Source of the DNA: Candidatus Versatilivorator sp.
GTDB taxonomy: Bacteria; Acidobacteriota; Terriglobia; Versatilivoradales; Versatilivoraceae
DNA: 64,000 bases
Assembly: GCA_965207735.1 (NCBI GenBank)
Contig: OZ242296.1
Span: 4,928,001 to 4,992,000, forward strand
Direction of reading: 5' to 3'
Made by a program: the position numbers and the translations under genes. Position 1 is the first letter of the stretch; every line of letters starts with the position of its first letter. The notes below the pieces were generated by a model. The model was not told the DNA's origin. It saw nothing but the letters and a program-made list of their open reading frames with translations, and did not search any database. Shown in pieces: positions 1-64,000 of this stretch.

Positions 1-1
1 T

Positions 2-292
2 CTGGTGAACACGGGGGAGGTGGACGGCAGTGAGAGCGTCTTCCATCTGGAGATCTACGACGGGGAGACAGGGATGCTGGCCGAGACGGTGGTGACCAAG
101 CCGATCCCGGCGCGGAGCTGGAATCAGATCAACGGGATCCTGGGCAGAGCCTCTTCGGAGACCCGGCAGGGGTATATCCGGATCGAGAAGGTGTCGGGGG
201 AGAACCCGTTTCTGGCCTATGGGGTGGTCAATGACGGCGGGGCCCCGGGACAGCGCAGCGGAGATGGAGCCTATGGGCCGGCACGGGAATAA
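2..292 (+). CDS. 3' end of a probably exported protein (Ig-like/beta-sandwich C-terminal domain); truncated by the window edge
   Basis: Open frame from the window start to TAA at 290-292. LVNTG...SWNQING...GYIRIEKVSG...AYGVVNDGG resembles the domain in the 8258-9319 protein. Confidence 0.7.
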   Translation: MVNTGEVDGSESVFHLEIYDGETGMLAETVVTKPIPARSWNQINGILGRASSETRQGYIRIEKVSGENPFLAYGVVNDGGAPGQRSGDGAYGPARE

Positions 293-489
293 AAGGACGA
301 AGGACGCTCTACCCGTCAAAGACAGGAACAATCGCGAATATTTCTGTCAAAACAGTACTGTCCGGTATAACAACAGAAGGTGCGGGACAAAACGCCAATG
401 TGCAGCTGTACGAGGTGCGCAGGTGCTTCCGATAACGTCTCATTGTGTCAGCTTTCCGGACAGCGACTCATTCCTTATCAATGACGTAA

Positions 490-1976
490 GAGCCTTTTGC
501 AAAATTCGCAGATAGCGGGAATTTTCACGTGGGGAAAGATCAAGGAGGGCAGGTGGAAGGAGGGGCAAGACCACTGTCTGTTGTATCATGAAGGTGTCTG
601 AACCACATGATGAACGGAGGTGGAACTTGCCCCTTAGGGAAACCCTATCACGACACTGGTTCCGGTTTCAACGAGAGCTGTTTCCCCTGCTGGAGGAAGT
701 TTTGGGGCCTCTGGGAGAGCGTTACCAGCGGCTGGTGCAGGTATTGGAGTTGGTGCGGGTGGAGGAGTTGCTGCCTTACAGTCGGGGCTGGCGTGGCCGG
801 CCGCTGGAGGATCGGGCAGTGCTGGCGCGAGCCTATCTGGCGAAGTCGATGCTGGAGGTGGCGACCACGCGGGGATTGGTGGAGCGGCTGAGGAGTGAGG
901 GGAGGCTGCGGCGGCTGTGCGGCTGGGAGAGGGCGTGGGAGGTACCGAGCGAGTCGACCTTCTCGCGGGCCTTTGCGGAATTCGCTGAGAGCGACCTGCC
1001 GGGGCGTTTGCACGAGGCATTGCTGGAGGAGACGCTGAAGGGCCACTTGGCGGGGCATGTGTCGAGGGACTCGACGGCGATTGCGGGACGGGAAAAGCCA
1101 GCGGCCAAGGCTGCGCCGGAGGCCAAGCGGAAACGCCGGCGGGGCCGGCCGCCGAAGGGCGAGCGACGGCCCAAGCGGTTGAGCCGGCTGGAGCGGCAGG
1201 GGTCGATGACGCTGGAGGAAATGTTGAAGGAGTTGCCCAAGGCCTGCGACATCGGCGTCAAGCGCAACGCCAAGGGGCATCAGGAGAGCTGGACCGGCTA
1301 CAAGCTACACCTCGACGCCATTGACGGCGGGATTCCGGTCAGTTGTCTGCTGACCTCGGCCTCGGTGCATGACTCTCAGGCAGCCATTCCGCTGGCGACG
1401 CTGACGGCAAGGCGGGTCGAGAGTCTCTACGACTTGATGGACAGCGCCTACGATGCGCCGGAGATCCGGGCCTTCAGTGAGAAGCTGGGGCATGTGCCGA
1501 TTATTGACGTCAACCCCCGCCGAAGAGCTACCTTGAAAGCCGAGCGGAAGCGGGAGGCACTGGCCCGGCGCTGTATCGGCCAAGTGACTCCCGAGGCGCG
1601 GCGCTACCGGGAACGCTCGACGGTGGAGCGGGTCAACGGACGGCTCAAGGAGGAGTTTGGCGGGAGGCAGGTGAGGGTTCGCGGCCCCGACAAGGTGAGG
1701 TGCCACCTGATGTTCGGCATTCTGGCCCTGACGGTGGATCAGTTGATGCGCCTGACGCTCTGAAGACCGGGTTGCCACCCCCAACCGCACAGCAGGTTCG
1801 CCCGCCTCAAGGCCGGGAGAGGGTAAGCTGTGCCTGCGTCCGGCGACCGCTGGCCATCCGGCCATCAGATTCGGGCTTTTTCCTTCAAAAGGGTCTTTGC
1901 AGCTGGGTAGTCACCGCCGGAACATCACTGTTGCCAGCCCAATGTCATGCCCGATTCCGAATTTTGCAAAAGGCTC
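490..1976 (+). mobile_element. Insertion sequence copy 1 (1487 bp, DDE transposase, IS5/IS1182-like; family not firmly assigned)
   Basis: Perfect 19-bp TIRs GAGCCTTTTGCAAAATTCG / CGAATTTTGCAAAAGGCTC. Same as the copies at 9460 and 33885. Flanks GTAA/TTTT show no target-site duplication (TSD). Confidence 0.95.
588..1763 (+). CDS. DDE transposase, 391 aa
   Basis: Motifs SRDSTAI, GYKLHLD, SVHDSQ, LMDSAYD and RSTVERVNGRLK; lies inside the TIRs. Confidence 0.95.
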   Translation: MKVSEPHDERRWNLPLRETLSRHWFRFQRELFPLLEEVLGPLGERYQRLVQVLELVRVEELLPYSRGWRGRPLEDRAVLARAYLAKSMLEVATTRGLVERLRSEGRLRRLCGWERAWEVPSESTFSRAFAEFAESDLPGRLHEALLEETLKGHLAGHVSRDSTAIAGREKPAAKAAPEAKRKRRRGRPPKGERRPKRLSRLERQGSMTLEEMLKELPKACDIGVKRNAKGHQESWTGYKLHLDAIDGGIPVSCLLTSASVHDSQAAIPLATLTARRVESLYDLMDSAYDAPEIRAFSEKLGHVPIIDVNPRRRATLKAERKREALARRCIGQVTPEARRYRERSTVERVNGRLKEEFGGRQVRVRGPDKVRCHLMFGILALTVDQLMRLTL

Positions 1977-2360
1977 TTTTGTCTTTTGTCGGTTGTTTCA
2001 GGCAAGTCCCGCCCCCGCCCTGCCGTGCGGATCATTCGAGAATGAAACAATCAGAAATCGACAATCCTTTCGCGAACTTGGTACCCCGTCGCGGCCAACC
2101 TCAGCGCCTTAGTGCCCCTTCGTCGTTCTTCGTGCCCCTTCGTGGAAATGTCTTTTTCTTTTGTCTTTTTAGGTTGTTTCAGACAAGCCGGACCCCCGCC
2201 CTGCCGTGCGGATCATACATAGAGTGAAACAAACGGAAATCGATCATCCCTTCGCGACCTTGGCACCCCGTCGCGGTTAACCTCAACGCCTTAGTGCCCC
2301 TTCGTGGTCCTTCGTGGATAAGTCTTTTTCTTTGTCTTTTTTCGGTTGTTTCAGGCAAGG
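1977..2360. repeat. Two tandem ~180-bp units of a dispersed non-coding repeat family
   Basis: Units start near 1977 and 2159 and share CCCCCGCCCTGCCGTGCGGATCAT...GAAATCGA...CCCCGTCGCGG...CGCCTTAGTGCCCCTTCGT. Another copy lies at ~39935-40082. Confidence 0.85.
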
Positions 2361-2368
2361 CAAGCGGC

Positions 2369-5300
2369 CTACCGGATCAGGATATTGCTGGCATACTGTC
2401 CCGTTTTGCCATCGATGGTGATTTCCGCGACCAGCCTGAATTCTCCGGGAGCCGACGGCGCATGGGCGCAGAGTTCTCCGACCGTTTGCGTTCCCTCGAT
2501 GTCGTCCCATTCGGCGTCCGGACCGGCTCGGGTCTGCCACTTCGATTGGAGGACGGCGAAGTGGGTGCCGTCGATGAACACGTTTTCGACCGCGATGCAG
2601 TCACTGCTGGAAACGGGACCGAACCTGACCTGGCCGGGTGAAACGGAGAGCATTTCCAGTCGCACAAATCGATCGGCACCGACACCGATACGCTCGAAGA
2701 TGAGGAGTCCCGCCTCTTCGGTGCTGAGGTAGGCGTGCCTGCCGTCGGGACTGGCCACAAAGTGTCGTGTGTGGCCGAACTCGGGGATGGGGTTGTTGAA
2801 CCGATCCGGCCGCCAGGGCGCAACCAGGTCGGTCGGCTCCAGGACACCGTTTTCCGGCTGCCATTGCACGCCGAAGGCCAGGTCCTTGCAAAACAGGTCG
2901 ACCGCCGGGCCTCCCCTTCTTGCGATTCCTCCGCAGCGGTTGTCGAAGGTGAAGAACTCGAACGGCGGGTTCCAGAACGGCGGCAGGCTGCCGATCGGCT
3001 GCGGACTGGAGGGATCCTCTTCCAGTCGGAACAGGTTCGACCTCCTGCCGTTGTCGTCGAAGGCGAACAGGTAGCGGTCGTCGCTGCTGATCACAATGGA
3101 TTCCAGGTTCCGCAAGCCCTGTTCGACGCTCCCAGCCTGGGTGAGCGCCCCTGTTTCCCCGTCGCGCTGGAAAACCAGAAGCGAGGAGTGGGTGGCCGCG
3201 TAGACGTGGCTGCCGCCGTTGGAGATCAGGGCTCGCTTCAGCCCGGGAACCGTCAGGGTCTGGACGTGGCGCAGCTCGCCCGCCGTATCGAAGGCCAGAA
3301 CCTGCAGCTGACCCTGTAGGGGATCGACCGTATGGATGAACGATCCCCCGGAGTCCATGAAGACATCGCCACTGCAATTGGCGGCACCGGACAGGTCGGT
3401 GACCGACAGCATGCCTTCGTCCCGAAGTTCCCGGTGGGTTTCATCGACCGGTGCAAACCGGCGCCAGGCCCCGCACCGATGGGCATAGAGCGCGGCTCTT
3501 TGCCCATCCCAGATCAGCGAACTGTCTTCCAGATCGTAGTCTCCCAGTTCCTGAAGCAGGGTCAGATTACCGGTCTTGGAGTCGCGTTCGAACACTTGCA
3601 GGCCTAGCCCCGAAGCCACGTAGAGCACCGTTCCCCGGTCATTGAGGGCCAGGCTGGCCGGACCCCGAATTGCCACCGGGGTTCCCTGGGCGTCCAGATC
3701 CCCGTCAGCCAGACTTCCGACGTACTTGAGCCAGACCGGAGCTTCACTCTCATCCCAGTCCAAGGAGAACTCGTCGCCGGATTCACTGCCTCGGGTTCCA
3801 AGCCGGATCTTGTATCGGGACCCGGCCTCGGCAAAAAAGACAACCTCGATGGCGTAGGAACCCGTCCATTCCGGCTGATGGCTGCTTCTCACGAACTCGA
3901 GCGGTCCGAAACCGTCGAGGGATTCCCTGTAGACGGCCAGCACCCAGGGAGCGAAGGGCTCATCGATCCGGAATCTGTACCATCCGGAAGCGGGCGCTTC
4001 GTAGGTCCACCAGAGCGAGGAGTGGCCCAGCGGGCCGATCCGTTCGCTCGGCTCCATGGTCGCATAGCGATTCGAGCCGGTGATCGAACCCGTGGCTCCC
4101 GACAGCGGCGCGGCGCTGTGGAAACGGTCGTTGCCGGGGGTGGGTCCCCAGACGATTTTCGCGCTGGCCCCTGGTTCTGAAAAGCCCGAGAGGTCACCCG
4201 TCGGGAAGCCGGCCGCGATCCAGTACCGTTGCCCGCCCGCGGCCTGAAAGACGAAATCGGACGGCTCCGCATCCATCCGGCTCTCCGCCACCAGGTGCAG
4301 GGCCTCGATGGAGCTTCCGGTAAACACGGTCACCCGCAGCCTCGAATGCGTCGGGAACAGCGATAGAGAGAACTCGCCGGGATCCTTCAGGCTCCAGGTA
4401 TAGAGGCCGTCCTCCGGAGCTTCCCACACCCACCACTTGGTCCGGACTCCGCTCTCGGCCGACTCTCCAGGCTCCACGGTCGCGAAGGGATCCACCACGA
4501 TAAGGTGTTCCGAGGCCAGCGCGCTCTCGATCGGTTCCGCACCCGCAATGTCGTCGTTTGGAGGGCGGGGAGCGAAGGGCAGCGCCGACCATCTCAGCGG
4601 GTAGGCGCCTCCGGACGAATAGGCCGTGGGCTCGGCGACGGCGATGAGATACTCCCTTCCGCCTCCGGCAGTGACAACCGAGCCCTCCAAGGGGAAGCTC
4701 GACACCAGCCGGAGCCGGGAAATGCCGTCTGTGGCGGTGGTGTCGGGCGGGAAGAGGTCTCTCTCGAAGACGCCGCTCTCGGCTGGGTATTTCTCGAACA
4801 CAAAGACACGCCGCGGGGCATCGGTCTCGAACACCCACAAGCCGTCGGCGGGCGCGGTCCACCGGTACCAGGTGGTGGCCGCCGCGAACCCGAACCACTC
4901 GCCGGGCTCCAGAGTGGCCCCCCGGTTGTTGCCAAGGACCAGGCCGGCCGGGCCCTCAATCAGGCTGGCCTCCGCCAGGTTGTCGTTGACGGGGCGGGAT
5001 CCCCTGGCCCAGCGAAGCTCGAGGGCAGCGCCTCTGGCGTCGTTGCTCACCCGGATGCGATAGGTCCGTCCTTGCTCGGCGAAGAATGTCGATCCCCACT
5101 GGCCGGAGGCGATCCGGTCCAGGGCCGCGATGCGGTCGCCTCGAAAGATGTCGATGCGGTCGCTGCGCATGTCACCGGGATCGACAGGCGGAGGAATGTC
5201 GAAATGGACCGGACCGTCGGCCTGCGCCGTCCATGCGTACCAGACCGAACCGGCCGGGCGCCCCCGGCTGGCGGTGAACAGCGGTTCTCCCGGCTCCGGG

Positions 5301-8251
5301 GTGGCCAGTAGCAGATCCAGAGCCGCTGACCCCTCCTGGCCCTCGATCGGGGCTGCCGCCAGGAAGTCGTCGTTCGGGGGCCTGCCGGCAATCCCGGATG
5401 CGGCTTGGCCCGCACCCGCGCCGACCGACACCGATGCCGCCTGCGCGTTCCAGGCGCTCGCGCTAAAGTAGAGGCGCGCCGTGCCCGACTCCCCGGTGTG
5501 GGAAACCCTCAACTTGATTTCCCGAGCCTCTCCCGCCGAGATTTCGCCGAGCGGGATCGAAGACCCCAGAGGAACGGGGGAGGCCTCGACCGCTTCCTGC
5601 CCCGGAAATGCAGGGATCTCGGGTTCCGGCGCCTCGAGTTCACCCGACAACTCCACCGTCAGTCCATCCTGGCGGGACACCTCCACGGTGTGAATCCGCA
5701 CCTGGTCGCAGCCGGAGAGGCCTCCCTCGTCCCGGCAGTCGATGTGGAGCCGGGTTCCGGAGGCCACGTAGTCGTTTGCGCTCAGGGTCAGGGTCAGTTC
5801 CTGTTCCGGGCCGCCTTCGAGGGCGCTGCTGTCGGCTTCGATCCTCAGGTTGGGGGTGGAGGCGCCCCGGATCACCGTCCAGGCCAGCGCCGCCCGAGGC
5901 GCGGCGGTGTAGATGCGGTGGGCCGCCACCTTGGCCCGGTAGACGCCTGGTTGTGGATTTCTGAGGATGATCCACTCCACGTTGTCCACCCGGGAAGAGG
6001 AAACATGCTCCCCACAGGCGACGGCCCCGCAATCGGCGTCGCGGTCGAGCCACAGGTCGAGATCGTTCAACACGGCGCTTGCGATGGTGTCGGTGGGCGG
6101 CTCGTCCCAGGCCATCACCAGGTCGAGGCGGCTGGCGCCTTCCGGCACCAGGATGTCCTGAAAGGCGTACTCGCCGTCCTGCAACTCGGAGACCGCGCCG
6201 CCGCCGCTCCAGCCGTCGGTTCGATCCCGGTTGAGCACGGCGGTTCGGGCAGACACCTTGCCCAGTCCGTACTGGGCATGCAGCCTTCCCGGCCCGCCGG
6301 TGTTCGTCGCGGGGAACGCCGCGGCGTCCTCCAGCCATGCGTCCGGCCGGATGGCGCTGGCCATCAGCCGGGCCCGGGCCAGCGCGGGCTGCTCCCGGAA
6401 GGCCGGGACCGCATCCATCAGCAGGGCGGCCACCCCGGCCACCGCAGGCGACGAGAAACTGGTGCCGTTGAAGCGGACATAGCCCCCGGGGCTGCCCTCG
6501 CCCCGGGCCGTGTGGATGCCGACGCCGGTGGCGACCACCTGGGGCGCCAGGCGTCCGTCGAAGGTGGGCCCGTGACTGCTGAAGGACGCGATGTCCCCGC
6601 TGTCCAGCACGGCGCCGACGGCCAGCGAGTTCTTGGCGCTGGCGAAGTCGGAGAATCCATTGATCCCTTCGTTCGATTGCGCGACCACATACAGTTGGCG
6701 GTGACTCCAGACGATGGAGTCGAGCTTGCGCTCGTCGACTCCCCTTCCCTCGAATTCCCTGGAGGACCCACTAAGGCTCACATTGACGATCAGGGGTTTA
6801 GCCGGAAGGGACGGGTTGGCTGCTTCGGCGCACTCGGTCGGGCGGGCAAGAAAATCCATGGCTCGATTGACGCCGTCCCCGAATCCGAATCCGGAGCTGT
6901 TCAAGACCTTGGCGAAACGGATGTGGCGAACCGAAGGCGCCATGCCGGCGAAACGGGGTTCGTCGGAACCGTTTCCGAGGATGGTTCCGGTGACGGCGGT
7001 ACCGTGTGAACCTGCATCGATCCACAGGTCCTCGGACTCGTCGGTCCCGCCGAACCCCAAGAAGCCGAGGTCCAGCGAGAAGTTGGCCCCGCACACGCTT
7101 TCCCGGTTGGACGCGATGTCGGGATGGTTGATATTGATTCCGGTGTCCATGACGCCGATAGGGACCGAGGCCCCGCCGATGCCCGAGAAGAGACCGGGAG
7201 CCCCGTCGTATCTTCGCAAGGCATCGGCGCCCATGGCGGGAACAGCCGTGTCGAGCCTGGATTCGAAGATCCCGATGGGCTCGACCGCCAGCACGAAATC
7301 CGCCGCGGCAATTGCCTCCATCCGAGCCTGGGGCAGACTGGCCGCATAGACCCGGATGTTCGGGTCGAAGCGACCCACCACCGCCCCCAGCTCCTCGAGC
7401 GCCTGCCGCCAGCGGGCGTCGGGATCGCCGGTCATCAGGGTGATGTACACGGGCGTCGATTCCTGGGCGGAGGCGCCGGGCGATGGGTTCACCAGCGCCT
7501 GGGCAAGTTTTCTCTCCAGGGGCAGGGCGCCCAGCCCATCGACCTCCGGCAAGGCCGCGATGGCTTGCAGACGGGCCTCGTCGCCCGGGAGCCTGGCGCG
7601 AACGAGCACTCCCGAGGAACCGACGATCCGGGCGCCCGTGCCTTCGAGCGCCTGCGCCAGGTCATTGGCCGTGGCGTCCCCGGCAAGCCGGATCCAGCCG
7701 AAAGACCAGTCACGTCCGGCCGCGGCGGCCTGGGCGGACAGCCTCTCGATCGCAGTCTCCGTGCCGAGCCAGTCGAGATCCATCAGGGAGCGTTCGCCTC
7801 CAGCGGCCACCTCACCCTGGAGTCGCTCCCGGGGCATCTCACCGTGGTAGGAGACGAACGAATAGCCGGCGGGAGGGGAGGGAGAGGAGTCTTGCACGGA
7901 CTGTTCGGAGACGGACGACGCCGCGGAAGATCGAGGCGCGGCCTCAATGGCCGGTTCCCGGACGCCTCCACGGCTTTCCTCGGATATCCGGGCCGCGGCG
8001 GCTCGGGTCATCTTGGATGCCTGCGCCGGGGCCAACCGTGCCTTTTCCCGGCCCTCGCCAGGGGAAGTCTCGGAAGTGACCAGGTCCGGCGAGCCTGCCA
8101 TCACGCACAGGACGCCAAGGGTAGTGAGACTGCTTCTATACGCTTGCGCAAACCGCGATGCCCGGCTCGAAGCAGTTGGCCAGGTCCCGCCGCCGGTCTT
8201 GCTCAGCCGGCTGACCGCTTCCCGGATGTGCCGTTTGAGAGGTTCGGTCAC
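2369..8251 (-). CDS. Large multidomain S8 (subtilisin-family) serine peptidase with four repeated PxND..ATxEPGE..WYxWxA modules and a C-terminal lactonase-like beta-propeller
   Basis: Catalytic triad motifs IGVMDTG, SHGTAVTG and GTSFSSPAVAG, plus NDLDL in the post-catalytic domain. Start codon uncertain (may be downstream). Confidence 0.85.
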   Translation of the reverse strand: MTEPLKRHIREAVSRLSKTGGGTWPTASSRASRFAQAYRSSLTTLGVLCVMAGSPDLVTSETSPGEGREKARLAPAQASKMTRAAAARISEESRGGVREPAIEAAPRSSAASSVSEQSVQDSSPSPPAGYSFVSYHGEMPRERLQGEVAAGGERSLMDLDWLGTETAIERLSAQAAAAGRDWSFGWIRLAGDATANDLAQALEGTGARIVGSSGVLVRARLPGDEARLQAIAALPEVDGLGALPLERKLAQALVNPSPGASAQESTPVYITLMTGDPDARWRQALEELGAVVGRFDPNIRVYAASLPQARMEAIAAADFVLAVEPIGIFESRLDTAVPAMGADALRRYDGAPGLFSGIGGASVPIGVMDTGININHPDIASNRESVCGANFSLDLGFLGFGGTDESEDLWIDAGSHGTAVTGTILGNGSDEPRFAGMAPSVRHIRFAKVLNSSGFGFGDGVNRAMDFLARPTECAEAANPSLPAKPLIVNVSLSGSSREFEGRGVDERKLDSIVWSHRQLYVVAQSNEGINGFSDFASAKNSLAVGAVLDSGDIASFSSHGPTFDGRLAPQVVATGVGIHTARGEGSPGGYVRFNGTSFSSPAVAGVAALLMDAVPAFREQPALARARLMASAIRPDAWLEDAAAFPATNTGGPGRLHAQYGLGKVSARTAVLNRDRTDGWSGGGAVSELQDGEYAFQDILVPEGASRLDLVMAWDEPPTDTIASAVLNDLDLWLDRDADCGAVACGEHVSSSRVDNVEWIILRNPQPGVYRAKVAAHRIYTAAPRAALAWTVIRGASTPNLRIEADSSALEGGPEQELTLTLSANDYVASGTRLHIDCRDEGGLSGCDQVRIHTVEVSRQDGLTVELSGELEAPEPEIPAFPGQEAVEASPVPLGSSIPLGEISAGEAREIKLRVSHTGESGTARLYFSASAWNAQAASVSVGAGAGQAASGIAGRPPNDDFLAAAPIEGQEGSAALDLLLATPEPGEPLFTASRGRPAGSVWYAWTAQADGPVHFDIPPPVDPGDMRSDRIDIFRGDRIAALDRIASGQWGSTFFAEQGRTYRIRVSNDARGAALELRWARGSRPVNDNLAEASLIEGPAGLVLGNNRGATLEPGEWFGFAAATTWYRWTAPADGLWVFETDAPRRVFVFEKYPAESGVFERDLFPPDTTATDGISRLRLVSSFPLEGSVVTAGGGREYLIAVAEPTAYSSGGAYPLRWSALPFAPRPPNDDIAGAEPIESALASEHLIVVDPFATVEPGESAESGVRTKWWVWEAPEDGLYTWSLKDPGEFSLSLFPTHSRLRVTVFTGSSIEALHLVAESRMDAEPSDFVFQAAGGQRYWIAAGFPTGDLSGFSEPGASAKIVWGPTPGNDRFHSAAPLSGATGSITGSNRYATMEPSERIGPLGHSSLWWTYEAPASGWYRFRIDEPFAPWVLAVYRESLDGFGPLEFVRSSHQPEWTGSYAIEVVFFAEAGSRYKIRLGTRGSESGDEFSLDWDESEAPVWLKYVGSLADGDLDAQGTPVAIRGPASLALNDRGTVLYVASGLGLQVFERDSKTGNLTLLQELGDYDLEDSSLIWDGQRAALYAHRCGAWRRFAPVDETHRELRDEGMLSVTDLSGAANCSGDVFMDSGGSFIHTVDPLQGQLQVLAFDTAGELRHVQTLTVPGLKRALISNGGSHVYAATHSSLLVFQRDGETGALTQAGSVEQGLRNLESIVISSDDRYLFAFDDNGRRSNLFRLEEDPSSPQPIGSLPPFWNPPFEFFTFDNRCGGIARRGGPAVDLFCKDLAFGVQWQPENGVLEPTDLVAPWRPDRFNNPIPEFGHTRHFVASPDGRHAYLSTEEAGLLIFERIGVGADRFVRLEMLSVSPGQVRFGPVSSSDCIAVENVFIDGTHFAVLQSKWQTRAGPDAEWDDIEGTQTVGELCAHAPSAPGEFRLVAEITIDGKTGQYASNILIR

Positions 8252-8257
8252 GTGTCG

Positions 8258-9319
8258 TTACCCCGATATCGAGATCTCTGAAATCGTCCAGCTCCCGTCG
8301 TCATTCCTGCCGGCCACGAAGGTAATCCGATACTGACTCACCGCGGTATTGCTCAAGTTGTGGGATGAGCCCGAACAGGAAGTGAAGCTACCGATGCTCA
8401 AACAGCTTGTACCGTTGGGGTTCACCGTGAAGGTCCCGATCCGGCTGCCCCCGCTGGTGAGGCTGCATTGGCCTCCGGATCGAAGGACGGTTTCGGAAGT
8501 GCAAGCCTGAGACTCACCGGTTCCGGTGGGCGGTCCGGCGCCGTCTTCCGGCTTCATCGGATAAACCAGGGTTCCATCGTTGGATCGATTGTCGACCGAC
8601 ACCGCCCATAGGTAGGTACCACCGCTTGTTTTCCACTCGATCCATCCGAAGTTTACCGTGGCGCTGATGGGTTTTTGCTGCCAGGAGTAGGGCGCCATTT
8701 CAAAGCTGAGGGTCTCGACCAGGCCGGACTCGTCGGAGACCTCGGCCTGAATCGAAACAGGCTCATCGCTTGGATTGAAAGCGCCAATATTGGTTCTTTG
8801 ATGCTCATTGACGGTGATTCCAAAATTGTAGGCCCGATCTCCTTCATCGACCAATGGAGCGATCCCATTGACGACCGGCGTGGTGAAACGGCCGTTCTCC
8901 GAGTCTGCGTAGACCTCGGCGGTCAAGTAGAACTTGTAACGGGACTCTGCAGAATCGCCGGCCTCACTGTCTCTCTCGGACTGAAGCACGACCGATCCGT
9001 TGCCCGTGTAGTTGAACACCGACCTGAAAAAATTATCCCACCCTCTGTAGTGAGTCTCCGGCATGGAGATGATTTTCTGACTCACCAGGCCATTCGGACC
9101 GTAGAGAGTGGCCGTAATGGAATATTCATGCGAAGTAAGGTTGCCTATCACGACTCGGGTTCTGAAGCTCTTCACGTGGGCCGCCGTGGGAATCACGGCC
9201 AGCGAAGTGGGTCGAGCGTATCCGAGCGCATTCACGTCGCGTTCAGAAACTGCCGTTTCCGCGAAGGCAAGCATCCCGAGTTGAATCAACAGGGCACAAC
9301 AAGCAATGAGGTGTTTCAT
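8258..9319 (-). CDS. Secreted hypothetical protein, 353 aa
   Basis: ATG at 9319 gives a signal peptide MKHLIACCALLIQLGMLAFA. The longer 433-aa ORF runs into the IS end. 6 bp upstream of the S8 ORF. Confidence 0.75.
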   Translation of the reverse strand: MKHLIACCALLIQLGMLAFAETAVSERDVNALGYARPTSLAVIPTAAHVKSFRTRVVIGNLTSHEYSITATLYGPNGLVSQKIISMPETHYRGWDNFFRSVFNYTGNGSVVLQSERDSEAGDSAESRYKFYLTAEVYADSENGRFTTPVVNGIAPLVDEGDRAYNFGITVNEHQRTNIGAFNPSDEPVSIQAEVSDESGLVETLSFEMAPYSWQQKPISATVNFGWIEWKTSGGTYLWAVSVDNRSNDGTLVYPMKPEDGAGPPTGTGESQACTSETVLRSGGQCSLTSGGSRIGTFTVNPNGTSCLSIGSFTSCSGSSHNLSNTAVSQYRITFVAGRNDDGSWTISEISISG

Positions 9320-9459
9320 GGCTCTCTCTTGTGTCTTCTCTACGGATCCTCTCCGACTGGAAAATGGCGGATTCCTTGGACATTTCGTCCCGGACGGCCG
9401 AAGTGGGAATTCTTCCCTTTCCGCGAACACTCCGGTGCAACCTTTCTCCATTGTAGCAG

Positions 9460-10946
9460 GAGCCTTTTGCAAAATTCGCAGATAGCGGGAATTTTCACGT
9501 GGGGAAAGATCAAGGAGGGCAGGTGGAAGGAGGGGCAAGACCACTGTCTGTTGTATCATGAAGGTGTCTGAACCACATGATGAACGGAGGTGGAACTTGC
9601 CCCTTAGGGAAACCCTATCACGACACTGGTTCCGGTTTCAACGAGAGCTGTTTCCCCTGCTGGAGGAAGTTTTGGGGCCTCTGGGAGAGCGTTACCAGCG
9701 GCTGGTGCAGGTATTGGAGTTGGTGCGGGTGGAGGAGTTGCTGCCTTACAGTCGGGGCTGGCGTGGCCGGCCGCTGGAGGATCGGGCAGTGCTGGCGCGA
9801 GCCTATCTGGCGAAGTCGATGCTGGAGGTGGCGACCACGCGGGGATTGGTGGAGCGGCTGAGGAGTGAGGGGAGGCTGCGGCGGCTGTGCGGCTGGGAGA
9901 GGGCGTGGGAGGTACCGAGCGAGTCGACCTTCTCGCGGGCCTTTGCGGAATTCGCTGAGAGCGACCTGCCGGGGCGTTTGCACGAGGCATTGCTGGAGGA
10001 GACGCTGAAGGGCCACTTGGCGGGGCATGTGTCGAGGGACTCGACGGCGATTGCGGGACGGGAAAAGCCAGCGGCCAAGGCTGCGCCGGAGGCCAAGCGG
10101 AAACGCCGGCGGGGCCGGCCGCCGAAGGGCGAGCGACGGCCCAAGCGGTTGAGCCGGCTGGAGCGGCAGGGGTCGATGACGCTGGAGGAAATGTTGAAGG
10201 AGTTGCCCAAGGCCTGCGACATCGGCGTCAAGCGCAACGCCAAGGGGCATCAGGAGAGCTGGACCGGCTACAAGCTACACCTCGACGCCATTGACGGCGG
10301 GATTCCGGTCAGTTGTCTGCTGACCTCGGCCTCGGTGCATGACTCTCAGGCAGCCATTCCGCTGGCGACGCTGACGGCAAGGCGGGTCGAGAGTCTCTAC
10401 GACTTGATGGACAGCGCCTACGATGCGCCGGAGATCCGGGCCTTCAGTGAGAAGCTGGGGCATGTGCCGATTATTGACGTCAACCCCCGCCGAAGAGCTA
10501 CCTTGAAAGCCGAGCGGAAGCGGGAGGCACTGGCCCGGCGCTGTATCGGCCAAGTGACTCCCGAGGCGCGGCGCTACCGGGAACGCTCGACGGTGGAGCG
10601 GGTCAACGGACGGCTCAAGGAGGAGTTTGGCGGGAGGCAGGTGAGGGTTCGCGGCCCCGACAAGGTGAGGTGCCACCTGATGTTCGGCATTCTGGCCCTG
10701 ACGGTGGATCAGTTGATGCGCCTGACGCTCTGAAGACCGGGTTGCCACCCCCAACCGCACAGCAGGTTCGCCCGCCTCAAGGCCGGGAGAGGGTAAGCTG
10801 TGCCTGCGTCCGGCGACCGCTGGCCATCCGGCCATCAGATTCGGGCTTTTTCCTTCAAAAGGGTCTTTGCAGCTGGGTAGTCACCGCCGGAACATCACTG
10901 TTGCCAGCCCAATGTCATGCCCGATTCCGAATTTTGCAAAAGGCTC
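9460..10946 (+). mobile_element. Insertion sequence copy 2
   Basis: Same 19-bp TIRs; 4-bp TSD GCAG at 9456-9459 and 10947-10950. Confidence 0.97.
9558..10733 (+). CDS. DDE transposase (same protein as 588-1763)
   Basis: Identical 391-aa translation. Confidence 0.95.
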   Translation: MKVSEPHDERRWNLPLRETLSRHWFRFQRELFPLLEEVLGPLGERYQRLVQVLELVRVEELLPYSRGWRGRPLEDRAVLARAYLAKSMLEVATTRGLVERLRSEGRLRRLCGWERAWEVPSESTFSRAFAEFAESDLPGRLHEALLEETLKGHLAGHVSRDSTAIAGREKPAAKAAPEAKRKRRRGRPPKGERRPKRLSRLERQGSMTLEEMLKELPKACDIGVKRNAKGHQESWTGYKLHLDAIDGGIPVSCLLTSASVHDSQAAIPLATLTARRVESLYDLMDSAYDAPEIRAFSEKLGHVPIIDVNPRRRATLKAERKREALARRCIGQVTPEARRYRERSTVERVNGRLKEEFGGRQVRVRGPDKVRCHLMFGILALTVDQLMRLTL

Positions 10947-10990
10947 GCAGTAATAAACGGGAGGCGGAGCGGCCGCTTTGCGCCGAGGCT

Positions 10991-12868
10991 TTACTTGGAT
11001 AGGACGGTGGAGGACTGCTCCTTCAGCGGCACCCGAAAGCCCACCCTGGTTCGGCCGGCGGCAGACTGCACCTCGAGGGTGCCCTGCTCCCCGTAACAGA
11101 GCCGCAGGCGGCGCCGGACGTTCTCAAGGCCCTGTCCGTTCTCCCGGTGTCCGGAGGATTGAAACCCGGGGCCGTCGTCGGAGACCGTGACCCTGAGGGC
11201 GCCGTCTTCCAGGGCGGCGTCCAGCCCGATGCTTCCCCCCTCGGCCTTCCTGCCGATCCCGTGCTTGATGGCGTTTTCGACCAGGGGCTGGATCGAGAGG
11301 GCCGGGATTTCCACCCGGAGGGCTTCCGGGCTGACATCGATCCGGGTAGACAGGCGGTCCCCCAGCCGCAAGCGCTCCACCTCCAGGTAGGCCTGCACGG
11401 TTCGGAGTTCCTCTTCCAGCGGCACCTGCTGGCGATTCCCCTGCAGCAGGTAGCGAAAGATCTCGGCCAGGTTGACCACGGTGCGCCGTGCCTCGGCGGC
11501 CGCTCGCGGAATGAGGCCGTAGAGCGCATTGAGGGAGTTGAAGAGGAAGTGGGGATTGATCTGCGCCCGCAGGGCCTGCAGCTCCGCCCGGGTGGCCAGA
11601 CCCTGCAGCTCGGTGCGCCTCCGGCGAGCCACTTGCGCCTCCACCTCGGTGGCCAGGCGGTTCAGATCCTCCAGGTCCTGGCTGAGGTAGCGTCTCCCCG
11701 CCTGCCGCCCGCTCAAGAGCAGTACCTGGCGGTCTCCCTCGGCAAACCGCAGGGGCACCGCCACTTCGGCCCATCTCCTGGAGCCGAGTTCCGCACTTTG
11801 GCCACGGTCCAGAACCTGCGGGCCGATTCCCTCCCTGACAACAGGCCCCGGTGTGTCGCTCTCCGCCAGCAGCTCCGCGCGGCCGGCCTTGGCGAAGGCG
11901 GCCACTTCCCGGCCCGCCTGCTGCAGAAACACCTCTTCGCTCCCGGCGCCGGCCAGCGCCTGGAGCTTCTGCAGCGCCGCACTCAGGCTCCCCCTGCGAA
12001 AGACCCGGCGCTCCACCCATCTCTGAAGGTGGCCGCGCAGCTCGGAAAATCCGAGCAGGGCCAAGCCCACCCCGGTGATGGTCACCGCCAGTGAGAATCC
12101 CCCTTGGGCGGAGGCGGGATCGAGCTCCAGCCGGCTCAACAGCCCGATTAAGCCCACCGCGAATACCACCGCCAGCAGCGCATTCCCCAGAAAGCGAACG
12201 AAGACGTCCAGCAGCAGAAAGCGGTAGTCCTGCAGCAGCACCACCAGGGCCACGGGGATGCCGACATGGTGCAGGAGGAGTTCGTGAGCCCAGGCATCGG
12301 GTCCGTGGACCTCCCCGAAGTGGAGGAAGGAGACGGCAAACAGGAACAGGGCCATGGCGCCCAGCATGCGCATGCCCGCCCCCTTGCGCCGCTGCTGGTC
12401 TTTCCAGAGGACAAGGGCCGCCAGCACGGCCAGGCCGCCGAATCCGAAGGTGATCAGCCGGAGCCCGAACTGATGGGAAGCCCCCTCGGTGCCGAAGATT
12501 TCAGCCAGATGGATGCCGCAGGCCAGCAACCCCACTCCGTAACCGGTCCAGCTCAGCAGCGAACGCCGTGAGCCCATCGAAACGTGCAGCAGCACACTCG
12601 GCAGCAGGCTCAAGGTGGCAAAACTTCCCGCCACCATCACACGGCGCGCCAGGCTGGGTGAATCCGCCGCCGCCAGCACTCCCAAGGAACCGGCGTTCCA
12701 CAGCAGGGCCAGCAGGGCCGCCCCGCCCGGCAGCCAGATGTCCCCGCGGAGCGACCGGCGCCGGCTGCGCCAAAGGAAGTAGAGAAAACCGCTGAAGGCC
12801 GCCAAGCCAAAGATGTGGCCCAGCGTATTGACCAGCAGCGGCAGATGAATGGTGGATTCATTGTCCAT
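10991..12868 (-). CDS. LytS/YehU-family membrane sensor histidine kinase
   Basis: Multiple N-terminal TM segments; ALRAQINPHFLFNSLN, QPLVENAIKHG, VSDDGPG and GQGLENVRRRL motifs. Confidence 0.92.
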   Translation of the reverse strand: MDNESTIHLPLLVNTLGHIFGLAAFSGFLYFLWRSRRRSLRGDIWLPGGAALLALLWNAGSLGVLAAADSPSLARRVMVAGSFATLSLLPSVLLHVSMGSRRSLLSWTGYGVGLLACGIHLAEIFGTEGASHQFGLRLITFGFGGLAVLAALVLWKDQQRRKGAGMRMLGAMALFLFAVSFLHFGEVHGPDAWAHELLLHHVGIPVALVVLLQDYRFLLLDVFVRFLGNALLAVVFAVGLIGLLSRLELDPASAQGGFSLAVTITGVGLALLGFSELRGHLQRWVERRVFRRGSLSAALQKLQALAGAGSEEVFLQQAGREVAAFAKAGRAELLAESDTPGPVVREGIGPQVLDRGQSAELGSRRWAEVAVPLRFAEGDRQVLLLSGRQAGRRYLSQDLEDLNRLATEVEAQVARRRRTELQGLATRAELQALRAQINPHFLFNSLNALYGLIPRAAAEARRTVVNLAEIFRYLLQGNRQQVPLEEELRTVQAYLEVERLRLGDRLSTRIDVSPEALRVEIPALSIQPLVENAIKHGIGRKAEGGSIGLDAALEDGALRVTVSDDGPGFQSSGHRENGQGLENVRRRLRLCYGEQGTLEVQSAAGRTRVGFRVPLKEQSSTVLSK

Positions 12869-13193
12869 GGATCGGGCCTGCCCCCATCAGTATACGTTCT
12901 GAACGGGCATTTTCCATTGGCTCTGCGCCGTTGGTGCATAATAGGAACTTTGGCAGGAAAACCGGTACGCGTCTCGATCGCCCGACAGGGGGCGGCGCTC
13001 GAGTCATCCGGCAGCCGGCAACGACATGCCATGGCTCCGGGAGCCGATGCCGACCGCTCCGGCTCGGGTCGTCACGACGGGTCCCGGGTTATCCGCCCGC
13101 GGTTCGGATGGGGCCGCCGATGCGGCAGATCCTCCCACCGGTCGAAACCCACTCTGCCTTGAACCCGGGATTGGTTTATAAGAACGAGCAACT

Positions 13194-13955
13194 ATGCTCA
13201 GGAAACCCCTTCGAACGCTGGTGGTGGACGACGAACCCGTATCCCGGCGGGTGCTGCTGGAGGACCTGGCCGAGATGGAGGACGTCTCGGTGGTCGGTGA
13301 AGCCGACAACGGCCAGCGGGCGCTGCAGCAGATCGAGAAGCTCCGGCCGGACCTGGTCCTGCTCGACATTCAAATGCCGGTCATGGACGGCTTCCAGGTG
13401 CTCAGCCAACTCCAGGGGCCGCTGCCATCCATCATCTTCGTGACCGCTTACAGCGAGCATGCCCTCAATGCCTTCGAGGTCGGGGCAGTCGACTACCTGC
13501 TGAAACCCGTCAGTCCCGATCGTCTGAACAGAGCGGTGGAGCGTGCCTGGGCCGCCCTGGGGAACCGGCTGGAAGCCGTGGAACGGGTGGCCTTAACGCT
13601 GGGTGCGGCCGAGGCCGGGAAGAAGCGGCGAGTAGTGAAGATCGCCGCCAGGAAAGGTGAAGACTACTATCTGCTGGATATGGATGAAGTCTTTGCTTTT
13701 CAGGCCGATCGCGAAATCGTCTGGATCAGGACCCGCGACAAGAGCTACATGGCCGCTCAGACCCTCCAGGCCATCGACGATCGCCTGGGCGGAACCCAGT
13801 TTCAGCGGGTCCATCGGAGCGTTCTGGTCAACCTGGACAAGGTCCGCAAGATAAGCACTCTCAGCAGCCAGCGCTGGTTGCTGACTCTGACCAACGGACT
13901 GGAATACACCGTGAGCAAGCGGCAGACTCCCCTGCTCCGGGACCTGCTGCGGTAA
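13194..13955 (+). CDS. LytTR-family response regulator
   Basis: REC domain (VVDDE, LLDIQMP, FVTAY, DYLLKP) plus LytTR motif FQRVHRSVLVN; divergent from the kinase. Confidence 0.93.
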   Translation: MLRKPLRTLVVDDEPVSRRVLLEDLAEMEDVSVVGEADNGQRALQQIEKLRPDLVLLDIQMPVMDGFQVLSQLQGPLPSIIFVTAYSEHALNAFEVGAVDYLLKPVSPDRLNRAVERAWAALGNRLEAVERVALTLGAAEAGKKRRVVKIAARKGEDYYLLDMDEVFAFQADREIVWIRTRDKSYMAAQTLQAIDDRLGGTQFQRVHRSVLVNLDKVRKISTLSSQRWLLTLTNGLEYTVSKRQTPLLRDLLR

Positions 13956-14025
13956 GCCGCGTTGCTCACCGGCGCCCGGGTAGTGGAACAAGCGGGAGGA
14001 TTGCTTCCGCCGCCTATGCAGCTAG

Positions 14026-15137
14026 CCCGCATTTCTCAGTGCGCCATGGAAAGGCGCCTTCTTCCAACGGGTGCGAAACCCGTCCAACAACTGTCGCTCC
14101 GGTTGGTAGCAGTCAGGGCGGATCATGGAGGTAACGATATGGTCTGAAGCCCTCTGGTGTCAAAGGGCCGCTTAAGGCGGTTCAGCGAGCATGCGGGCCG
14201 GAACGCGAGTGAACGTCGAGCAGGCCTCGAAACGGGCAATGCGGGGGCCGACCCACCTGAGAAATGGGGAAGGCCGAAGACGGAGGGGGAAGCGAGCGAC
14301 GCGGGCACCCCTTTGGACCCGCCGGGGTAGTGGCGCTGGCACGCATGGAAGGGGAAGAAGGCAGCAACATGGGAAGCCCTGTGGGTGGTGAGGCACGCAC
14401 CGAACCGGAAGCTCGCGAGAGTCAGTCTAGGCCGACAGGGTGGCGGAGAGGCCTGTAGTACCGGAGAAGCCGGGTAATACCGGTGGAGGGAAGGGGCCTC
14501 AGGTGAGGAGCGGTGACCGAAGGGGGAAGGGTCCCGGGAGTGGCGAAAGCCTGAAACCCCGACCAAAAAAGGGCCGGAGACTCCGGAAGCATCACATGCA
14601 AAAGTGAAAGGGTCGTCGGAGGAGGACGGCGTCGTCAGGGCATCAACAGGCCTGGCGGCAACCCGGGAGCGGAAGTGGATGGAGTGGGGGACGGGTGCCA
14701 ATCCCATAGGAGTCGTCCACGGATGCGAGCGGGGACCTGTGTGCGAGACGCATGATCCCACTGGAGAGCCGAGATGCGGGAAAACCGCACGTCCGGTTCG
14801 GAGAGCGGGGACTGGAAACGTGATAAGGGAGCCGGACTGAGGCCCGAAGCGAAAGCGACGGAATAGCCACCGGACCCTATAGTCAACGCGCCAGTCCTCG
14901 ACTCTACCCAGGGGGCATGATCATGGCGCAGGATTTTTCCCTTCAGCGCGTGCTCGCGACCGAAGAGCGTAGCGGTCACTACGCGCGAGGGAGCATGTGC
15001 GCGCTGAAGGGAAAAAGACAAGCCAGGGCATGCCCAGCGCCGTCTGTTACCCGCAAACCCTTACCATGGAGCCAATCAAAGTACTGAAGATGAACTACTT
15101 TTCGTCATGGCACCAGCGACCTGGTGAGAGATGCGGG
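14026..15137 (+). mobile_element. 243-bp IS1380-type MITE interrupted in its left TIR by a group II intron
   Basis: Flanked by CTAG at 14022-14025 and 15138-15141. Removing 14039-14907 leaves exactly 243 bp, matching the intact inverted copy at 20839-21081. Confidence 0.92.
14039..14907 (+). ncRNA. ORF-less group II intron (IIB-like bacterial class), 869 nt
   Basis: 5' GTGCG. Domain V GAGCCGAGATGCGGGAAAACCGCACGTCCGGTTC at 14766-14799. Domain VI with bulged A14901 and 3' end CTCGACTCTAC. EBS1 loop TGAGAAA (14258-14264) complementary to the 5' exon TTTCTCA. Confidence 0.92.
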
Positions 15138-15295
15138 CTAGGGGGTTGAACTGACCTGTTCCAATGGGCTGCCGCCCCGACTTACGCCCACGGTTAAGTG
15201 CGGACGCCGCCTTGGCGGCTTATTGGCCCCCAGAGTGGCGCCCCGGGGGATGATCATTGGAAAATGCCGGCCCCTGTCCCAGCCAGGGATTCCAT

Positions 15296-15910
15296 CTACA
15301 CGATGAATTGCCTGGTCAGATAGACGGTGGCCGCTTCGCCGATCAGAACGGCCAGGATGAAGAGGGCGATGGCCCGGCCGCCCCTCATGTTGCAGGAGAT
15401 CGAGAAGGCCTTCCACATCAAGGCCACCATCCACACCACCCCGGCCAAGGTCACCAGGATACCGGTGGCCAGGGCCCCCCAGGGAAGTCCGGCCAGTTGA
15501 CCGCTTATCACGGCCGCCGCCACCCCGTCGAAAGCGTCTTGGATCAAGGGAAGGTTGCAGATCGCGGCCACCAGGAGCAGGGGCATCCGGGCCATGGCCT
15601 GGGTGCCTGCAATGTCGATAAGCCGAACGGCGCTCTTGCTGAAGAGCAGAGCCACCAACAGCAGCAGCAGAGTGAACACGGACCAGTTCACCAGCCCCTC
15701 CACCACCGGCACCCACAGCGCGACCTCGTTGCCCCCATGCACGTCGAGCAACCCGTCGAAGTGTATGCCGGCGCCGGCGGCCGCCAGTCCGGCCGCCACA
15801 ATCCCGGCGAGGCCGATAGCCAGGGACCGGGCACCGGCGATTCGAACGAAGGGATTGAACATCCACCGGCCGACGGTCATCTCCTGATGGGCTGAGGGGC
15901 TATTCTCCAT
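15296..15910 (-). CDS. Multi-pass membrane protein (YIP1-like)
   Basis: 204 aa with about 5-6 hydrophobic segments; GAGGTG-type RBS upstream. Confidence 0.7.
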   Translation of the reverse strand: MENSPSAHQEMTVGRWMFNPFVRIAGARSLAIGLAGIVAAGLAAAGAGIHFDGLLDVHGGNEVALWVPVVEGLVNWSVFTLLLLLVALLFSKSAVRLIDIAGTQAMARMPLLLVAAICNLPLIQDAFDGVAAAVISGQLAGLPWGALATGILVTLAGVVWMVALMWKAFSISCNMRGGRAIALFILAVLIGEAATVYLTRQFIV

Positions 15911-16019
15911 CTTTCACCTCGTGTCCGTTGAGAGCCTCCATGACATCGCTCAGCAGGGAAATCAGATCGTCCAGCCGGTCGCGCACGGTCGCATGCCGCA
16001 CGCTGAATTTCCTGCCGGT
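15900..16019 (-). pseudogene. 3' remnant of a DUF2089-like HTH gene
   Basis: Translates TGRKFSVRHATVRDRLDDLISLLSDVMEALNGHEVKDGE*, like the DUF2089 SYPTVRNRLDDLI motif. No start codon; abuts the toxin stop and overlaps the membrane-protein start. Confidence 0.5.
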
Positions 16020-16020
16020 T

Positions 16021-16437
16021 TCAATTCGTTTTCATTAGGATGATGAAGCCTTCCTGGGCGAAATGGCGGTCATTGGTCAGGATTTCGGTGATGGATTCGG
16101 CCTCCATGACGTTCATGGAAATACAATCCTGCAGACTGTAAGCCTTGTCGCTTCGCGCCTCAAACCGCGCCAGTCCTTTTTGAAAGGATTCTCGCGATTG
16201 GGGAACCACACTTACGTTCGGATTCGCGAGAATCGTATGCACGATTCTTGCCGCACCGAGGCGAAGCGCGGGGCTACCCCGGGACAAAGCCGCCAGAAAC
16301 TCCGTCAGAACTTCATCCGTAGTAACAAGGCGCGCGTGACCCAATTGCCGGCGGGCTCTTGTCGCAGCTTCTTTCCACGGATCGTTCGGCCGGACTGTAG
16401 CAATCCAATAGACAGTGTCAACGAATACGGTCTTCAC
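16021..16437 (-). CDS. vapC: VapC-family PIN-domain ribonuclease toxin, 138 aa
   Basis: GTG start overlaps the upstream TGA. VFVDT, TTDEVLTEF, YSLQDCIS and ILTNDRHFAQEGF motifs. Confidence 0.9.
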   Translation of the reverse strand: MKTVFVDTVYWIATVRPNDPWKEAATRARRQLGHARLVTTDEVLTEFLAALSRGSPALRLGAARIVHTILANPNVSVVPQSRESFQKGLARFEARSDKAYSLQDCISMNVMEAESITEILTNDRHFAQEGFIILMKTN

Positions 16438-17267
16438 CAGTTCTGGTCGCCGTACAGGTAGTGGTCCAATCGGTCCGTAAGGTCTGCAGGAAGGCTTTCC
16501 CAATCCTCGGCGGTGACACCCTTCAATGCTTCAGCCATTGCATCCTCCACATCGGGAGGCTTTACCTGTGCAGTGGACTCATCAGGAATCAGAATCGCTC
16601 GAATGGCCGCCTCGATCTCAGTCGGATTGGTCAGAAACCATTCTTTCCCGGGTAAGTCATCGATCACCTGTTTGCGCTCCCTGAACCATGCATGGAGGAG
16701 ATCCTCACGTCTCTTGGCTTCAGCCTCGTCCTCACACCCAATCCGAAGCAGGTAGCACGGCCGTTCAGGTAGATTCTCCCAGAAATCCCCAAGCCGCCGC
16801 CGGAACCCGTCTGCGCCAGCCCGTCCGATCTTTATCCTCCATCTTCGCCGGAAAGTTTCGCGGTAACGTGGAAGGCACCAAGCATAGACCTCACAGGGTC
16901 CTTCCCCGAAGTCCTTCTCAGGAGCCAGAGAATCGCCGTCGTACGAATCGCTTACCTGAAGCGGAGAAGCAGCCGAGTGGTCCGCGTATTCCGCCTGATC
17001 GGGGAAGGCTGTAAACCGATAGCGACCGCGGGCTTCCTTCCGGAAGGGGCTCTCATTTCCAACCAGCCATTTCTTGAGAACGATCGCTATGTTTTTTTTG
17101 GTGGTGTCCCTGCTCCCACCCAAGCGAAGGAATTGTTCCCTCAGCACTTCACAGATTCTGTCCTTCTTGTACAATTCCCCAAGGTTAAAGATCCCTGGAA
17201 GTCGACACAGTTCCCGGGCTACCTCCGCCCCAAACGGCTCCTTTGCCAATTCGTGTAACAGATCCAT
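16434..17267 (-). CDS. Fusion protein: N-terminal wHTH-like region, T5orf172/GIY-YIG-like nuclease domain, C-terminal DHYLYG antitoxin-like tail
   Basis: VYAW...IKIGRA...RRL...REDLLHAWF...GKEWF; ends LPADLTDRLDHYLYG. Start at ATG 17267 (GGGGAGG RBS) or TTG 17309. Confidence 0.75.
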   Translation of the reverse strand: MDLLHELAKEPFGAEVARELCRLPGIFNLGELYKKDRICEVLREQFLRLGGSRDTTKKNIAIVLKKWLVGNESPFRKEARGRYRFTAFPDQAEYADHSAASPLQVSDSYDGDSLAPEKDFGEGPCEVYAWCLPRYRETFRRRWRIKIGRAGADGFRRRLGDFWENLPERPCYLLRIGCEDEAEAKRREDLLHAWFRERKQVIDDLPGKEWFLTNPTEIEAAIRAILIPDESTAQVKPPDVEDAMAEALKGVTAEDWESLPADLTDRLDHYLYGDQNW

Positions 17268-17552
17268 TCCCTCCCCCTGTTGGGTCACTTCCCTCCAAGA
17301 GTCCTTCAAATAACGCCAGTGGAATCTGTCGCTCCCAGTACTTCGGGCCTACTGCAACGCTGCGGTGGCAGGCAATCCTTCCTTCCCTGATCTCGCCAGC
17401 GCATCGCCCGCGACCGGCAAGAAGACTATCACAGATTGGCACCTTAGGTCAATAGGAACCTGAAAGGTACACAGGAAGAGACTATATGGACCGTAAGGAT
17501 ACAATGGCTTGCATATTGTAGGAACTACTGTCACGCCGCCACCCGGCACTAG

Positions 17553-19250
17553 CCCGCATTTCTCACCAGAGTTCGCACAGGAGCGGTAAAAGGGGCCATG
17601 GAGGCATTTGAGGCCGAGTTTAACAACGTTGGTGGCTGGATCGGTAGGCAAAGGCCAACAGCGGAGGCTTCTGAGGCTCTCCGAGGAACCTCAGGCGGCA
17701 TTTTCCCTCGAAAACAGCGACACCTCTGCCATCGGGCCTGGTGGCCGCGTCTTCAAGGGCCAGGAGTGACGGTCGGGTCAGGGCACCTCAGGGCGGCAGG
17801 TGAGCCCAAGCGATGCGGAACTCCCTCTGGTAAGGACATCCGGAAGCCATGGCGACCTTGATGCGACGGACCGAGATGGTGACCTGAGCGCCGATCTTGA
17901 GCAGTTTGAGTCTGATGGAACCGACGGTGGCCCGGGCCAGGCAGGTGGATTGCAGCGCCCGCCGGCGCAAGCCCTCCACCAGCACATAGGCGAAAGAGGT
18001 CATCAGGAGCCGGAGCTGATTCGCCCGGAAGGAGTGGGTGGAGGTGCGATCGGCAAACAGGTCGAGTTGCTGCTCCTTGATGCGGTTTTCCATCTCACCG
18101 CGGGCACAGTAGATCTTCTCATAGAGGAACTGGGCGGGGTAGTCCTGGACCGACAGAGAGGTGACGACGAAGCGGGGGTTGGGGCCGCGGGGCAGGACCT
18201 CGGCTTTGGCGACCAGGCGGCGCTCGTGGGACCAGCTCTTGTGAGTGCGGTAGGAGAGGTCGGTGAAGATCCGGGCGGGCTGCTGTTGCTGGTCTGAGAG
18301 GGCCTGGGCCTGAGCCAACTCGGGGGCGATGGCGTCTTGGAGGCGGGAGTTGCGGGCCAGGCCGAAGAGATAGTCGACCTGATGCTGCTCACACCACCCC
18401 ATCAGCTCCTCACGGGCAAAGCCGGAGTCGGCCCGCAGCAGGATCTTGACCTGAGGCCAGACACGCCGTAGGCGGGAGACGATGCGCTGGACCTGCTCCA
18501 GAGCGCCGGCGGAGGCATCGATGTTGGCGGGTCTGAGCAGGGCCGAGAGCAGATGGCGGCCCGAGAAGATGTAGAGGGGCAGGTAGCAGTAGCCTCGGTA
18601 GTAGCCGTGGAAGAAGCGGTCCTCTTGTTCCCCGTGGAGGGGATCGTCAGTGGCGTCGAGGTCGAGGATGATCTCATCGGGGGGTTGGGGATGGGCTTGC
18701 AGAAACAGTTTCACCAGGAGGGCTTGCAAGGCCTCGGGGTCGTGGTCAATCTTGTGGTAGCGGGTGGGGCCTTGGGTGGGGGCGTGTTCGAGTCGGTTGA
18801 GGGTGCTCTTGCCTGCCAGGGGAGGCGAGTCGCCACGACGGCCTTTCTCTGAAAACAAGGCCATGAGGGGATCGTGACGGAGTTGGTCGTGGTCGATGAG
18901 ATCCTCGTAGCCGAGGGCGATGCCACGGATGCGCTGAGCGATGAGGGTGCGCAGGCTGTATTGGGTCCGCTTGGGGTCGCGGTGATCGGTGAAACAGTCG
19001 GCCACCTGGTCGGAGAGAGATAAGCCCCGATCCACCCGGCGCAACAGCAGGGAGCCGGCATCGGAAGTGATGGGACCGCCGTCGAAATCAGCCACCACGC
19101 GGCGGCGGCCGTGGGGTTCAAACTCCAGGGGTTTGGTGTTACACTGTGTCGGCATCGGTTCTCCTTTAAGAATCTGGTTAACTCCTTAGACAAGAGTATT
19201 TTACCAGATTCCGAGAACCGATGCTTCCTACCTCTGGTGAGAAATGCGGG
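17553..19250 (-). mobile_element. IS1380-family insertion sequence
   Basis: TIRs CCCGCATTTCTCACCAGAG / CTCTGGTGAGAAATGCGGG; flanked by CTAG at 17549-17552 and 19251-19254. Confidence 0.95.
17788..19155 (-). CDS. IS1380-family transposase, 455 aa
   Basis: ITSDAG, GYEDLIDHDQLRHDP, ILDLDATDDPLHGEQE, LRADSGF and YCARGEMENRIKE motifs. Confidence 0.95.
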   Translation of the reverse strand: MPTQCNTKPLEFEPHGRRRVVADFDGGPITSDAGSLLLRRVDRGLSLSDQVADCFTDHRDPKRTQYSLRTLIAQRIRGIALGYEDLIDHDQLRHDPLMALFSEKGRRGDSPPLAGKSTLNRLEHAPTQGPTRYHKIDHDPEALQALLVKLFLQAHPQPPDEIILDLDATDDPLHGEQEDRFFHGYYRGYCYLPLYIFSGRHLLSALLRPANIDASAGALEQVQRIVSRLRRVWPQVKILLRADSGFAREELMGWCEQHQVDYLFGLARNSRLQDAIAPELAQAQALSDQQQQPARIFTDLSYRTHKSWSHERRLVAKAEVLPRGPNPRFVVTSLSVQDYPAQFLYEKIYCARGEMENRIKEQQLDLFADRTSTHSFRANQLRLLMTSFAYVLVEGLRRRALQSTCLARATVGSIRLKLLKIGAQVTISVRRIKVAMASGCPYQREFRIAWAHLPP

Positions 19251-19254
19251 CTAG

Positions 19255-20834
19255 GAGTCTGCGCCGCAGAAAACCCGGGCAGGGCTGAATGATACAATAA
19301 CGGGCTTAGAGACATCATAGGAGGTGGTGGATGGGGACAAGGTTTCGCCCGTATCAGCCGAAGCAACTGTTGATGTTGCCGCCGGACCTGGGGGAGTGGG
19401 TACCGGAAGGGCACTTGGCCCATCAGGTGAGTGAGTTGGTGGATGGGCTGGAGTTGAGAGCGTTTTACCGGCCCTATGAAGAGGACGGGAGGCGCAACTC
19501 GCCCTACGAGCCGCGGATGATGGTGAAGGTGTTGATTTACGCCTATGCGACAGGGGTGTTCTCGTCGCGCAAGATCGCGAGGAAGCTGGAGGAAGACGTG
19601 GCGTTTCGGATGCTGGCGGCGGGGAACTTTCCGCAGCATCGGACGTTGTGCGAGTTTCGCCGCCGGCATTTGAAGGACTTCAAGCAGCTGTTCGTACAGG
19701 TGGTGAGCTTGGCGCGGGAGATGGGGATGGTGGGGTTGGGGCGATTGGGGATCGACGGGACGAAGGTGCGGGCGAACGCGAGCCGGCGCAAGGCGATGAG
19801 CTATGGTCGGATGAAGGAGCGGGAGCGGCAACTGAAGGCAGAGATCCATGAGTTGTTGAAGAAGGCGCGGCGGGAGGACCGGGAGGAAGATGAGCGGTAC
19901 GGGGAAGACCGGCGTGGGGATGAGTTGCCCGAGGAGTTGCGGCGGCGGGAGGACCGGCTGGCGGCGATCGAGGCGGCCAAGCAGCGGCTGGAGGCGGCCC
20001 AGCGGGAGGCCGATGAGGAGCGGGGGCGCAAACCGGGACAGGACCGCAACCCGAAAGCACGACGGCCCTACAAGCGGGCCTACGGAGAACCGGAGGAGAA
20101 GGCGCAGAGTAATTTCACCGATCCGGAAAGCCGGATCATGAAGACTTCCACCGAGGGGTTCCAGCAATGCTACAACGCGCAGGTGGCGGTGGACGGAGAG
20201 CACCAGATCATTGTGGCCACCGAGGTAACGGCGCAGGCGAGCGATCAGGGGCAGATGATGGAGTTGCTGGAGGAGGTGGAGGAGAGCTTCCAGGAGATAC
20301 CGAAACAGGTGCTGGCGGATGCGGGCTACTGCAATGAGGAGGACTTGCAGGCCCTGGAAGAGAGAGGAGTGGACGGTTATGTTGCGCTGGGGCGCGAGGG
20401 GAAGCGGGCGGTAGAGATCGATCCCAGGAAGCATCCGGCCAAGAGTCGTATGAGGAAGAAGCTGGCCAGCCTAGCCGGTCAGGTGGAGTATCGGCGGAGG
20501 AAGTGGATTGCCGAAGCCCCTCATGGGTGGATCAAGGAGGGGCTGGGATTCCGACGGTTCAGTCTGCGGGGCTTGCAATCAGTGCAGGGGGAGTGGGACT
20601 TGGTGTGTCTGGCCCTCAACATCAAGAGGATGAGTGCGTTGATGGCGGCCTGAAGCAAGGGATTTCCACCCAATACCCAGGGCCACGGAGGTCCTCAACC
20701 GCCCATTGTGGGAGCCCACAGGACGCTTGAGACTCTATCAACGCCCAAGTGGCTCCCAAGCACTCCTTGGAACCGGCCTTGCGCAGTAGCCTCTCGCTCT
20801 TGAACTTTCCGAAATCGTCCTGCGGCGCAGACTC
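19255..20834 (+). mobile_element. IS1182-family insertion sequence
   Basis: Perfect 15-bp TIRs GAGTCTGCGCCGCAG / CTGCGGCGCAGACTC; flanked by CTAG at 19251-19254 and 20835-20838. Confidence 0.95.
19331..20653 (+). CDS. IS1182-family transposase, 440 aa
   Basis: GVFSSRKIAR, IDGTKVRANAS, NFTDPESRIMK, YNAQVAVD, LADAGY and GFRRFSLRGL motifs. Confidence 0.95.
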   Translation: MGTRFRPYQPKQLLMLPPDLGEWVPEGHLAHQVSELVDGLELRAFYRPYEEDGRRNSPYEPRMMVKVLIYAYATGVFSSRKIARKLEEDVAFRMLAAGNFPQHRTLCEFRRRHLKDFKQLFVQVVSLAREMGMVGLGRLGIDGTKVRANASRRKAMSYGRMKERERQLKAEIHELLKKARREDREEDERYGEDRRGDELPEELRRREDRLAAIEAAKQRLEAAQREADEERGRKPGQDRNPKARRPYKRAYGEPEEKAQSNFTDPESRIMKTSTEGFQQCYNAQVAVDGEHQIIVATEVTAQASDQGQMMELLEEVEESFQEIPKQVLADAGYCNEEDLQALEERGVDGYVALGREGKRAVEIDPRKHPAKSRMRKKLASLAGQVEYRRRKWIAEAPHGWIKEGLGFRRFSLRGLQSVQGEWDLVCLALNIKRMSALMAA

Positions 20835-20838
20835 CTAG

Positions 20839-21081
20839 CCCGCATTTCTCGCCAGGTCGCTGGTGCCATGACGAAAAGCAGTTTATCTTCAGTACTTTGA
20901 TTGGCTCCATGGTAAGGGCTTGCGGGTAACAGACTGCGCTGGGCATGCCCTGGCTTGTCTTTTTCCCTTCAGCGCGCACATGCTCCCTCGCGCGTAGTGA
21001 CCGCTACGCTCTTCGGTCGCGAGCACGCCCTGAAGGGAAATATCCTGCGCCATGTTCATGCCCCCTGGTGAGAAATGCGGG
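20839..21081 (-). mobile_element. Intact 243-bp MITE with IS1380-type TIRs
   Basis: TIRs CCCGCATTTCTCGCCAG / CTGGTGAGAAATGCGGG, CTAG on both sides, no transposase. Inverted homolog of 14026-15137. Confidence 0.93.
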
Positions 21082-21168
21082 CTAGGCAGCACGGCCCCCG
21101 GCCGCCTTGGGGAGGGAGACGGAGTATAGGACGGAATGGCTTTGGATGGGGGCCGGCTGCGTGCCGGG

Positions 21169-22626
21169 TCAGGCCAGGACTTCCTTGATGGGCCTGCCGC
21201 CTAGGTCGGTGAGCCGCTTGAGGCGTCCCGCGTGGTAGTAGGTCAGGCGCATGTCGTCCAGACCCATCAGGCGAAGGATGGTGGCGTGCAGGTCGTGCAG
21301 GTGGTAGACGTTCTCGGCGGCCTTGATGCCCAGCTCGTCGGTGTTGCCGACGACCGTGCCTCCCTTGATCCCTCCGCCGGCGAACCACATCACCATGGCT
21401 TCCTTGTTGTGGTCGCGGCCGGGATTGGAACGGAAGAAGTCCATGGAATTGTCGGCCGTGCGTCCGAATTCGCCGCCCCAGACCAGCAGGGTCTGGTCCA
21501 GCAGCCCCCGCTGCTTCAGATCCTTCAGCAGGGCGGTCACCGGTCGGTCGGTTTCATAGCCCCGCCTTCGATGCTCGGCCGCGATGTTCTCGTGGGAGTC
21601 CCAGCCGCTGCAGTAGACCTGCACGAAGCGCACCCCGCGCTCCACCAGGCGGCGGGCCATCAGGCACTTGCGGGCCATGGGCTCGGTGATCTCGTCGTTG
21701 AGTCCGTAGAGCTCCTTGGTCTTCTCCGACTCGCTGTCGACGTCGAGAGCCCCCGGGACGGCGAATTGCATGCGGAAGGCCAGTTCGTAGTTCTTCATGC
21801 GGGTCAGCAAGCCGCTGTTGGAGGGGTCCGACTGCAGATAGGGCTCGTTCAGCTCGTTCAGAAGCGTGACGCTGGCCTCCTGTTCCTCCCGGCTCGTCCC
21901 CGCGGGTGGCTGCAGGTCCACGATGGGGACACCGTCGGGGTTGAGCATGGTGCCGTGACAAGCCGCCGGCAGATAGGCGTTGGAGTAGTTGACCGCGCCT
22001 CCCGAAATGCCTCGCCGCCGGTCGGGCAACACCACGAAGGAGGGCAGGTTCTGGTTCTCGCTGCCCAGCCCGTAGATCAGCCAGGAGCCCACCGAGGGAC
22101 TTCCCGGAATGGAGACCCCGGTGTTCATCAGAAAGCACCCCGCCGGATGGTTGTGGGAATCGGTATGCAGCGACCGGACCACCGCGATGTCGTCCACGCA
22201 GGTGGACAGGTGGGGAAAGATATCCGAGACCTCCATGCCGCACTGCCCGTGCCTGGCGAACTTGAAGGGGGAGCCCACGTAGATCCGCTTCTCCATGCTG
22301 CCGTAAATCCGGGTGACCGGTGTGCCGTGGTGCTTGTCCAGAGCGGGCTTGGGATCGAAGGTGTCCATCTGGCTGGGGGCGCCTTCCATGAAGAGGAAGA
22401 TGCAGGACTTGGCCTTGCTCTGGAAATGGGGGGCCTTGGGCAGCAGGGGATCCTCGAGCCGGCTACTGGCGCCGCGAAGCGTGTCCTGGAAGAGCATCGA
22501 GGACAGGGCCAGGCTTCCCAGGCCGCGGCCGAACCGGAACAGGAAGTCCCTGCGCCCCAACCCGCCCAGGCGAGGGTCGGGACCGGGCTCGACCTGTCCG
22601 CAGAAGCTGAATTCGGGCTTTGGCAT
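21169..22626 (-). CDS. DUF1501-family (sulfatase-like) protein with a Tat-like signal
   Basis: GRRDFL, IFLFMEGAPSQMDTFDPKP, ARRLVERGVRFVQV, WGGEFGRT and GRDHN motifs. Confidence 0.92.
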   Translation of the reverse strand: MPKPEFSFCGQVEPGPDPRLGGLGRRDFLFRFGRGLGSLALSSMLFQDTLRGASSRLEDPLLPKAPHFQSKAKSCIFLFMEGAPSQMDTFDPKPALDKHHGTPVTRIYGSMEKRIYVGSPFKFARHGQCGMEVSDIFPHLSTCVDDIAVVRSLHTDSHNHPAGCFLMNTGVSIPGSPSVGSWLIYGLGSENQNLPSFVVLPDRRRGISGGAVNYSNAYLPAACHGTMLNPDGVPIVDLQPPAGTSREEQEASVTLLNELNEPYLQSDPSNSGLLTRMKNYELAFRMQFAVPGALDVDSESEKTKELYGLNDEITEPMARKCLMARRLVERGVRFVQVYCSGWDSHENIAAEHRRRGYETDRPVTALLKDLKQRGLLDQTLLVWGGEFGRTADNSMDFFRSNPGRDHNKEAMVMWFAGGGIKGGTVVGNTDELGIKAAENVYHLHDLHATILRLMGLDDMRLTYYHAGRLKRLTDLGGRPIKEVLA

Positions 22627-22661
22627 CGGGGACTCCTTATTGGGTTCCGTGGCCCTTCAGG

Positions 22662-25208
22662 CTATTCCAGGAACACGAATTCGTTCATGTTGAACAGCAC
22701 CAGGCAGAGGCCGGCCAGCGAATATTTGCGGGATCCTGCTCGAGCCGGAGCCTTCGCTTCCGCCCCGGCGCCGCCTGAAAACGAGATGGCCTTCAGGGTC
22801 AACTCCCGGCTCTCGTCGGGCAGGTCCCGACCTCCGCCCAAGAAGGACAGGCACTTTTGCTTTTCCTCGGGAGAGGGCGGCCGTTGCAACGCCAGGCGGA
22901 AGGCTCGTTCGATCTGGCGTTCAGGATCCTTCCCCACTTCTCCGACGATGCGGCGGGCCATGGCCTGGCTCTGCTGGTGGGAGAAGTCGCTGTTGAAGAG
23001 CGCGAACACCTGAGGAGTCACCGTGGTCACTCCCCTCACGGGACAGGTCTCCTGGATATTGGGTCCGTCGAAGGCGCTGATCATGGGAGACTGCAGCGAG
23101 CGGCACTGCAGCATGTAGGCGGTGCGCCGGTTGCGGTCTTCGACCGGAGAGGGCTCCCACCAGGTGCCGGCCCGGTCCATGACTTCCTGGTCGATCCTGG
23201 GAAAGAAAGGCGGGCCTCCCTGCAAGGGGTTCAGTTCGCCGCTGGCCGCCAGCAGGCTGTCGCGAATGACCTCGGCCTCCAGGCGAATGGGACTGCGCTT
23301 CCACAGATAGCGGTTGGCGCTGTCGATCTCCTGGTAGGACTCCCACCGGGGATGGCGCAGAGACTGCTGGTAGGTATTCGACTGCAGAATCAGGCGATGG
23401 ATCGCCTTCACGCTCCACCCGCTCCGGATGAATTTCCAGGCCAGCCAGTCGATGAGCTCGGGATGGCGGGTCCCGCCTCCGTTCTTCCCCAGGTCGCTGG
23501 GTTGGGGCACCAGCCCCGTGCCGAAGTGGTATTGCCAGATGCGATTGACCATCACCCTGGCGGTAAGGGGGTTGTCGGGACTGGCGATCCATTCGGCCAG
23601 CACCTTGCGCCGGTTGGACAATCCCTCCAGGTTCACCGGATCGGAGTGTCCGGTCACCGCGCTGAGGAAGCCGGGCTGGACTTCCTCTCCCCTCAAGAGG
23701 TAGTTGCCGCCCTTCAGCACGTAAGTGCCCACCGTGTCCCGCAGGGGGGAGTCGGAAGCCGTAAAGGCCATGGGCTTGAAATAGCCCGGATTGTTGGGGT
23801 TGGCGAAACGGGTGGTTTGCTTGCGCAGCAACTGGTAAAGGTCCTGCTCCTCCTTGCTGAAGAGCACTCCCTGCTTCATGGCCCATCTCAGATCGGTGTC
23901 GCTGATATCCAGGGCCCAGTCCTTGAGATCCTGGGCCATGATCGGCCAGCGGTGGGCCTTCATGCGGGCCTTGAACTCGGCATTCTTTCGTTCTCCCAGG
24001 GCCTTTCGGGATTCCAGGACGGCGTCCCAGGCGGCAGCCTTCTCTTTCCAGACCTCGGGCCGGCGGCCGGCCAGTTCGAACTCGGTAAAGGGAACGGGCG
24101 TGGCCTTGAGCAGCAGCGGGGCGAAGAAGGCCTCCAGCCGGTAGTAGTCGCGGGTGGGAATGGGGTCGTACTTGTGGTCGTGGCAGCGGGCGCAACCCAG
24201 GGTCATGCCCAGGAAGACCGAACCGGTGGTGCCGACCACGTCGTTGAGGACATCCCGGCGCCGCTCCGGACCTCTGTCCCGCTGCACCGGAATCCACTGG
24301 TAGAGGAACCCGGTTCCCAGCTTGGCCTCGTCGCCGTAGTGGCGGTAGGCTTCGCCGGCGATCTGTTCCTTGATGAATCGATCGTAGGGGCGATCCTGGT
24401 TGAATGCCCGGATCACGTAGTCGCGGTATCGCCACAGATGGGAGCGGGCATCGTCGGTCGACTCTCCCCCGGTGTCGGCGTAGCGTACCAGGTCCAGCCA
24501 GTGCCGGCCCCAGCGGACGCCGTAATCGTGACGGGAAAGCAGCCTCTCGATCTCCCGGCCATAGGCCTCGGAGGACGGATCCTCAAGAAAGCGTTCGGCT
24601 TCCTCCGGAGTGGGCGGCAGTCCGATCAGGCCGAAATAGAGGCGCCGCAGGCGAGCCCGGTCGGAGGCGGGCGGCGCCGGGACCATTCCCTTCTCTTCCA
24701 GCCTGGCCAGGATGAAGGCATCCACCCCGTTCTTGACCCGGGATCGGTTGCGCACCTGGGGCATCGCAGGCTCGGCCAAGGGCGTCCAGGGCCAGGCGAG
24801 CGACCGCTCCCCGCCCCCTCCATCGGCAGCCGCCGGCAGTTCGTCAATCCATTGGGAGATGGCTGCGATGTCGGCTTCCGGCAGCGGATTGCCGGTGAGA
24901 GGCATCCGAGGCTGCTTTTCTCCCTTGAGGTACTGGACAAGGGGGCTGGAGCTGCTTTGCCCGGCCAGCACCGCGGGCCCCGCAAGGGCGCCCCCCTTGA
25001 GAATATCGGCCACGCTTTCCAGCGCCAGTCCGCTCTGGCGGGTTTCGCCGTCGTGACAGGCAAGGCAGTTCCGGCTCAGGATGGGCCGGATCTCGCGTTC
25101 GAACCGTTCCTGCGCCTCCGGCGGGACGGCAGCCTCCTCGCCGGCGGCGGGAAGCGCCAGAACCGGCAAAAGACAGCAGGCCAGAAGATGTCGAAACAGG
25201 GAGCTCAT
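22662..25208 (-). CDS. PSD1 / planctomycete cytochrome c domain protein (DUF1549 + DUF1553)
   Basis: Signal peptide; CLACH and CARCHDHKYDP heme motifs; WGRHWLDLVRYADT; NPLTARVMVNRIWQYHFG. Confidence 0.93.
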   Translation of the reverse strand: MSSLFRHLLACCLLPVLALPAAGEEAAVPPEAQERFEREIRPILSRNCLACHDGETRQSGLALESVADILKGGALAGPAVLAGQSSSSPLVQYLKGEKQPRMPLTGNPLPEADIAAISQWIDELPAAADGGGGERSLAWPWTPLAEPAMPQVRNRSRVKNGVDAFILARLEEKGMVPAPPASDRARLRRLYFGLIGLPPTPEEAERFLEDPSSEAYGREIERLLSRHDYGVRWGRHWLDLVRYADTGGESTDDARSHLWRYRDYVIRAFNQDRPYDRFIKEQIAGEAYRHYGDEAKLGTGFLYQWIPVQRDRGPERRRDVLNDVVGTTGSVFLGMTLGCARCHDHKYDPIPTRDYYRLEAFFAPLLLKATPVPFTEFELAGRRPEVWKEKAAAWDAVLESRKALGERKNAEFKARMKAHRWPIMAQDLKDWALDISDTDLRWAMKQGVLFSKEEQDLYQLLRKQTTRFANPNNPGYFKPMAFTASDSPLRDTVGTYVLKGGNYLLRGEEVQPGFLSAVTGHSDPVNLEGLSNRRKVLAEWIASPDNPLTARVMVNRIWQYHFGTGLVPQPSDLGKNGGGTRHPELIDWLAWKFIRSGWSVKAIHRLILQSNTYQQSLRHPRWESYQEIDSANRYLWKRSPIRLEAEVIRDSLLAASGELNPLQGGPPFFPRIDQEVMDRAGTWWEPSPVEDRNRRTAYMLQCRSLQSPMISAFDGPNIQETCPVRGVTTVTPQVFALFNSDFSHQQSQAMARRIVGEVGKDPERQIERAFRLALQRPPSPEEKQKCLSFLGGGRDLPDESRELTLKAISFSGGAGAEAKAPARAGSRKYSLAGLCLVLFNMNEFVFLE

Positions 25209-25348
25209 GTGGCGGTAAGAACCCGGAGGAAGATATGCGTTGTCGGAAGGATCAAGTTACCTCCAAGGGCTTGAAAAGTCAACCTCAACGCACCTCGACG
25301 CCCTGAACCGTCAATGTTTTTGCGGTCCGCGGTGCGGGAGGGGGCGCC

Positions 25349-26908
25349 TCAGTCGAGGCCGGTCCGCCCTTTCCAGATCGTCAGCCCGGCCAGGTGCCCC
25401 TGCTTGCGGCTGCCCATCAGCAGGCTGGAGACGTAGGCGATCCCGAACAGCAGCAGGTTGGCGAAGGTGCTGACCCAGAAGTTGCCGGGCATGGCGGCGG
25501 CCAACCCCGGGAACATCCCCCGTCCCAGCGGCGTGTCCATGAAGAGCCAGCCGGCTACCGACACCACGGTGACGGCGGTGGCCGTCATGGCCGCCCGGCT
25601 GTTGACCCGGAGCGTCACGAAACCGACCAGGAAAAGGCTGAGCAATCCCCCGCCCATGACCGAAAGCAGCATTCGTTGAAGGTCGTCCAGGGTCTCGGAA
25701 ACCCGGTAGAAGTGGATGCCGCAGGCGGTGGCGATCATCACCAGGCTGAACAGCAGGCTCACCAACTTCCCCACATTGCCGTAGTGGATCGGGTTCCGGC
25801 CCTTCACCCAGAGCCTCTTGTAGAAGTCGGTGGTGACGGTGGCGGCGGTGGCGTTGATGCTTGAATCCAGGGTGGACATGGCCGAGGCCAGCAGTCCCGA
25901 AAGCACGAAGCCGCCCAGGCCGGCCGGGACCTGGGTCAGGATGAAGCGGGGGAAAACGGCATCGGGAGGCAGTCCCTCCAGCCCCGTCCCGGGCACCACC
26001 TTGATATAGACATAGAGGCAGGTGCCCAAAAACAGGTAGTAGCTCCAGGTCGGCACCGACAGCCAGCAACCGATCCAGGCCCCCCGGGCGGCCGCCTTGT
26101 CGCTGGCGGCGGCGGCATAGCGCTGCACGTTGGTCTGATCGGTGCCCATCAGGTGCATCAGGATCATGAACTCGGCAAACAGGTAGGCCCAGAGGGTCTT
26201 CCCCTGCAGAGTCAGGGTGGGATCGCCCAGGTCGAACTTGTTGTCGGCGGCGGCCACCCGAATCAACTCGGAGAAACCTCCGGGAATCTGGGACAGGATG
26301 ATGGGCAGGCAAAGCAGCCCGCCGCCGATCAGGGCGATGCCCTGGAAGACGTCGGTCCAGATGACGGCTCTCAGACCGCCCACCACGGTGTAGATCGATA
26401 CCAGCACTCCCCCGACCACGATAATGGCCGGCACCGAGTCCTCCCCGGTCCGCAGAATCGACTGGATGGCCAGAGAGACCGTATAGAGCACCATGCCCGT
26501 ACGGATGAAATGAAACAGGACAAAGGTGCCGGCGGCATACATCCTGGCCCAGAGCCCGAACCGCCGTTCCAGGTACTCGTAGGCCGAGCTGACCCGGGTC
26601 GAACGGTACATTGGAATGAACAGGTGGACCGCGATCGCGATGGCGGGGATGTAGCCGAAATGAGACGCGAAGTTCCGCCAGTTGCCGTCGCCGTAGGCGA
26701 AGGCCGGCAGCGCCAGAAAGGTGACTGAACTGACGATGGTGGCCATCAGCGAGAATCCGATGACCCATCCCGGCATGGACCTGCCCGCCAGGAAATAGCC
26801 TTCGTCGGTCTGGCTCGATCGCGAGGAGCGTACGCCGATCAGGATCAGCACCGCTATGCCGGCGGCCACCACCAGTTGATCCAGCAACCTGATTTCAAGA
26901 CCGATCAT
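25349..26908 (-). CDS. Sodium:solute symporter (SSS family)
   Basis: YFLAGRSMPGW, SAYEYLERRFG, GGLRAVIWTD, DQTNVQRY and SAMSTLDSSIN motifs. Confidence 0.93.
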   Translation of the reverse strand: MIGLEIRLLDQLVVAAGIAVLILIGVRSSRSSQTDEGYFLAGRSMPGWVIGFSLMATIVSSVTFLALPAFAYGDGNWRNFASHFGYIPAIAIAVHLFIPMYRSTRVSSAYEYLERRFGLWARMYAAGTFVLFHFIRTGMVLYTVSLAIQSILRTGEDSVPAIIVVGGVLVSIYTVVGGLRAVIWTDVFQGIALIGGGLLCLPIILSQIPGGFSELIRVAAADNKFDLGDPTLTLQGKTLWAYLFAEFMILMHLMGTDQTNVQRYAAAASDKAAARGAWIGCWLSVPTWSYYLFLGTCLYVYIKVVPGTGLEGLPPDAVFPRFILTQVPAGLGGFVLSGLLASAMSTLDSSINATAATVTTDFYKRLWVKGRNPIHYGNVGKLVSLLFSLVMIATACGIHFYRVSETLDDLQRMLLSVMGGGLLSLFLVGFVTLRVNSRAAMTATAVTVVSVAGWLFMDTPLGRGMFPGLAAAMPGNFWVSTFANLLLFGIAYVSSLLMGSRKQGHLAGLTIWKGRTGLD

Positions 26909-26924
26909 GTGGGTTCATCCGGCT

Positions 26925-27755
26925 CTAACGCCTCGGCCAAACCAGCGCGCCCAGCGGCACTGCCGCCAGGACCGCCCAGACCAGGGCCGCCGCCTCCAGT
27001 CCCGCCTGTCCCCGGGCGAGCGCCTGCAATCCGGCCAGCAGACCCACCGCCATACCGGCCCGAACACGAGCCGAAGAAAGGGCAATCCCGGTGGCGTCGG
27101 CCACGGATGTTACCGCACGGGTTCGCCACATCGTCAGGCCGTAGGCCACTGTAACCATCAGAAGCAGCCCCGCCGCGGTTGCCGGCAGTGTTTCCGGGGA
27201 CCACGACAGCGCTTGCCGGTCCAGGTAGACCCAGGTGGCCGCCAAGCAGATACCGGCGAAAAACCATTGACGGCGAAGACGCTCCTTCATGGACGCATCC
27301 AGTCCAAAGGCCAGGGAGCCGATGACCCCCAGCCCGGGAAACGCCCCGCCCCAAGCCGACCAAACGGTGAGTACCGCCACGAAAACTGAATCGATACCTC
27401 GGGCCGGCAAGCCGACGCTGCGGTTGACGATGCGCACCAGAAACTGGGCCGCAAACAGGAGCAACAGGCTGGAGGATTCCACAGTCAGGAAGGCGCCTAA
27501 AGTCAGCAGCAGACTGAGAAAGGCAAGCCGTTCCAGATCGGGAGCCAGTTCCCGTGCAAAGGCCCAACCGGCCAGCGCGGCTGCCGCCCCGAACAGCGCC
27601 GCCTGCGCAATATCCGGCAAGCCGCTTCCCCGCAACAGGGCCATGGCTCCCGCCACGCCGGCGGCCGCCGGCAGCAGGACCAGGACAGCAAGATTGGTGG
27701 GAAAGCGGGGATCGAGGGTCCGAGCGATCGAGGTAATGCGATAGAGGGATTTCAC
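26925..27755 (-). CDS. Hypothetical multi-pass membrane protein
   Basis: 276 aa, strongly hydrophobic; 16 bp upstream of the SSS gene in the same orientation. Confidence 0.7.
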   Translation of the reverse strand: MKSLYRITSIARTLDPRFPTNLAVLVLLPAAAGVAGAMALLRGSGLPDIAQAALFGAAAALAGWAFARELAPDLERLAFLSLLLTLGAFLTVESSSLLLLFAAQFLVRIVNRSVGLPARGIDSVFVAVLTVWSAWGGAFPGLGVIGSLAFGLDASMKERLRRQWFFAGICLAATWVYLDRQALSWSPETLPATAAGLLLMVTVAYGLTMWRTRAVTSVADATGIALSSARVRAGMAVGLLAGLQALARGQAGLEAAALVWAVLAAVPLGALVWPRR

Positions 27756-28110
27756 AGGTTCCTGCCGGGACGGGATTGATCGAATCCATTCTACCTGTCT
27801 ACCTGCAACTTTTGTCTCAGTGGAACTGCGCCTCGAGTTTACAATGACTTCCCTATCTTCGTCCGGTGCTCGACGCCGCCACCCGGTCGCTCAGCCTCGA
27901 CAGGATTCGGTAGCCTGAAACAACTCCCTGCGCGGGCTGGCGGGAAAGCAGCTCAAAGTCAAGCATTGGTAGTTGGTTTATTAATCCAGAAAACCAGTTT
28001 AACGGGACATGGCACTTACTCTCGAAAGGCCATTACAGTCCCTTGTTTCAATTTATGATCCGCACGGCAGCGCGCAGCACCGGCTAGCCAGCTTGGTTCA
28101 AGGTCGCCCC

Positions 28111-28518
28111 ATGTACGCCTTCCTGGACCTCTTCTTTATGGTCTTCCACACCGTTCAGATCGTTTTCAACCTGACGGGGTGGATCTGGCGGCGCACACGC
28201 CGCTTCCACCTGGGGTTGATGACCCTCACCCTCTTCTCCTGGTTCGGCCTGGGATGGTTCTACGGCTTCGGCTACTGCCCCAGCACCGACTGGCACTGGC
28301 AAATCAAGGAGGCCATGGGCCAGACCGGCCTCCCCAACTCATTCATCAAGTACTACATGGACCTGCTGACGGGAAAGGATTGGGACCCGGACGTGTTGGA
28401 CGCCTCGGTCGTATTCTTCGGCGTGGCGGCCCTGGGGGTTTCGGCCTGGGTCAACTGGCGGGATTGGCGCCGCCAGGCCCGCCGCTCGGCACCCGGCCGG
28501 CACCCCGCCCAGGGCTAA
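28111..28518 (+). CDS. DUF2784-like membrane protein
   Basis: ATG 28111; FH...GW.W...H....SWFGLG...GYCP.TDW...SFIKYY pattern. Confidence 0.75.
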   Translation: MYAFLDLFFMVFHTVQIVFNLTGWIWRRTRRFHLGLMTLTLFSWFGLGWFYGFGYCPSTDWHWQIKEAMGQTGLPNSFIKYYMDLLTGKDWDPDVLDASVVFFGVAALGVSAWVNWRDWRRQARRSAPGRHPAQG

Positions 28519-29630
28519 ACCGTCAGGCAGCGGTCGCGGGCGGCCACCTCCCAGCGCTCCCGGATGCGTCCTTGGCTGACCACCACCACATCCTTGTTCA
28601 AGGCGGTGGTGGGACAGATATGCCAGGGAATGGCCACCAGTTCGTCTCCCGGGCGCAGGGTCCCGGCCCGGGAGGTCTCAATGACCAGGTGCTCTTCGTT
28701 CTGCAGGACCAGCCTGGCGTCGGGCAATTGGGGGAAAACCGCCCGCGTTTCCATGGGTTGGTCGGAGGCCACGGCCTTGTAGCCCAGGTCCAGAGTGACC
28801 CGGTTCTCTCCCGGCAAGCTGATGACACGGGTCAGAACGACCGCTGCCGGCACGAAAGGGAGATCGGGGAAACTCGTTCCGTATCCGGCGTCGTGGAAGA
28901 TGCAGGCGCCCGGGCTGAGTTCGATGGCCGGATCCTCCATCCCGGCATAGACGGGAAAGGTCACCGACCCTCCACAGACCAGGCGCGGCACCTCCCAGCC
29001 GGCTGCGGTCAGCTCCCGGCGAAAGCCGTCCACCCCTTGGAATCGCTCCCTCACCGCGGCCGACCGCTCCGCCAGCGAAGGATAGCGCACGTGGCCGTCG
29101 TAAACGTGGAATCCACCCGCTCGCAGACCCGGGCTTTCGGCGATCTGTCCGTAAAGCCGGCGCGCACGGTTGCCGACCGGAAGACCGGTGCGCTGCTGGC
29201 CGGTATCCAGGTCCAGCAGAACTTCCACCTCTTGTCCGGCCTCGGCCATCAGCCTGGACAGGGCTTCCACCGGTTCGGGGTGGTCGGCGATCACCATGAA
29301 CCGGACCTTGGGAAACCCTTGCACGAAGCGAACGGCCCGCTCGATGTTGCGCCCCACCAGGTGGTAAGCCAGCAACACATCCCGCGCGCCGGCCCGAGCC
29401 ACCATTTCGCACTCGGCAAAGGTGGCCGCCTTGAATTTGTCGATTCCCCGCTGCATTTGCAGTTGGACGACCTCCCGGGTCTTGTGGGTCTTGACGTGGG
29501 GTCGCAGGCGGGCCGGGTCTCCGGCCATCGCCACCATCCGGTCCAGGTTTTCCCGGACCAGTTCCAGAAAGACCACCAGCGCCGGCGTGGCGAGTTGCCG
29601 GCTGTCCTCGATGCGGTATCGATCGGGCAT
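28515..29630 (-). CDS. D-TA-family PLP-dependent enzyme (D-threonine aldolase / D-serine dehydratase-like, alanine-racemase fold)
   Basis: TPALVV, RLRPHVKTHK (PLP Lys), HVYDGH, DLGYKA, QNEEH and PWHICPT motifs; AGGAAGGA RBS before ATG 29630. Confidence 0.9.
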   Translation of the reverse strand: MPDRYRIEDSRQLATPALVVFLELVRENLDRMVAMAGDPARLRPHVKTHKTREVVQLQMQRGIDKFKAATFAECEMVARAGARDVLLAYHLVGRNIERAVRFVQGFPKVRFMVIADHPEPVEALSRLMAEAGQEVEVLLDLDTGQQRTGLPVGNRARRLYGQIAESPGLRAGGFHVYDGHVRYPSLAERSAAVRERFQGVDGFRRELTAAGWEVPRLVCGGSVTFPVYAGMEDPAIELSPGACIFHDAGYGTSFPDLPFVPAAVVLTRVISLPGENRVTLDLGYKAVASDQPMETRAVFPQLPDARLVLQNEEHLVIETSRAGTLRPGDELVAIPWHICPTTALNKDVVVVSQGRIRERWEVAARDRCLTV

Positions 29631-29638
29631 GTTCCTTC

Positions 29639-30976
29639 CTAAGCGGCCACGGTGGCATCGGCGGCCCGGGCGCGGTCGACTTCCCCGGTCTTCACCAGCA
29701 ACAGCAGAATTACGGGGACGATGGTCATGATACCCAGCCACCAGAAAGCCGACTGGTAGGAAAGCAGATTGTCGGCCGCGCCGCCCTGCGACCAGATCAA
29801 CCATTCTCGCAGCGGGCCGGCCAGCCAGTTCCCGATGACGTGGGAAACGTTGGACAGCGTCATATAGGTGGTGAACACGGTTCCCGCGGCCACGGTCCAG
29901 GAAATCCTCATGGCCATGGAGAGGAACCCGACCGAACCGATGGCCGCCAGGGTCTCGTAGGAAAGCACATAGGACATGGCGAACCAGCCCTCGTTCCACA
30001 GGCCGGGGAAGGACGCGAAGATCATGGCGGCCGCCCCATAGCCGAAATAGCCGACGGTCAGGATCAAGCGCCTCCCATAGCGGTCGGCCAGATATCCGCC
30101 CAGCACGGCGCCCACGATAATGGGAGCGGTGGCATACAGACCGGAGGCTCTCGAGAACTCCACATCCGTCCAGCGCGGGCTCAGGTACTGGGTGTAGAGC
30201 GCGTTGGACAGGACCTCGTTGACTCCCAACCCAATCAGCTTCAGCAGCGTGAACAGGATGAAGACCCAGGTGGTCGTCAGCGAAAATGCCCTGAGAACAC
30301 TGCCCATGACCCGGAGCGGGTTGCTCACGCTCCCGACGGCCGTAGAGGCGGCCCGGCCGGCGCTCCAGGGGAACCGCTTCTCTCCCCGCCGCTCCAAGAA
30401 CACTACCGGAACCAGCATGACGGCCAGCAGCAACAGCACCTGAACGGCCACACAGGCCTCCAGACCCCAGGCGTTGATCACATGGGACAGGCTCCAGGCT
30501 CCCAACCCCTTGCCGATGAGCTTGGAAGCCCACATCATGCCGTTGGTCTGCCCCTGCTCGTGCGGCGGCAGAATGTCGACCGCCAGGGCGTCGGTGCAGA
30601 CATCCTGCAGGGAGGCAAAGCAGTTGTGCAGAAAGAACATGTAGAGGATGAACTTCAACTCCTGGGAGGGATCGGCGATGCCGATGAATCCCAGCAGCGT
30701 CAGCGCCATCATCAATTCGGAACCGATGATCCAGGGCCGTCTTCTCCCCATGGAGCGAATGGTGAAGCTGTCCATCAAGGGCGCCCATATCAGCTTGAAG
30801 GACCAGGGCACCAGGATGATGGCCTTGAGGCTGCCGATATCGCTGTCGGAAATCTGGTAGTTGTAGGAGAGGTAGGAGGGCAGCGTAATCAACATGAAGC
30901 CCCAGGGAATCCCCTGGGCGAAATAGAGCGCGCACAGGGTCACCCTGCGCTGCCATCGAGTGTCGACCAAGGCCAT
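29639..30976 (-). CDS. MFS transporter, AmpG-like
   Basis: LYFAQGIPWG, PWSFKLIWAPLMD, GRRRPWI and SLQDVCTDALAVD motifs. Confidence 0.88.
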   Translation of the reverse strand: MALVDTRWQRRVTLCALYFAQGIPWGFMLITLPSYLSYNYQISDSDIGSLKAIILVPWSFKLIWAPLMDSFTIRSMGRRRPWIIGSELMMALTLLGFIGIADPSQELKFILYMFFLHNCFASLQDVCTDALAVDILPPHEQGQTNGMMWASKLIGKGLGAWSLSHVINAWGLEACVAVQVLLLLAVMLVPVVFLERRGEKRFPWSAGRAASTAVGSVSNPLRVMGSVLRAFSLTTTWVFILFTLLKLIGLGVNEVLSNALYTQYLSPRWTDVEFSRASGLYATAPIIVGAVLGGYLADRYGRRLILTVGYFGYGAAAMIFASFPGLWNEGWFAMSYVLSYETLAAIGSVGFLSMAMRISWTVAAGTVFTTYMTLSNVSHVIGNWLAGPLREWLIWSQGGAADNLLSYQSAFWWLGIMTIVPVILLLLVKTGEVDRARAADATVAA

Positions 30977-31061
30977 GGAAAGTATCGACCTCCCGGGTGT
31001 CTCAAGAGTCCGCCGCGGAGCAGCCCAAACTCTACCAGCCGGCTACCCTTCCCGCAAGGGA

Positions 31062-33164
31062 CTAGGTCTTCACCACATAGATCGGGCTCGACCAGGCCAT
31101 GTGCCCGTCCTCCTGAACCACCTTCACCAGGATCGGATTGTCCCCTTTGCGGCAGTCTCCGGCGGAAAGCCTGTAGGTGAACTCACAATGAGCCGGACCG
31201 TCGGCGGCCGGCAGGCGGTAGAGCGAGATGCGCTTGTCCAGGCCGCCCAGGGGCCAGGTTCTGCCCTCCACCCCCAGGCCCTGCAGCCCTGCCTCAAGAC
31301 AGGTCTGATCGGTTTCCACCCGGATCCGGCCGGCTTCCGGACGGGCCAAGTCCAGGATCAGGCCGGCCACCCCGCCGGTGGTGATGGATTCCCAGTCGAG
31401 CCGCCTGGGGTCGGCTTGCCGGCAGGGAAGATCGGGATTGTGGAAATTGAGCGGGGTCACTCCCTGAATCCGATTCCCGGACAGGGTCAAAGATCCGTTC
31501 CAGGCGACCTGCCGGCCTCTCCCCCGCACCTCGGCTCCCTCCCAAAGCAGCTTGATCCGGTTGGTAAGATGGGCGGCGGAGTAGGTTCGAAAACACTCCA
31601 CCACCCGCGTTCCGTTACGAACCTCGACCCGCTCGATGGGGGCGGTTCCGCAGACCCGGATGCGGAACTCGGGATCTGAACCGGACCCGGGGTTGAGCAA
31701 ACCCCCCATCGGAATTCCATCCTCGGCTTCGACATCCAGATAAATGCGAGCGCCGCTGGTCGCATAGACCCGACGGGCCCGGTAGGCCTCCCACACGCAT
31801 TCTCGGGTCAGGCCCTCGGCCAGAACGCAGGTGAGCCCCCCGTAGCTGCCGAAGGTGGCGGCGCCCGGATAGCTGGCTCCGGGGCGGCCCTTGTGCCCGT
31901 CGGAATTGGCCACGATGGCCAGGCGATGCCCCCGGGCAAAGGCGTCCGCCAACATCCATTCGAACGTCCCCCAGGCCGAATGAACCTCCACCGCCCATTC
32001 CAGCCCGGGATCGTGGCGGGTCAGGTCGGCAAAGCGTCCTCCGACGTGGGGAATGACCATCACCTCCCGCCCGCAATCCCGCAGGCGGGCGAACAGTTCC
32101 TCCACGGTCGGGCAGCAGGGTTCCCGGGCCTGGCCCGGGGAAAGCAGGGCGCGGGAGCTGCGGCCGATGGGCCCGCCTTCTTCCCGGAAAATCACGTTGC
32201 GGTCCCCACCCAGAGCGGTATTGCCGCTCCATTCCCAACCGGGAAAGGTCACCAGGCGCCTCGGTTCTTGGAATTTTCGGGTTGTGGTCTGGATCTTCCT
32301 CCAGAAGCCGTCAGTGATCTGAAAGTCGTTGCCCTGGTGGGAGCAGATGTCCAGGAAGGCGTAGTCTCGGGCAAAGCGGAAGTAGTCCCCGATGGAATTG
32401 GTTCCGATGGTTTCCTCGCTCTGGCCATGCAGATCGGCCCAGAATCTCCCAAATCGCTCGCCTCTACCGACCCGGATGGGATTGGTCCGTCCCGCCAGAC
32501 CGGTTCGGGCGTCTTTCACGGAAATTGTGTAGTTTCCGGGCTCATCAAAGGCGGGGAAGACGGTCTTTCGCGGGCGGCCCACCGGATTGCCCCAGCGATC
32601 CTCCAGCTTGCTCCGGACCGAAATCGGCTCACCGGCGCCGGCCAGACTGGGAGCCACCGCCACCAGTCGCACCGGCTTGCCGGCCACAATCCGGAACCTG
32701 GGAGAATCCGGCAAGCGGTCGAAGGAATAGGTGGCGAAGCGGTCGACCAGCACCCGCAGCTCAAAGGTTTTTTCCACGAAGGTCTGGACCTGCCAGCCGG
32801 GTGAGCCGCCGCTGCGATCCCCCAGCGTCAGCTCGATCCGATCCCCCTGGCGCAGGAATCCCTGCACGATTTTCAGGTGGAGCGTCTTGCCCCAGGGGCG
32901 AAGGTTGTCCTTGGGGTCGTAGCGCAACTGCAGGCGGGCGCCATTGGACGCCCGGGCGGTGGTGTAGTTGGGGGCTTGGGGCCGATCGAACTGGGGCACT
33001 CCGCAATCGGTGGCATAGCGCATCACCACCTTTATCGAGCCGGTGTCGTCAATACCGTGGAAGCCGGCCGTGTAGGTCAGCCGGCAGGTCCGGTAACTGC
33101 TGGCGACCACCCGGCCCCCCAGGCTGCAGCTCACGTGACCGAGAGATTCGGAGTTGGTTTTCAC
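31062..33164 (-). CDS. DUF3604-domain (PHP-like) metallohydrolase
   Basis: WADLHGQS, SHQGNDFQ, EWSGNT..GGDRNV, EVHSAWG, NSDGHKGRPG, VYATSG and AWSSPI motifs. Confidence 0.85.
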   Translation of the reverse strand: MKTNSESLGHVSCSLGGRVVASSYRTCRLTYTAGFHGIDDTGSIKVVMRYATDCGVPQFDRPQAPNYTTARASNGARLQLRYDPKDNLRPWGKTLHLKIVQGFLRQGDRIELTLGDRSGGSPGWQVQTFVEKTFELRVLVDRFATYSFDRLPDSPRFRIVAGKPVRLVAVAPSLAGAGEPISVRSKLEDRWGNPVGRPRKTVFPAFDEPGNYTISVKDARTGLAGRTNPIRVGRGERFGRFWADLHGQSEETIGTNSIGDYFRFARDYAFLDICSHQGNDFQITDGFWRKIQTTTRKFQEPRRLVTFPGWEWSGNTALGGDRNVIFREEGGPIGRSSRALLSPGQAREPCCPTVEELFARLRDCGREVMVIPHVGGRFADLTRHDPGLEWAVEVHSAWGTFEWMLADAFARGHRLAIVANSDGHKGRPGASYPGAATFGSYGGLTCVLAEGLTRECVWEAYRARRVYATSGARIYLDVEAEDGIPMGGLLNPGSGSDPEFRIRVCGTAPIERVEVRNGTRVVECFRTYSAAHLTNRIKLLWEGAEVRGRGRQVAWNGSLTLSGNRIQGVTPLNFHNPDLPCRQADPRRLDWESITTGGVAGLILDLARPEAGRIRVETDQTCLEAGLQGLGVEGRTWPLGGLDKRISLYRLPAADGPAHCEFTYRLSAGDCRKGDNPILVKVVQEDGHMAWSSPIYVVKT

Positions 33165-33265
33165 CCTATGGTCTCCTCAACCAGCGGCCGGCGCTTTGGC
33201 GATAGGGGTTTAGCGCGCCGTCCCCCTGCCGTGCGGATCACTCGAGGAAAAACGACCGATCATTT

Positions 33266-33574
33266 GAGCCTTTTGCAAAATTCGTCGTCGGGCGATCCTT
33301 ATTCGGATCGAGGGTTTTTCCTCCCGAGTCCCTCAAGGATCCGGTGACACTGAACCCGTTTGCCGTCTGAATTTCAATGGCCACAAAAGGCACAAAAACA
33401 CAAAAAGAACCATCGGATGGGCAAGTCTCGAAATCAAGAAACTCGTTTTTTGCCTTTTGTGCTTCTTGTGGTTTCTGTTGTCTCTTGTGCTTATCGTGGC
33501 GAATGCTGGAGCCTGCAGCACATCATCCTTGCCGCCTCAATGTCATTCCCGATTGCGATATTTGCAAAAGGCTC
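33266..33574. mobile_element. 309-bp MITE with the TIRs of the 1487-bp IS
   Basis: Left end 19/19 and right end 17/19 identical to the IS TIRs; right subterminal ~40 bp resembles the IS right end. No ORF and no clear TSD. Confidence 0.8.
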
Positions 33575-33580
33575 ATAATG

Positions 33581-33724
33581 AACATGGATGCACAGGATAA
33601 CCAGGACGGGACGCTGCTGCACGAGAAGTCGGCTCCGGCAATGATCGTGTGCGGATTTGCGGATGCTCAGATTACAAGCCTGCCGTTTCCTGAAAAAATC
33701 CTGTGCATCCTGTGCATCCATGTT
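33581..33724. repeat. Small hairpin element with 9-bp-period arms
   Basis: Perfect 18-bp inverted repeat AACATGGATGCACAGGAT / ATCCTGTGCATCCATGTT. Related arms at ~39680, 52735-52972 and ~53157-53187. Confidence 0.8.
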
Positions 33725-33884
33725 GATCAAAACCTGTTCCGAGCCTCCATAAAACCGTTGGCTGCGGAATTTTGCAAAAGGTTCTGGTGTTCATTCGTGT
33801 CCATTCGTGGTTCGTCGTTCCCCTTCGTGGATATCTTCGTCAAAGGGCTCCACGGAGAACTAATTCTGGCCGAGGGTATTATTC

Positions 33885-35371
33885 GAGCCTTTTGCAAAAT
33901 TCGCAGATAGCGGGAATTTTCACGTGGGGAAAGATCAAGGAGGGCAGGTGGAAGGAGGGGCAAGACCACTGTCTGTTGTATCATGAAGGTGTCTGAACCA
34001 CATGATGAACGGAGGTGGAACTTGCCCCTTAGGGAAACCCTATCACGACACTGGTTCCGGTTTCAACGAGAGCTGTTTCCCCTGCTGGAGGAAGTTTTGG
34101 GGCCTCTGGGAGAGCGTTACCAGCGGCTGGTGCAGGTATTGGAGTTGGTGCGGGTGGAGGAGTTGCTGCCTTACAGTCGGGGCTGGCGTGGCCGGCCGCT
34201 GGAGGATCGGGCAGTGCTGGCGCGAGCCTATCTGGCGAAGTCGATGCTGGAGGTGGCGACCACGCGGGGATTGGTGGAGCGGCTGAGGAGTGAGGGGAGG
34301 CTGCGGCGGCTGTGCGGCTGGGAGAGGGCGTGGGAGGTACCGAGCGAGTCGACCTTCTCGCGGGCCTTTGCGGAATTCGCTGAGAGCGACCTGCCGGGGC
34401 GTTTGCACGAGGCATTGCTGGAGGAGACGCTGAAGGGCCACTTGGCGGGGCATGTGTCGAGGGACTCGACGGCGATTGCGGGACGGGAAAAGCCAGCGGC
34501 CAAGGCTGCGCCGGAGGCCAAGCGGAAACGCCGGCGGGGCCGGCCGCCGAAGGGCGAGCGACGGCCCAAGCGGTTGAGCCGGCTGGAGCGGCAGGGGTCG
34601 ATGACGCTGGAGGAAATGTTGAAGGAGTTGCCCAAGGCCTGCGACATCGGCGTCAAGCGCAACGCCAAGGGGCATCAGGAGAGCTGGACCGGCTACAAGC
34701 TACACCTCGACGCCATTGACGGCGGGATTCCGGTCAGTTGTCTGCTGACCTCGGCCTCGGTGCATGACTCTCAGGCAGCCATTCCGCTGGCGACGCTGAC
34801 GGCAAGGCGGGTCGAGAGTCTCTACGACTTGATGGACAGCGCCTACGATGCGCCGGAGATCCGGGCCTTCAGTGAGAAGCTGGGGCATGTGCCGATTATT
34901 GACGTCAACCCCCGCCGAAGAGCTACCTTGAAAGCCGAGCGGAAGCGGGAGGCACTGGCCCGGCGCTGTATCGGCCAAGTGACTCCCGAGGCGCGGCGCT
35001 ACCGGGAACGCTCGACGGTGGAGCGGGTCAACGGACGGCTCAAGGAGGAGTTTGGCGGGAGGCAGGTGAGGGTTCGCGGCCCCGACAAGGTGAGGTGCCA
35101 CCTGATGTTCGGCATTCTGGCCCTGACGGTGGATCAGTTGATGCGCCTGACGCTCTGAAGACCGGGTTGCCACCCCCAACCGCACAGCAGGTTCGCCCGC
35201 CTCAAGGCCGGGAGAGGGTAAGCTGTGCCTGCGTCCGGCGACCGCTGGCCATCCGGCCATCAGATTCGGGCTTTTTCCTTCAAAAGGGTCTTTGCAGCTG
35301 GGTAGTCACCGCCGGAACATCACTGTTGCCAGCCCAATGTCATGCCCGATTCCGAATTTTGCAAAAGGCTC
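33885..35371 (+). mobile_element. Insertion sequence copy 3
   Basis: Same TIRs; 4-bp TSD ATTC at 33881-33884 and 35372-35375. Confidence 0.97.
33983..35158 (+). CDS. DDE transposase (same protein as 588-1763)
   Basis: Identical 391-aa translation. Confidence 0.95.
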   Translation: MKVSEPHDERRWNLPLRETLSRHWFRFQRELFPLLEEVLGPLGERYQRLVQVLELVRVEELLPYSRGWRGRPLEDRAVLARAYLAKSMLEVATTRGLVERLRSEGRLRRLCGWERAWEVPSESTFSRAFAEFAESDLPGRLHEALLEETLKGHLAGHVSRDSTAIAGREKPAAKAAPEAKRKRRRGRPPKGERRPKRLSRLERQGSMTLEEMLKELPKACDIGVKRNAKGHQESWTGYKLHLDAIDGGIPVSCLLTSASVHDSQAAIPLATLTARRVESLYDLMDSAYDAPEIRAFSEKLGHVPIIDVNPRRRATLKAERKREALARRCIGQVTPEARRYRERSTVERVNGRLKEEFGGRQVRVRGPDKVRCHLMFGILALTVDQLMRLTL

Positions 35372-35429
35372 ATTCTATAGGACAATACCAGTTCGGGCGT
35401 CTCGCGGAACGCCACCCCAAACCTCTCCA

Positions 35430-37292
35430 ATGATTCCACGAATCTTCTTCCTCCTGCTGCTGGCGGGGCTGATCTCCTGCAGGCCCATGGCCGCCGAAGA
35501 CCCTCCCCTGGTGCTGGACCGTCCGATGCCGCCACCGGCCTGGGCGCTGATGGAGCGCGAGCTGCTGCGCCTCAACTCCGAAGCCTGCGAGATCTTCGCC
35601 GCCAAGTACGTGGATGAGCGAGGCCACTTGCTGCACACTCCCCGCTGGGGGACTCTGGACGGACCCGACGACGCAATCGAGACCTTTCACAACTGGACCC
35701 TGCTCCATGCGCTGGGGGCATCCGACTCCGTTCTGGAGCTGTTCAAGAAGGCGCTGGAGGGGCACCTGCACCAGTATGGCCAGCTCCGAACCACCCTGAC
35801 CGACCTGGCCCGGGAGGGCGCCTACCACCGCGAATTCATCACCATGTCGGACTGGTTCCATACCGGGGAAGGGATGCGGGGATTCATGTTCCAGGGGCTT
35901 TCCGAACCGGGTTCGCCCCGGCTGCGGGAGCGCATGAAGCGCTTCGCCGGACTCTACATGAACGAAGATCCCGAGGCGCCCAACTACGACCCCGAGCACA
36001 GGATCATCCGCAGCATATGGAACGGCAGCAAGGGCCCCATGCTCCGCAAAGCCACCACCTACGATTGGGTGGGAGATCCGGTCCCGGGCCGCTTTCACAT
36101 CCTGCACAGCCCTTTCGGCCGCAGCAAGATGCTGGACCTGGAGAAGGTCTACCCCAAGATGCTGGCTCACTGCGACGAATACCTCGACAGCGTGGGGGAC
36201 CATCCGCTCAACCTGGCGGCCACCAATCTGGCCCTCAACGCCTACATGCTCACCGGGGAGCCGAAATACCGGGAGTGGGCTCTGGAATACGTGGATGCCT
36301 GGAAGGAGAGAACCGAGGCCAACGGGGGCAACATCCCCACCAATATCGGTCTGGACGGCACCATCGGCGGGGAGTATGGCGGCAAGTGGTACAAGGGAAC
36401 CTATGGATGGAATTTCACCATCTTCGACGGGGAAATCGAGCGGATCGCCCATCGGAACAACTTCTCGGCGGGGAGTTGGCCGGGTTTCGGCAACGCCTAC
36501 CTCCTGACGGGCGACGCCGGTTACATCGACACCCTGCGCCGCCAGATGGACAACATTTACGCTCAAAAGAAGGTCGTCGACGGCCGGCTCATGGTTCCCC
36601 AGATGTACGGGGACCCTCGCGGCTACAAGTTCAGCGGCCGGGAAGAGTGGTACCGCTGGACAACCAACCTGTTCATCGGCCGCCTGATGGAAATCTACCT
36701 CTGGTCGATGGACCGCAGAGACCTGGAGCGGCTGCCCAAAACCGGTTGGATCGGCTTCCTGGAGGGAGCCGACCCAGGGTACCCGGAGAAAGCTCTGCGA
36801 AAAGACTTCGAGAGCCTCCGCACCACCATGCAGGGCATCGAAGAGGATCCGACCACGCCCGAGACCCGGTTGGCCGACTGGCTCCTGGACCTCAATCCCG
36901 CCAGGACCGGGACATTGGTCAACCTGATGCTCGGCGGTCACCTGACCGGCAGGATCTGGACCCTGCACACCCGGGTTCGCTACTTCGACCCGGAGCGGCG
37001 CCGTTCCGGACTGCCCCCGGACGTGGCGGCCCTGGTAGAAAAGCTGACGGGAGACAGCGTAACCCTCACCCTGGTGAACACCAGTCCCTTGCATCCCCGC
37101 GACCTGATCGTCCAGGCCGGGGCCTACGCCGAGCACCGGTTTCAGAGCGTGACCCTGAACGGGAAGACCATCCCAATCCACGGGCCATCGGTCGGGTTGC
37201 GTCTGGAGCCCGGCTGTGGCAGCCGGTTGGAATTTTCCATGCAACGCTACGCCAACCAACCCAGACTGGCCATGCCCTGGGATGCGCCATAG
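35430..37292 (+). CDS. Conserved hypothetical exported protein or lipoprotein, 620 aa
   Basis: ATG 35430 gives MIPRIFFLLLLAGLISC (lipobox-like); strong high-GC codon bias. Function not recognised. Confidence 0.8.
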   Translation: MIPRIFFLLLLAGLISCRPMAAEDPPLVLDRPMPPPAWALMERELLRLNSEACEIFAAKYVDERGHLLHTPRWGTLDGPDDAIETFHNWTLLHALGASDSVLELFKKALEGHLHQYGQLRTTLTDLAREGAYHREFITMSDWFHTGEGMRGFMFQGLSEPGSPRLRERMKRFAGLYMNEDPEAPNYDPEHRIIRSIWNGSKGPMLRKATTYDWVGDPVPGRFHILHSPFGRSKMLDLEKVYPKMLAHCDEYLDSVGDHPLNLAATNLALNAYMLTGEPKYREWALEYVDAWKERTEANGGNIPTNIGLDGTIGGEYGGKWYKGTYGWNFTIFDGEIERIAHRNNFSAGSWPGFGNAYLLTGDAGYIDTLRRQMDNIYAQKKVVDGRLMVPQMYGDPRGYKFSGREEWYRWTTNLFIGRLMEIYLWSMDRRDLERLPKTGWIGFLEGADPGYPEKALRKDFESLRTTMQGIEEDPTTPETRLADWLLDLNPARTGTLVNLMLGGHLTGRIWTLHTRVRYFDPERRRSGLPPDVAALVEKLTGDSVTLTLVNTSPLHPRDLIVQAGAYAEHRFQSVTLNGKTIPIHGPSVGLRLEPGCGSRLEFSMQRYANQPRLAMPWDAP

Positions 37293-37351
37293 CCCCCCCC
37301 CACAGGTCATCCCGCCCACAATCCGACGAAACCTCCCATAAGAAAACTAAA

Positions 37352-37407
37352 TCACTCCCCCCCTTGAGGGGGAGTCGCCGAGCCGAATGGCGAAGGCTGA
37401 TGCGGTG
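37352..37407. repeat. REP-like palindromic dispersed repeat
   Basis: ACTCCCCC-CCTTGA-GGGGGAGT hairpin plus GCCGAGCCG...GGCTGATGCGGTG. Inverted homolog at 45023-45079; both lie between convergent genes. Confidence 0.7.
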
Positions 37408-37430
37408 GGGGGTAACCACCGGCTGCCCCG

Positions 37431-39554
37431 TCAATCTCCGGCCGGAAGCCTCACGGCTCGGATGCGATTGTTGCAGTGGTCGCTGATGAACAGCAGGTCG
37501 TCCCCCCGGAGACAGAGCCCACACGGCTCGTTGAGGCGTGACGCCGGCGCCGGTCCGCCGTCCCCGAAGTCGCCGCCCTCCCCACACCCGGCCACCGTCT
37601 CCAGCAGGCCATTTCGGGTGATACGCCGCACCCGGTGGTTTTGGCGGTCCGAAAAATAGAGAGTGCCGTCCCGGGCAATCGCCAATCCCCAAGGTGCATG
37701 GAAGCGGGCCTTCAAGGCCGGGGTGCCGTCCGGTGAGTATCCTGCCTCGCCGCTGCCGGCCACGGTGGCGATGCGGCCGTCGCGGTCTACCCTGCGGATG
37801 ACGTGGCAGGTCGAATCGGTGAAGTAGAGATTTCCCGAGGCGTCGAAGCGGATGGCCGAGGGCGAGCCGATCCGGGCCCGCCTGGCCGGGCCGCCGTCGC
37901 CGCTGTAGCCCGGAAGACCGCAACCGGCCAGGCTGTCGATGATGCCGGTGGATCGGTCGATCCTGCGGATTCGGCCCACGCCGCCATCCCCGACGTAGAT
38001 ATTGTCCTCGGAATCGTGGGCTACCGCCGTGGGAGCCACCAGGCAGGCGCAGTTGGCCGGGCCGCCGTCACCCTTGTCCCATTGAAAAGCGGCTCCCGCA
38101 ATGCCGCGCATGGTCCCGTCGAGCTCCACCCGGCGCACGTGACCGTGGCGGTGGTCCGCGATGACGATTCGACCCCTCGAATCGACCGACACGTCGTAGG
38201 GGTTGCCGAGGTAGGCGTCGGTGGCCGGGCCGCCGTCGCCCCCGTACGCCCGCGCCCCGTTGCCGGCCACGGTGCGGATGACTCCAGCTTCCGGATCGAT
38301 GGCCCGAATGCGCTGGCTCCAGACGTCGGCGAGGTAGAGGTGCCCGTCCGGCCCCAGAGACAAGCCGCCGGGACCGCAAAGAAAGGCTCGAGTCGCCGCC
38401 TCCCCGTCATGCACGCCGGTGCCGCCCAGGGCGGTGGTCACGATTCCGGTCCGCCCGTCGTAGCGCCTCAATCGCCCGGAACAATCCCCCCAGTGCACGG
38501 TACCGTCGGGATCGGCGAAAATGGCCGCTTCGCAGGAGTTGCACTCGGTCACCGAACCGTGCAGCCCTTCCTGTCCGAAGCCGGGGACACCCGTGCCCAC
38601 CAGGGTGTCGACGACGCCGGTGGCAGCCTCTACTTTCCGCACCCGAAACCCATATTTCTCCCCCACGTAGAGGTTGTCGTGGACATCCAGGCAGATGGCG
38701 TCCGGCATCAGCGTGCCGGCTTCCACGGCCGGCCCCCCGTCCCCGTTGGAGGCCCGTTGGCCGTTTCCCAGGACGGTGTCGATCACCCCGGTCCTCCGGC
38801 TGATTTTCCGGATGCGGTCGTTGGAGTTGTCGCAAACGTAGAGATCGCCCCTGGAGTCGAAGGCCAGGTGCTCGGGGTGGTAGAAGGCTGCCTCGTCGGC
38901 CGGCCCACCATCCCCGTGATAGCCCATGAAGCTGAGCCCCGGGCCGAAGAAGGGCCGGCTGCCGCCCCGCTCGGAAGGGTAGTGGCGGGCGCTGCGGCCG
39001 GCGTAGACCTGGATGGTTCCGCTTTGAGGATCGACGCGACGAATCGTGCAGGACCATTCGTCCGAGATGTAGACCCTGCCCCGCTCGTCCACCGCCAGGC
39101 CGCAGGGACAGTCGAACTCCGCCTCCAGCGCCGGCCCCCCGTCACCGCCCCGCCCCCGCCGACCGGAACCCGCGACCCGGCTGATGACTCCGGTCCCGGC
39201 GTCGATGCGGCGGATGGTCACGTTTCCCAGGTCGGTGAAATAGAGGTTCCCTTCCCGGTCCAGGCACAGGTCGTGAGGGTGGCGCACCCGTGCCTCCAGC
39301 GCCGGCCCCCCGTCGCCCCGGCTGCCGGCCACTCCGTCCCCGGCGTACCGGTGCAGAATGCCCTGGCGATCGATCCTCCAGAGGCGATGAGCCAAATAGT
39401 CCACCACGATCAACTGCCCGTCCCCACGGCGCACCACCCCCATGGGCCAGCCGGCGTCGGCGTCCCGGGCGGGAACACCCTCTTGGTAGCCGCTCCCCGC
39501 TACCGTGACGATCCGTCCCGGCGGCAGCATTCGAAGATCATTGAAAGGAATCAT
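37431..39554 (-). CDS. NHL-repeat (teneurin-like GDGGPA) beta-propeller protein, 707 aa
   Basis: About 12 repeats of I.TVAG.G...GDGGPA..A....P..L..D..G.LY..D....RIRR.D; no obvious signal peptide. Confidence 0.9.
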   Translation of the reverse strand: MIPFNDLRMLPPGRIVTVAGSGYQEGVPARDADAGWPMGVVRRGDGQLIVVDYLAHRLWRIDRQGILHRYAGDGVAGSRGDGGPALEARVRHPHDLCLDREGNLYFTDLGNVTIRRIDAGTGVISRVAGSGRRGRGGDGGPALEAEFDCPCGLAVDERGRVYISDEWSCTIRRVDPQSGTIQVYAGRSARHYPSERGGSRPFFGPGLSFMGYHGDGGPADEAAFYHPEHLAFDSRGDLYVCDNSNDRIRKISRRTGVIDTVLGNGQRASNGDGGPAVEAGTLMPDAICLDVHDNLYVGEKYGFRVRKVEAATGVVDTLVGTGVPGFGQEGLHGSVTECNSCEAAIFADPDGTVHWGDCSGRLRRYDGRTGIVTTALGGTGVHDGEAATRAFLCGPGGLSLGPDGHLYLADVWSQRIRAIDPEAGVIRTVAGNGARAYGGDGGPATDAYLGNPYDVSVDSRGRIVIADHRHGHVRRVELDGTMRGIAGAAFQWDKGDGGPANCACLVAPTAVAHDSEDNIYVGDGGVGRIRRIDRSTGIIDSLAGCGLPGYSGDGGPARRARIGSPSAIRFDASGNLYFTDSTCHVIRRVDRDGRIATVAGSGEAGYSPDGTPALKARFHAPWGLAIARDGTLYFSDRQNHRVRRITRNGLLETVAGCGEGGDFGDGGPAPASRLNEPCGLCLRGDDLLFISDHCNNRIRAVRLPAGD

Positions 39555-39569
39555 AAGCGCCTCCCGGCA

Positions 39570-40082
39570 CGTCCGGTCCCCGCCCTGGCAGGCGGATCAT
39601 ACGAGAGTCAAAAAAAGCATCTTCATGGCCTGTCGGGAACAAACGCCCTGTCGTACTTAACCGGTTTTCTACTAATTGAACATGGATGCACAGGATTAAC
39701 AGGATAAACAGCCAGCCGTTGTCGTTTTGGCAATGAAGACGAACCACCAATGAACACGAATGGGCACGAATGGGGGCTTCTGCAATATTGTGACGTAGGT
39801 GTCACGGCGTCAGGGGAGAATGCCCACCCGGGAGCGCGGGCGTCCCGATGGTGCGATGGAGGGCATCCGACGAGCGAATTCTCTGAAAGCCGACGGTCGC
39901 CTTCTGGAAAACTCCCGTTTGTCCGCGAGCCCAGCCCCCGCCCTGCCGGGCGGATCATACAAGAGTGAAACAATCAGAAATCGACAATCCCTTCGTGAAC
40001 TTGGTACCCCGTCGCGGTTAACCTCAGCGCCTTAGTGCCCCTTCGTCGTTCTTCGTGCCCCTTCGTGGATAAGTCTTTTTCC
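39570..40082. repeat. Cluster of modular dispersed repeats
   Basis: 39575-39710 matches the reverse complement of ~52940-53085; 39935-40082 matches the 1977-2360 units; contains AACACGAATGGGCACGAAT 9-bp-period arms. Confidence 0.8.
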
Positions 40083-40236
40083 TTACCCGCTGGTCTTCAA
40101 GCCGGGAACGGATCACATGCCCATGCATGGTAGAATGGATGGCCTGATTCCGTAAGACAAAACCACTGGCCGGGCCGGGGTTCCATTCCGGTTGCAACGC
40201 CGACACGGCCTTCCCCGGCGGCAAGTAGCGAAAACC

Positions 40237-41388
40237 ATGAAATATGACCTTCTGGTCTGCAATGGCAGGGCGGTGGATCCCTCCCAGGGGTTGGACGATC
40301 CCCGGGACATCGGTCTGCGTGGTGACAAGATCGTTGAGCTGGGACAGCATCTGGACCCGCGGGAAGCCCGCGATACCGTCGATGCCCGGGGGCTTCTGGT
40401 GACTCCCGGCCTCATCGACTGCCACGTGCACGTCTATCCCGGCGTCTCCCACTACGGGATCGACCCCGATCCCAACTGCCTGGAGCGGGGCGTGACCACG
40501 GCAGTGGATGCCGGATCGGCCGGTGCGGCCACCTGGGACGGTTTCCGCCGCTACGTTATCGAAGTCAGCGCCACCCGGCTCTTTGCCCTGCTCAACATCT
40601 CCTCGGTGGGCATGGTGACCGGCGTCGAGACCGATCCTGCGGTGGGCGAACTGGAGGACTTGCGCCATTGCAGCGTCAGCGCGGCGCTGGAAACCGTCGA
40701 AGCCAATCGGGACGTGATCCTGGGAATCAAGATACGTCTCAGCGCCAACCTGGCTGCCAACGGTCGCAACGAACTTCCCGCCTTGAAGCTGGCCCGCGAA
40801 GCAGCCGAAGCAGCCCGGCTGCCGATGATGATCCATACCCCCGGGTCTTCCCTGCCCCTGCCCCGGATTCTGGCCGAGATGCGGAGCGGAGACCTGATGA
40901 CTCACTGCTTTCACGGCCATGCGGCCGGCATCCTGGACGAGCGCGGGCGGGTCCTGTCCGCGGTGCGCGAGGCCGTCCGCCGGGGTGTGCGTCTGGATGT
41001 CGGCCACGGAAAGGGCAGCTTCCGCTACCCCGTCGCCGAGCAGGCCATGCGGCAGGGAATTCTCCCCGGCACCATCAGCAGCGACCTCCACAGCTACAAC
41101 CTTGAGGGACCGGTCTACGATCTGGCCACCACCGTCTCCAAGTTCCTGCTGCTGGGAGTCTCCCTGGACGAGGCTCTGAGGATGGTCACGGCGGCTCCGG
41201 CCGAGGTGGTGGGCATGCAAGGCCGCCTGGGAACCCTGAAAACCGGCGCCGAGGCCGACCTGGCTCTGTTCGAGTTGGCGGAGGGCAGGTTCGAGTTCAG
41301 CGACGTCGCCGGAGAGACCCGGACAGGCCGCTGGAAGCTGGTTCCGCGCGGCGTGATCCGTGCGGGACGGGTCGTCAAGCGGCCTTAG
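40237..41388 (+). CDS. Amidohydrolase/deacetylase-family metallohydrolase (dihydroorotase-like)
   Basis: PGLIDCHVH, GVTTAVDAGSAG, GIKIR, THCFHG, DVGHG and TISSDLH motifs. Confidence 0.9.
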   Translation: MKYDLLVCNGRAVDPSQGLDDPRDIGLRGDKIVELGQHLDPREARDTVDARGLLVTPGLIDCHVHVYPGVSHYGIDPDPNCLERGVTTAVDAGSAGAATWDGFRRYVIEVSATRLFALLNISSVGMVTGVETDPAVGELEDLRHCSVSAALETVEANRDVILGIKIRLSANLAANGRNELPALKLAREAAEAARLPMMIHTPGSSLPLPRILAEMRSGDLMTHCFHGHAAGILDERGRVLSAVREAVRRGVRLDVGHGKGSFRYPVAEQAMRQGILPGTISSDLHSYNLEGPVYDLATTVSKFLLLGVSLDEALRMVTAAPAEVVGMQGRLGTLKTGAEADLALFELAEGRFEFSDVAGETRTGRWKLVPRGVIRAGRVVKRP

Positions 41389-41780
41389 CTGCTATTGATC
41401 AGCGTCACCTGGTCGTTCAGGGTCCAGTAATCGTATAGGTATCCAAGCCCCAGAACCCCAGCGGTGAGCAGATAGAGGATGCCGCTGATCCATTTGCCCA
41501 GATACATGCGATGAACACCGAGGAGTCCCAGGAAGGTGAGGAGGATCCAGGCTACGGTGTAGTCGATCGGGCCGCGCTGAAACCGGAAATCGGCTTGGCG
41601 GCACATACCGGGAATCAGAAACAGATCGACGAGCCAGCCAATTCCAAGCAGTCCCAAGGTAAAGAAATAAACGGTTCCCGTGACGGGTTTGCCGAAGTAA
41701 AAGCGATGGGAACCCGTGAAGCCGAAAATCCAGAGCAGGTAGCCAATGAGGGTGGAGTGGGTGGTTTCAGCGGGTAGCAT
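41385..41780 (-). CDS. TM2-domain (NINE) membrane protein
   Basis: Two TM2 repeats: GFTGSHRFYFGK and GLLGVHRMYLGK. Confidence 0.9.
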   Translation of the reverse strand: MLPAETTHSTLIGYLLWIFGFTGSHRFYFGKPVTGTVYFFTLGLLGIGWLVDLFLIPGMCRQADFRFQRGPIDYTVAWILLTFLGLLGVHRMYLGKWISGILYLLTAGVLGLGYLYDYWTLNDQVTLINSS

Positions 41781-41834
41781 TGTTATTCGTACAAATCCAA
41801 CGCTGCAGGCAGGATCTCAGGAGGAATGGTCCTT

Positions 41835-42935
41835 CTATTCCTTCTCCTTCTCCTTCTCCTTTCCCGTCTCCTTTTCCCCCTCCTCCTTCTCCTTCGCGGC
41901 AGGCTTGACCGCGACGGTCTCTATTCTCTTGGTCCTGGCGTCGACTCGCCGCACCCTCTTGTTGCCGGTGTCGGCGATATAGAGGTTGCCGCGGCGATCC
42001 AGGGCCAAGTCGAAGGGATCGGCCAGGCTGGCTCTCCTGGCGGGGCCGCCATCGCCGCTGAAGCCCCTCTGGCCATTGCCCGCGACGGTGGTGATGACGC
42101 GGTTTCTGGCGCCGACCCGCCGGATGCGGTGGTTGCCGCGATCGGCAATATAGAGGTTGCCCGACCGGTCCAAGGCCACCGAGAAGGGATCGTACAGGCT
42201 GGCCCTTGCCGCCGCCGCCCCATCACCACCGAACCGGCCCTTGCCGTCGCCGGCATAGGTCGAAATCAGCCCGGTCCTGGCATCCACTCTGCAGATGCGA
42301 TGGTTGCCGGTATCGGCGATAAAGAGATTGCCGCGGCGATCCACCGCCACGTCGAAGGGCACTTCGAAAGCCGCTTCGGTGGCCGGGCCCCCGTCACCGC
42401 TGAAGCCCGTTCGGCCGCTGCCCGCCACCGTGGCGATCTGGCCGGTCTTGGCATCGACCCGGCGGACCCGGCGGCTGCTCTGCTCGACGAAATAAAGGTT
42501 GCCCTCTCGATCCAGAGCCACACCCACGGGGGTGGACAGGCTGGCTTCGGTGGCGGCCACATCATCATAGCGGTAGCCGAACTCCCGGTTGCCGGCCACG
42601 GTGGTCACCGCACCGCTCTGGCGGTCAATGCGGAAAATCCGGTGGGTGTTACGGTCCGTCAGGTAGAGGTTGTCGGCTCCATCCAGGGCAATGCCGACCG
42701 GTCGGCCCAGGTCCACCTTCCGCCCGGATCCCGGATCGACGATTCCCCTTTCCAATTGGACGGTCAGGACGCCGGTCGGATCCAATCCCAGGATCCGGTA
42801 CTTGACGTCGTCGCTGACGATCAGCGTTCCATCGGAACGAACGGCTACCGAGCGGGGGGTGAAGGTGGGGGTGTCTTCGGCTAGTATGCCGGAGGAGAGC
42901 AGAGCCCAGCTCAGCAGGAAAAGAAAAAAGCGCAT
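41835..42935 (-). CDS. Secreted NHL-repeat protein with a Lys/Glu-rich tail
   Basis: Signal peptide MRFFLFLLSWALLSSGILA; about 6 NHL repeats (GNLYIADTGNHRI); C-terminus KEKEEGEKETGKEKEKEKE. Confidence 0.9.
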   Translation of the reverse strand: MRFFLFLLSWALLSSGILAEDTPTFTPRSVAVRSDGTLIVSDDVKYRILGLDPTGVLTVQLERGIVDPGSGRKVDLGRPVGIALDGADNLYLTDRNTHRIFRIDRQSGAVTTVAGNREFGYRYDDVAATEASLSTPVGVALDREGNLYFVEQSSRRVRRVDAKTGQIATVAGSGRTGFSGDGGPATEAAFEVPFDVAVDRRGNLFIADTGNHRICRVDARTGLISTYAGDGKGRFGGDGAAAARASLYDPFSVALDRSGNLYIADRGNHRIRRVGARNRVITTVAGNGQRGFSGDGGPARRASLADPFDLALDRRGNLYIADTGNKRVRRVDARTKRIETVAVKPAAKEKEEGEKETGKEKEKEKE

Positions 42936-43180
42936 GATCGAACTCCCTCGTCGTTTCAGGTGGCCCTAATGTAACGCCGGAGCCATGAAAATGTAAAGGA
43001 AGGGATACAGCCCACATCCCTCACCGGGTCGAGTCGTATGGAATGCCGCCAACGAAGGAAGAATGACTCCGACAGGTCTGATTTAAGCCACCTGCGGAAT
43101 GCGTTGGCGAGTGTATACTGAACGGCGCAACAGGGAGTCGAAAAGTAGCGGAACGAGGGACATTCAGAGGAGGAAGCCTG

Positions 43181-44491
43181 ATGAAATGGATCGCCGGAAT
43201 AGTCATTGGAGGCGTCGCGGTCGGTTTGTGGCTGGGAGTGAAGGAAGCTCCGGCGGACAGCCAAGCCTATTGGTCCCAGTGGAGGGGGCCGGAGGCTACG
43301 GGAGTTTCCCCCGAAGGTAACCCACCCGTGGAATGGTCCGAGGACAGGAACATTCGCTGGAAAGTGGCCATCCCGGGCAAGGGCCACGCATCCCCGATCA
43401 TTTGGGATCAAACGGTGTTCGTGGCCACCGCTATTCCCACCGACAGCAAGAACCCGGTGGAGGGGGAAGGCCAGGTCAAGCCGGCCCAGGTCATGAAGTT
43501 CGACCTGCTGGCGCTGGACCGCAAGACGGGGAAAGTCCTCTGGCAGCGGACCACCCGGAAACAGGGCCCCCACGAAGGGACCCACGGCGCCAACACCTGG
43601 GCCTCCGCTTCGCCGGTCACCGACGGTGAGCACGTCTACGCCTACTTCGGTTCCTTCGGCCTCTTCTGTCTGGACATGAAGGGAAACCCTGTGTGGGAGA
43701 AAGACCTGGGGGACATGTCGGTTCGACTGAAGTTCGGGGAGGGCAGCTCGCCGCTGCTCTACGGAAACAAGATCGTCATCATCTGGGACCACCAGGGAGA
43801 CTCCTTCATCGTCGCCCTCGACAAGCGCACGGGAGACGAACTGTGGAGAGTCCCCCGGGATGAGGAGACCTCTTGGTCCAGCCCCATCGTGGTCGAGCAC
43901 GGCGGGCGGAAACAGGTGGTCACCAGCGCCACCAACCGGGTGCGCAGCTACGACCTGGAGAACGGAGACCTTCTCTGGGACGGCAGCGGCGTGACCTTGA
44001 ACGCCATCCCTTCACCCGTGGCCTCGGAGGGTATCGTCTTCGTCACCAGCGGATTTCGCGGAAACGTGCTGCAGGCCATTCGGATTGGAGCCGCTCAAGG
44101 AGACATTACCGACTCGGAGGCTATCGCCTGGGAGTTGGACCGCGACACCCCCTATGTTCCTTCGCCGCTGCTCTATGGGGACCTGCTCTACTTTGTCAAG
44201 GGCAACAATGGCATCCTCTCCTGCCTCAACGCCAAAACCGGGGAGGCTCATTACGGTCCCCTCAGGCTGGAGGGTATCGAGGGCGTCTACGCCTCTCCGG
44301 TGGGAGCCGGCAACCGCGTCTACCTGCCGTCTCAGAACGGAACCACCATAGTAATCCGGAAAGGCCCCGAATTCGAGGCGCTGGCCAGGAATACCCTGGA
44401 GGATGGATTCGACGCTTCGCCCGCCGTCGTCGACAAGGAGCTCTATCTGCGCGGACGAAAATTTCTCTACTGCATCGCCTCCGACTCCTGA
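43181..44491 (+). CDS. PQQ-binding-like (BamB-type) beta-propeller protein
   Basis: WSQWRGP, GHASPII, ALDKRTG.ELW, WSSPIV, YVPSPL and YASPV repeats; GAGGAGG RBS. Confidence 0.9.
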   Translation: MKWIAGIVIGGVAVGLWLGVKEAPADSQAYWSQWRGPEATGVSPEGNPPVEWSEDRNIRWKVAIPGKGHASPIIWDQTVFVATAIPTDSKNPVEGEGQVKPAQVMKFDLLALDRKTGKVLWQRTTRKQGPHEGTHGANTWASASPVTDGEHVYAYFGSFGLFCLDMKGNPVWEKDLGDMSVRLKFGEGSSPLLYGNKIVIIWDHQGDSFIVALDKRTGDELWRVPRDEETSWSSPIVVEHGGRKQVVTSATNRVRSYDLENGDLLWDGSGVTLNAIPSPVASEGIVFVTSGFRGNVLQAIRIGAAQGDITDSEAIAWELDRDTPYVPSPLLYGDLLYFVKGNNGILSCLNAKTGEAHYGPLRLEGIEGVYASPVGAGNRVYLPSQNGTTIVIRKGPEFEALARNTLEDGFDASPAVVDKELYLRGRKFLYCIASDS

Positions 44492-44493
44492 CG

Positions 44494-44994
44494 ATGAAGA
44501 GACTGGTTGTCATCCGTCATGCCAAGTCCAGTTGGAAAGACCCCGGGTTGAGGGATTTCGAACGTCCTCTGAACAAGCGTGGCGAGGCCGATGCCCCCGA
44601 GATGGGCCGGCGGTTGGCACTGCGTTCCCTGATTCCGGACCGCCTGCTCGCCAGCCCGGCCAAGCGGGCCATCCGGACAGCTGAGATCATTGCCGGCGCC
44701 ATAGGATTCCCTGCCGAGCGAATTTCCCGCGTGGACCGGCTCTATGGCGCCGGGGCCGCCGACCTGGTCGGCATCCTCCAGGGACTGGACGATGCCGAGG
44801 ATACGGTCTACCTTGTCGGGCACAACCCGGGGTTGACGGACCTGGTCAACTTCGTCGGCAGCGCATTCCTGGACAACCTTCCCACCTGCGGCGTGTTCTG
44901 CGCCGATTTCGGCATTTCTTCCTGGAAGGAGATCGGCCGGCACCGGGGAAAGTGCCTCTTCATGGACTTTCCCAAACACCCTCCGGCAGGATAG
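44494..44994 (+). CDS. sixA: SixA-like histidine phosphatase
   Basis: IRHAKSSW, DFERPLNKRG, SPAKRAIRTA and VGHNPG motifs. Confidence 0.85.
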   Translation: MKRLVVIRHAKSSWKDPGLRDFERPLNKRGEADAPEMGRRLALRSLIPDRLLASPAKRAIRTAEIIAGAIGFPAERISRVDRLYGAGAADLVGILQGLDDAEDTVYLVGHNPGLTDLVNFVGSAFLDNLPTCGVFCADFGISSWKEIGRHRGKCLFMDFPKHPPAG

Positions 44995-45022
44995 ACGGCC
45001 TGACGACCCGCCGTCCATCCTT

Positions 45023-45079
45023 CACCGCATCAGCCGTCTCCTGTCGGCTCGGCTGCGACTCCCTCTCAAGGGCGAGTGA
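45023..45079. repeat. REP-like palindromic dispersed repeat (second copy)
   Basis: Reverse complement resembles 37352-37407. Confidence 0.65.
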
Positions 45080-45111
45080 TAACTGAGTCTTGAAGGAGGG
45101 AAGGTGCTGGT

Positions 45112-45822
45112 TCAGGAGAGGGAACCGGCTGCCTGCTGCGCGGGACCTCGGAAGCGGTAGCCGACACCGGTGACGGTTTCGATATAGTCCCTGAAGTTCG
45201 GCCCCAGCTTTCTGCGAATCCTTCGAATGTGGACGTCCACCGTTCGGGCGTCCCCGTAATAGCTGTACCCCCAGACGGCGTTGAGGATCTTCTCGCGCGT
45301 CAGGGCCCTTCCGGCATTCAGGATCAAAGCCTTGAGCAGACCGAATTCTTTCAGGGTGAGTCGGCAGTTCTCGCCCTCAAAGCGAATCTCGTAGTTCTCG
45401 AAGTGCACCTCCAGACGACCGTCGTCGTAAGACTCTACCTGCTGGCCGTCGTTTTTTCTCAAGGTTGAGCGGACCCTGGCCACCAGCTCGCGAACCCCGA
45501 AAGGCTTGGTCATGTAGTCGTTGGCGCCCAATTCCAGGCCCAGGAACTTGTCCGACTCGGTGCTCCTGGCCGACAGGATCATGATGGGGATATGCCGGGT
45601 CTCGGGGTCCCTGCGAAGGATTCGGCAGACCTCGAACCCGCTCACACCCGGCAGCATGAGGTCCAGGATGATCAGGCTTGGCTTGAGCTTGAATGCCAGG
45701 CTGACACCTTCTTCCCCGGTATGGGCTTCGACCACCGAGAAGTTCTTCTCCTTTTCCAGGTTGTAGCGTACCGCTTCACAGATGTCCGTGTTGTCCTCGA
45801 TGGCGAGAATGCACTGTCGCAT
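45112..45822 (-). CDS. phoB: OmpR/PhoB-family response regulator (probable PhoB/PhoP)
   Basis: LDLMLPG, LELGANDYMTKPF and VWGYSYYGDARTVDVHIRRIRRKLG; phosphate-gene context. An alternative TTG start at 45873 lies 2 bp after the receptor stop. Confidence 0.85.
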   Translation of the reverse strand: MRQCILAIEDNTDICEAVRYNLEKEKNFSVVEAHTGEEGVSLAFKLKPSLIILDLMLPGVSGFEVCRILRRDPETRHIPIMILSARSTESDKFLGLELGANDYMTKPFGVRELVARVRSTLRKNDGQQVESYDDGRLEVHFENYEIRFEGENCRLTLKEFGLLKALILNAGRALTREKILNAVWGYSYYGDARTVDVHIRRIRRKLGPNFRDYIETVTGVGYRFRGPAQQAAGSLS

Positions 45823-45875
45823 GGCTTGGCTCGACTCGATTCCGACTTCCAAGGAGGGCCGCTCCGCAGCCAACC

Positions 45876-48620
45876 TTAGAAAAGAGAGAAGCTGGTCCCG
45901 ACCTTGAAGGTCCGTCCCAGGTGATAGCGCCGCTGCAGATGGTCAGCCTGCGTCCAGCGATACTCGTTGTCGGACAGGTTCTCTATCGTAAACTTGACCC
46001 CCCACCGCTCCCCGATGGTGTAGAGGTAGGCCAGATCCATGAAGAGGTTCCCCTCCTGAAAGATGTCGGGGAGGCCAAAGGTGCCCACGCCGGTGATCTT
46101 GCGGGACACGGAATTCAGGAAGAACCGGACCGTGCTGCGCCACCGAGGCTTGTTCCACTCGGTGCCGAAGTTGTAGATGAAGCGGGACTGCCCCAGCAGC
46201 GGCCGCCGTTTCGAGGTGGCCAACAGCGCCAGCTCGGGCGGAATCTCGACATTGGAGTCCACGAAGGTGAAGTTGCTTTGCAGGCTGAAGGGCTCCAGCC
46301 CATCGTGAAAGTGGCCCAGGTGCTGGCGCCATTCGATTTCGAAGCCCTGGTTCCGGGCGCTGGTGGCGTTCACGAAGCTTCTGCGCTGGTTGATGGTCGG
46401 CTGAATGGTGGTCTCGATGGGGTCGGTGAAGTCCTTGAGGAAATAGCTGGCGGCAATCACCTGGTTTCCCCCCGGGAACCACTCCCAGCGGGTATCGAAG
46501 TTGTCGATCCTGGCCCGCCGCAGGTCGGGGTTTCCGGCCGTATCGTAGCCGCCCAGCACGTTCAGGAAGTCGAAGGGGGAGAGCTCGCGAAAGTCGGGCC
46601 GGTTGAGGGTGCGCGCATACCCGAACCGCAGGTTTTGCCTGGAAGTCAGGGCATAGCTCGCGTTGATGCCGGGTAGAGGGTCGCGGTTATCCAGTTCGGC
46701 TACGGCCGGCACGCCGCCGGGAACCAGCGGATCGATGGTGGTGACCTGAATCAGGGCATCCTCCAGGCGGAGGCCGCCCACCAACCGCCACTTGGAGCCC
46801 AATGAAATATCCAGCATGGCAAAGGTGCCGAAGATGTCCATGTCTCCCCGATAGGTGTCGGTGCCTCGTGTGTTTTCGCGCAGGACGAACCGGTCGGGAG
46901 CGATGTTGTCGGGCCCCAGGAGTTCATTGGGGGCAAGGCTGGTATCGATGTGGCGGAAGCTGGCGGGCTTGAAGCGGAAGCGGCGGGCTTCAAAGTCGCG
47001 TTCCCGGAAGGTGGCCCGAACCCCGACACTGAACATGCCGGTAACACCGCTGCCGAAGAAGGGCTTCCCCCACTCCACCAGAGGCTCGTGGATCTTGTCT
47101 TCGAGCGTATTGTAGAAGCGCAGGGCCGATTGGGACAGCGACAGGAAACCCAGGCTGTCATCGTATCGGCGCTGGTAGATGGTTTCCCGGAAATCGGGCT
47201 CATCTCGGCCCGACTGGGAATATGTGTACTGCCAGCGGATCAGGCTGTTGCCCAGTGCCGGCAGGTTGTGTTCCCCCTCGACCCCCGTAGAGAACAGACC
47301 CCGTTCTACCCACCGCAGCCGTTCGGCCACGATCTGCAAATCGATCCCCCCGTTGAGACCCTCGAAGCGGCGTGCTTCCTTGTCGGCGTCGTGGGTGTAG
47401 GTATTGCGGAAAACGATCTTGTTGTTGCTGTTCAACCGCAGGGCGGCATTGAACACGGCTCCCACACGGGATGCCTCCACGCTCCGGGCGAAATCGGGAT
47501 AGTCGGTGCGAATGCCGATATTCCCACGGCCCGTGTTCACCAGGTAGCGCCGAGCCTCCTGATAGACCTGGGGCTTATTGGTGAAGGTGAAGGCTCCCAC
47601 CAGGCCCAGCGGACCCACCGTATCGCCTCCGGCAATGGAGTGGGTCTGAGAGGGACGAGCTCTGTCGATGGAGGTTCCCTCCCAGTTGACGGGGAAGGCC
47701 CGGCCGAACTCCTGCATCTCCTGCCGGCTGAAGCTGCCCGGGAAAAGCCTGGTCTGCGGAATCCGGACAGGAACATCGCGGGATCCGTCCTGGTAGCCCC
47801 AGAAATCGGACTCGCCTCCCTGGTAGGTCTGGAACTCCTTGAAGGTGGTCCGGCTATTGAAGCCGTAACTCACGCTGGCATTGAAGGTTCTCGCCACCGG
47901 AAACTCGATGGTCTGCATCTGAACCAGGCCTCCCGAGAACTCGCCGGGCAGGTTGGGCGCGTAGGTCTTGATAACCTTGATGTTCTCGATCAGAGTGGCG
48001 GGAAAGAGGTCCAGCGGCACCACCCGCCGTTCGGGGTCGGTGGTGGGGACCATGGCCCCGTTCAGCATGGTGGCGCTGTAGCGTTCCCCCAGGCCTCTCA
48101 CGTAGACATAGCCGTCGTCGACCACAGAGACACCGGTCACTTTCTCCACCGCTCCGGCTGCATCGGAAGCCACCGACTTTCTGATTTCATCCCGGCTCAT
48201 GCTGTCGCTGACGGTGGGCGCCAGCTTGCGCTCGGTGAGCATGGCCTCTGCAGTGGCGGTGACGGCGTCGATATCCGTCGTGACGTCGACCACCGTCTGG
48301 GTGGCAAAGTTGGCCATGACGGTGCTGACCTCCTGGACGGCGCCGGCCGTAACCACGATGCCGCTTACCGTGGATTCATGGTAGTTGTCTGCGGTGAAGA
48401 GTAGTTGGTAGGTGCCGGGGGACAGCTGCAGGACATAATATCCGTCCAAATCCGTCACGGTCGAGAGTTCGGGGCGGCCCTCCACTTCGACTCGGGCCTG
48501 CCGCACCACGGAGCCGTTGTCGGCATCCAGCACGTTCCCTGCCACGGCACCTGTTTCCTGACCGGACAGATTCTGGGCAAGCAGCAATAACAATGACATC
48601 AGGGTTAGAAATCGAAACAC
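45876..48620 (-). CDS. TonB-dependent receptor with N-terminal carboxypeptidase-regulatory-like domain
   Basis: GTG 48620 with AGGAG RBS and a signal peptide; plug VYVRGLGERYS...PLDLFP; RPDFRELSPF...GNPDL; C-terminal Phe. Confidence 0.92.
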   Translation of the reverse strand: MFRFLTLMSLLLLLAQNLSGQETGAVAGNVLDADNGSVVRQARVEVEGRPELSTVTDLDGYYVLQLSPGTYQLLFTADNYHESTVSGIVVTAGAVQEVSTVMANFATQTVVDVTTDIDAVTATAEAMLTERKLAPTVSDSMSRDEIRKSVASDAAGAVEKVTGVSVVDDGYVYVRGLGERYSATMLNGAMVPTTDPERRVVPLDLFPATLIENIKVIKTYAPNLPGEFSGGLVQMQTIEFPVARTFNASVSYGFNSRTTFKEFQTYQGGESDFWGYQDGSRDVPVRIPQTRLFPGSFSRQEMQEFGRAFPVNWEGTSIDRARPSQTHSIAGGDTVGPLGLVGAFTFTNKPQVYQEARRYLVNTGRGNIGIRTDYPDFARSVEASRVGAVFNAALRLNSNNKIVFRNTYTHDADKEARRFEGLNGGIDLQIVAERLRWVERGLFSTGVEGEHNLPALGNSLIRWQYTYSQSGRDEPDFRETIYQRRYDDSLGFLSLSQSALRFYNTLEDKIHEPLVEWGKPFFGSGVTGMFSVGVRATFRERDFEARRFRFKPASFRHIDTSLAPNELLGPDNIAPDRFVLRENTRGTDTYRGDMDIFGTFAMLDISLGSKWRLVGGLRLEDALIQVTTIDPLVPGGVPAVAELDNRDPLPGINASYALTSRQNLRFGYARTLNRPDFRELSPFDFLNVLGGYDTAGNPDLRRARIDNFDTRWEWFPGGNQVIAASYFLKDFTDPIETTIQPTINQRRSFVNATSARNQGFEIEWRQHLGHFHDGLEPFSLQSNFTFVDSNVEIPPELALLATSKRRPLLGQSRFIYNFGTEWNKPRWRSTVRFFLNSVSRKITGVGTFGLPDIFQEGNLFMDLAYLYTIGERWGVKFTIENLSDNEYRWTQADHLQRRYHLGRTFKVGTSFSLF

Positions 48621-48691
48621 TCCAGTCACTCCTTCTGTTGGCACAGGTAAATATCCAGGACGAACATGGCCGACTGCCTGAACGTACAATG

Positions 48692-48735
48692 ACCGTGTGA
48701 ACACCGTGTTAAGAGCGGATAAAGAGTTGGTTAAG
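48692..48735 (-). promoter_or_regulatory. Pho-box-like array (four direct repeats, 11-bp period) upstream of the TonB receptor-phoB genes
   Basis: Minus strand CTTAACCAACT-CTTTATCCGCT-CTTAACACGGT-GTTCACACGGT; TACGTT -10-like hexamer 10 nt after the last GTTCAC. Confidence 0.7.
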
Positions 48736-48859
48736 ATCGACTAACGGAAGAACTGAGGAAAGGAAACGGTACGGATCATCGAACAACTGCGTGTGGCCGG
48801 CTGGAGAATCCCACCGCCCTGATTCATTGTTGAGCAGGCGCCGATTGAGCCAACCACAG

Positions 48860-48896
48860 AAAAAAGGCGCCCTGGACTCTTGAGTCCCGGGGCGCC
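48860..48896 (-). terminator. Rho-independent terminator after the 48975-50795 gene
   Basis: GC-rich hairpin GGCGCCCTGGACTC...GAGTCCCGGGGCGCC followed on the minus strand by six T. Confidence 0.75.
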
Positions 48897-48974
48897 GAAA
48901 CTAAACCGGGGCCGTTGTCGTAGCAGGCAGCCCGATGCGACTACGGCTCGGAGGAGATCAGGGATCCAACTCTC

Positions 48975-50795
48975 TTACGGAGGTCCCATTTCTCCTTCAA
49001 CGTGATATTGAACCCACTCCTCGTCCCATCTCTCGTCACCGAAGGCGCCCAGATAGTTGGCGGACTGATCGAAGAAGCCGTCGTCCGGAGGCAGGATCCA
49101 GTTGGCGCGAAAAACGGGCCCTCCCCCGCGGGGCCTGAAGTCGGGGTCGCTCAACTGCAGGGGGCGCACCAGGTCGGGGTCGGCAATCATGACGTTGGCC
49201 TGACCCTGCAGAAACTCGGGGCCCAGGTTGTCCTTGCTGCCAAGAGGGTCGACAACCTGGTCAGCCATGGTATTGGACCGGCCTGACATCAGTCCGTTGT
49301 TCCACATCAGCAGACCGTCGACCGAGAGCGCCCTGTTGTCGATGGATGCCTGGTCCAGAACCACCAATCCGGTATTGACCCAGTTGTAGAGGAGGACGTT
49401 GTTGTAGCTTCCACCGGAACCCCGACGAAAATAGGCGCCGGCCACGCCGGTCCCTTCGTCAAAGCCCTCGGTGTAGGTGTCGCCGGCGCCCACCATGGTG
49501 ACATTGTAAACCTGAGGCTCGGTCACAGGAGTAGCGGCATAATCGTCCTCATTGTTGTCCGACTCGATGCCCCGGTTCCCCTGCTGATCCTCACCGGCCA
49601 CGCAGACCGCGTGCTGCAGGCGCCCGGTCCAGCCGATCTGCATATCCAGGAAATCGTCCTGGCCGTAGGTCCCCACCAGGTAGCTGGCGTCCATGGTGCC
49701 GCCGAACCACTCGAAGAGATCGTCCAGCCCATACTTGGCCTGCAGGTGATGAGCCACCGTATCCGAGCCGCAGCCGCCGAAGGTGATGGCGTTGATCTCG
49801 TCGTTGGGGGCGAACTCGGCGCCGGCAAACTCTACCCGGACGTAGGTTAAAGTTCCGCAGTCATGGGTGGGATCGTCTCCGCCATACTCGGTGTCGTCCG
49901 AGGGCGGAAGCCCCTCGATGTTCCCGAAGCCGGTAGGCCAATTCACCGGGGCGGCACCCAGCAGCACCAGTCCTCCCCAGTCACCGGCATTGCGCTCGCC
50001 AAAGGGCAGCTTGCTGGTGAAGGTAACGGGACGGGAGCGGGTGCCGGCGGCCACTAGTCTTCCCGTGGTGGTGACAAAGAGGGAAGAGGCCGGCTGGGAA
50101 CCGGGCTCACCCGTGATGATGGTACCGGGTTCGATGGTCAGGATGGCCCCATTCTTGACAAAGACAACCCCGTTGAGGTTGTAGGTCTTGGTGTTCACCC
50201 AGGTGGTATCGGAAGTGATGTCGCCGCTCACTGCAACGGTCTCGTCCACCACCGAGATCTTGAAATAGGCGTTCTTGAGGACGCGCCCACCCCGATTGTC
50301 TCTCAATTGAACCACAACAGTGTGCATGCCGAGTTCGTCGGGAATGGTGTAAGGCATCTCCGTGGCCGAGCCGCCGGGTCCCACGATCACGGCCTTGTTC
50401 ACTGCGGAAACTCCCGCGTCCAACCGGGTGAGCCCCGAACCCGTGTCGATGTCGTCCGGGGTCTGGCTGAAGATGCTTTGCGGGACCATTGTGGTGTGTT
50501 CTCTCTTGGTGAAGAACGTCCTGACACCGGTCTGGTTGTTGATGATATAGCTGAACAGGGAGTAGGGCTGGTTGTCCTGGTTGACGCGGTACGAACCGCG
50601 TACCGTCATCTGCTCGCCCGGACGGTAGACATACTTGTCGGCCCAGATCCACATGCCGATGTCGGAATCTTTTTGAATCGGTGTGGCCCCGTGGGTATCG
50701 CGGGAAACGCTCCCGCCACGGGCGAGCGACGCCGGAGCGAGGCCTGAGGCAGCCACGGCGACGACAGCGGCGAGAGTAAGCAAAATCCTTTTCAT
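48975..50795 (-). CDS. Conserved exported beta-helix-like protein of the type found beside Pho-regulated TonB receptors
   Basis: ATG 50795 with GAAGGAGA RBS and a signal peptide; LTIEPGT, PVTFTS, GDWGGLVLLG, YVRVEFAG and DDLFEWFGGT motifs. Confidence 0.85.
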   Translation of the reverse strand: MKRILLTLAAVVAVAASGLAPASLARGGSVSRDTHGATPIQKDSDIGMWIWADKYVYRPGEQMTVRGSYRVNQDNQPYSLFSYIINNQTGVRTFFTKREHTTMVPQSIFSQTPDDIDTGSGLTRLDAGVSAVNKAVIVGPGGSATEMPYTIPDELGMHTVVVQLRDNRGGRVLKNAYFKISVVDETVAVSGDITSDTTWVNTKTYNLNGVVFVKNGAILTIEPGTIITGEPGSQPASSLFVTTTGRLVAAGTRSRPVTFTSKLPFGERNAGDWGGLVLLGAAPVNWPTGFGNIEGLPPSDDTEYGGDDPTHDCGTLTYVRVEFAGAEFAPNDEINAITFGGCGSDTVAHHLQAKYGLDDLFEWFGGTMDASYLVGTYGQDDFLDMQIGWTGRLQHAVCVAGEDQQGNRGIESDNNEDDYAATPVTEPQVYNVTMVGAGDTYTEGFDEGTGVAGAYFRRGSGGSYNNVLLYNWVNTGLVVLDQASIDNRALSVDGLLMWNNGLMSGRSNTMADQVVDPLGSKDNLGPEFLQGQANVMIADPDLVRPLQLSDPDFRPRGGGPVFRANWILPPDDGFFDQSANYLGAFGDERWDEEWVQYHVEGEMGPP

Positions 50796-50912
50796 GTGTC
50801 TCCTTCCTTCATTCAGGTCTTGATTTCGATTGACAATAGACAGGCAGTCTTCTTCGGGTGAGCCCCCTGGAGAAGCACCGCCTCGCTTGGCCACCGAAGC
50901 TAGCAGGAAGGA

Positions 50913-50951
50913 ATTGCCGAGAAATGAAATCCGAATGAAAATATGATGAAC
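50913..50951 (-). promoter_or_regulatory. Pho-box-like repeats (11-bp period)
   Basis: Minus strand GTTCAT-N5-TTTCAT-N5-TTTCAT-N5-GGCAAT, then TAGCTT 10 nt downstream. Confidence 0.55.
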
Positions 50952-51112
50952 TCATTGACTACGTAGTTCTTCGATCCCATGAATTCTTGCGTTTAGGGCT
51001 ATTTTCACTTGTCACACTGGGAGCAAACAGGTGGATAATGCGGGACAAGCCGCTCTGGACGAATCCAAGAAGCGGCTGAAACAGACCGGGACCTCCCGGG
51101 AGAGGAAATCCA

Positions 51113-52654
51113 ATGTCGATGACACACCTTTCGAAAACCGCCAGGATGCGGGTGGGACTTCTGCTGGCCCTGCTGATCGGGACCCTGGGCAGCCAGTGGA
51201 AGGACATTCTGCCGGCCGCCGAACCCGATCCCGACGAGATTCACGTCCTCCAGCAAGGCGGGAAGTTTGGCAAGCTCTCCCTGGAAGTCAAGGAAGCCGG
51301 ATCCCATCTTCACATGCCCGCCCGGCTCTACTTCACTTATGACGATGGCCGGGAAGAACTGCCTACGGTCGGCCGCTTCCAGCACTTCATGGTGACTGCC
51401 TCCGGCCGGGATCTGAAAACACTCCCCGTCGGCGAATACCAGGTCTACGTCTCGCGCGGGACCGAATACTCGCTGGACCGGCAGAAGGTCAAGATCGAAG
51501 AAGGCAAGACAGCCTATCTAGACTCGACACTGGAGCGCGTGGTGGATACCAGCGGATTCATCTCGGCCGACTTCCATCTCCATCTTCAGTACGCCATGCG
51601 GGACGGAGCCATGACGTCGGCTGCCGAGGGGATCGACTTGCTCACGGCCACCGACCACAACATCCTGAAGGACTATTCCCCCCACATTCGCGCGCTCAAA
51701 CTGGAGCGCTTCATTACGTCTACTGTCGGTTCGGAGATCGACACCGCCTTCGGCCACTTCAACAGCTTCCCCCTGGAGATCGATCGCTGGGGACGGCGCG
51801 AGTTTCGCCACGGCATCCGGACCCCGGCAGAGTTCCTGCGCATCGTCCGGCAGGAACCGGGCGAGCAGATCGTGCAGATCAACCATCCGCGGCGCCAGAC
51901 CTCCAGCCCCGTCAGCGGCTATTTCGATGAGCGGCTCAACGCGGAAACCGGAGCTTTCGACTACCCCTATTTCGAAACCGGTTTCGACAGCTTCGAGATC
52001 TTCAACGCCATCACCGACAAGAGCGAAACGATCATCGGCCGGAGTCGACTGGTGGATCAAAAACTCCAGGACTGGTACCGATTGCTAAATCGCGGGGTGC
52101 TGATGGCGGGTGTGGCCAACACCGACGCTCACCTCTACCCACAAGATTCCCTCGGCTATCCCCGAAACTACGTGGTTTCCGAAACCGACAACCCCTGGGA
52201 GATCGACGCCCGCAAGGTCGTCCAGGCCGTCAAGCGGCGGGCCGTCACCGGCAGCCTGGGGCCCTTCCTACATTTCACTGGTAACGGCGCCCCGGTGGGA
52301 TCGGTGATCACAGACCTGGATCGCTCCGTTTCCCTAAGAATTCAACTGCAGTCGGCTCCCTGGGTTCCGGTCGAGACCCTGGAAGTCATCCGAAACGGCG
52401 AAGTCATCAAGACGTATTCGGTGCCGCCCCCGGAAGAAAAGGAGAAGCCCTGGAAGTTCGACACCGAGCTGGTGGTGGATTGCCGGCAGGATAGCTGGGT
52501 TCTGGTAATCGCCTCTTCCCAGACCCCCTGGGAAAAACCCTTCGAAAACTACCGCTCCTTCTCCTTCACCAACCCGGTCTTCGTGGATGTGGACGGCAAC
52601 GGCTACTTCGATCCCCCCAACGGAGGCTTTCCATTGCAGGAGGCAGGGAACTGA
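51113..52654 (+). CDS. CehA/McbA-family (PHP-like) exported metallohydrolase
   Basis: SRGTEY, SADFHLH, TATDHN, GHFNSFPL, QINHPR, ANTDAH and FTNPVFVDVDG motifs; N-terminal hydrophobic segment. Confidence 0.85.
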   Translation: MSMTHLSKTARMRVGLLLALLIGTLGSQWKDILPAAEPDPDEIHVLQQGGKFGKLSLEVKEAGSHLHMPARLYFTYDDGREELPTVGRFQHFMVTASGRDLKTLPVGEYQVYVSRGTEYSLDRQKVKIEEGKTAYLDSTLERVVDTSGFISADFHLHLQYAMRDGAMTSAAEGIDLLTATDHNILKDYSPHIRALKLERFITSTVGSEIDTAFGHFNSFPLEIDRWGRREFRHGIRTPAEFLRIVRQEPGEQIVQINHPRRQTSSPVSGYFDERLNAETGAFDYPYFETGFDSFEIFNAITDKSETIIGRSRLVDQKLQDWYRLLNRGVLMAGVANTDAHLYPQDSLGYPRNYVVSETDNPWEIDARKVVQAVKRRAVTGSLGPFLHFTGNGAPVGSVITDLDRSVSLRIQLQSAPWVPVETLEVIRNGEVIKTYSVPPPEEKEKPWKFDTELVVDCRQDSWVLVIASSQTPWEKPFENYRSFSFTNPVFVDVDGNGYFDPPNGGFPLQEAGN

Positions 52655-52685
52655 GCGGGGCTTGGGAAGGGGTGATTGGAACTTC

Positions 52686-53190
52686 CGGGAGTGCGGGCGT
52701 CCCGTAGTCCGGGACCTAATTTGGACGAATTATTAACATGGATGGACAGGATATACAGGATTCTTGGTTGATGGGTCGGTAGAGAATACTCTGGGACGAA
52801 AGATCTCTCGCCCCCCCCGAGTTCGACCGTTACCCTTTCTTCAACAAGGATTGCAAAACCCGTTCCTATGGTCATGGATCACCTCGAACGAGCATCCGAT
52901 CATCGAGCGAGTCCGATTACTGTGCAGCGGCGTCTCGTCCTCTTTATCCTGTTCATCCTGTGTATCCATGTTCAAATAATGTAGACAACAAATTTAGTGG
53001 GACATGGCCATTGTTCCCGATAGGCCATGAAGATTCATTGTTTCACTCTCGTATGATTTGCCCGGAACGGTGGAGGGCGGACTAGTTTGTAATCCCTGGT
53101 ATCTGCAAATCCGCACCGGATCATCGCCCGAACTGGCTTCTCGTGCAGGAACCTCTATTCCTGTCAATCCTGTGCATCGATGTCAATTGT
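52686..53190. repeat. Cluster of modular dispersed repeats (9-bp-period hairpin arms, REP-like motif)
   Basis: Arms 52735-52761 and 52946-52972 are 23/27 inverted; 52940-53085 is homologous to 39575-39710; CCGGGAG(T/C)GCGGGCGTCCC also occurs at ~39828. Confidence 0.75.
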
Positions 53191-53228
53191 AATAATTTTC
53201 CATCCCCGACGCCGAGCCTGGCGTGCCG

Positions 53229-54200
53229 CTAATCGGAGGACATGTCGACCTCGAGGGTGAACTGGCTGTCGGCGTCTCGCTCGTACTTGCCCAGGGTCGG
53301 CGAATAGGTGCTCACTTCGATCCGATTGCGGGTGGGTGAGAACTTCATGATCCTCAGCCAACCGTCGCCTCCCCTTGCCCGTCCCTGATAATCGGACAGG
53401 AGGCTGTAAACCCGGTTGCCGTTGTAGGTATCCTCCCTGAGAGCCTCGCCCAGGACGTGCCCGCAGAGCATCAGGAAGAAATTGGGATTGTCCTTCAGCA
53501 CGTCATAGGTGGCTTGCCCCTGATGGCTGAAGGTCTTGTCGAGCTTGAGCAGGCTGTGGCTGACGACAATGGCCCGCCTGTCGCTGTGTTCCTTCAGGAG
53601 TTCATCGGTCCATCCCAGCACGTCGCTGCCGGCAGCGAACTCCAGGAAAATAAGGATGAAATCCAGCCCGCCTGCACTCAACAAGTGGTAGAAATTGTCG
53701 TTGTCGTCCCCGTGGTTCCCACCGAACCAGGGTCTGTCCTTGAAGCGGGCCAACCCGAAGAAACGGTTGTAGAGCTGGGTCGTCTCGATACGGACGCCGT
53801 CGATGCGGATCGGAAGACGGCGGTAGATGTATTTGTCGTGGTTGCCCACCGCAATGCCGTAGGGAATGGGCGGCGTCCCCTCCAGCTTGCGGAAGGCTTC
53901 GTCGGCATGCTGCCACTGATCCTCCCGATCGGCGTGATTGACGCAATCTCCCAGGTGAGCCACGTAGACGATATTGAGAGCTTCCCGGTTCTCGGCGATC
54001 CACTGGGTCTGGGCCTTGAAAATCTCCGGAGTTCCCCCGCCGTCGCCGGACGCATAGTTCTGGGTGTCGGGCATCACGGCGATGGTGAAGTCCTGCTGGG
54101 CTCGGGCGCCGGCCGGCCAGAGGAGGAGAACGAGGATCGGAAATACGCCCCAAATGCTATGAACGGAACCACATCGCCCAACTCTGATGTCTGTTTTCAT
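53229..54200 (-). CDS. Secreted calcineurin-like metallophosphoesterase
   Basis: MPDTQNY, HLGDCV, VGNHD, VSHS and LCGH motifs; signal peptide ending ARA-QQ. Confidence 0.88.
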   Translation of the reverse strand: MKTDIRVGRCGSVHSIWGVFPILVLLLWPAGARAQQDFTIAVMPDTQNYASGDGGGTPEIFKAQTQWIAENREALNIVYVAHLGDCVNHADREDQWQHADEAFRKLEGTPPIPYGIAVGNHDKYIYRRLPIRIDGVRIETTQLYNRFFGLARFKDRPWFGGNHGDDNDNFYHLLSAGGLDFILIFLEFAAGSDVLGWTDELLKEHSDRRAIVVSHSLLKLDKTFSHQGQATYDVLKDNPNFFLMLCGHVLGEALREDTYNGNRVYSLLSDYQGRARGGDGWLRIMKFSPTRNRIEVSTYSPTLGKYERDADSQFTLEVDMSSD

Positions 54201-54621
54201 GTCAATTTCCTTGGATATCGACCGTGGGATGCCGGAGAGTAGCAGCGGCACTGAAATCGTCAAAAGCGGCTGCAAGCGAAGCGCTGTGCTCGAGCCGAGT
54301 GTGGGAGCCGCAAATGAACTTCCCGTGATCAACCCATGAAGTGTGAATGAACCGGACCCTGGACCGAACCGGCAGGGGCGGCTGAATCGTCCCAACCCAA
54401 TATACTGAATCCCGGCAGGCCGGCCAAGGCTTTCAATCCCATTGGGGAAAGGTTATGATCCTTTGCCACAGGACACAGTTATCGGAAGGATGCACCCGGG
54501 CCCCAGCGGAAAAACGCGCCAAGGGCCCCAGTCATTCAATTCCATCTGCCGGACCATGGCTCGCATCGGACAGTTGTCACCGCGGAACAACATTTTCCCA
54601 CTCTTCAGAAGAGGAACCTCT

Positions 54622-57120
54622 ATGCCACGACTGATCTTGCTCGGTGGTTTTTTTCTGTTGGCGATTTACGCCTTCTCGGCACGACAGGGACAGGTGGAAA
54701 TCTTCGAGATCGGCAAGCACAACGTAGACCTCTTGCCGGGCGGCAAGGAAGCCGACGGTATCGTCGGCGACTTCGTGATGCGGAACGACCGGATTCAGCT
54801 TCTGGTGGCGGGCAACCTGCCGCTGAGAAGGCCCAACATGACGGTGGAGAAAGACTTCGAGACTCCCGGTTGCCTCTATGACCTCGACCTGGCGGGAGAG
54901 AACAACGACCAATTGACGGTTCTGCGGCCCGGCCAGTTGGGGGGGGCGCTGTCCTCAGTTCAGATCAGCAATCCCGGCAGAAGCGGGATTGCCCGTCTGG
55001 AAGCGGCGAGGACGGCCGCCAAGGGGGAAGGGCTCTCCATCAGGCACGAGTACGAGTTGGCGGCAGGCCAACCCTATGTCAAGATCACCTCCACCTATCG
55101 CAACCAATTCGGCCCGCCCAAGACCATCGAACCGCGAGCCGCCTGGAAAGAGTTTTCCCAGCGCTGGACCGTCGGCGCCATCCAGGTGGGAGACAGCATC
55201 GACCCCTTCGACAAACGCGCCTATGCCTGGGCCGCCCTTCAGACTGAGGGCCGCAGGAATCGGTCACCCCGCCTGCTCGCCTCGCCCCTGCCGAAGAAGG
55301 TCGAGCTCTCGCCGGGTGAGGAGCGGCGGTTTGCCATTGCCGTAACCGTGGCCGCGTCTCCCCTGGAGGCTTACGGAATCCTGGCGAGCCTGGGAAGGAA
55401 GGCGGGACAGGTTGGCGGGAGGGCCGCTGACCAGGGTGGAACTCCGGCGGAACACGCGCAAGTCCTGGTGGAAATTCAAGGTAAGAAGTTGCCTGCCTAT
55501 CCCGATGCACAAGGCAACTTCCAGTTTCAGTTGCCGGTGGGAAAGTATGACGCTCAAGTCGTCGATATCGGCCGGGAAGAAACGTCCGCTACCCTCCAGG
55601 GCTTTTCCGTGGCGGCCGGACGAACCGTCCGACTGGATTTCAAGCTGCCGCCGGCCTCCAGGGTCGAGTTCGACATCCGGGACCAGGCGGGCAAGCCTTC
55701 GCCGTGCAAGGTTCAGTTCATCGGCCGCGACGGCACCTCCACACCCGACCTGGGCAGTCGCTACCGGGCTCACGGCTGCGACCACCAGTATCACTCCCAC
55801 AACGGCCGCTTTACCCAGCAACTCCCCCCGGGGACCTATCTGGCAAGAATTACACGGGGGCCCGAGTTCGACATGTTGGAGAAGACGGTCGAAGTCCAGC
55901 CCGGCCAGTCAGTCAAGGTCAGCGGGTCGCTGAAGCGCACCGTGGATACCCGGGGCTGGATCAGCACCGACTACCACGCCCATTCCACTCCGAGCGGCGA
56001 CAACTACTGCAACACCGACGATCGCATCATCAACCTGGTGGCCGAGCACATCGAGTTCGCTCCGGCGACCGAACACAACCGCATTTATGACTGGCAACCT
56101 CACATCGAGCGCCTCGGCTTGACACAACACATCAAGACCATCGTCGGGCTGGAGCATACCGGCAGCGGGCAACACTTCAACGCATTCCCGCTCCGCAGCT
56201 TTCCTTACCTGCAGGATGGAGGGACCCCGCCCTGGCAGTACGATCCACGGCTGAATGCCATTGTGCTGCGCAATGCCTTTGGGGGCGGCGCCGACCGCTG
56301 GGTTCAAATCAACCATCCCGGAGTCGGGCTCGTTTTCAACGACCGCAACCAGGACCAGGTTGCCGACGGGGGCTTTGCAGGATTCGAGGATCTGATCGAT
56401 GCCGGAGAATTCTGGAGCGACCAGATTCTGAATCCCGATCCCTTTGTGATCAGCGAGCGCGGGGGCCGAACCCGAAAAGGGGAGAACCGAATCTTTGGAT
56501 GGCTGCAACTTCTCAACCAGGGACGCAATGTCTGGTGCGTGGCCGTCAGTGACGCCCACGGGGTTTTCTCCAGTCCGGCCGGCGATTGGCGGACCTACGT
56601 TCCCAGCTCAACCGACCAGCCCGCCGGCATCGATCACCGGGAAATCATCCGCAACTCCAAAGCCGGCCGCATGATGATCTCCAACGGTCCCTTTCTGCAG
56701 GTGGAGACCGCCGACGGTATGCCGATCGGTTCCCAGGTGGTGTCGGAGGGATTCATCGACCTGGAAGTCAAGGTGCAGACCGCCAATTGGCTGGAAATCG
56801 ACAGGGTTCAGGTTCTTGTCAATGGTCGCCAACACCCCGATTACAACTACACACGTTCCAAGGACCCCTCCAAATTCAAGAGGCGGCCCCTGGTTTTCGA
56901 GGAAACCATTCGGGTGAATCTGCAGGAAGATGCCCACCTCATCGTGGTGGCGACGGGAGAAAAAACGGACCTGAGCAAGGGCTGGGGGCGGGCCGGCCCC
57001 GCACCCATGCACCCGGTCGCCTACAACAACCCGATTTTTGTGGACGTGGACGGACAGGGATTCAAACCCAACGGGGACAACCTGGGTCACCCGCTGCTGG
57101 TAGCACCGCGCCGACCCTAA
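54622..57120 (+). CDS. CehA/McbA-family (PHP-like) exported metallohydrolase, 832 aa
   Basis: GAGGA RBS and signal peptide; TRGPEF, STDYHAHSTPSGD, ATEHN, QINHP, VSDAH and NPIFVDVDG motifs. Confidence 0.87.
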   Translation: MPRLILLGGFFLLAIYAFSARQGQVEIFEIGKHNVDLLPGGKEADGIVGDFVMRNDRIQLLVAGNLPLRRPNMTVEKDFETPGCLYDLDLAGENNDQLTVLRPGQLGGALSSVQISNPGRSGIARLEAARTAAKGEGLSIRHEYELAAGQPYVKITSTYRNQFGPPKTIEPRAAWKEFSQRWTVGAIQVGDSIDPFDKRAYAWAALQTEGRRNRSPRLLASPLPKKVELSPGEERRFAIAVTVAASPLEAYGILASLGRKAGQVGGRAADQGGTPAEHAQVLVEIQGKKLPAYPDAQGNFQFQLPVGKYDAQVVDIGREETSATLQGFSVAAGRTVRLDFKLPPASRVEFDIRDQAGKPSPCKVQFIGRDGTSTPDLGSRYRAHGCDHQYHSHNGRFTQQLPPGTYLARITRGPEFDMLEKTVEVQPGQSVKVSGSLKRTVDTRGWISTDYHAHSTPSGDNYCNTDDRIINLVAEHIEFAPATEHNRIYDWQPHIERLGLTQHIKTIVGLEHTGSGQHFNAFPLRSFPYLQDGGTPPWQYDPRLNAIVLRNAFGGGADRWVQINHPGVGLVFNDRNQDQVADGGFAGFEDLIDAGEFWSDQILNPDPFVISERGGRTRKGENRIFGWLQLLNQGRNVWCVAVSDAHGVFSSPAGDWRTYVPSSTDQPAGIDHREIIRNSKAGRMMISNGPFLQVETADGMPIGSQVVSEGFIDLEVKVQTANWLEIDRVQVLVNGRQHPDYNYTRSKDPSKFKRRPLVFEETIRVNLQEDAHLIVVATGEKTDLSKGWGRAGPAPMHPVAYNNPIFVDVDGQGFKPNGDNLGHPLLVAPRRP

Positions 57121-57143
57121 CACCGGGTCAAGGAACTCCAGGA

Positions 57144-58931
57144 ATGATCCGCTCTCGTTTCTCCTGGAAACTCACCGCAGGTTTTCTTCTGCCGATTTTT
57201 CTCTCCACTGCAATCGTGGGCGGACTCTCCATCCGAAGCATGGAGGAGAACTCCAAGGAGGAGGTCCGTAGATCACTGGTTGCACAGGCCGCATTTCTCA
57301 GGAATGTGGCTAAAGCCCGACTCGACCAACCTCAGGAATCAGTCTTGAATCAAGAGGTTCGATCCCTCGGAGAAGAGATCAGCGCTCGGCTAACCGTAAT
57401 TGATGTGCATGGCCTCGTGCTGGCAGATTCTCAAGAGAACCCTTCCTCGCTGGACAACCTTGCCAGCCGACCCGAGATCATGGCTGTTCGCTCCCACGGC
57501 TCGGGCGTCGCGATCCGGTACAGCCATGGGCTCGGCGCTACCATCATGTATCTGGCCTTGCCCATTGAAGACAACGGCCGATTGTTGGGCTACGCCCGGG
57601 CCTCCCGGTCCCTGTCCGACATCGAACAGAGGCTGTCCCGTCTCAGGACCCTTGTCGCACTGGGGGCTTTCCTGGCGATGCTGGCCGCTGCAGTTCTGGG
57701 CCTGGCCTTGGCACACAACTTTGTCAAGCCGGTGACGGCGATGACGGCCGTTGCTGAAGGAATGGCCCGAGGCGACTACAATCGCCGGCTGCCGGCAACC
57801 CGGACCGACGAGTTGGGAGATCTGGCCCGCGCACTGAACCGGACGGCACATAGCTCTCAAAATCGAATGGAAACGATTATCACCGACCGCAACAAGTTGT
57901 TGTCATTACTGAAAGGCATGGTGGAGGGCGTGGTTGCGGTCGACCGCGATGAACGCGTTCTCCAGATGAATTCGGCTGCCGGGAAGATCCTGGGAGCCTC
58001 GCCTGAAACCAGCGTATCCAAGCCCATTTGGGAAGTGACGCGGGTTCGTCAGGTCTGCGACACCCTGAGCCGTACCTTGAAAAGCGGGAGGGATGTGAGG
58101 GACGAACTGCGGCTGGCAACACGATCCCAAGATCAGGTTGTAGAAATGTTGGCGTCGCCGCTGTTGGATGGCGAAGGAGAATTGGTGGGAGCTGTGGTGG
58201 TTCTCCACGATGTTTCCGATTTGAATCGCCTGCAAACCATTCGTCGGGACTTCGTCGCCAATGCGTCCCACGAACTCAAGACGCCGATCGCGGCCATCCG
58301 GGCCTTGGTCGAGACGCTGATCGATGACCAGTCCATGCGTTCCTCCAATCGGGCGCATTTTCTGTCCAGAATCCGGAACCAATCGATCCGTCTTTCGTCG
58401 TTGGTGACCGACCTTTTGACGCTTTCTCGTCTGGAATCCTCCCCCGGCGATCCGGAGTTGCGCCCGATCGATCTGCGCGAGCCATTCAGGGCCGCGGTAC
58501 AGGCTCTGCGACCCACCGGCGAGGAGCGAGGAATCGTCGTCCATTCCGAGGTTTCCAAGAGTCCCGTACGGATCTTGGGTGATCCCGAGGCGCTGGTACA
58601 GTTGACCACCAACCTGCTTGACAACGCCATCAAGTACACCAATCGGGGAGGGCAAGTATGGGTTCGCCTCAAGACCGAGAACGGGGAGGCCCTCATTGAA
58701 GTGCAAGATACGGGAATGGGCATTGCACCTCAAGATCAAGTCCGGGTCTTTGAACGATTCTATCGAGTGGACAAAGCCCGCTCCAGAGAGTTGGGCGGTA
58801 CGGGCCTGGGGCTTTCGATCGTCAAGCACATTGCCGTGATTCATCAGGGTCAGGTCCTGGTCGAAAGTTCGCCCGGAATCGGCAGTACCTTCCGTGCTTC
58901 CTTTCCGGTTCACAAGGACACCACCTCGTAA
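57144..58931 (+). CDS. phoR: PhoR-type sensor histidine kinase (TM-HAMP-PAS-HisKA-HATPase)
   Basis: RRDFVANASHELKTP, NLLDNAIKYT and FERFYRVDKARSRELGGTGLGLSIVKH; directly upstream of pstS. Confidence 0.92.
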   Translation: MIRSRFSWKLTAGFLLPIFLSTAIVGGLSIRSMEENSKEEVRRSLVAQAAFLRNVAKARLDQPQESVLNQEVRSLGEEISARLTVIDVHGLVLADSQENPSSLDNLASRPEIMAVRSHGSGVAIRYSHGLGATIMYLALPIEDNGRLLGYARASRSLSDIEQRLSRLRTLVALGAFLAMLAAAVLGLALAHNFVKPVTAMTAVAEGMARGDYNRRLPATRTDELGDLARALNRTAHSSQNRMETIITDRNKLLSLLKGMVEGVVAVDRDERVLQMNSAAGKILGASPETSVSKPIWEVTRVRQVCDTLSRTLKSGRDVRDELRLATRSQDQVVEMLASPLLDGEGELVGAVVVLHDVSDLNRLQTIRRDFVANASHELKTPIAAIRALVETLIDDQSMRSSNRAHFLSRIRNQSIRLSSLVTDLLTLSRLESSPGDPELRPIDLREPFRAAVQALRPTGEERGIVVHSEVSKSPVRILGDPEALVQLTTNLLDNAIKYTNRGGQVWVRLKTENGEALIEVQDTGMGIAPQDQVRVFERFYRVDKARSRELGGTGLGLSIVKHIAVIHQGQVLVESSPGIGSTFRASFPVHKDTTS

Positions 58932-58978
58932 GTCTCTCCTCGCAGAAAAATACCCCGATTCCAGTCAAAATGTCGTCT

Positions 58979-58996
58979 CTTTATTCGATCTTTACA
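58979..58996 (+). promoter_or_regulatory. Candidate Pho box upstream of pstS
   Basis: CTTTATT-CGAT-CTTTACA with an 11-bp period, like the repeats at 48692-48735. Confidence 0.5.
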
Positions 58997-59035
58997 AGAG
59001 GCTGGTAGAGGTCTAGCTGCACAAAGGAGGGACTA

Positions 59036-60037
59036 ATGAAGCGGATGAATATGAAGGGTTTCCTGGTGGCGATTGCAGTTGTGTACGCACCGTTTTTCCT
59101 GATCGGCTGCAGCGGTAGCGGAGGAAACAGGCCAAACACCGTGAGAGTAGACGGTTCCAGCACTGTCTTCCCGATTACCGAAGCCGTGGCCGAGGAGTTT
59201 CAAAAGCGATTCCCCGACATCCGGGTTACCGTCGGGATTTCGGGCACCGGTGGAGGCTTCAAGAAATTCAGCGTCGGTGAAACGGACTTGAATGACGCTT
59301 CACGGCCAATCAAGTCCCAGGAAATTTCAATGGCCTCCGAGAACGGGATCGAATTCATTGAACTCCCGGTTGCTTTTGACGGGATATCGGTCCTGGTCAA
59401 TCCAGGCAATGAATTCGTTGATTCCTTGACCGTCGAGGAGCTTCGGAAGATTTGGCAACCGGGGAGCACGGTGATGAAGTGGAGTGATATCCGGGCCAAC
59501 TGGGAAGACCGTGCCCTGAACCTCTATGGACCGGGAACCGACTCCGGAACCTTCGACTACTTTACGGAAGCCGTTAACGGCAAGTCTCAGGCCTGTCGCG
59601 CCGACTTTACCGCCAGCGAGGACGACAACGTGCTGGTGCAAGGAATTGCCGGGGACCCAAACGCCTTGGGTTTCTTTGGCTACGCCTACTACGGGGAGAA
59701 TCGCTCCCGACTGAAGGCGGTGCCGATCGATGCCGGCAAGGGACCTGTTGCGCCGTCAGTGCAGACCATCAACGACGGAAGCTACGAACCCCTATCAAGG
59801 CCGATATTCATCTATGTCACCAGGAAGGCCTCCGAGCGGCCAGAAGTCTCCGCTTTCGTCAAATTCTATCTTGAGAATGCCCCCCAACTGGTGACGGAGG
59901 TCGGCTATGTGCCATTGCCGGATCGCGTCTATCAACTGGCGCTCGAGAGATTCGAGAAACGAGCCACGGGCTCGGTTTTCGCCTCGGGACACATGGTTGG
60001 CATGAGTCTTGAAGATCTGCTCAGCGCCGAAGAATAG
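59036..60037 (+). CDS. pstS: Phosphate ABC transporter substrate-binding lipoprotein
   Basis: Lipobox LIGC; [26 protein letters not shown] and SEDDNVLV motifs; AAGGAGG RBS. Confidence 0.96.
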
Positions 60038-60046
60038 GAAGAGACC

Positions 60047-60976
60047 TTGCCGCAGGCCTCAACGGCTAAATCACTGCAAGCGGGCGCAAGCACCAGGAAG
60101 TACCGGACAAGGGAAGAGTTGATCCGATTCGTTCTTTTCCTTTGCGCTTTCCTGTCCGTCCTGACCACGCTGTCCATCATCGCCATCCTGGCGTGGGAGG
60201 CCTACTCCTTTTTTCGGGAGGTAGGTGTCTTCGATTTCCTCGCGGGAACTCGATGGACGCCCCTTCTGGAACCCCGATCGTTCGGTGTGCTTCCTCTGGT
60301 CGCGGGCACCCTGCAGATTGTCGTGGGAGCTTCTCTGATCGCAATACCAGTGGGACTGGCCAGCGCCATTTATCTGGCAGAGTTCGCCTCAACTCAGGTC
60401 AGGAGGGTGCTGAAGCCGGTTCTGGAAATCCTGGCCGGAATTCCCACTGTCGTCTATGGCTATTTTGCACTCACCTTCGTGACTCCCCTGATTGCCGGCA
60501 TTTTCCCCAGCACGCAGATTTTCAACGCCGCCAGCGCATCCATCGTGGTCGGCATCATGGTGCTGCCCATGACGGCTTCGCTGTGTGACGATGCGCTGCG
60601 CGCAGTCCCGGAGTCTCTGCGTCAGGGAGCTTTTGCCCTGGGCGCCACCCAGTTTGAAGTGACCTTGCGAGTAGTCTTGCCGGCGGCTCTTTCGGGAGTC
60701 ATGGCATCCTTCGTATTGGCCGCTTCCCGCGCCATTGGAGAAACGATGGCGGTGACGCTGGCTGCAGGAGCGACGCCAAGAATGACGCTGGACCCGCTTC
60801 AAAGCATTCAGACCATGACGGCTTATATTGTCCAGGTGAGCCTCGGCGACACGCCCGTGGGCACGGTTGAATATCAGACGATCTTTGCCGTGGCTGCCCT
60901 GCTGTTCACCATCACCTTGGGCATGAACATCATCGCCCAAAGAGTGCTGGCAAGATTCCGCGAGGTCTACGAATGA
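60047..60976 (+). CDS. pstC: Phosphate ABC transporter permease PstC
   Basis: [12 protein letters not shown] and [10 protein letters not shown] motifs. Confidence 0.95.
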
Positions 60977-61833
60977 AATCGGATCGCCTCCGGCGCCGGC
61001 ACGCCACCGCCAAGATTTTTCGCCTTCTCTGCGCCGCCGTGGCATGGGCTGGGGTCGTCATCCTGGCGGTGTTGCTCTTCCACGTCACTCGTGAGGGAAT
61101 CCGTTGGCTCGACTTTCAATTTCTCACGGAGTTCCCCTCTCGGTTTCCAGAGCAGGCAGGCATCAAATCGGCGCTTTGGGGAACGGTCTGGCTGATTACA
61201 CTCACGGCCGCAATTTCCATTCCCGTGGGGGTTGCGGCAGCCATTTATCTGGAGGAATTTTCCCCGAAGAATCGCCTGTCACAGTTGATTGAGGTCAACA
61301 TTGGAAATTTGGCAGGGGTGCCCTCCATTGTCTATGGAATTCTGGGGCTGGTTCTCTTTGTGCGATTCCTGGCCCTGGGACGAAGCGTTCTGGCAGGAAG
61401 CCTGACCATGACACTGCTGATTCTTCCCGTCATCATCATCGCCGCGCGAGAGGCACTCCGCGCCGTGCCGGATTCCATTCGTCAAGCTGCTTTTGCGCTG
61501 GGCGCGACTCGTTGGCAGGCGGTGAGGGCGCAAGTCCTGCCCGTGGCGCTGCCGGGCATTCTGACCGGTGTGATCCTGGCATTGTCGCGGGCAATCGGTG
61601 AGACGGCGCCGTTGGTGATGATCGGCGCCTTGACCTATGTCGCCTTCGTTCCGGAAGGGCCGATGGATGCCTTTACGGCTCTGCCCATCCAGATCTTCAA
61701 TTGGGCCTCCCGTCCCCAGGAAGACTTTCATCAGTTGGCTGCAGCCGGAATCATCGTACTCCTGGTGACACTGCTGCTGATGAATGCCACCGCGGTCTGG
61801 ATTCGACAACGTGCCGAGAGGACAGGTCGATGA
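60973..61833 (+). CDS. pstA: Phosphate ABC transporter permease PstA
   Basis: [11 protein letters not shown] and SRAIGETAP motifs; ATGA overlap with pstC. Confidence 0.95.
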
Positions 61834-62627
61834 ATTCCCCGACGAAAACCGATGCTCAAGTGTCATCCGCGGAACAGCCCCGGTCGGTCCTGGAGGTTGC
61901 CGACCTGACGATACGCTATGGGACTAAACCCGCTATCCATGAAGTCTCTCTCTCCATTCCTCAACATCGGATTACCGCGATCATCGGACCTTCAGGTTGT
62001 GGCAAGAGCACTTTGCTGAGGGCCTTCAACCGGATGAACGACTTCATTCCCAACGTGGGCATGGAGGGGCGAGTCCTCTACATGGGTTCGGACATTTATG
62101 CACGTGACGTCGATCCGGTAGAGGTTCGGCGCCGCATCGGAATGGTTTTTCAAAAGCCGAACCCCTTCCCCAAATCGATTCTTCAGAATGTTGCCTGGGG
62201 CCCTTCCATCAACGGATTTACCGGCAATCTGGAGACTCGTGTCGAACAGTCCCTTCGCCGCGCCGCCCTGTGGGAAGAAGTCAGCGACCGGTTACACGAG
62301 TCGGCTCTGGCACTGTCCGGAGGCCAGCAGCAAAGACTCTGCATCGCCCGGGCCCTGGCCATGGAACCGGACGTCATCCTGATGGACGAACCCTGCTCGG
62401 CGCTCGACCCTGTTTCGACGGCCCGCATCGAAGATCTGATGTTCGAGCTCAAGGAACGATACACGATCGTTATTGTCACCCATAACATGCAACAAGCGGC
62501 TCGGGTTTCGAACCTGACCGCCTTTTTGGAGAATGGCAGCCTGGTCGAGTTTGGGGAAACCGACCAGGTCTTTACAAGACCCCGGAATAAAAGAACGGAA
62601 GACTATGTGACGGGGCGCTTCGGGTAA
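61830..62627 (+). CDS. pstB: Phosphate ABC transporter ATPase PstB
   Basis: [40 protein letters not shown] and YVTGRFG motifs; ATGA overlap with pstA. Confidence 0.96.
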
Positions 62628-62729
62628 ATTTCTTGCGGAATTCGGACATTCCATGATCCACCCGGAACACCATTTTCGAGCATGCTATCCCGCTCGAAGC
62701 CGAAAGCCCCCATCCACGGGAGGACTGCT

Positions 62730-63416
62730 ATGTCCATCCACCTGCAAAAGGACCTGGAACACCTGAACAAGGAACTGTTGATCTTGTCCTCCATGGTCGA
62801 GGATGCAACCAACAAGGCGATTCTGTCCCTGGTCGATCGACGGTTGGATCTGGCCCGCCAGGTGATGCGCGAAGACGACCGGATCAACTCCCGGGAAGTC
62901 CTGATCGAAGAAGAATGTCTCAAGATGTTAGCCCTGCATCAACCGGTGGCGGCAGACCTGCGTTTCATCGTCGCGGTTCTGAAGGTGAACAACGACCTGG
63001 AGCGAATGGGAGACCTGGCCGTCAATATCGCCGAACGCGCAGCCCATCTGGCCACCCGGGAGCCACTGCAGGTTTCTCTCGATTTCCCCAAGATGGCTGA
63101 GGGTGTGCGGGAAATGGTGAGTGAGAGCCTGGATTCCTTGACCAACATGAATCCGCGACTGGCCCGGCACGTCTTGACCATGGATGACGAGATTGACGAA
63201 GCCAACCGCGGAATGTTCGACATCTTGCAGGACCTCATGCACCGGGACCCGTCGACGATAGAGCGAGCGGTCCATCTGCTATCCGCCTCTCGTCACCTGG
63301 AGCGAATTGCCGATCTGGCCACCAACATCGCCCAGGATGTTGTCTATATCGCGGAAGGCCGCCTGATTCGCCACTTGAATGAAGGCGACATCGAGAGGCA
63401 GCAATCCAACAGCTAA
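62730..63416 (+). CDS. phoU: Phosphate signalling complex protein PhoU
   Basis: QPVAADLR, DLERMGD and LERIADLATNIA motifs; GGGAGG RBS. Confidence 0.95.
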   Translation: MSIHLQKDLEHLNKELLILSSMVEDATNKAILSLVDRRLDLARQVMREDDRINSREVLIEEECLKMLALHQPVAADLRFIVAVLKVNNDLERMGDLAVNIAERAAHLATREPLQVSLDFPKMAEGVREMVSESLDSLTNMNPRLARHVLTMDDEIDEANRGMFDILQDLMHRDPSTIERAVHLLSASRHLERIADLATNIAQDVVYIAEGRLIRHLNEGDIERQQSNS

Positions 63417-63434
63417 TGAAGGGGACCAATCGTA

Positions 63435-64000
63435 ATGAGGCTCTTATGGAAAATGAGATCGATTGCCGGCAGGACGCTTCCGACCCTTGCTTGGTGCGTT
63501 GTGACCGGTTCGGCTGCCGACAAGGAGGTTCAGGTTGAATGGAAGGACGGGGTGCGCCTGGAGACCAGGGACAAGAGGGTCCGGCTGAAGTTCGGTGGCA
63601 GAATTCACTATGACTGGGCCACCATGTCTCAGGATTCAGGTATTCGGCAAAGTCTCGGTTCTCTTCAGGACGGGACCGAGCCCCGTAGAGCGAGAATCTA
63701 CTTCTCCGGCGTTCTTCATGAACAGGTGGAGTTCAAGGTTCAGTACGACTTCGCCGGCGGCACCACCAAGCTCAAGGATGTCTACCTGGGCCTGACCGGA
63801 ATCCCCTACCTGGGAAAGATCCGGGTGGGACACATGAAGGAGCCTTTCAGTCTGGAGGAGATGACCAGCAGCAACAATGTCACCTTCCTGGAGCGTGCCT
63901 TGCCCAACGCCTTCGCTCCTTCTCGGAACGCAGGTGTGCTGATTTCGAACCATGCCAAGGAAAGGGTAAGCTGGGGTGCGGGTGTCTTTCTCGACACCAA
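63435..64000 (+). CDS. OprO/OprP-family phosphate-selective porin, 5' part (runs off the window)
   Basis: Manual translation gives KFGGRIHYD...GTEPRRARIYFSG...QYDFAGG...KDVY...GHMKEPFSLEEMTSSNNVTFLER. Absent from the ORF track because it has no stop in the window. Confidence 0.88.
   Translation, partial: MRLLWKMRSIAGRTLPTLAWCVVTGSAADKEVQVEWKDGVRLETRDKRVRLKFGGRIHYDWATMSQDSGIRQSLGSLQDGTEPRRARIYFSGVLHEQVEFKVQYDFAGGTTKLKDVYLGLTGIPYLGKIRVGHMKEPFSLEEMTSSNNVTFLERALPNAFAPSRNAGVLISNHAKERVSWGAGVFLDT

Follow-up and report, generated by a model that had tools for sequence, protein, structure and literature searches.

The closest described relatives of the intron reported here fall into three groups. The two inverted repeats of ISRm17 both serve as homing sites for RmInt2 of Sinorhizobium meliloti GR4; the authors of that work point out, in the available text of these papers, that an IS offers two sites on opposite strands, which doubles the targets and secures a lagging-strand site; control of IS spread has also been proposed (PMC4615759, PMC5894124). 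In Thermosynechococcus elongatus, ORF-less TeI3 introns are mobilized in trans by TeI4 proteins of relaxed specificity, according to the available text (PMC2882425). Introns of the IIE/IIF type are described, in the portion of the source at hand, as carrying alpha-prime at the end of the DId stem-loop and a 5-nt loop in domain V (DV), and are expected to splice via EBS1 (PMC3753933). Bacterial ORF-less introns as a whole are called rare and usually paired with a related reverse transcriptase (RT) in the accessible part of a review (PMC4424553).

The window analyzed here is a stretch of 64,000 nucleotides from Candidatus Versatilivorator sp. (contig OZ242296.1), in which a group II intron lies inside the terminal inverted repeat (TIR) of a MITE. 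Judged from sequence comparison, it is very probably an IIE/IIF-like ORF-less intron whose EBS1 pairs with TIR bases 7-13, common to IS1380 elements and MITEs, and which has spread recently by endonuclease-independent retrohoming, with RT provided in trans by full-length relatives.

Data and Searches

The genome to which the window belongs (G000) was searched with BLAST using the intron as query, and full-length matches of at least 99.5% identity were counted as copies. Junctions were checked in contig sets, of which X1 and X2 represent one sample, possibly the source of the genome. Covariation was assessed with introns of G000 and of fetched loci that passed a strict motif filter. Trees were built from the first 330 nt and the last 150 nt of 22 introns, 8 of them ORF-less.

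The Intron and Its Host Element

The coordinates of the intron and its surroundings are collected in Table 1. The 5′ end conforms to GUGYG and the 3′ end to AY, and two Rfam models that the original prediction had named for scanning matched above their gathering cut-offs, group-II-D1D4-4 at 14065-14208 (81.5 bits, cut-off 49) and Intron_gpII at 14764-14907 (41.2 bits, cut-off 40). The D5-D6 region folds with z = -4.8 (0 of 200 shuffles equally stable), and the triad, the loop and the bulged A are all present. The predicted 869-nt group II intron with domains V and VI is borne out by its ends, the Rfam matches and this fold, and the placement of alpha-prime at the tip of the DId stem-loop and the 5-nt DV loop are IIE/IIF features. 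No RT domain was detected within the 869-nt copies (of 19 RVT_1 matches, not one falls in such a copy), in agreement with the claim that the intron is ORF-less; by eye, short stretches of domain IV resemble both ends of an RT frame. The proposed EBS1 loop TGAGAAA, closed by a CCCA/TGGG stem, is indeed the exact complement of TTTCTCA at the end of the 5′ exon. The domain-I stretch 14225-14345 folded alone is matched in stability by shuffles (z 0.37), and the EBS1 assignment therefore rests on covariation rather than on folding energy. A promoter scan returned a single sigma-70-like site, in antisense orientation.

Table 1. Features of the intron, its host MITE and neighboring elements (window coordinates).
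Position	Strand	Feature	Evidence
14022..14025		Left target-site duplication CTAG of the MITE	
14026..14038	+	Outer 13 bp of the MITE TIR, 5′ exon; IBS1 at 14032-14038	
14039..14907	+	ORF-less group II intron, 869 nt, ends GTGCG...ACTCTAC	
14093..14099	+	Putative alpha element, complementary to alpha-prime	Sequence, kept in alignment
14252..14268	+	Id3 hairpin with EBS1 TGAGAAA at 14258-14264	Alignment, covariation
14269	+	G, candidate EBS3, unsupported by covariation	
14294..14300	+	Alpha-prime, tip of the stem-loop after the EBS1 hairpin; IIE/IIF-like placement	Alignment, fold, available text of PMC3753933
14500..14760	+	Domain IV without RT ORF (approximate bounds)	Probable, by eye
14766..14799	+	Domain V; AGC triad 14767-14769, 5-nt loop GAAAA 14780-14784	Rfam, fold
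14802..14905	+	Domain VI, long, bulged A at 14901	Fold
14908..15137	+	Remainder of the MITE, 3′ exon	
15138..15141		Right target-site duplication CTAG	
17553..19250	-	Autonomous IS1380-family element, 1698 bp, both ends empty	
19255..20834	+	IS1182-family element between CTAG duplications, linking IS1380 to the intact MITE	
20839..21081	-	Intron-free MITE copy, 243 bp	

The intron splits the MITE TIR between bases 13 and 14. Its excision in silico restores, as had been predicted, a 243-bp element between CTAG duplications, 234/243 identical to the reverse complement of the intact copy. The far TIR of the occupied MITE has one change inside IBS1 and is unoccupied. Empty targets were likewise confirmed at 17553, 19250 and 21081; the 20839 end of the intact MITE reads ...CTCG. 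Every coordinate in the original prediction held. The IS1380 element encodes a transposase at 17788-19155 (NF033539, 410.6 bits, cut-off 180) and possesses TIRs, and 19 of the 20 IS1380 copies in the genome are flanked by an exact 4-bp target duplication. The MITEs, with 35 full copies, are non-coding and have a 17-bp end in common with IS1380, whose transposase presumably mobilizes them.

Several features of the neighborhood may be recorded here. The segment 17549-21085 is a chain of IS1380-CTAG-IS1182-CTAG-MITE, and for 7 of the 28 intron-bearing elements of the genome an IS1182 end is the immediate upstream neighbor, so that the two IS families use a common CTAG site and stack. Shorter MITE derivatives of 130, 155 and 165 bp are also present in G000, as is a 38-bp minimal MITE composed of two TIRs with an exact CTAG duplication (contig C1, intron-free coordinate 2306943). 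Upstream, 10991-13955 encodes a LytS-like sensor kinase and a LytTR response regulator; the MITE begins 70 bp past the stop of the regulator in the same sense, and read-through could therefore transcribe the window copy of the intron.

Copies and Targets in the Genome

G000 contains 28 full-length copies of the intron, all of them following TTTCTCA and preceding CC, which supports the claim of TIR-specific homing. The more detailed expectation that every flank would read TIR followed by CCAG held for the 5′ side, with the exact 13-mer at 27/28 copies and one change further out at the remaining one, but CCAG itself followed only 23/28. Hosts were 15 of the 35 full MITEs (end A 4, end B 11), 6 of the 20 IS1380 copies (right end 4, left end 2) and 7 shorter or lone ends; the picture of a three-tier parasite thus applies to the copies in MITEs, but the intron also enters autonomous IS1380 elements directly. 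No element in G000 was occupied at both ends. The majority sequence is carried by 21/28 introns, whereas the MITEs are separated from one another by a median of 9 bases (595 pairs), and occupied MITEs are spread among empty haplotypes. Because near-identical introns reside in divergent MITEs and occupy either end of MITE and IS alike, the insertions are, as far as sequences tell, recent and independent.

One full-length MITE (C1:572744-572986) ends in the TIR 13-mer followed by GTGC instead of CCAG, likely a scar left when an intron was deleted across a microhomology of 3 bases. In X1/X2 the unique left flank (depth about 5) extends 11 bases into the intron, the core of which has a depth of 223-242, consistent with many intron copies; a junction bridge of 31 bases was not found in the X1/X2 DNA contigs. 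Relatives of the intron occur in the RNA contigs, one of which spans the TIR-intron 5′ junction, and a splice, lariat or circle joint was absent from the four RNA contig sets.

EBS1 Covariation and Other Pairings

All 28 copies pair with their 5′ exon at 7/7 positions of EBS1. Across 88 distinct EBS1/exon pairs of 18 EBS1 types, among which kin are not independent and the types share TG.., pairing was 6.4/7 with the own exon vs 3.7/7 across types. Two sister families in G000 follow other targets. One comprises 13 RT introns with EBS1 TGTCTTT, inserted in a tandem repeat between ..GAAGGGGCA and C; the other comprises three elements between ..GTATTACA and TTGGG, of which an RT intron and an ORF-less intron carry EBS1 TGTAATT. 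The third GTATTACA target, at C1:4260992-4261108, holds an internally deleted intron of 117 nt in which the first 84 nt run directly into the final 37 nt of the ORF-less type, and this target sits in a repeated GC-rich palindromic element. The tandem repeat hit by the 13-copy family (about 9 copies of it at C1:408900-411500, L032) has a period of about 180 bp, is A-rich with CACGAAG motifs, and also receives IS1380 insertions at CTAA/TTAG.

No covarying EBS2 was found among the introns of G000 and related introns. Two GCGGG/ATGCGGG stretches complementary to the TIR were rejected as candidates, one being a stem arm with compensatory changes in the sister families, the other (GCGGG beside alpha-prime) matching CCCGC here and staying unchanged when targets change. 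The candidate EBS3 was likewise discarded: relatives differ in the +1 exon base, yet the G never changes. Weighted by family, 5′ exons were enriched for T at -16, A at -15, C at -13 and C at -12 (0.51-0.69), positions that in TIR targets correspond to the target duplication plus the first TIR bases, and the protein may read this distal TA-n-CC motif.

Replication-Fork Bias

With origin and terminus inferred from dnaA (3.54 Mb) and the skew maximum (0.73 Mb), 24/28 copies read in the direction of the fork (p 1.8e-4). Cumulative GC skew is reversed over about 520 kb at C1:3984693-4507577, a recent inversion or a misassembly; when this stretch (3.98-4.51 Mb) was treated as inverted, 25/28 copies were fork-directed (p 2.7e-5), so that 3-4 copies lie on the opposite strand. 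Copies that read along fork movement entered the lagging-strand template. The other members of the intron family in G000 are fork-oriented in 14-15 of 17 cases, and 49% of long ORFs genome-wide are co-oriented. Among exact ends followed by CC, occupation was 25/63 (plus one scar) in the fork orientation vs 2/81 in the opposite one. Transcription was rejected as the source of the bias, with the upstream ORF in the same sense at only 13/28 copies by crude ORF calls. The bias matches endonuclease-less retrohoming as in RmInt1/RmInt2.

Related RT Introns as Probable Source of Protein

G000 encodes 15 related RT introns, 14 with an open frame; an ORF-less intron and related intact RT introns thus occur in one genome. 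The RT-coding sibling with the same EBS1 that the original prediction called for was found at G000:5004992-5006987, the only one of the 15, in the left TIR of a diverged IS1380. Its 456-aa frame passes TIGR04416, and the domain scan recovered RVT_1 and GIIM only, with no match to an endonuclease domain. Its domain I is 95% identical to that of the ORF-less intron and its 3′ part is not cognate: BLAST of the ORF-less intron against the RT introns of G000 stops at base 475, with about 82% identity in D5, and domains IV and V-VI differ from those of all RT introns in the genome. The pattern of copies suggests mobilization in trans by a sibling RT.

In a congeneric genome (G011), the 9 intact RT introns share EBS1 TGTTAAT, and a lone TGAGAAA-type RT turned up, truncated at 316/456 aa, yet TIR-intron junctions amount to 13. 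A non-cognate RT would therefore be a plausible driver of the ORF-less intron there.

Probable Exchange of Domain I

The two ends of the introns have different histories. In the tree of the last 150 nt the 8 ORF-less introns form one clade (support 100/99), while in that of the first 330 nt they fall among RT introns of the same target and require 7 changes. A constraint keeping 7 ORF-less introns together was rejected by the first-330-nt data (AU p 7e-103), also after removal of the EBS1 hairpin and of two divergent rows (AU p 1e-50). An ORF-less copy at G000:1134708-1135573 has a domain I 98% identical to its RT target-mate and 87% to the window intron, and switches to the ORF-less type in a common 11-nt stretch at the end of domain I. 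As the ORF-less introns, drawn from several genomes, are one clade in domains V-VI and domain I tracks RT introns of the same target, targeting modules have likely been swapped repeatedly between the two kinds by recombination. One locus (L197) combines an RT frame, 83% identical to the sibling RT, with a 3′ end of the ORF-less type, which indicates exchange in the opposite direction too; direction and mechanism are proposals here.

Congeneric Genomes and the Wider Clan

TIR-intron junctions numbered 13 in G011, 8 in G009 and 16 in G005, with none in G004, G008 and the controls, and the ORF-less body is full length in 5/13 congeneric genomes. In G011 one 242-bp MITE (L234) contains an 866-nt intron in each end, and together with the copies in G000 this identifies the intron as TIR-homing. 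The ORF-less body also occurs in two genomes of another family (75-79% identity; 909 nt at L059, 865 nt and 75% identical at L200). D5-D6 matches were present in 10/401 genomes, only L197 having an RT frame. A metagenome pattern scan for an RT-coding parent of the ORF-less 3′ body gave one locus, without RT.

A genome scan with the sibling RT yielded 72 loci kept from 267 stretches (70-94% identical) in MAGs of Acidobacteriota, Alphaproteobacteria, Gemmatimonadota and Dehalococcoidia, the closest in Ca. Versatilivorator. Another target is a 2.09-kb IS1634-family element, which introns with EBS1 TGTTAAT enter at one end or the other, 13 bases in (L128, L130, L134, L136), and two Gemmatimonadota loci adjoin IS1380 transposases (L166, L172). 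Many other related RT loci are located within or close to different mobile genes or to housekeeping genes (62/125 flanking ORFs scanned). The idea that the whole clade specializes in TIRs was rejected, an inverted target copy (at least 14/18) within 3 kb downstream being present at only 10/52 RT loci with both ends located; TIR use in the clan is common, not universal. Head-to-tail tandem copies of related RT introns were also seen (L211/L227, L153, L161, L162, L165, L174).

Effect on the Host Elements and Alternative Explanations

IS1380-family transposases accept IR-like ends, according to the available text of PMC9330008. TIR bases 14-17 are conserved at 97-99% over 108 ends and later bases diverge; the conservation favors impairment of ends split by the intron. 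Later moves have left the fork bias in place, which counts for immobilization, and an identical 1,112-bp intron-plus-MITE unit at G000:5027596-5028707 and 5213340-5214451 hints against it. This is the only identical MITE pair among the 595, with the intron at the same end and different flanks at the two sites; two independent insertions into sister MITE copies would give the same picture. Splitting of the TIR likely lowers transposition of the host, and the immobilization envisaged in the original prediction would go beyond this. The identical unit could also be read as a sign that copies multiplied mainly as passengers, the intron having entered one or few MITEs or IS and the composites having transposed or spread by gene conversion, and a second pair occupied at the same end, with 2 differing bases and one member off-strand, as well as the intact outer 13 bp and duplications, would fit this. 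However, four types of end and 7 others are occupied, the occupied MITEs are scattered among empty haplotypes, and later random transposition would erase the fork bias; passenger spread as the main route is disfavored and, in our estimate, quite improbable.

Still less credible is a dead or splicing-only relic with copies from an era when the intron had its own RT. The RNA contig sets without processing joints and a 3′ half for which G000 now has no cognate RT intron agree with such a relic, but every one of the 28 copies lacks an ORF and has the same body, 21 being identical, insertions are found in IS1380 copies that are themselves 100% identical and are therefore recent, and the same body recurs among the congeneric genomes and in another family. 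For the discordance between domain I and domains V-VI, assembly chimeras, or repeated ORF loss with 3′ homogenization, would be unlikely substitutes for retargeting. Near-identical repeats misjoin easily, the trees give no direction, and L197 implies exchange both ways; against this, the same mosaics recur in several copies, in several single-contig genomes and at sites matching their own EBS1, and the switch near 1135573 falls within the 11-nt stretch. Retrohoming with RT in trans draws on one target in 28/28 copies, covariation, near-identical copies in divergent hosts, lagging-template bias, endonuclease-less RT siblings and discordant trees.

Proposed Mechanism and Comparison with Known Systems

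Under retrohoming in trans, the intron would be transcribed by read-through from flanking DNA, splice and form an RNP with a sibling RT, and reverse splice into the exposed lagging-strand template, where nascent lagging-strand DNA would act as primer. The protein would contact the distal TA-n-CC motif, and the TIR-specific domain I would have been gained by recombination with an RT-coding intron. We extend this tentatively, to a model that we regard as somewhat doubtful: the ORF-less chassis (domains II-VI) might persist class-wide without RT, being retargeted by whole domain I swaps from co-resident RT introns, and the RT might read the TA-n-CC junction, so that the clan hops between IS1380 and IS1634 ends at the same offset between bases 13 and 14 and acts as an RNA-guided transposon brake.

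With 28 insertions and more than 100 empty sites in one genome, this is a high-copy natural case open to direct tests of fork bias, of target rules and of how IS movement is affected. The exchange of domain I, if true, is a bacterial instance of ribozyme modularity in action and accounts for the survival of protein-less introns after their parent is lost.

TIR homing and ORF-less mobility in trans are both already published, and their combination in one element is found here. What is new is the proposed retargeting of ORF-less introns through a natural swap of domain I with RT-coding ones, which we did not find in print: in the open-access literature searched, neither a group II intron within an IS1380 TIR or a MITE nor such recombination between bacterial introns was reported, and the available text of PMC8643678, PMC12584367 and PMC4853749 holds nothing on TIR targets.

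As far as the available descriptions go, the likeness to RmInt2 lies in the endonuclease-less protein, the use of left and right IS inverted repeats and the lagging-template bias; the tandem copies of related RT introns also resemble RmInt2, reported in tandem. RmInt2 is a class D/IIB3 intron with its own RT, 7 copies and a tested EBS2, whereas the window intron is ORF-less and IIE/IIF-like, has 28 copies in IS1380 and MITEs, and has no covarying EBS2. The idea of the original prediction that the intron would gain target sites through IS transposition had already been published for RmInt2 (PMC4615759, in its available text). For IIE/IIF introns an apparent EBS2-IBS2 duplex appears in the accessible text of PMC3753933, and the GCGGG of the window intron, which matches CCCGC, does not covary. 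Like TeI3, as depicted in the text at hand (PMC2882425), the lineage is an old ORF-less one that outnumbers the RT introns and comprises families with different EBS. Family F4 of T. elongatus inserts into the IS200-type ISEL1 at a conserved position, which that text does not call a TIR, and the TeI4 driver proteins, unlike the sibling RT here, carry an endonuclease domain. Retargeting of TeI3 is there ascribed to EBS divergence, whereas in the lineage of the window domain I tracks RT introns of the same target, which points to recombination.
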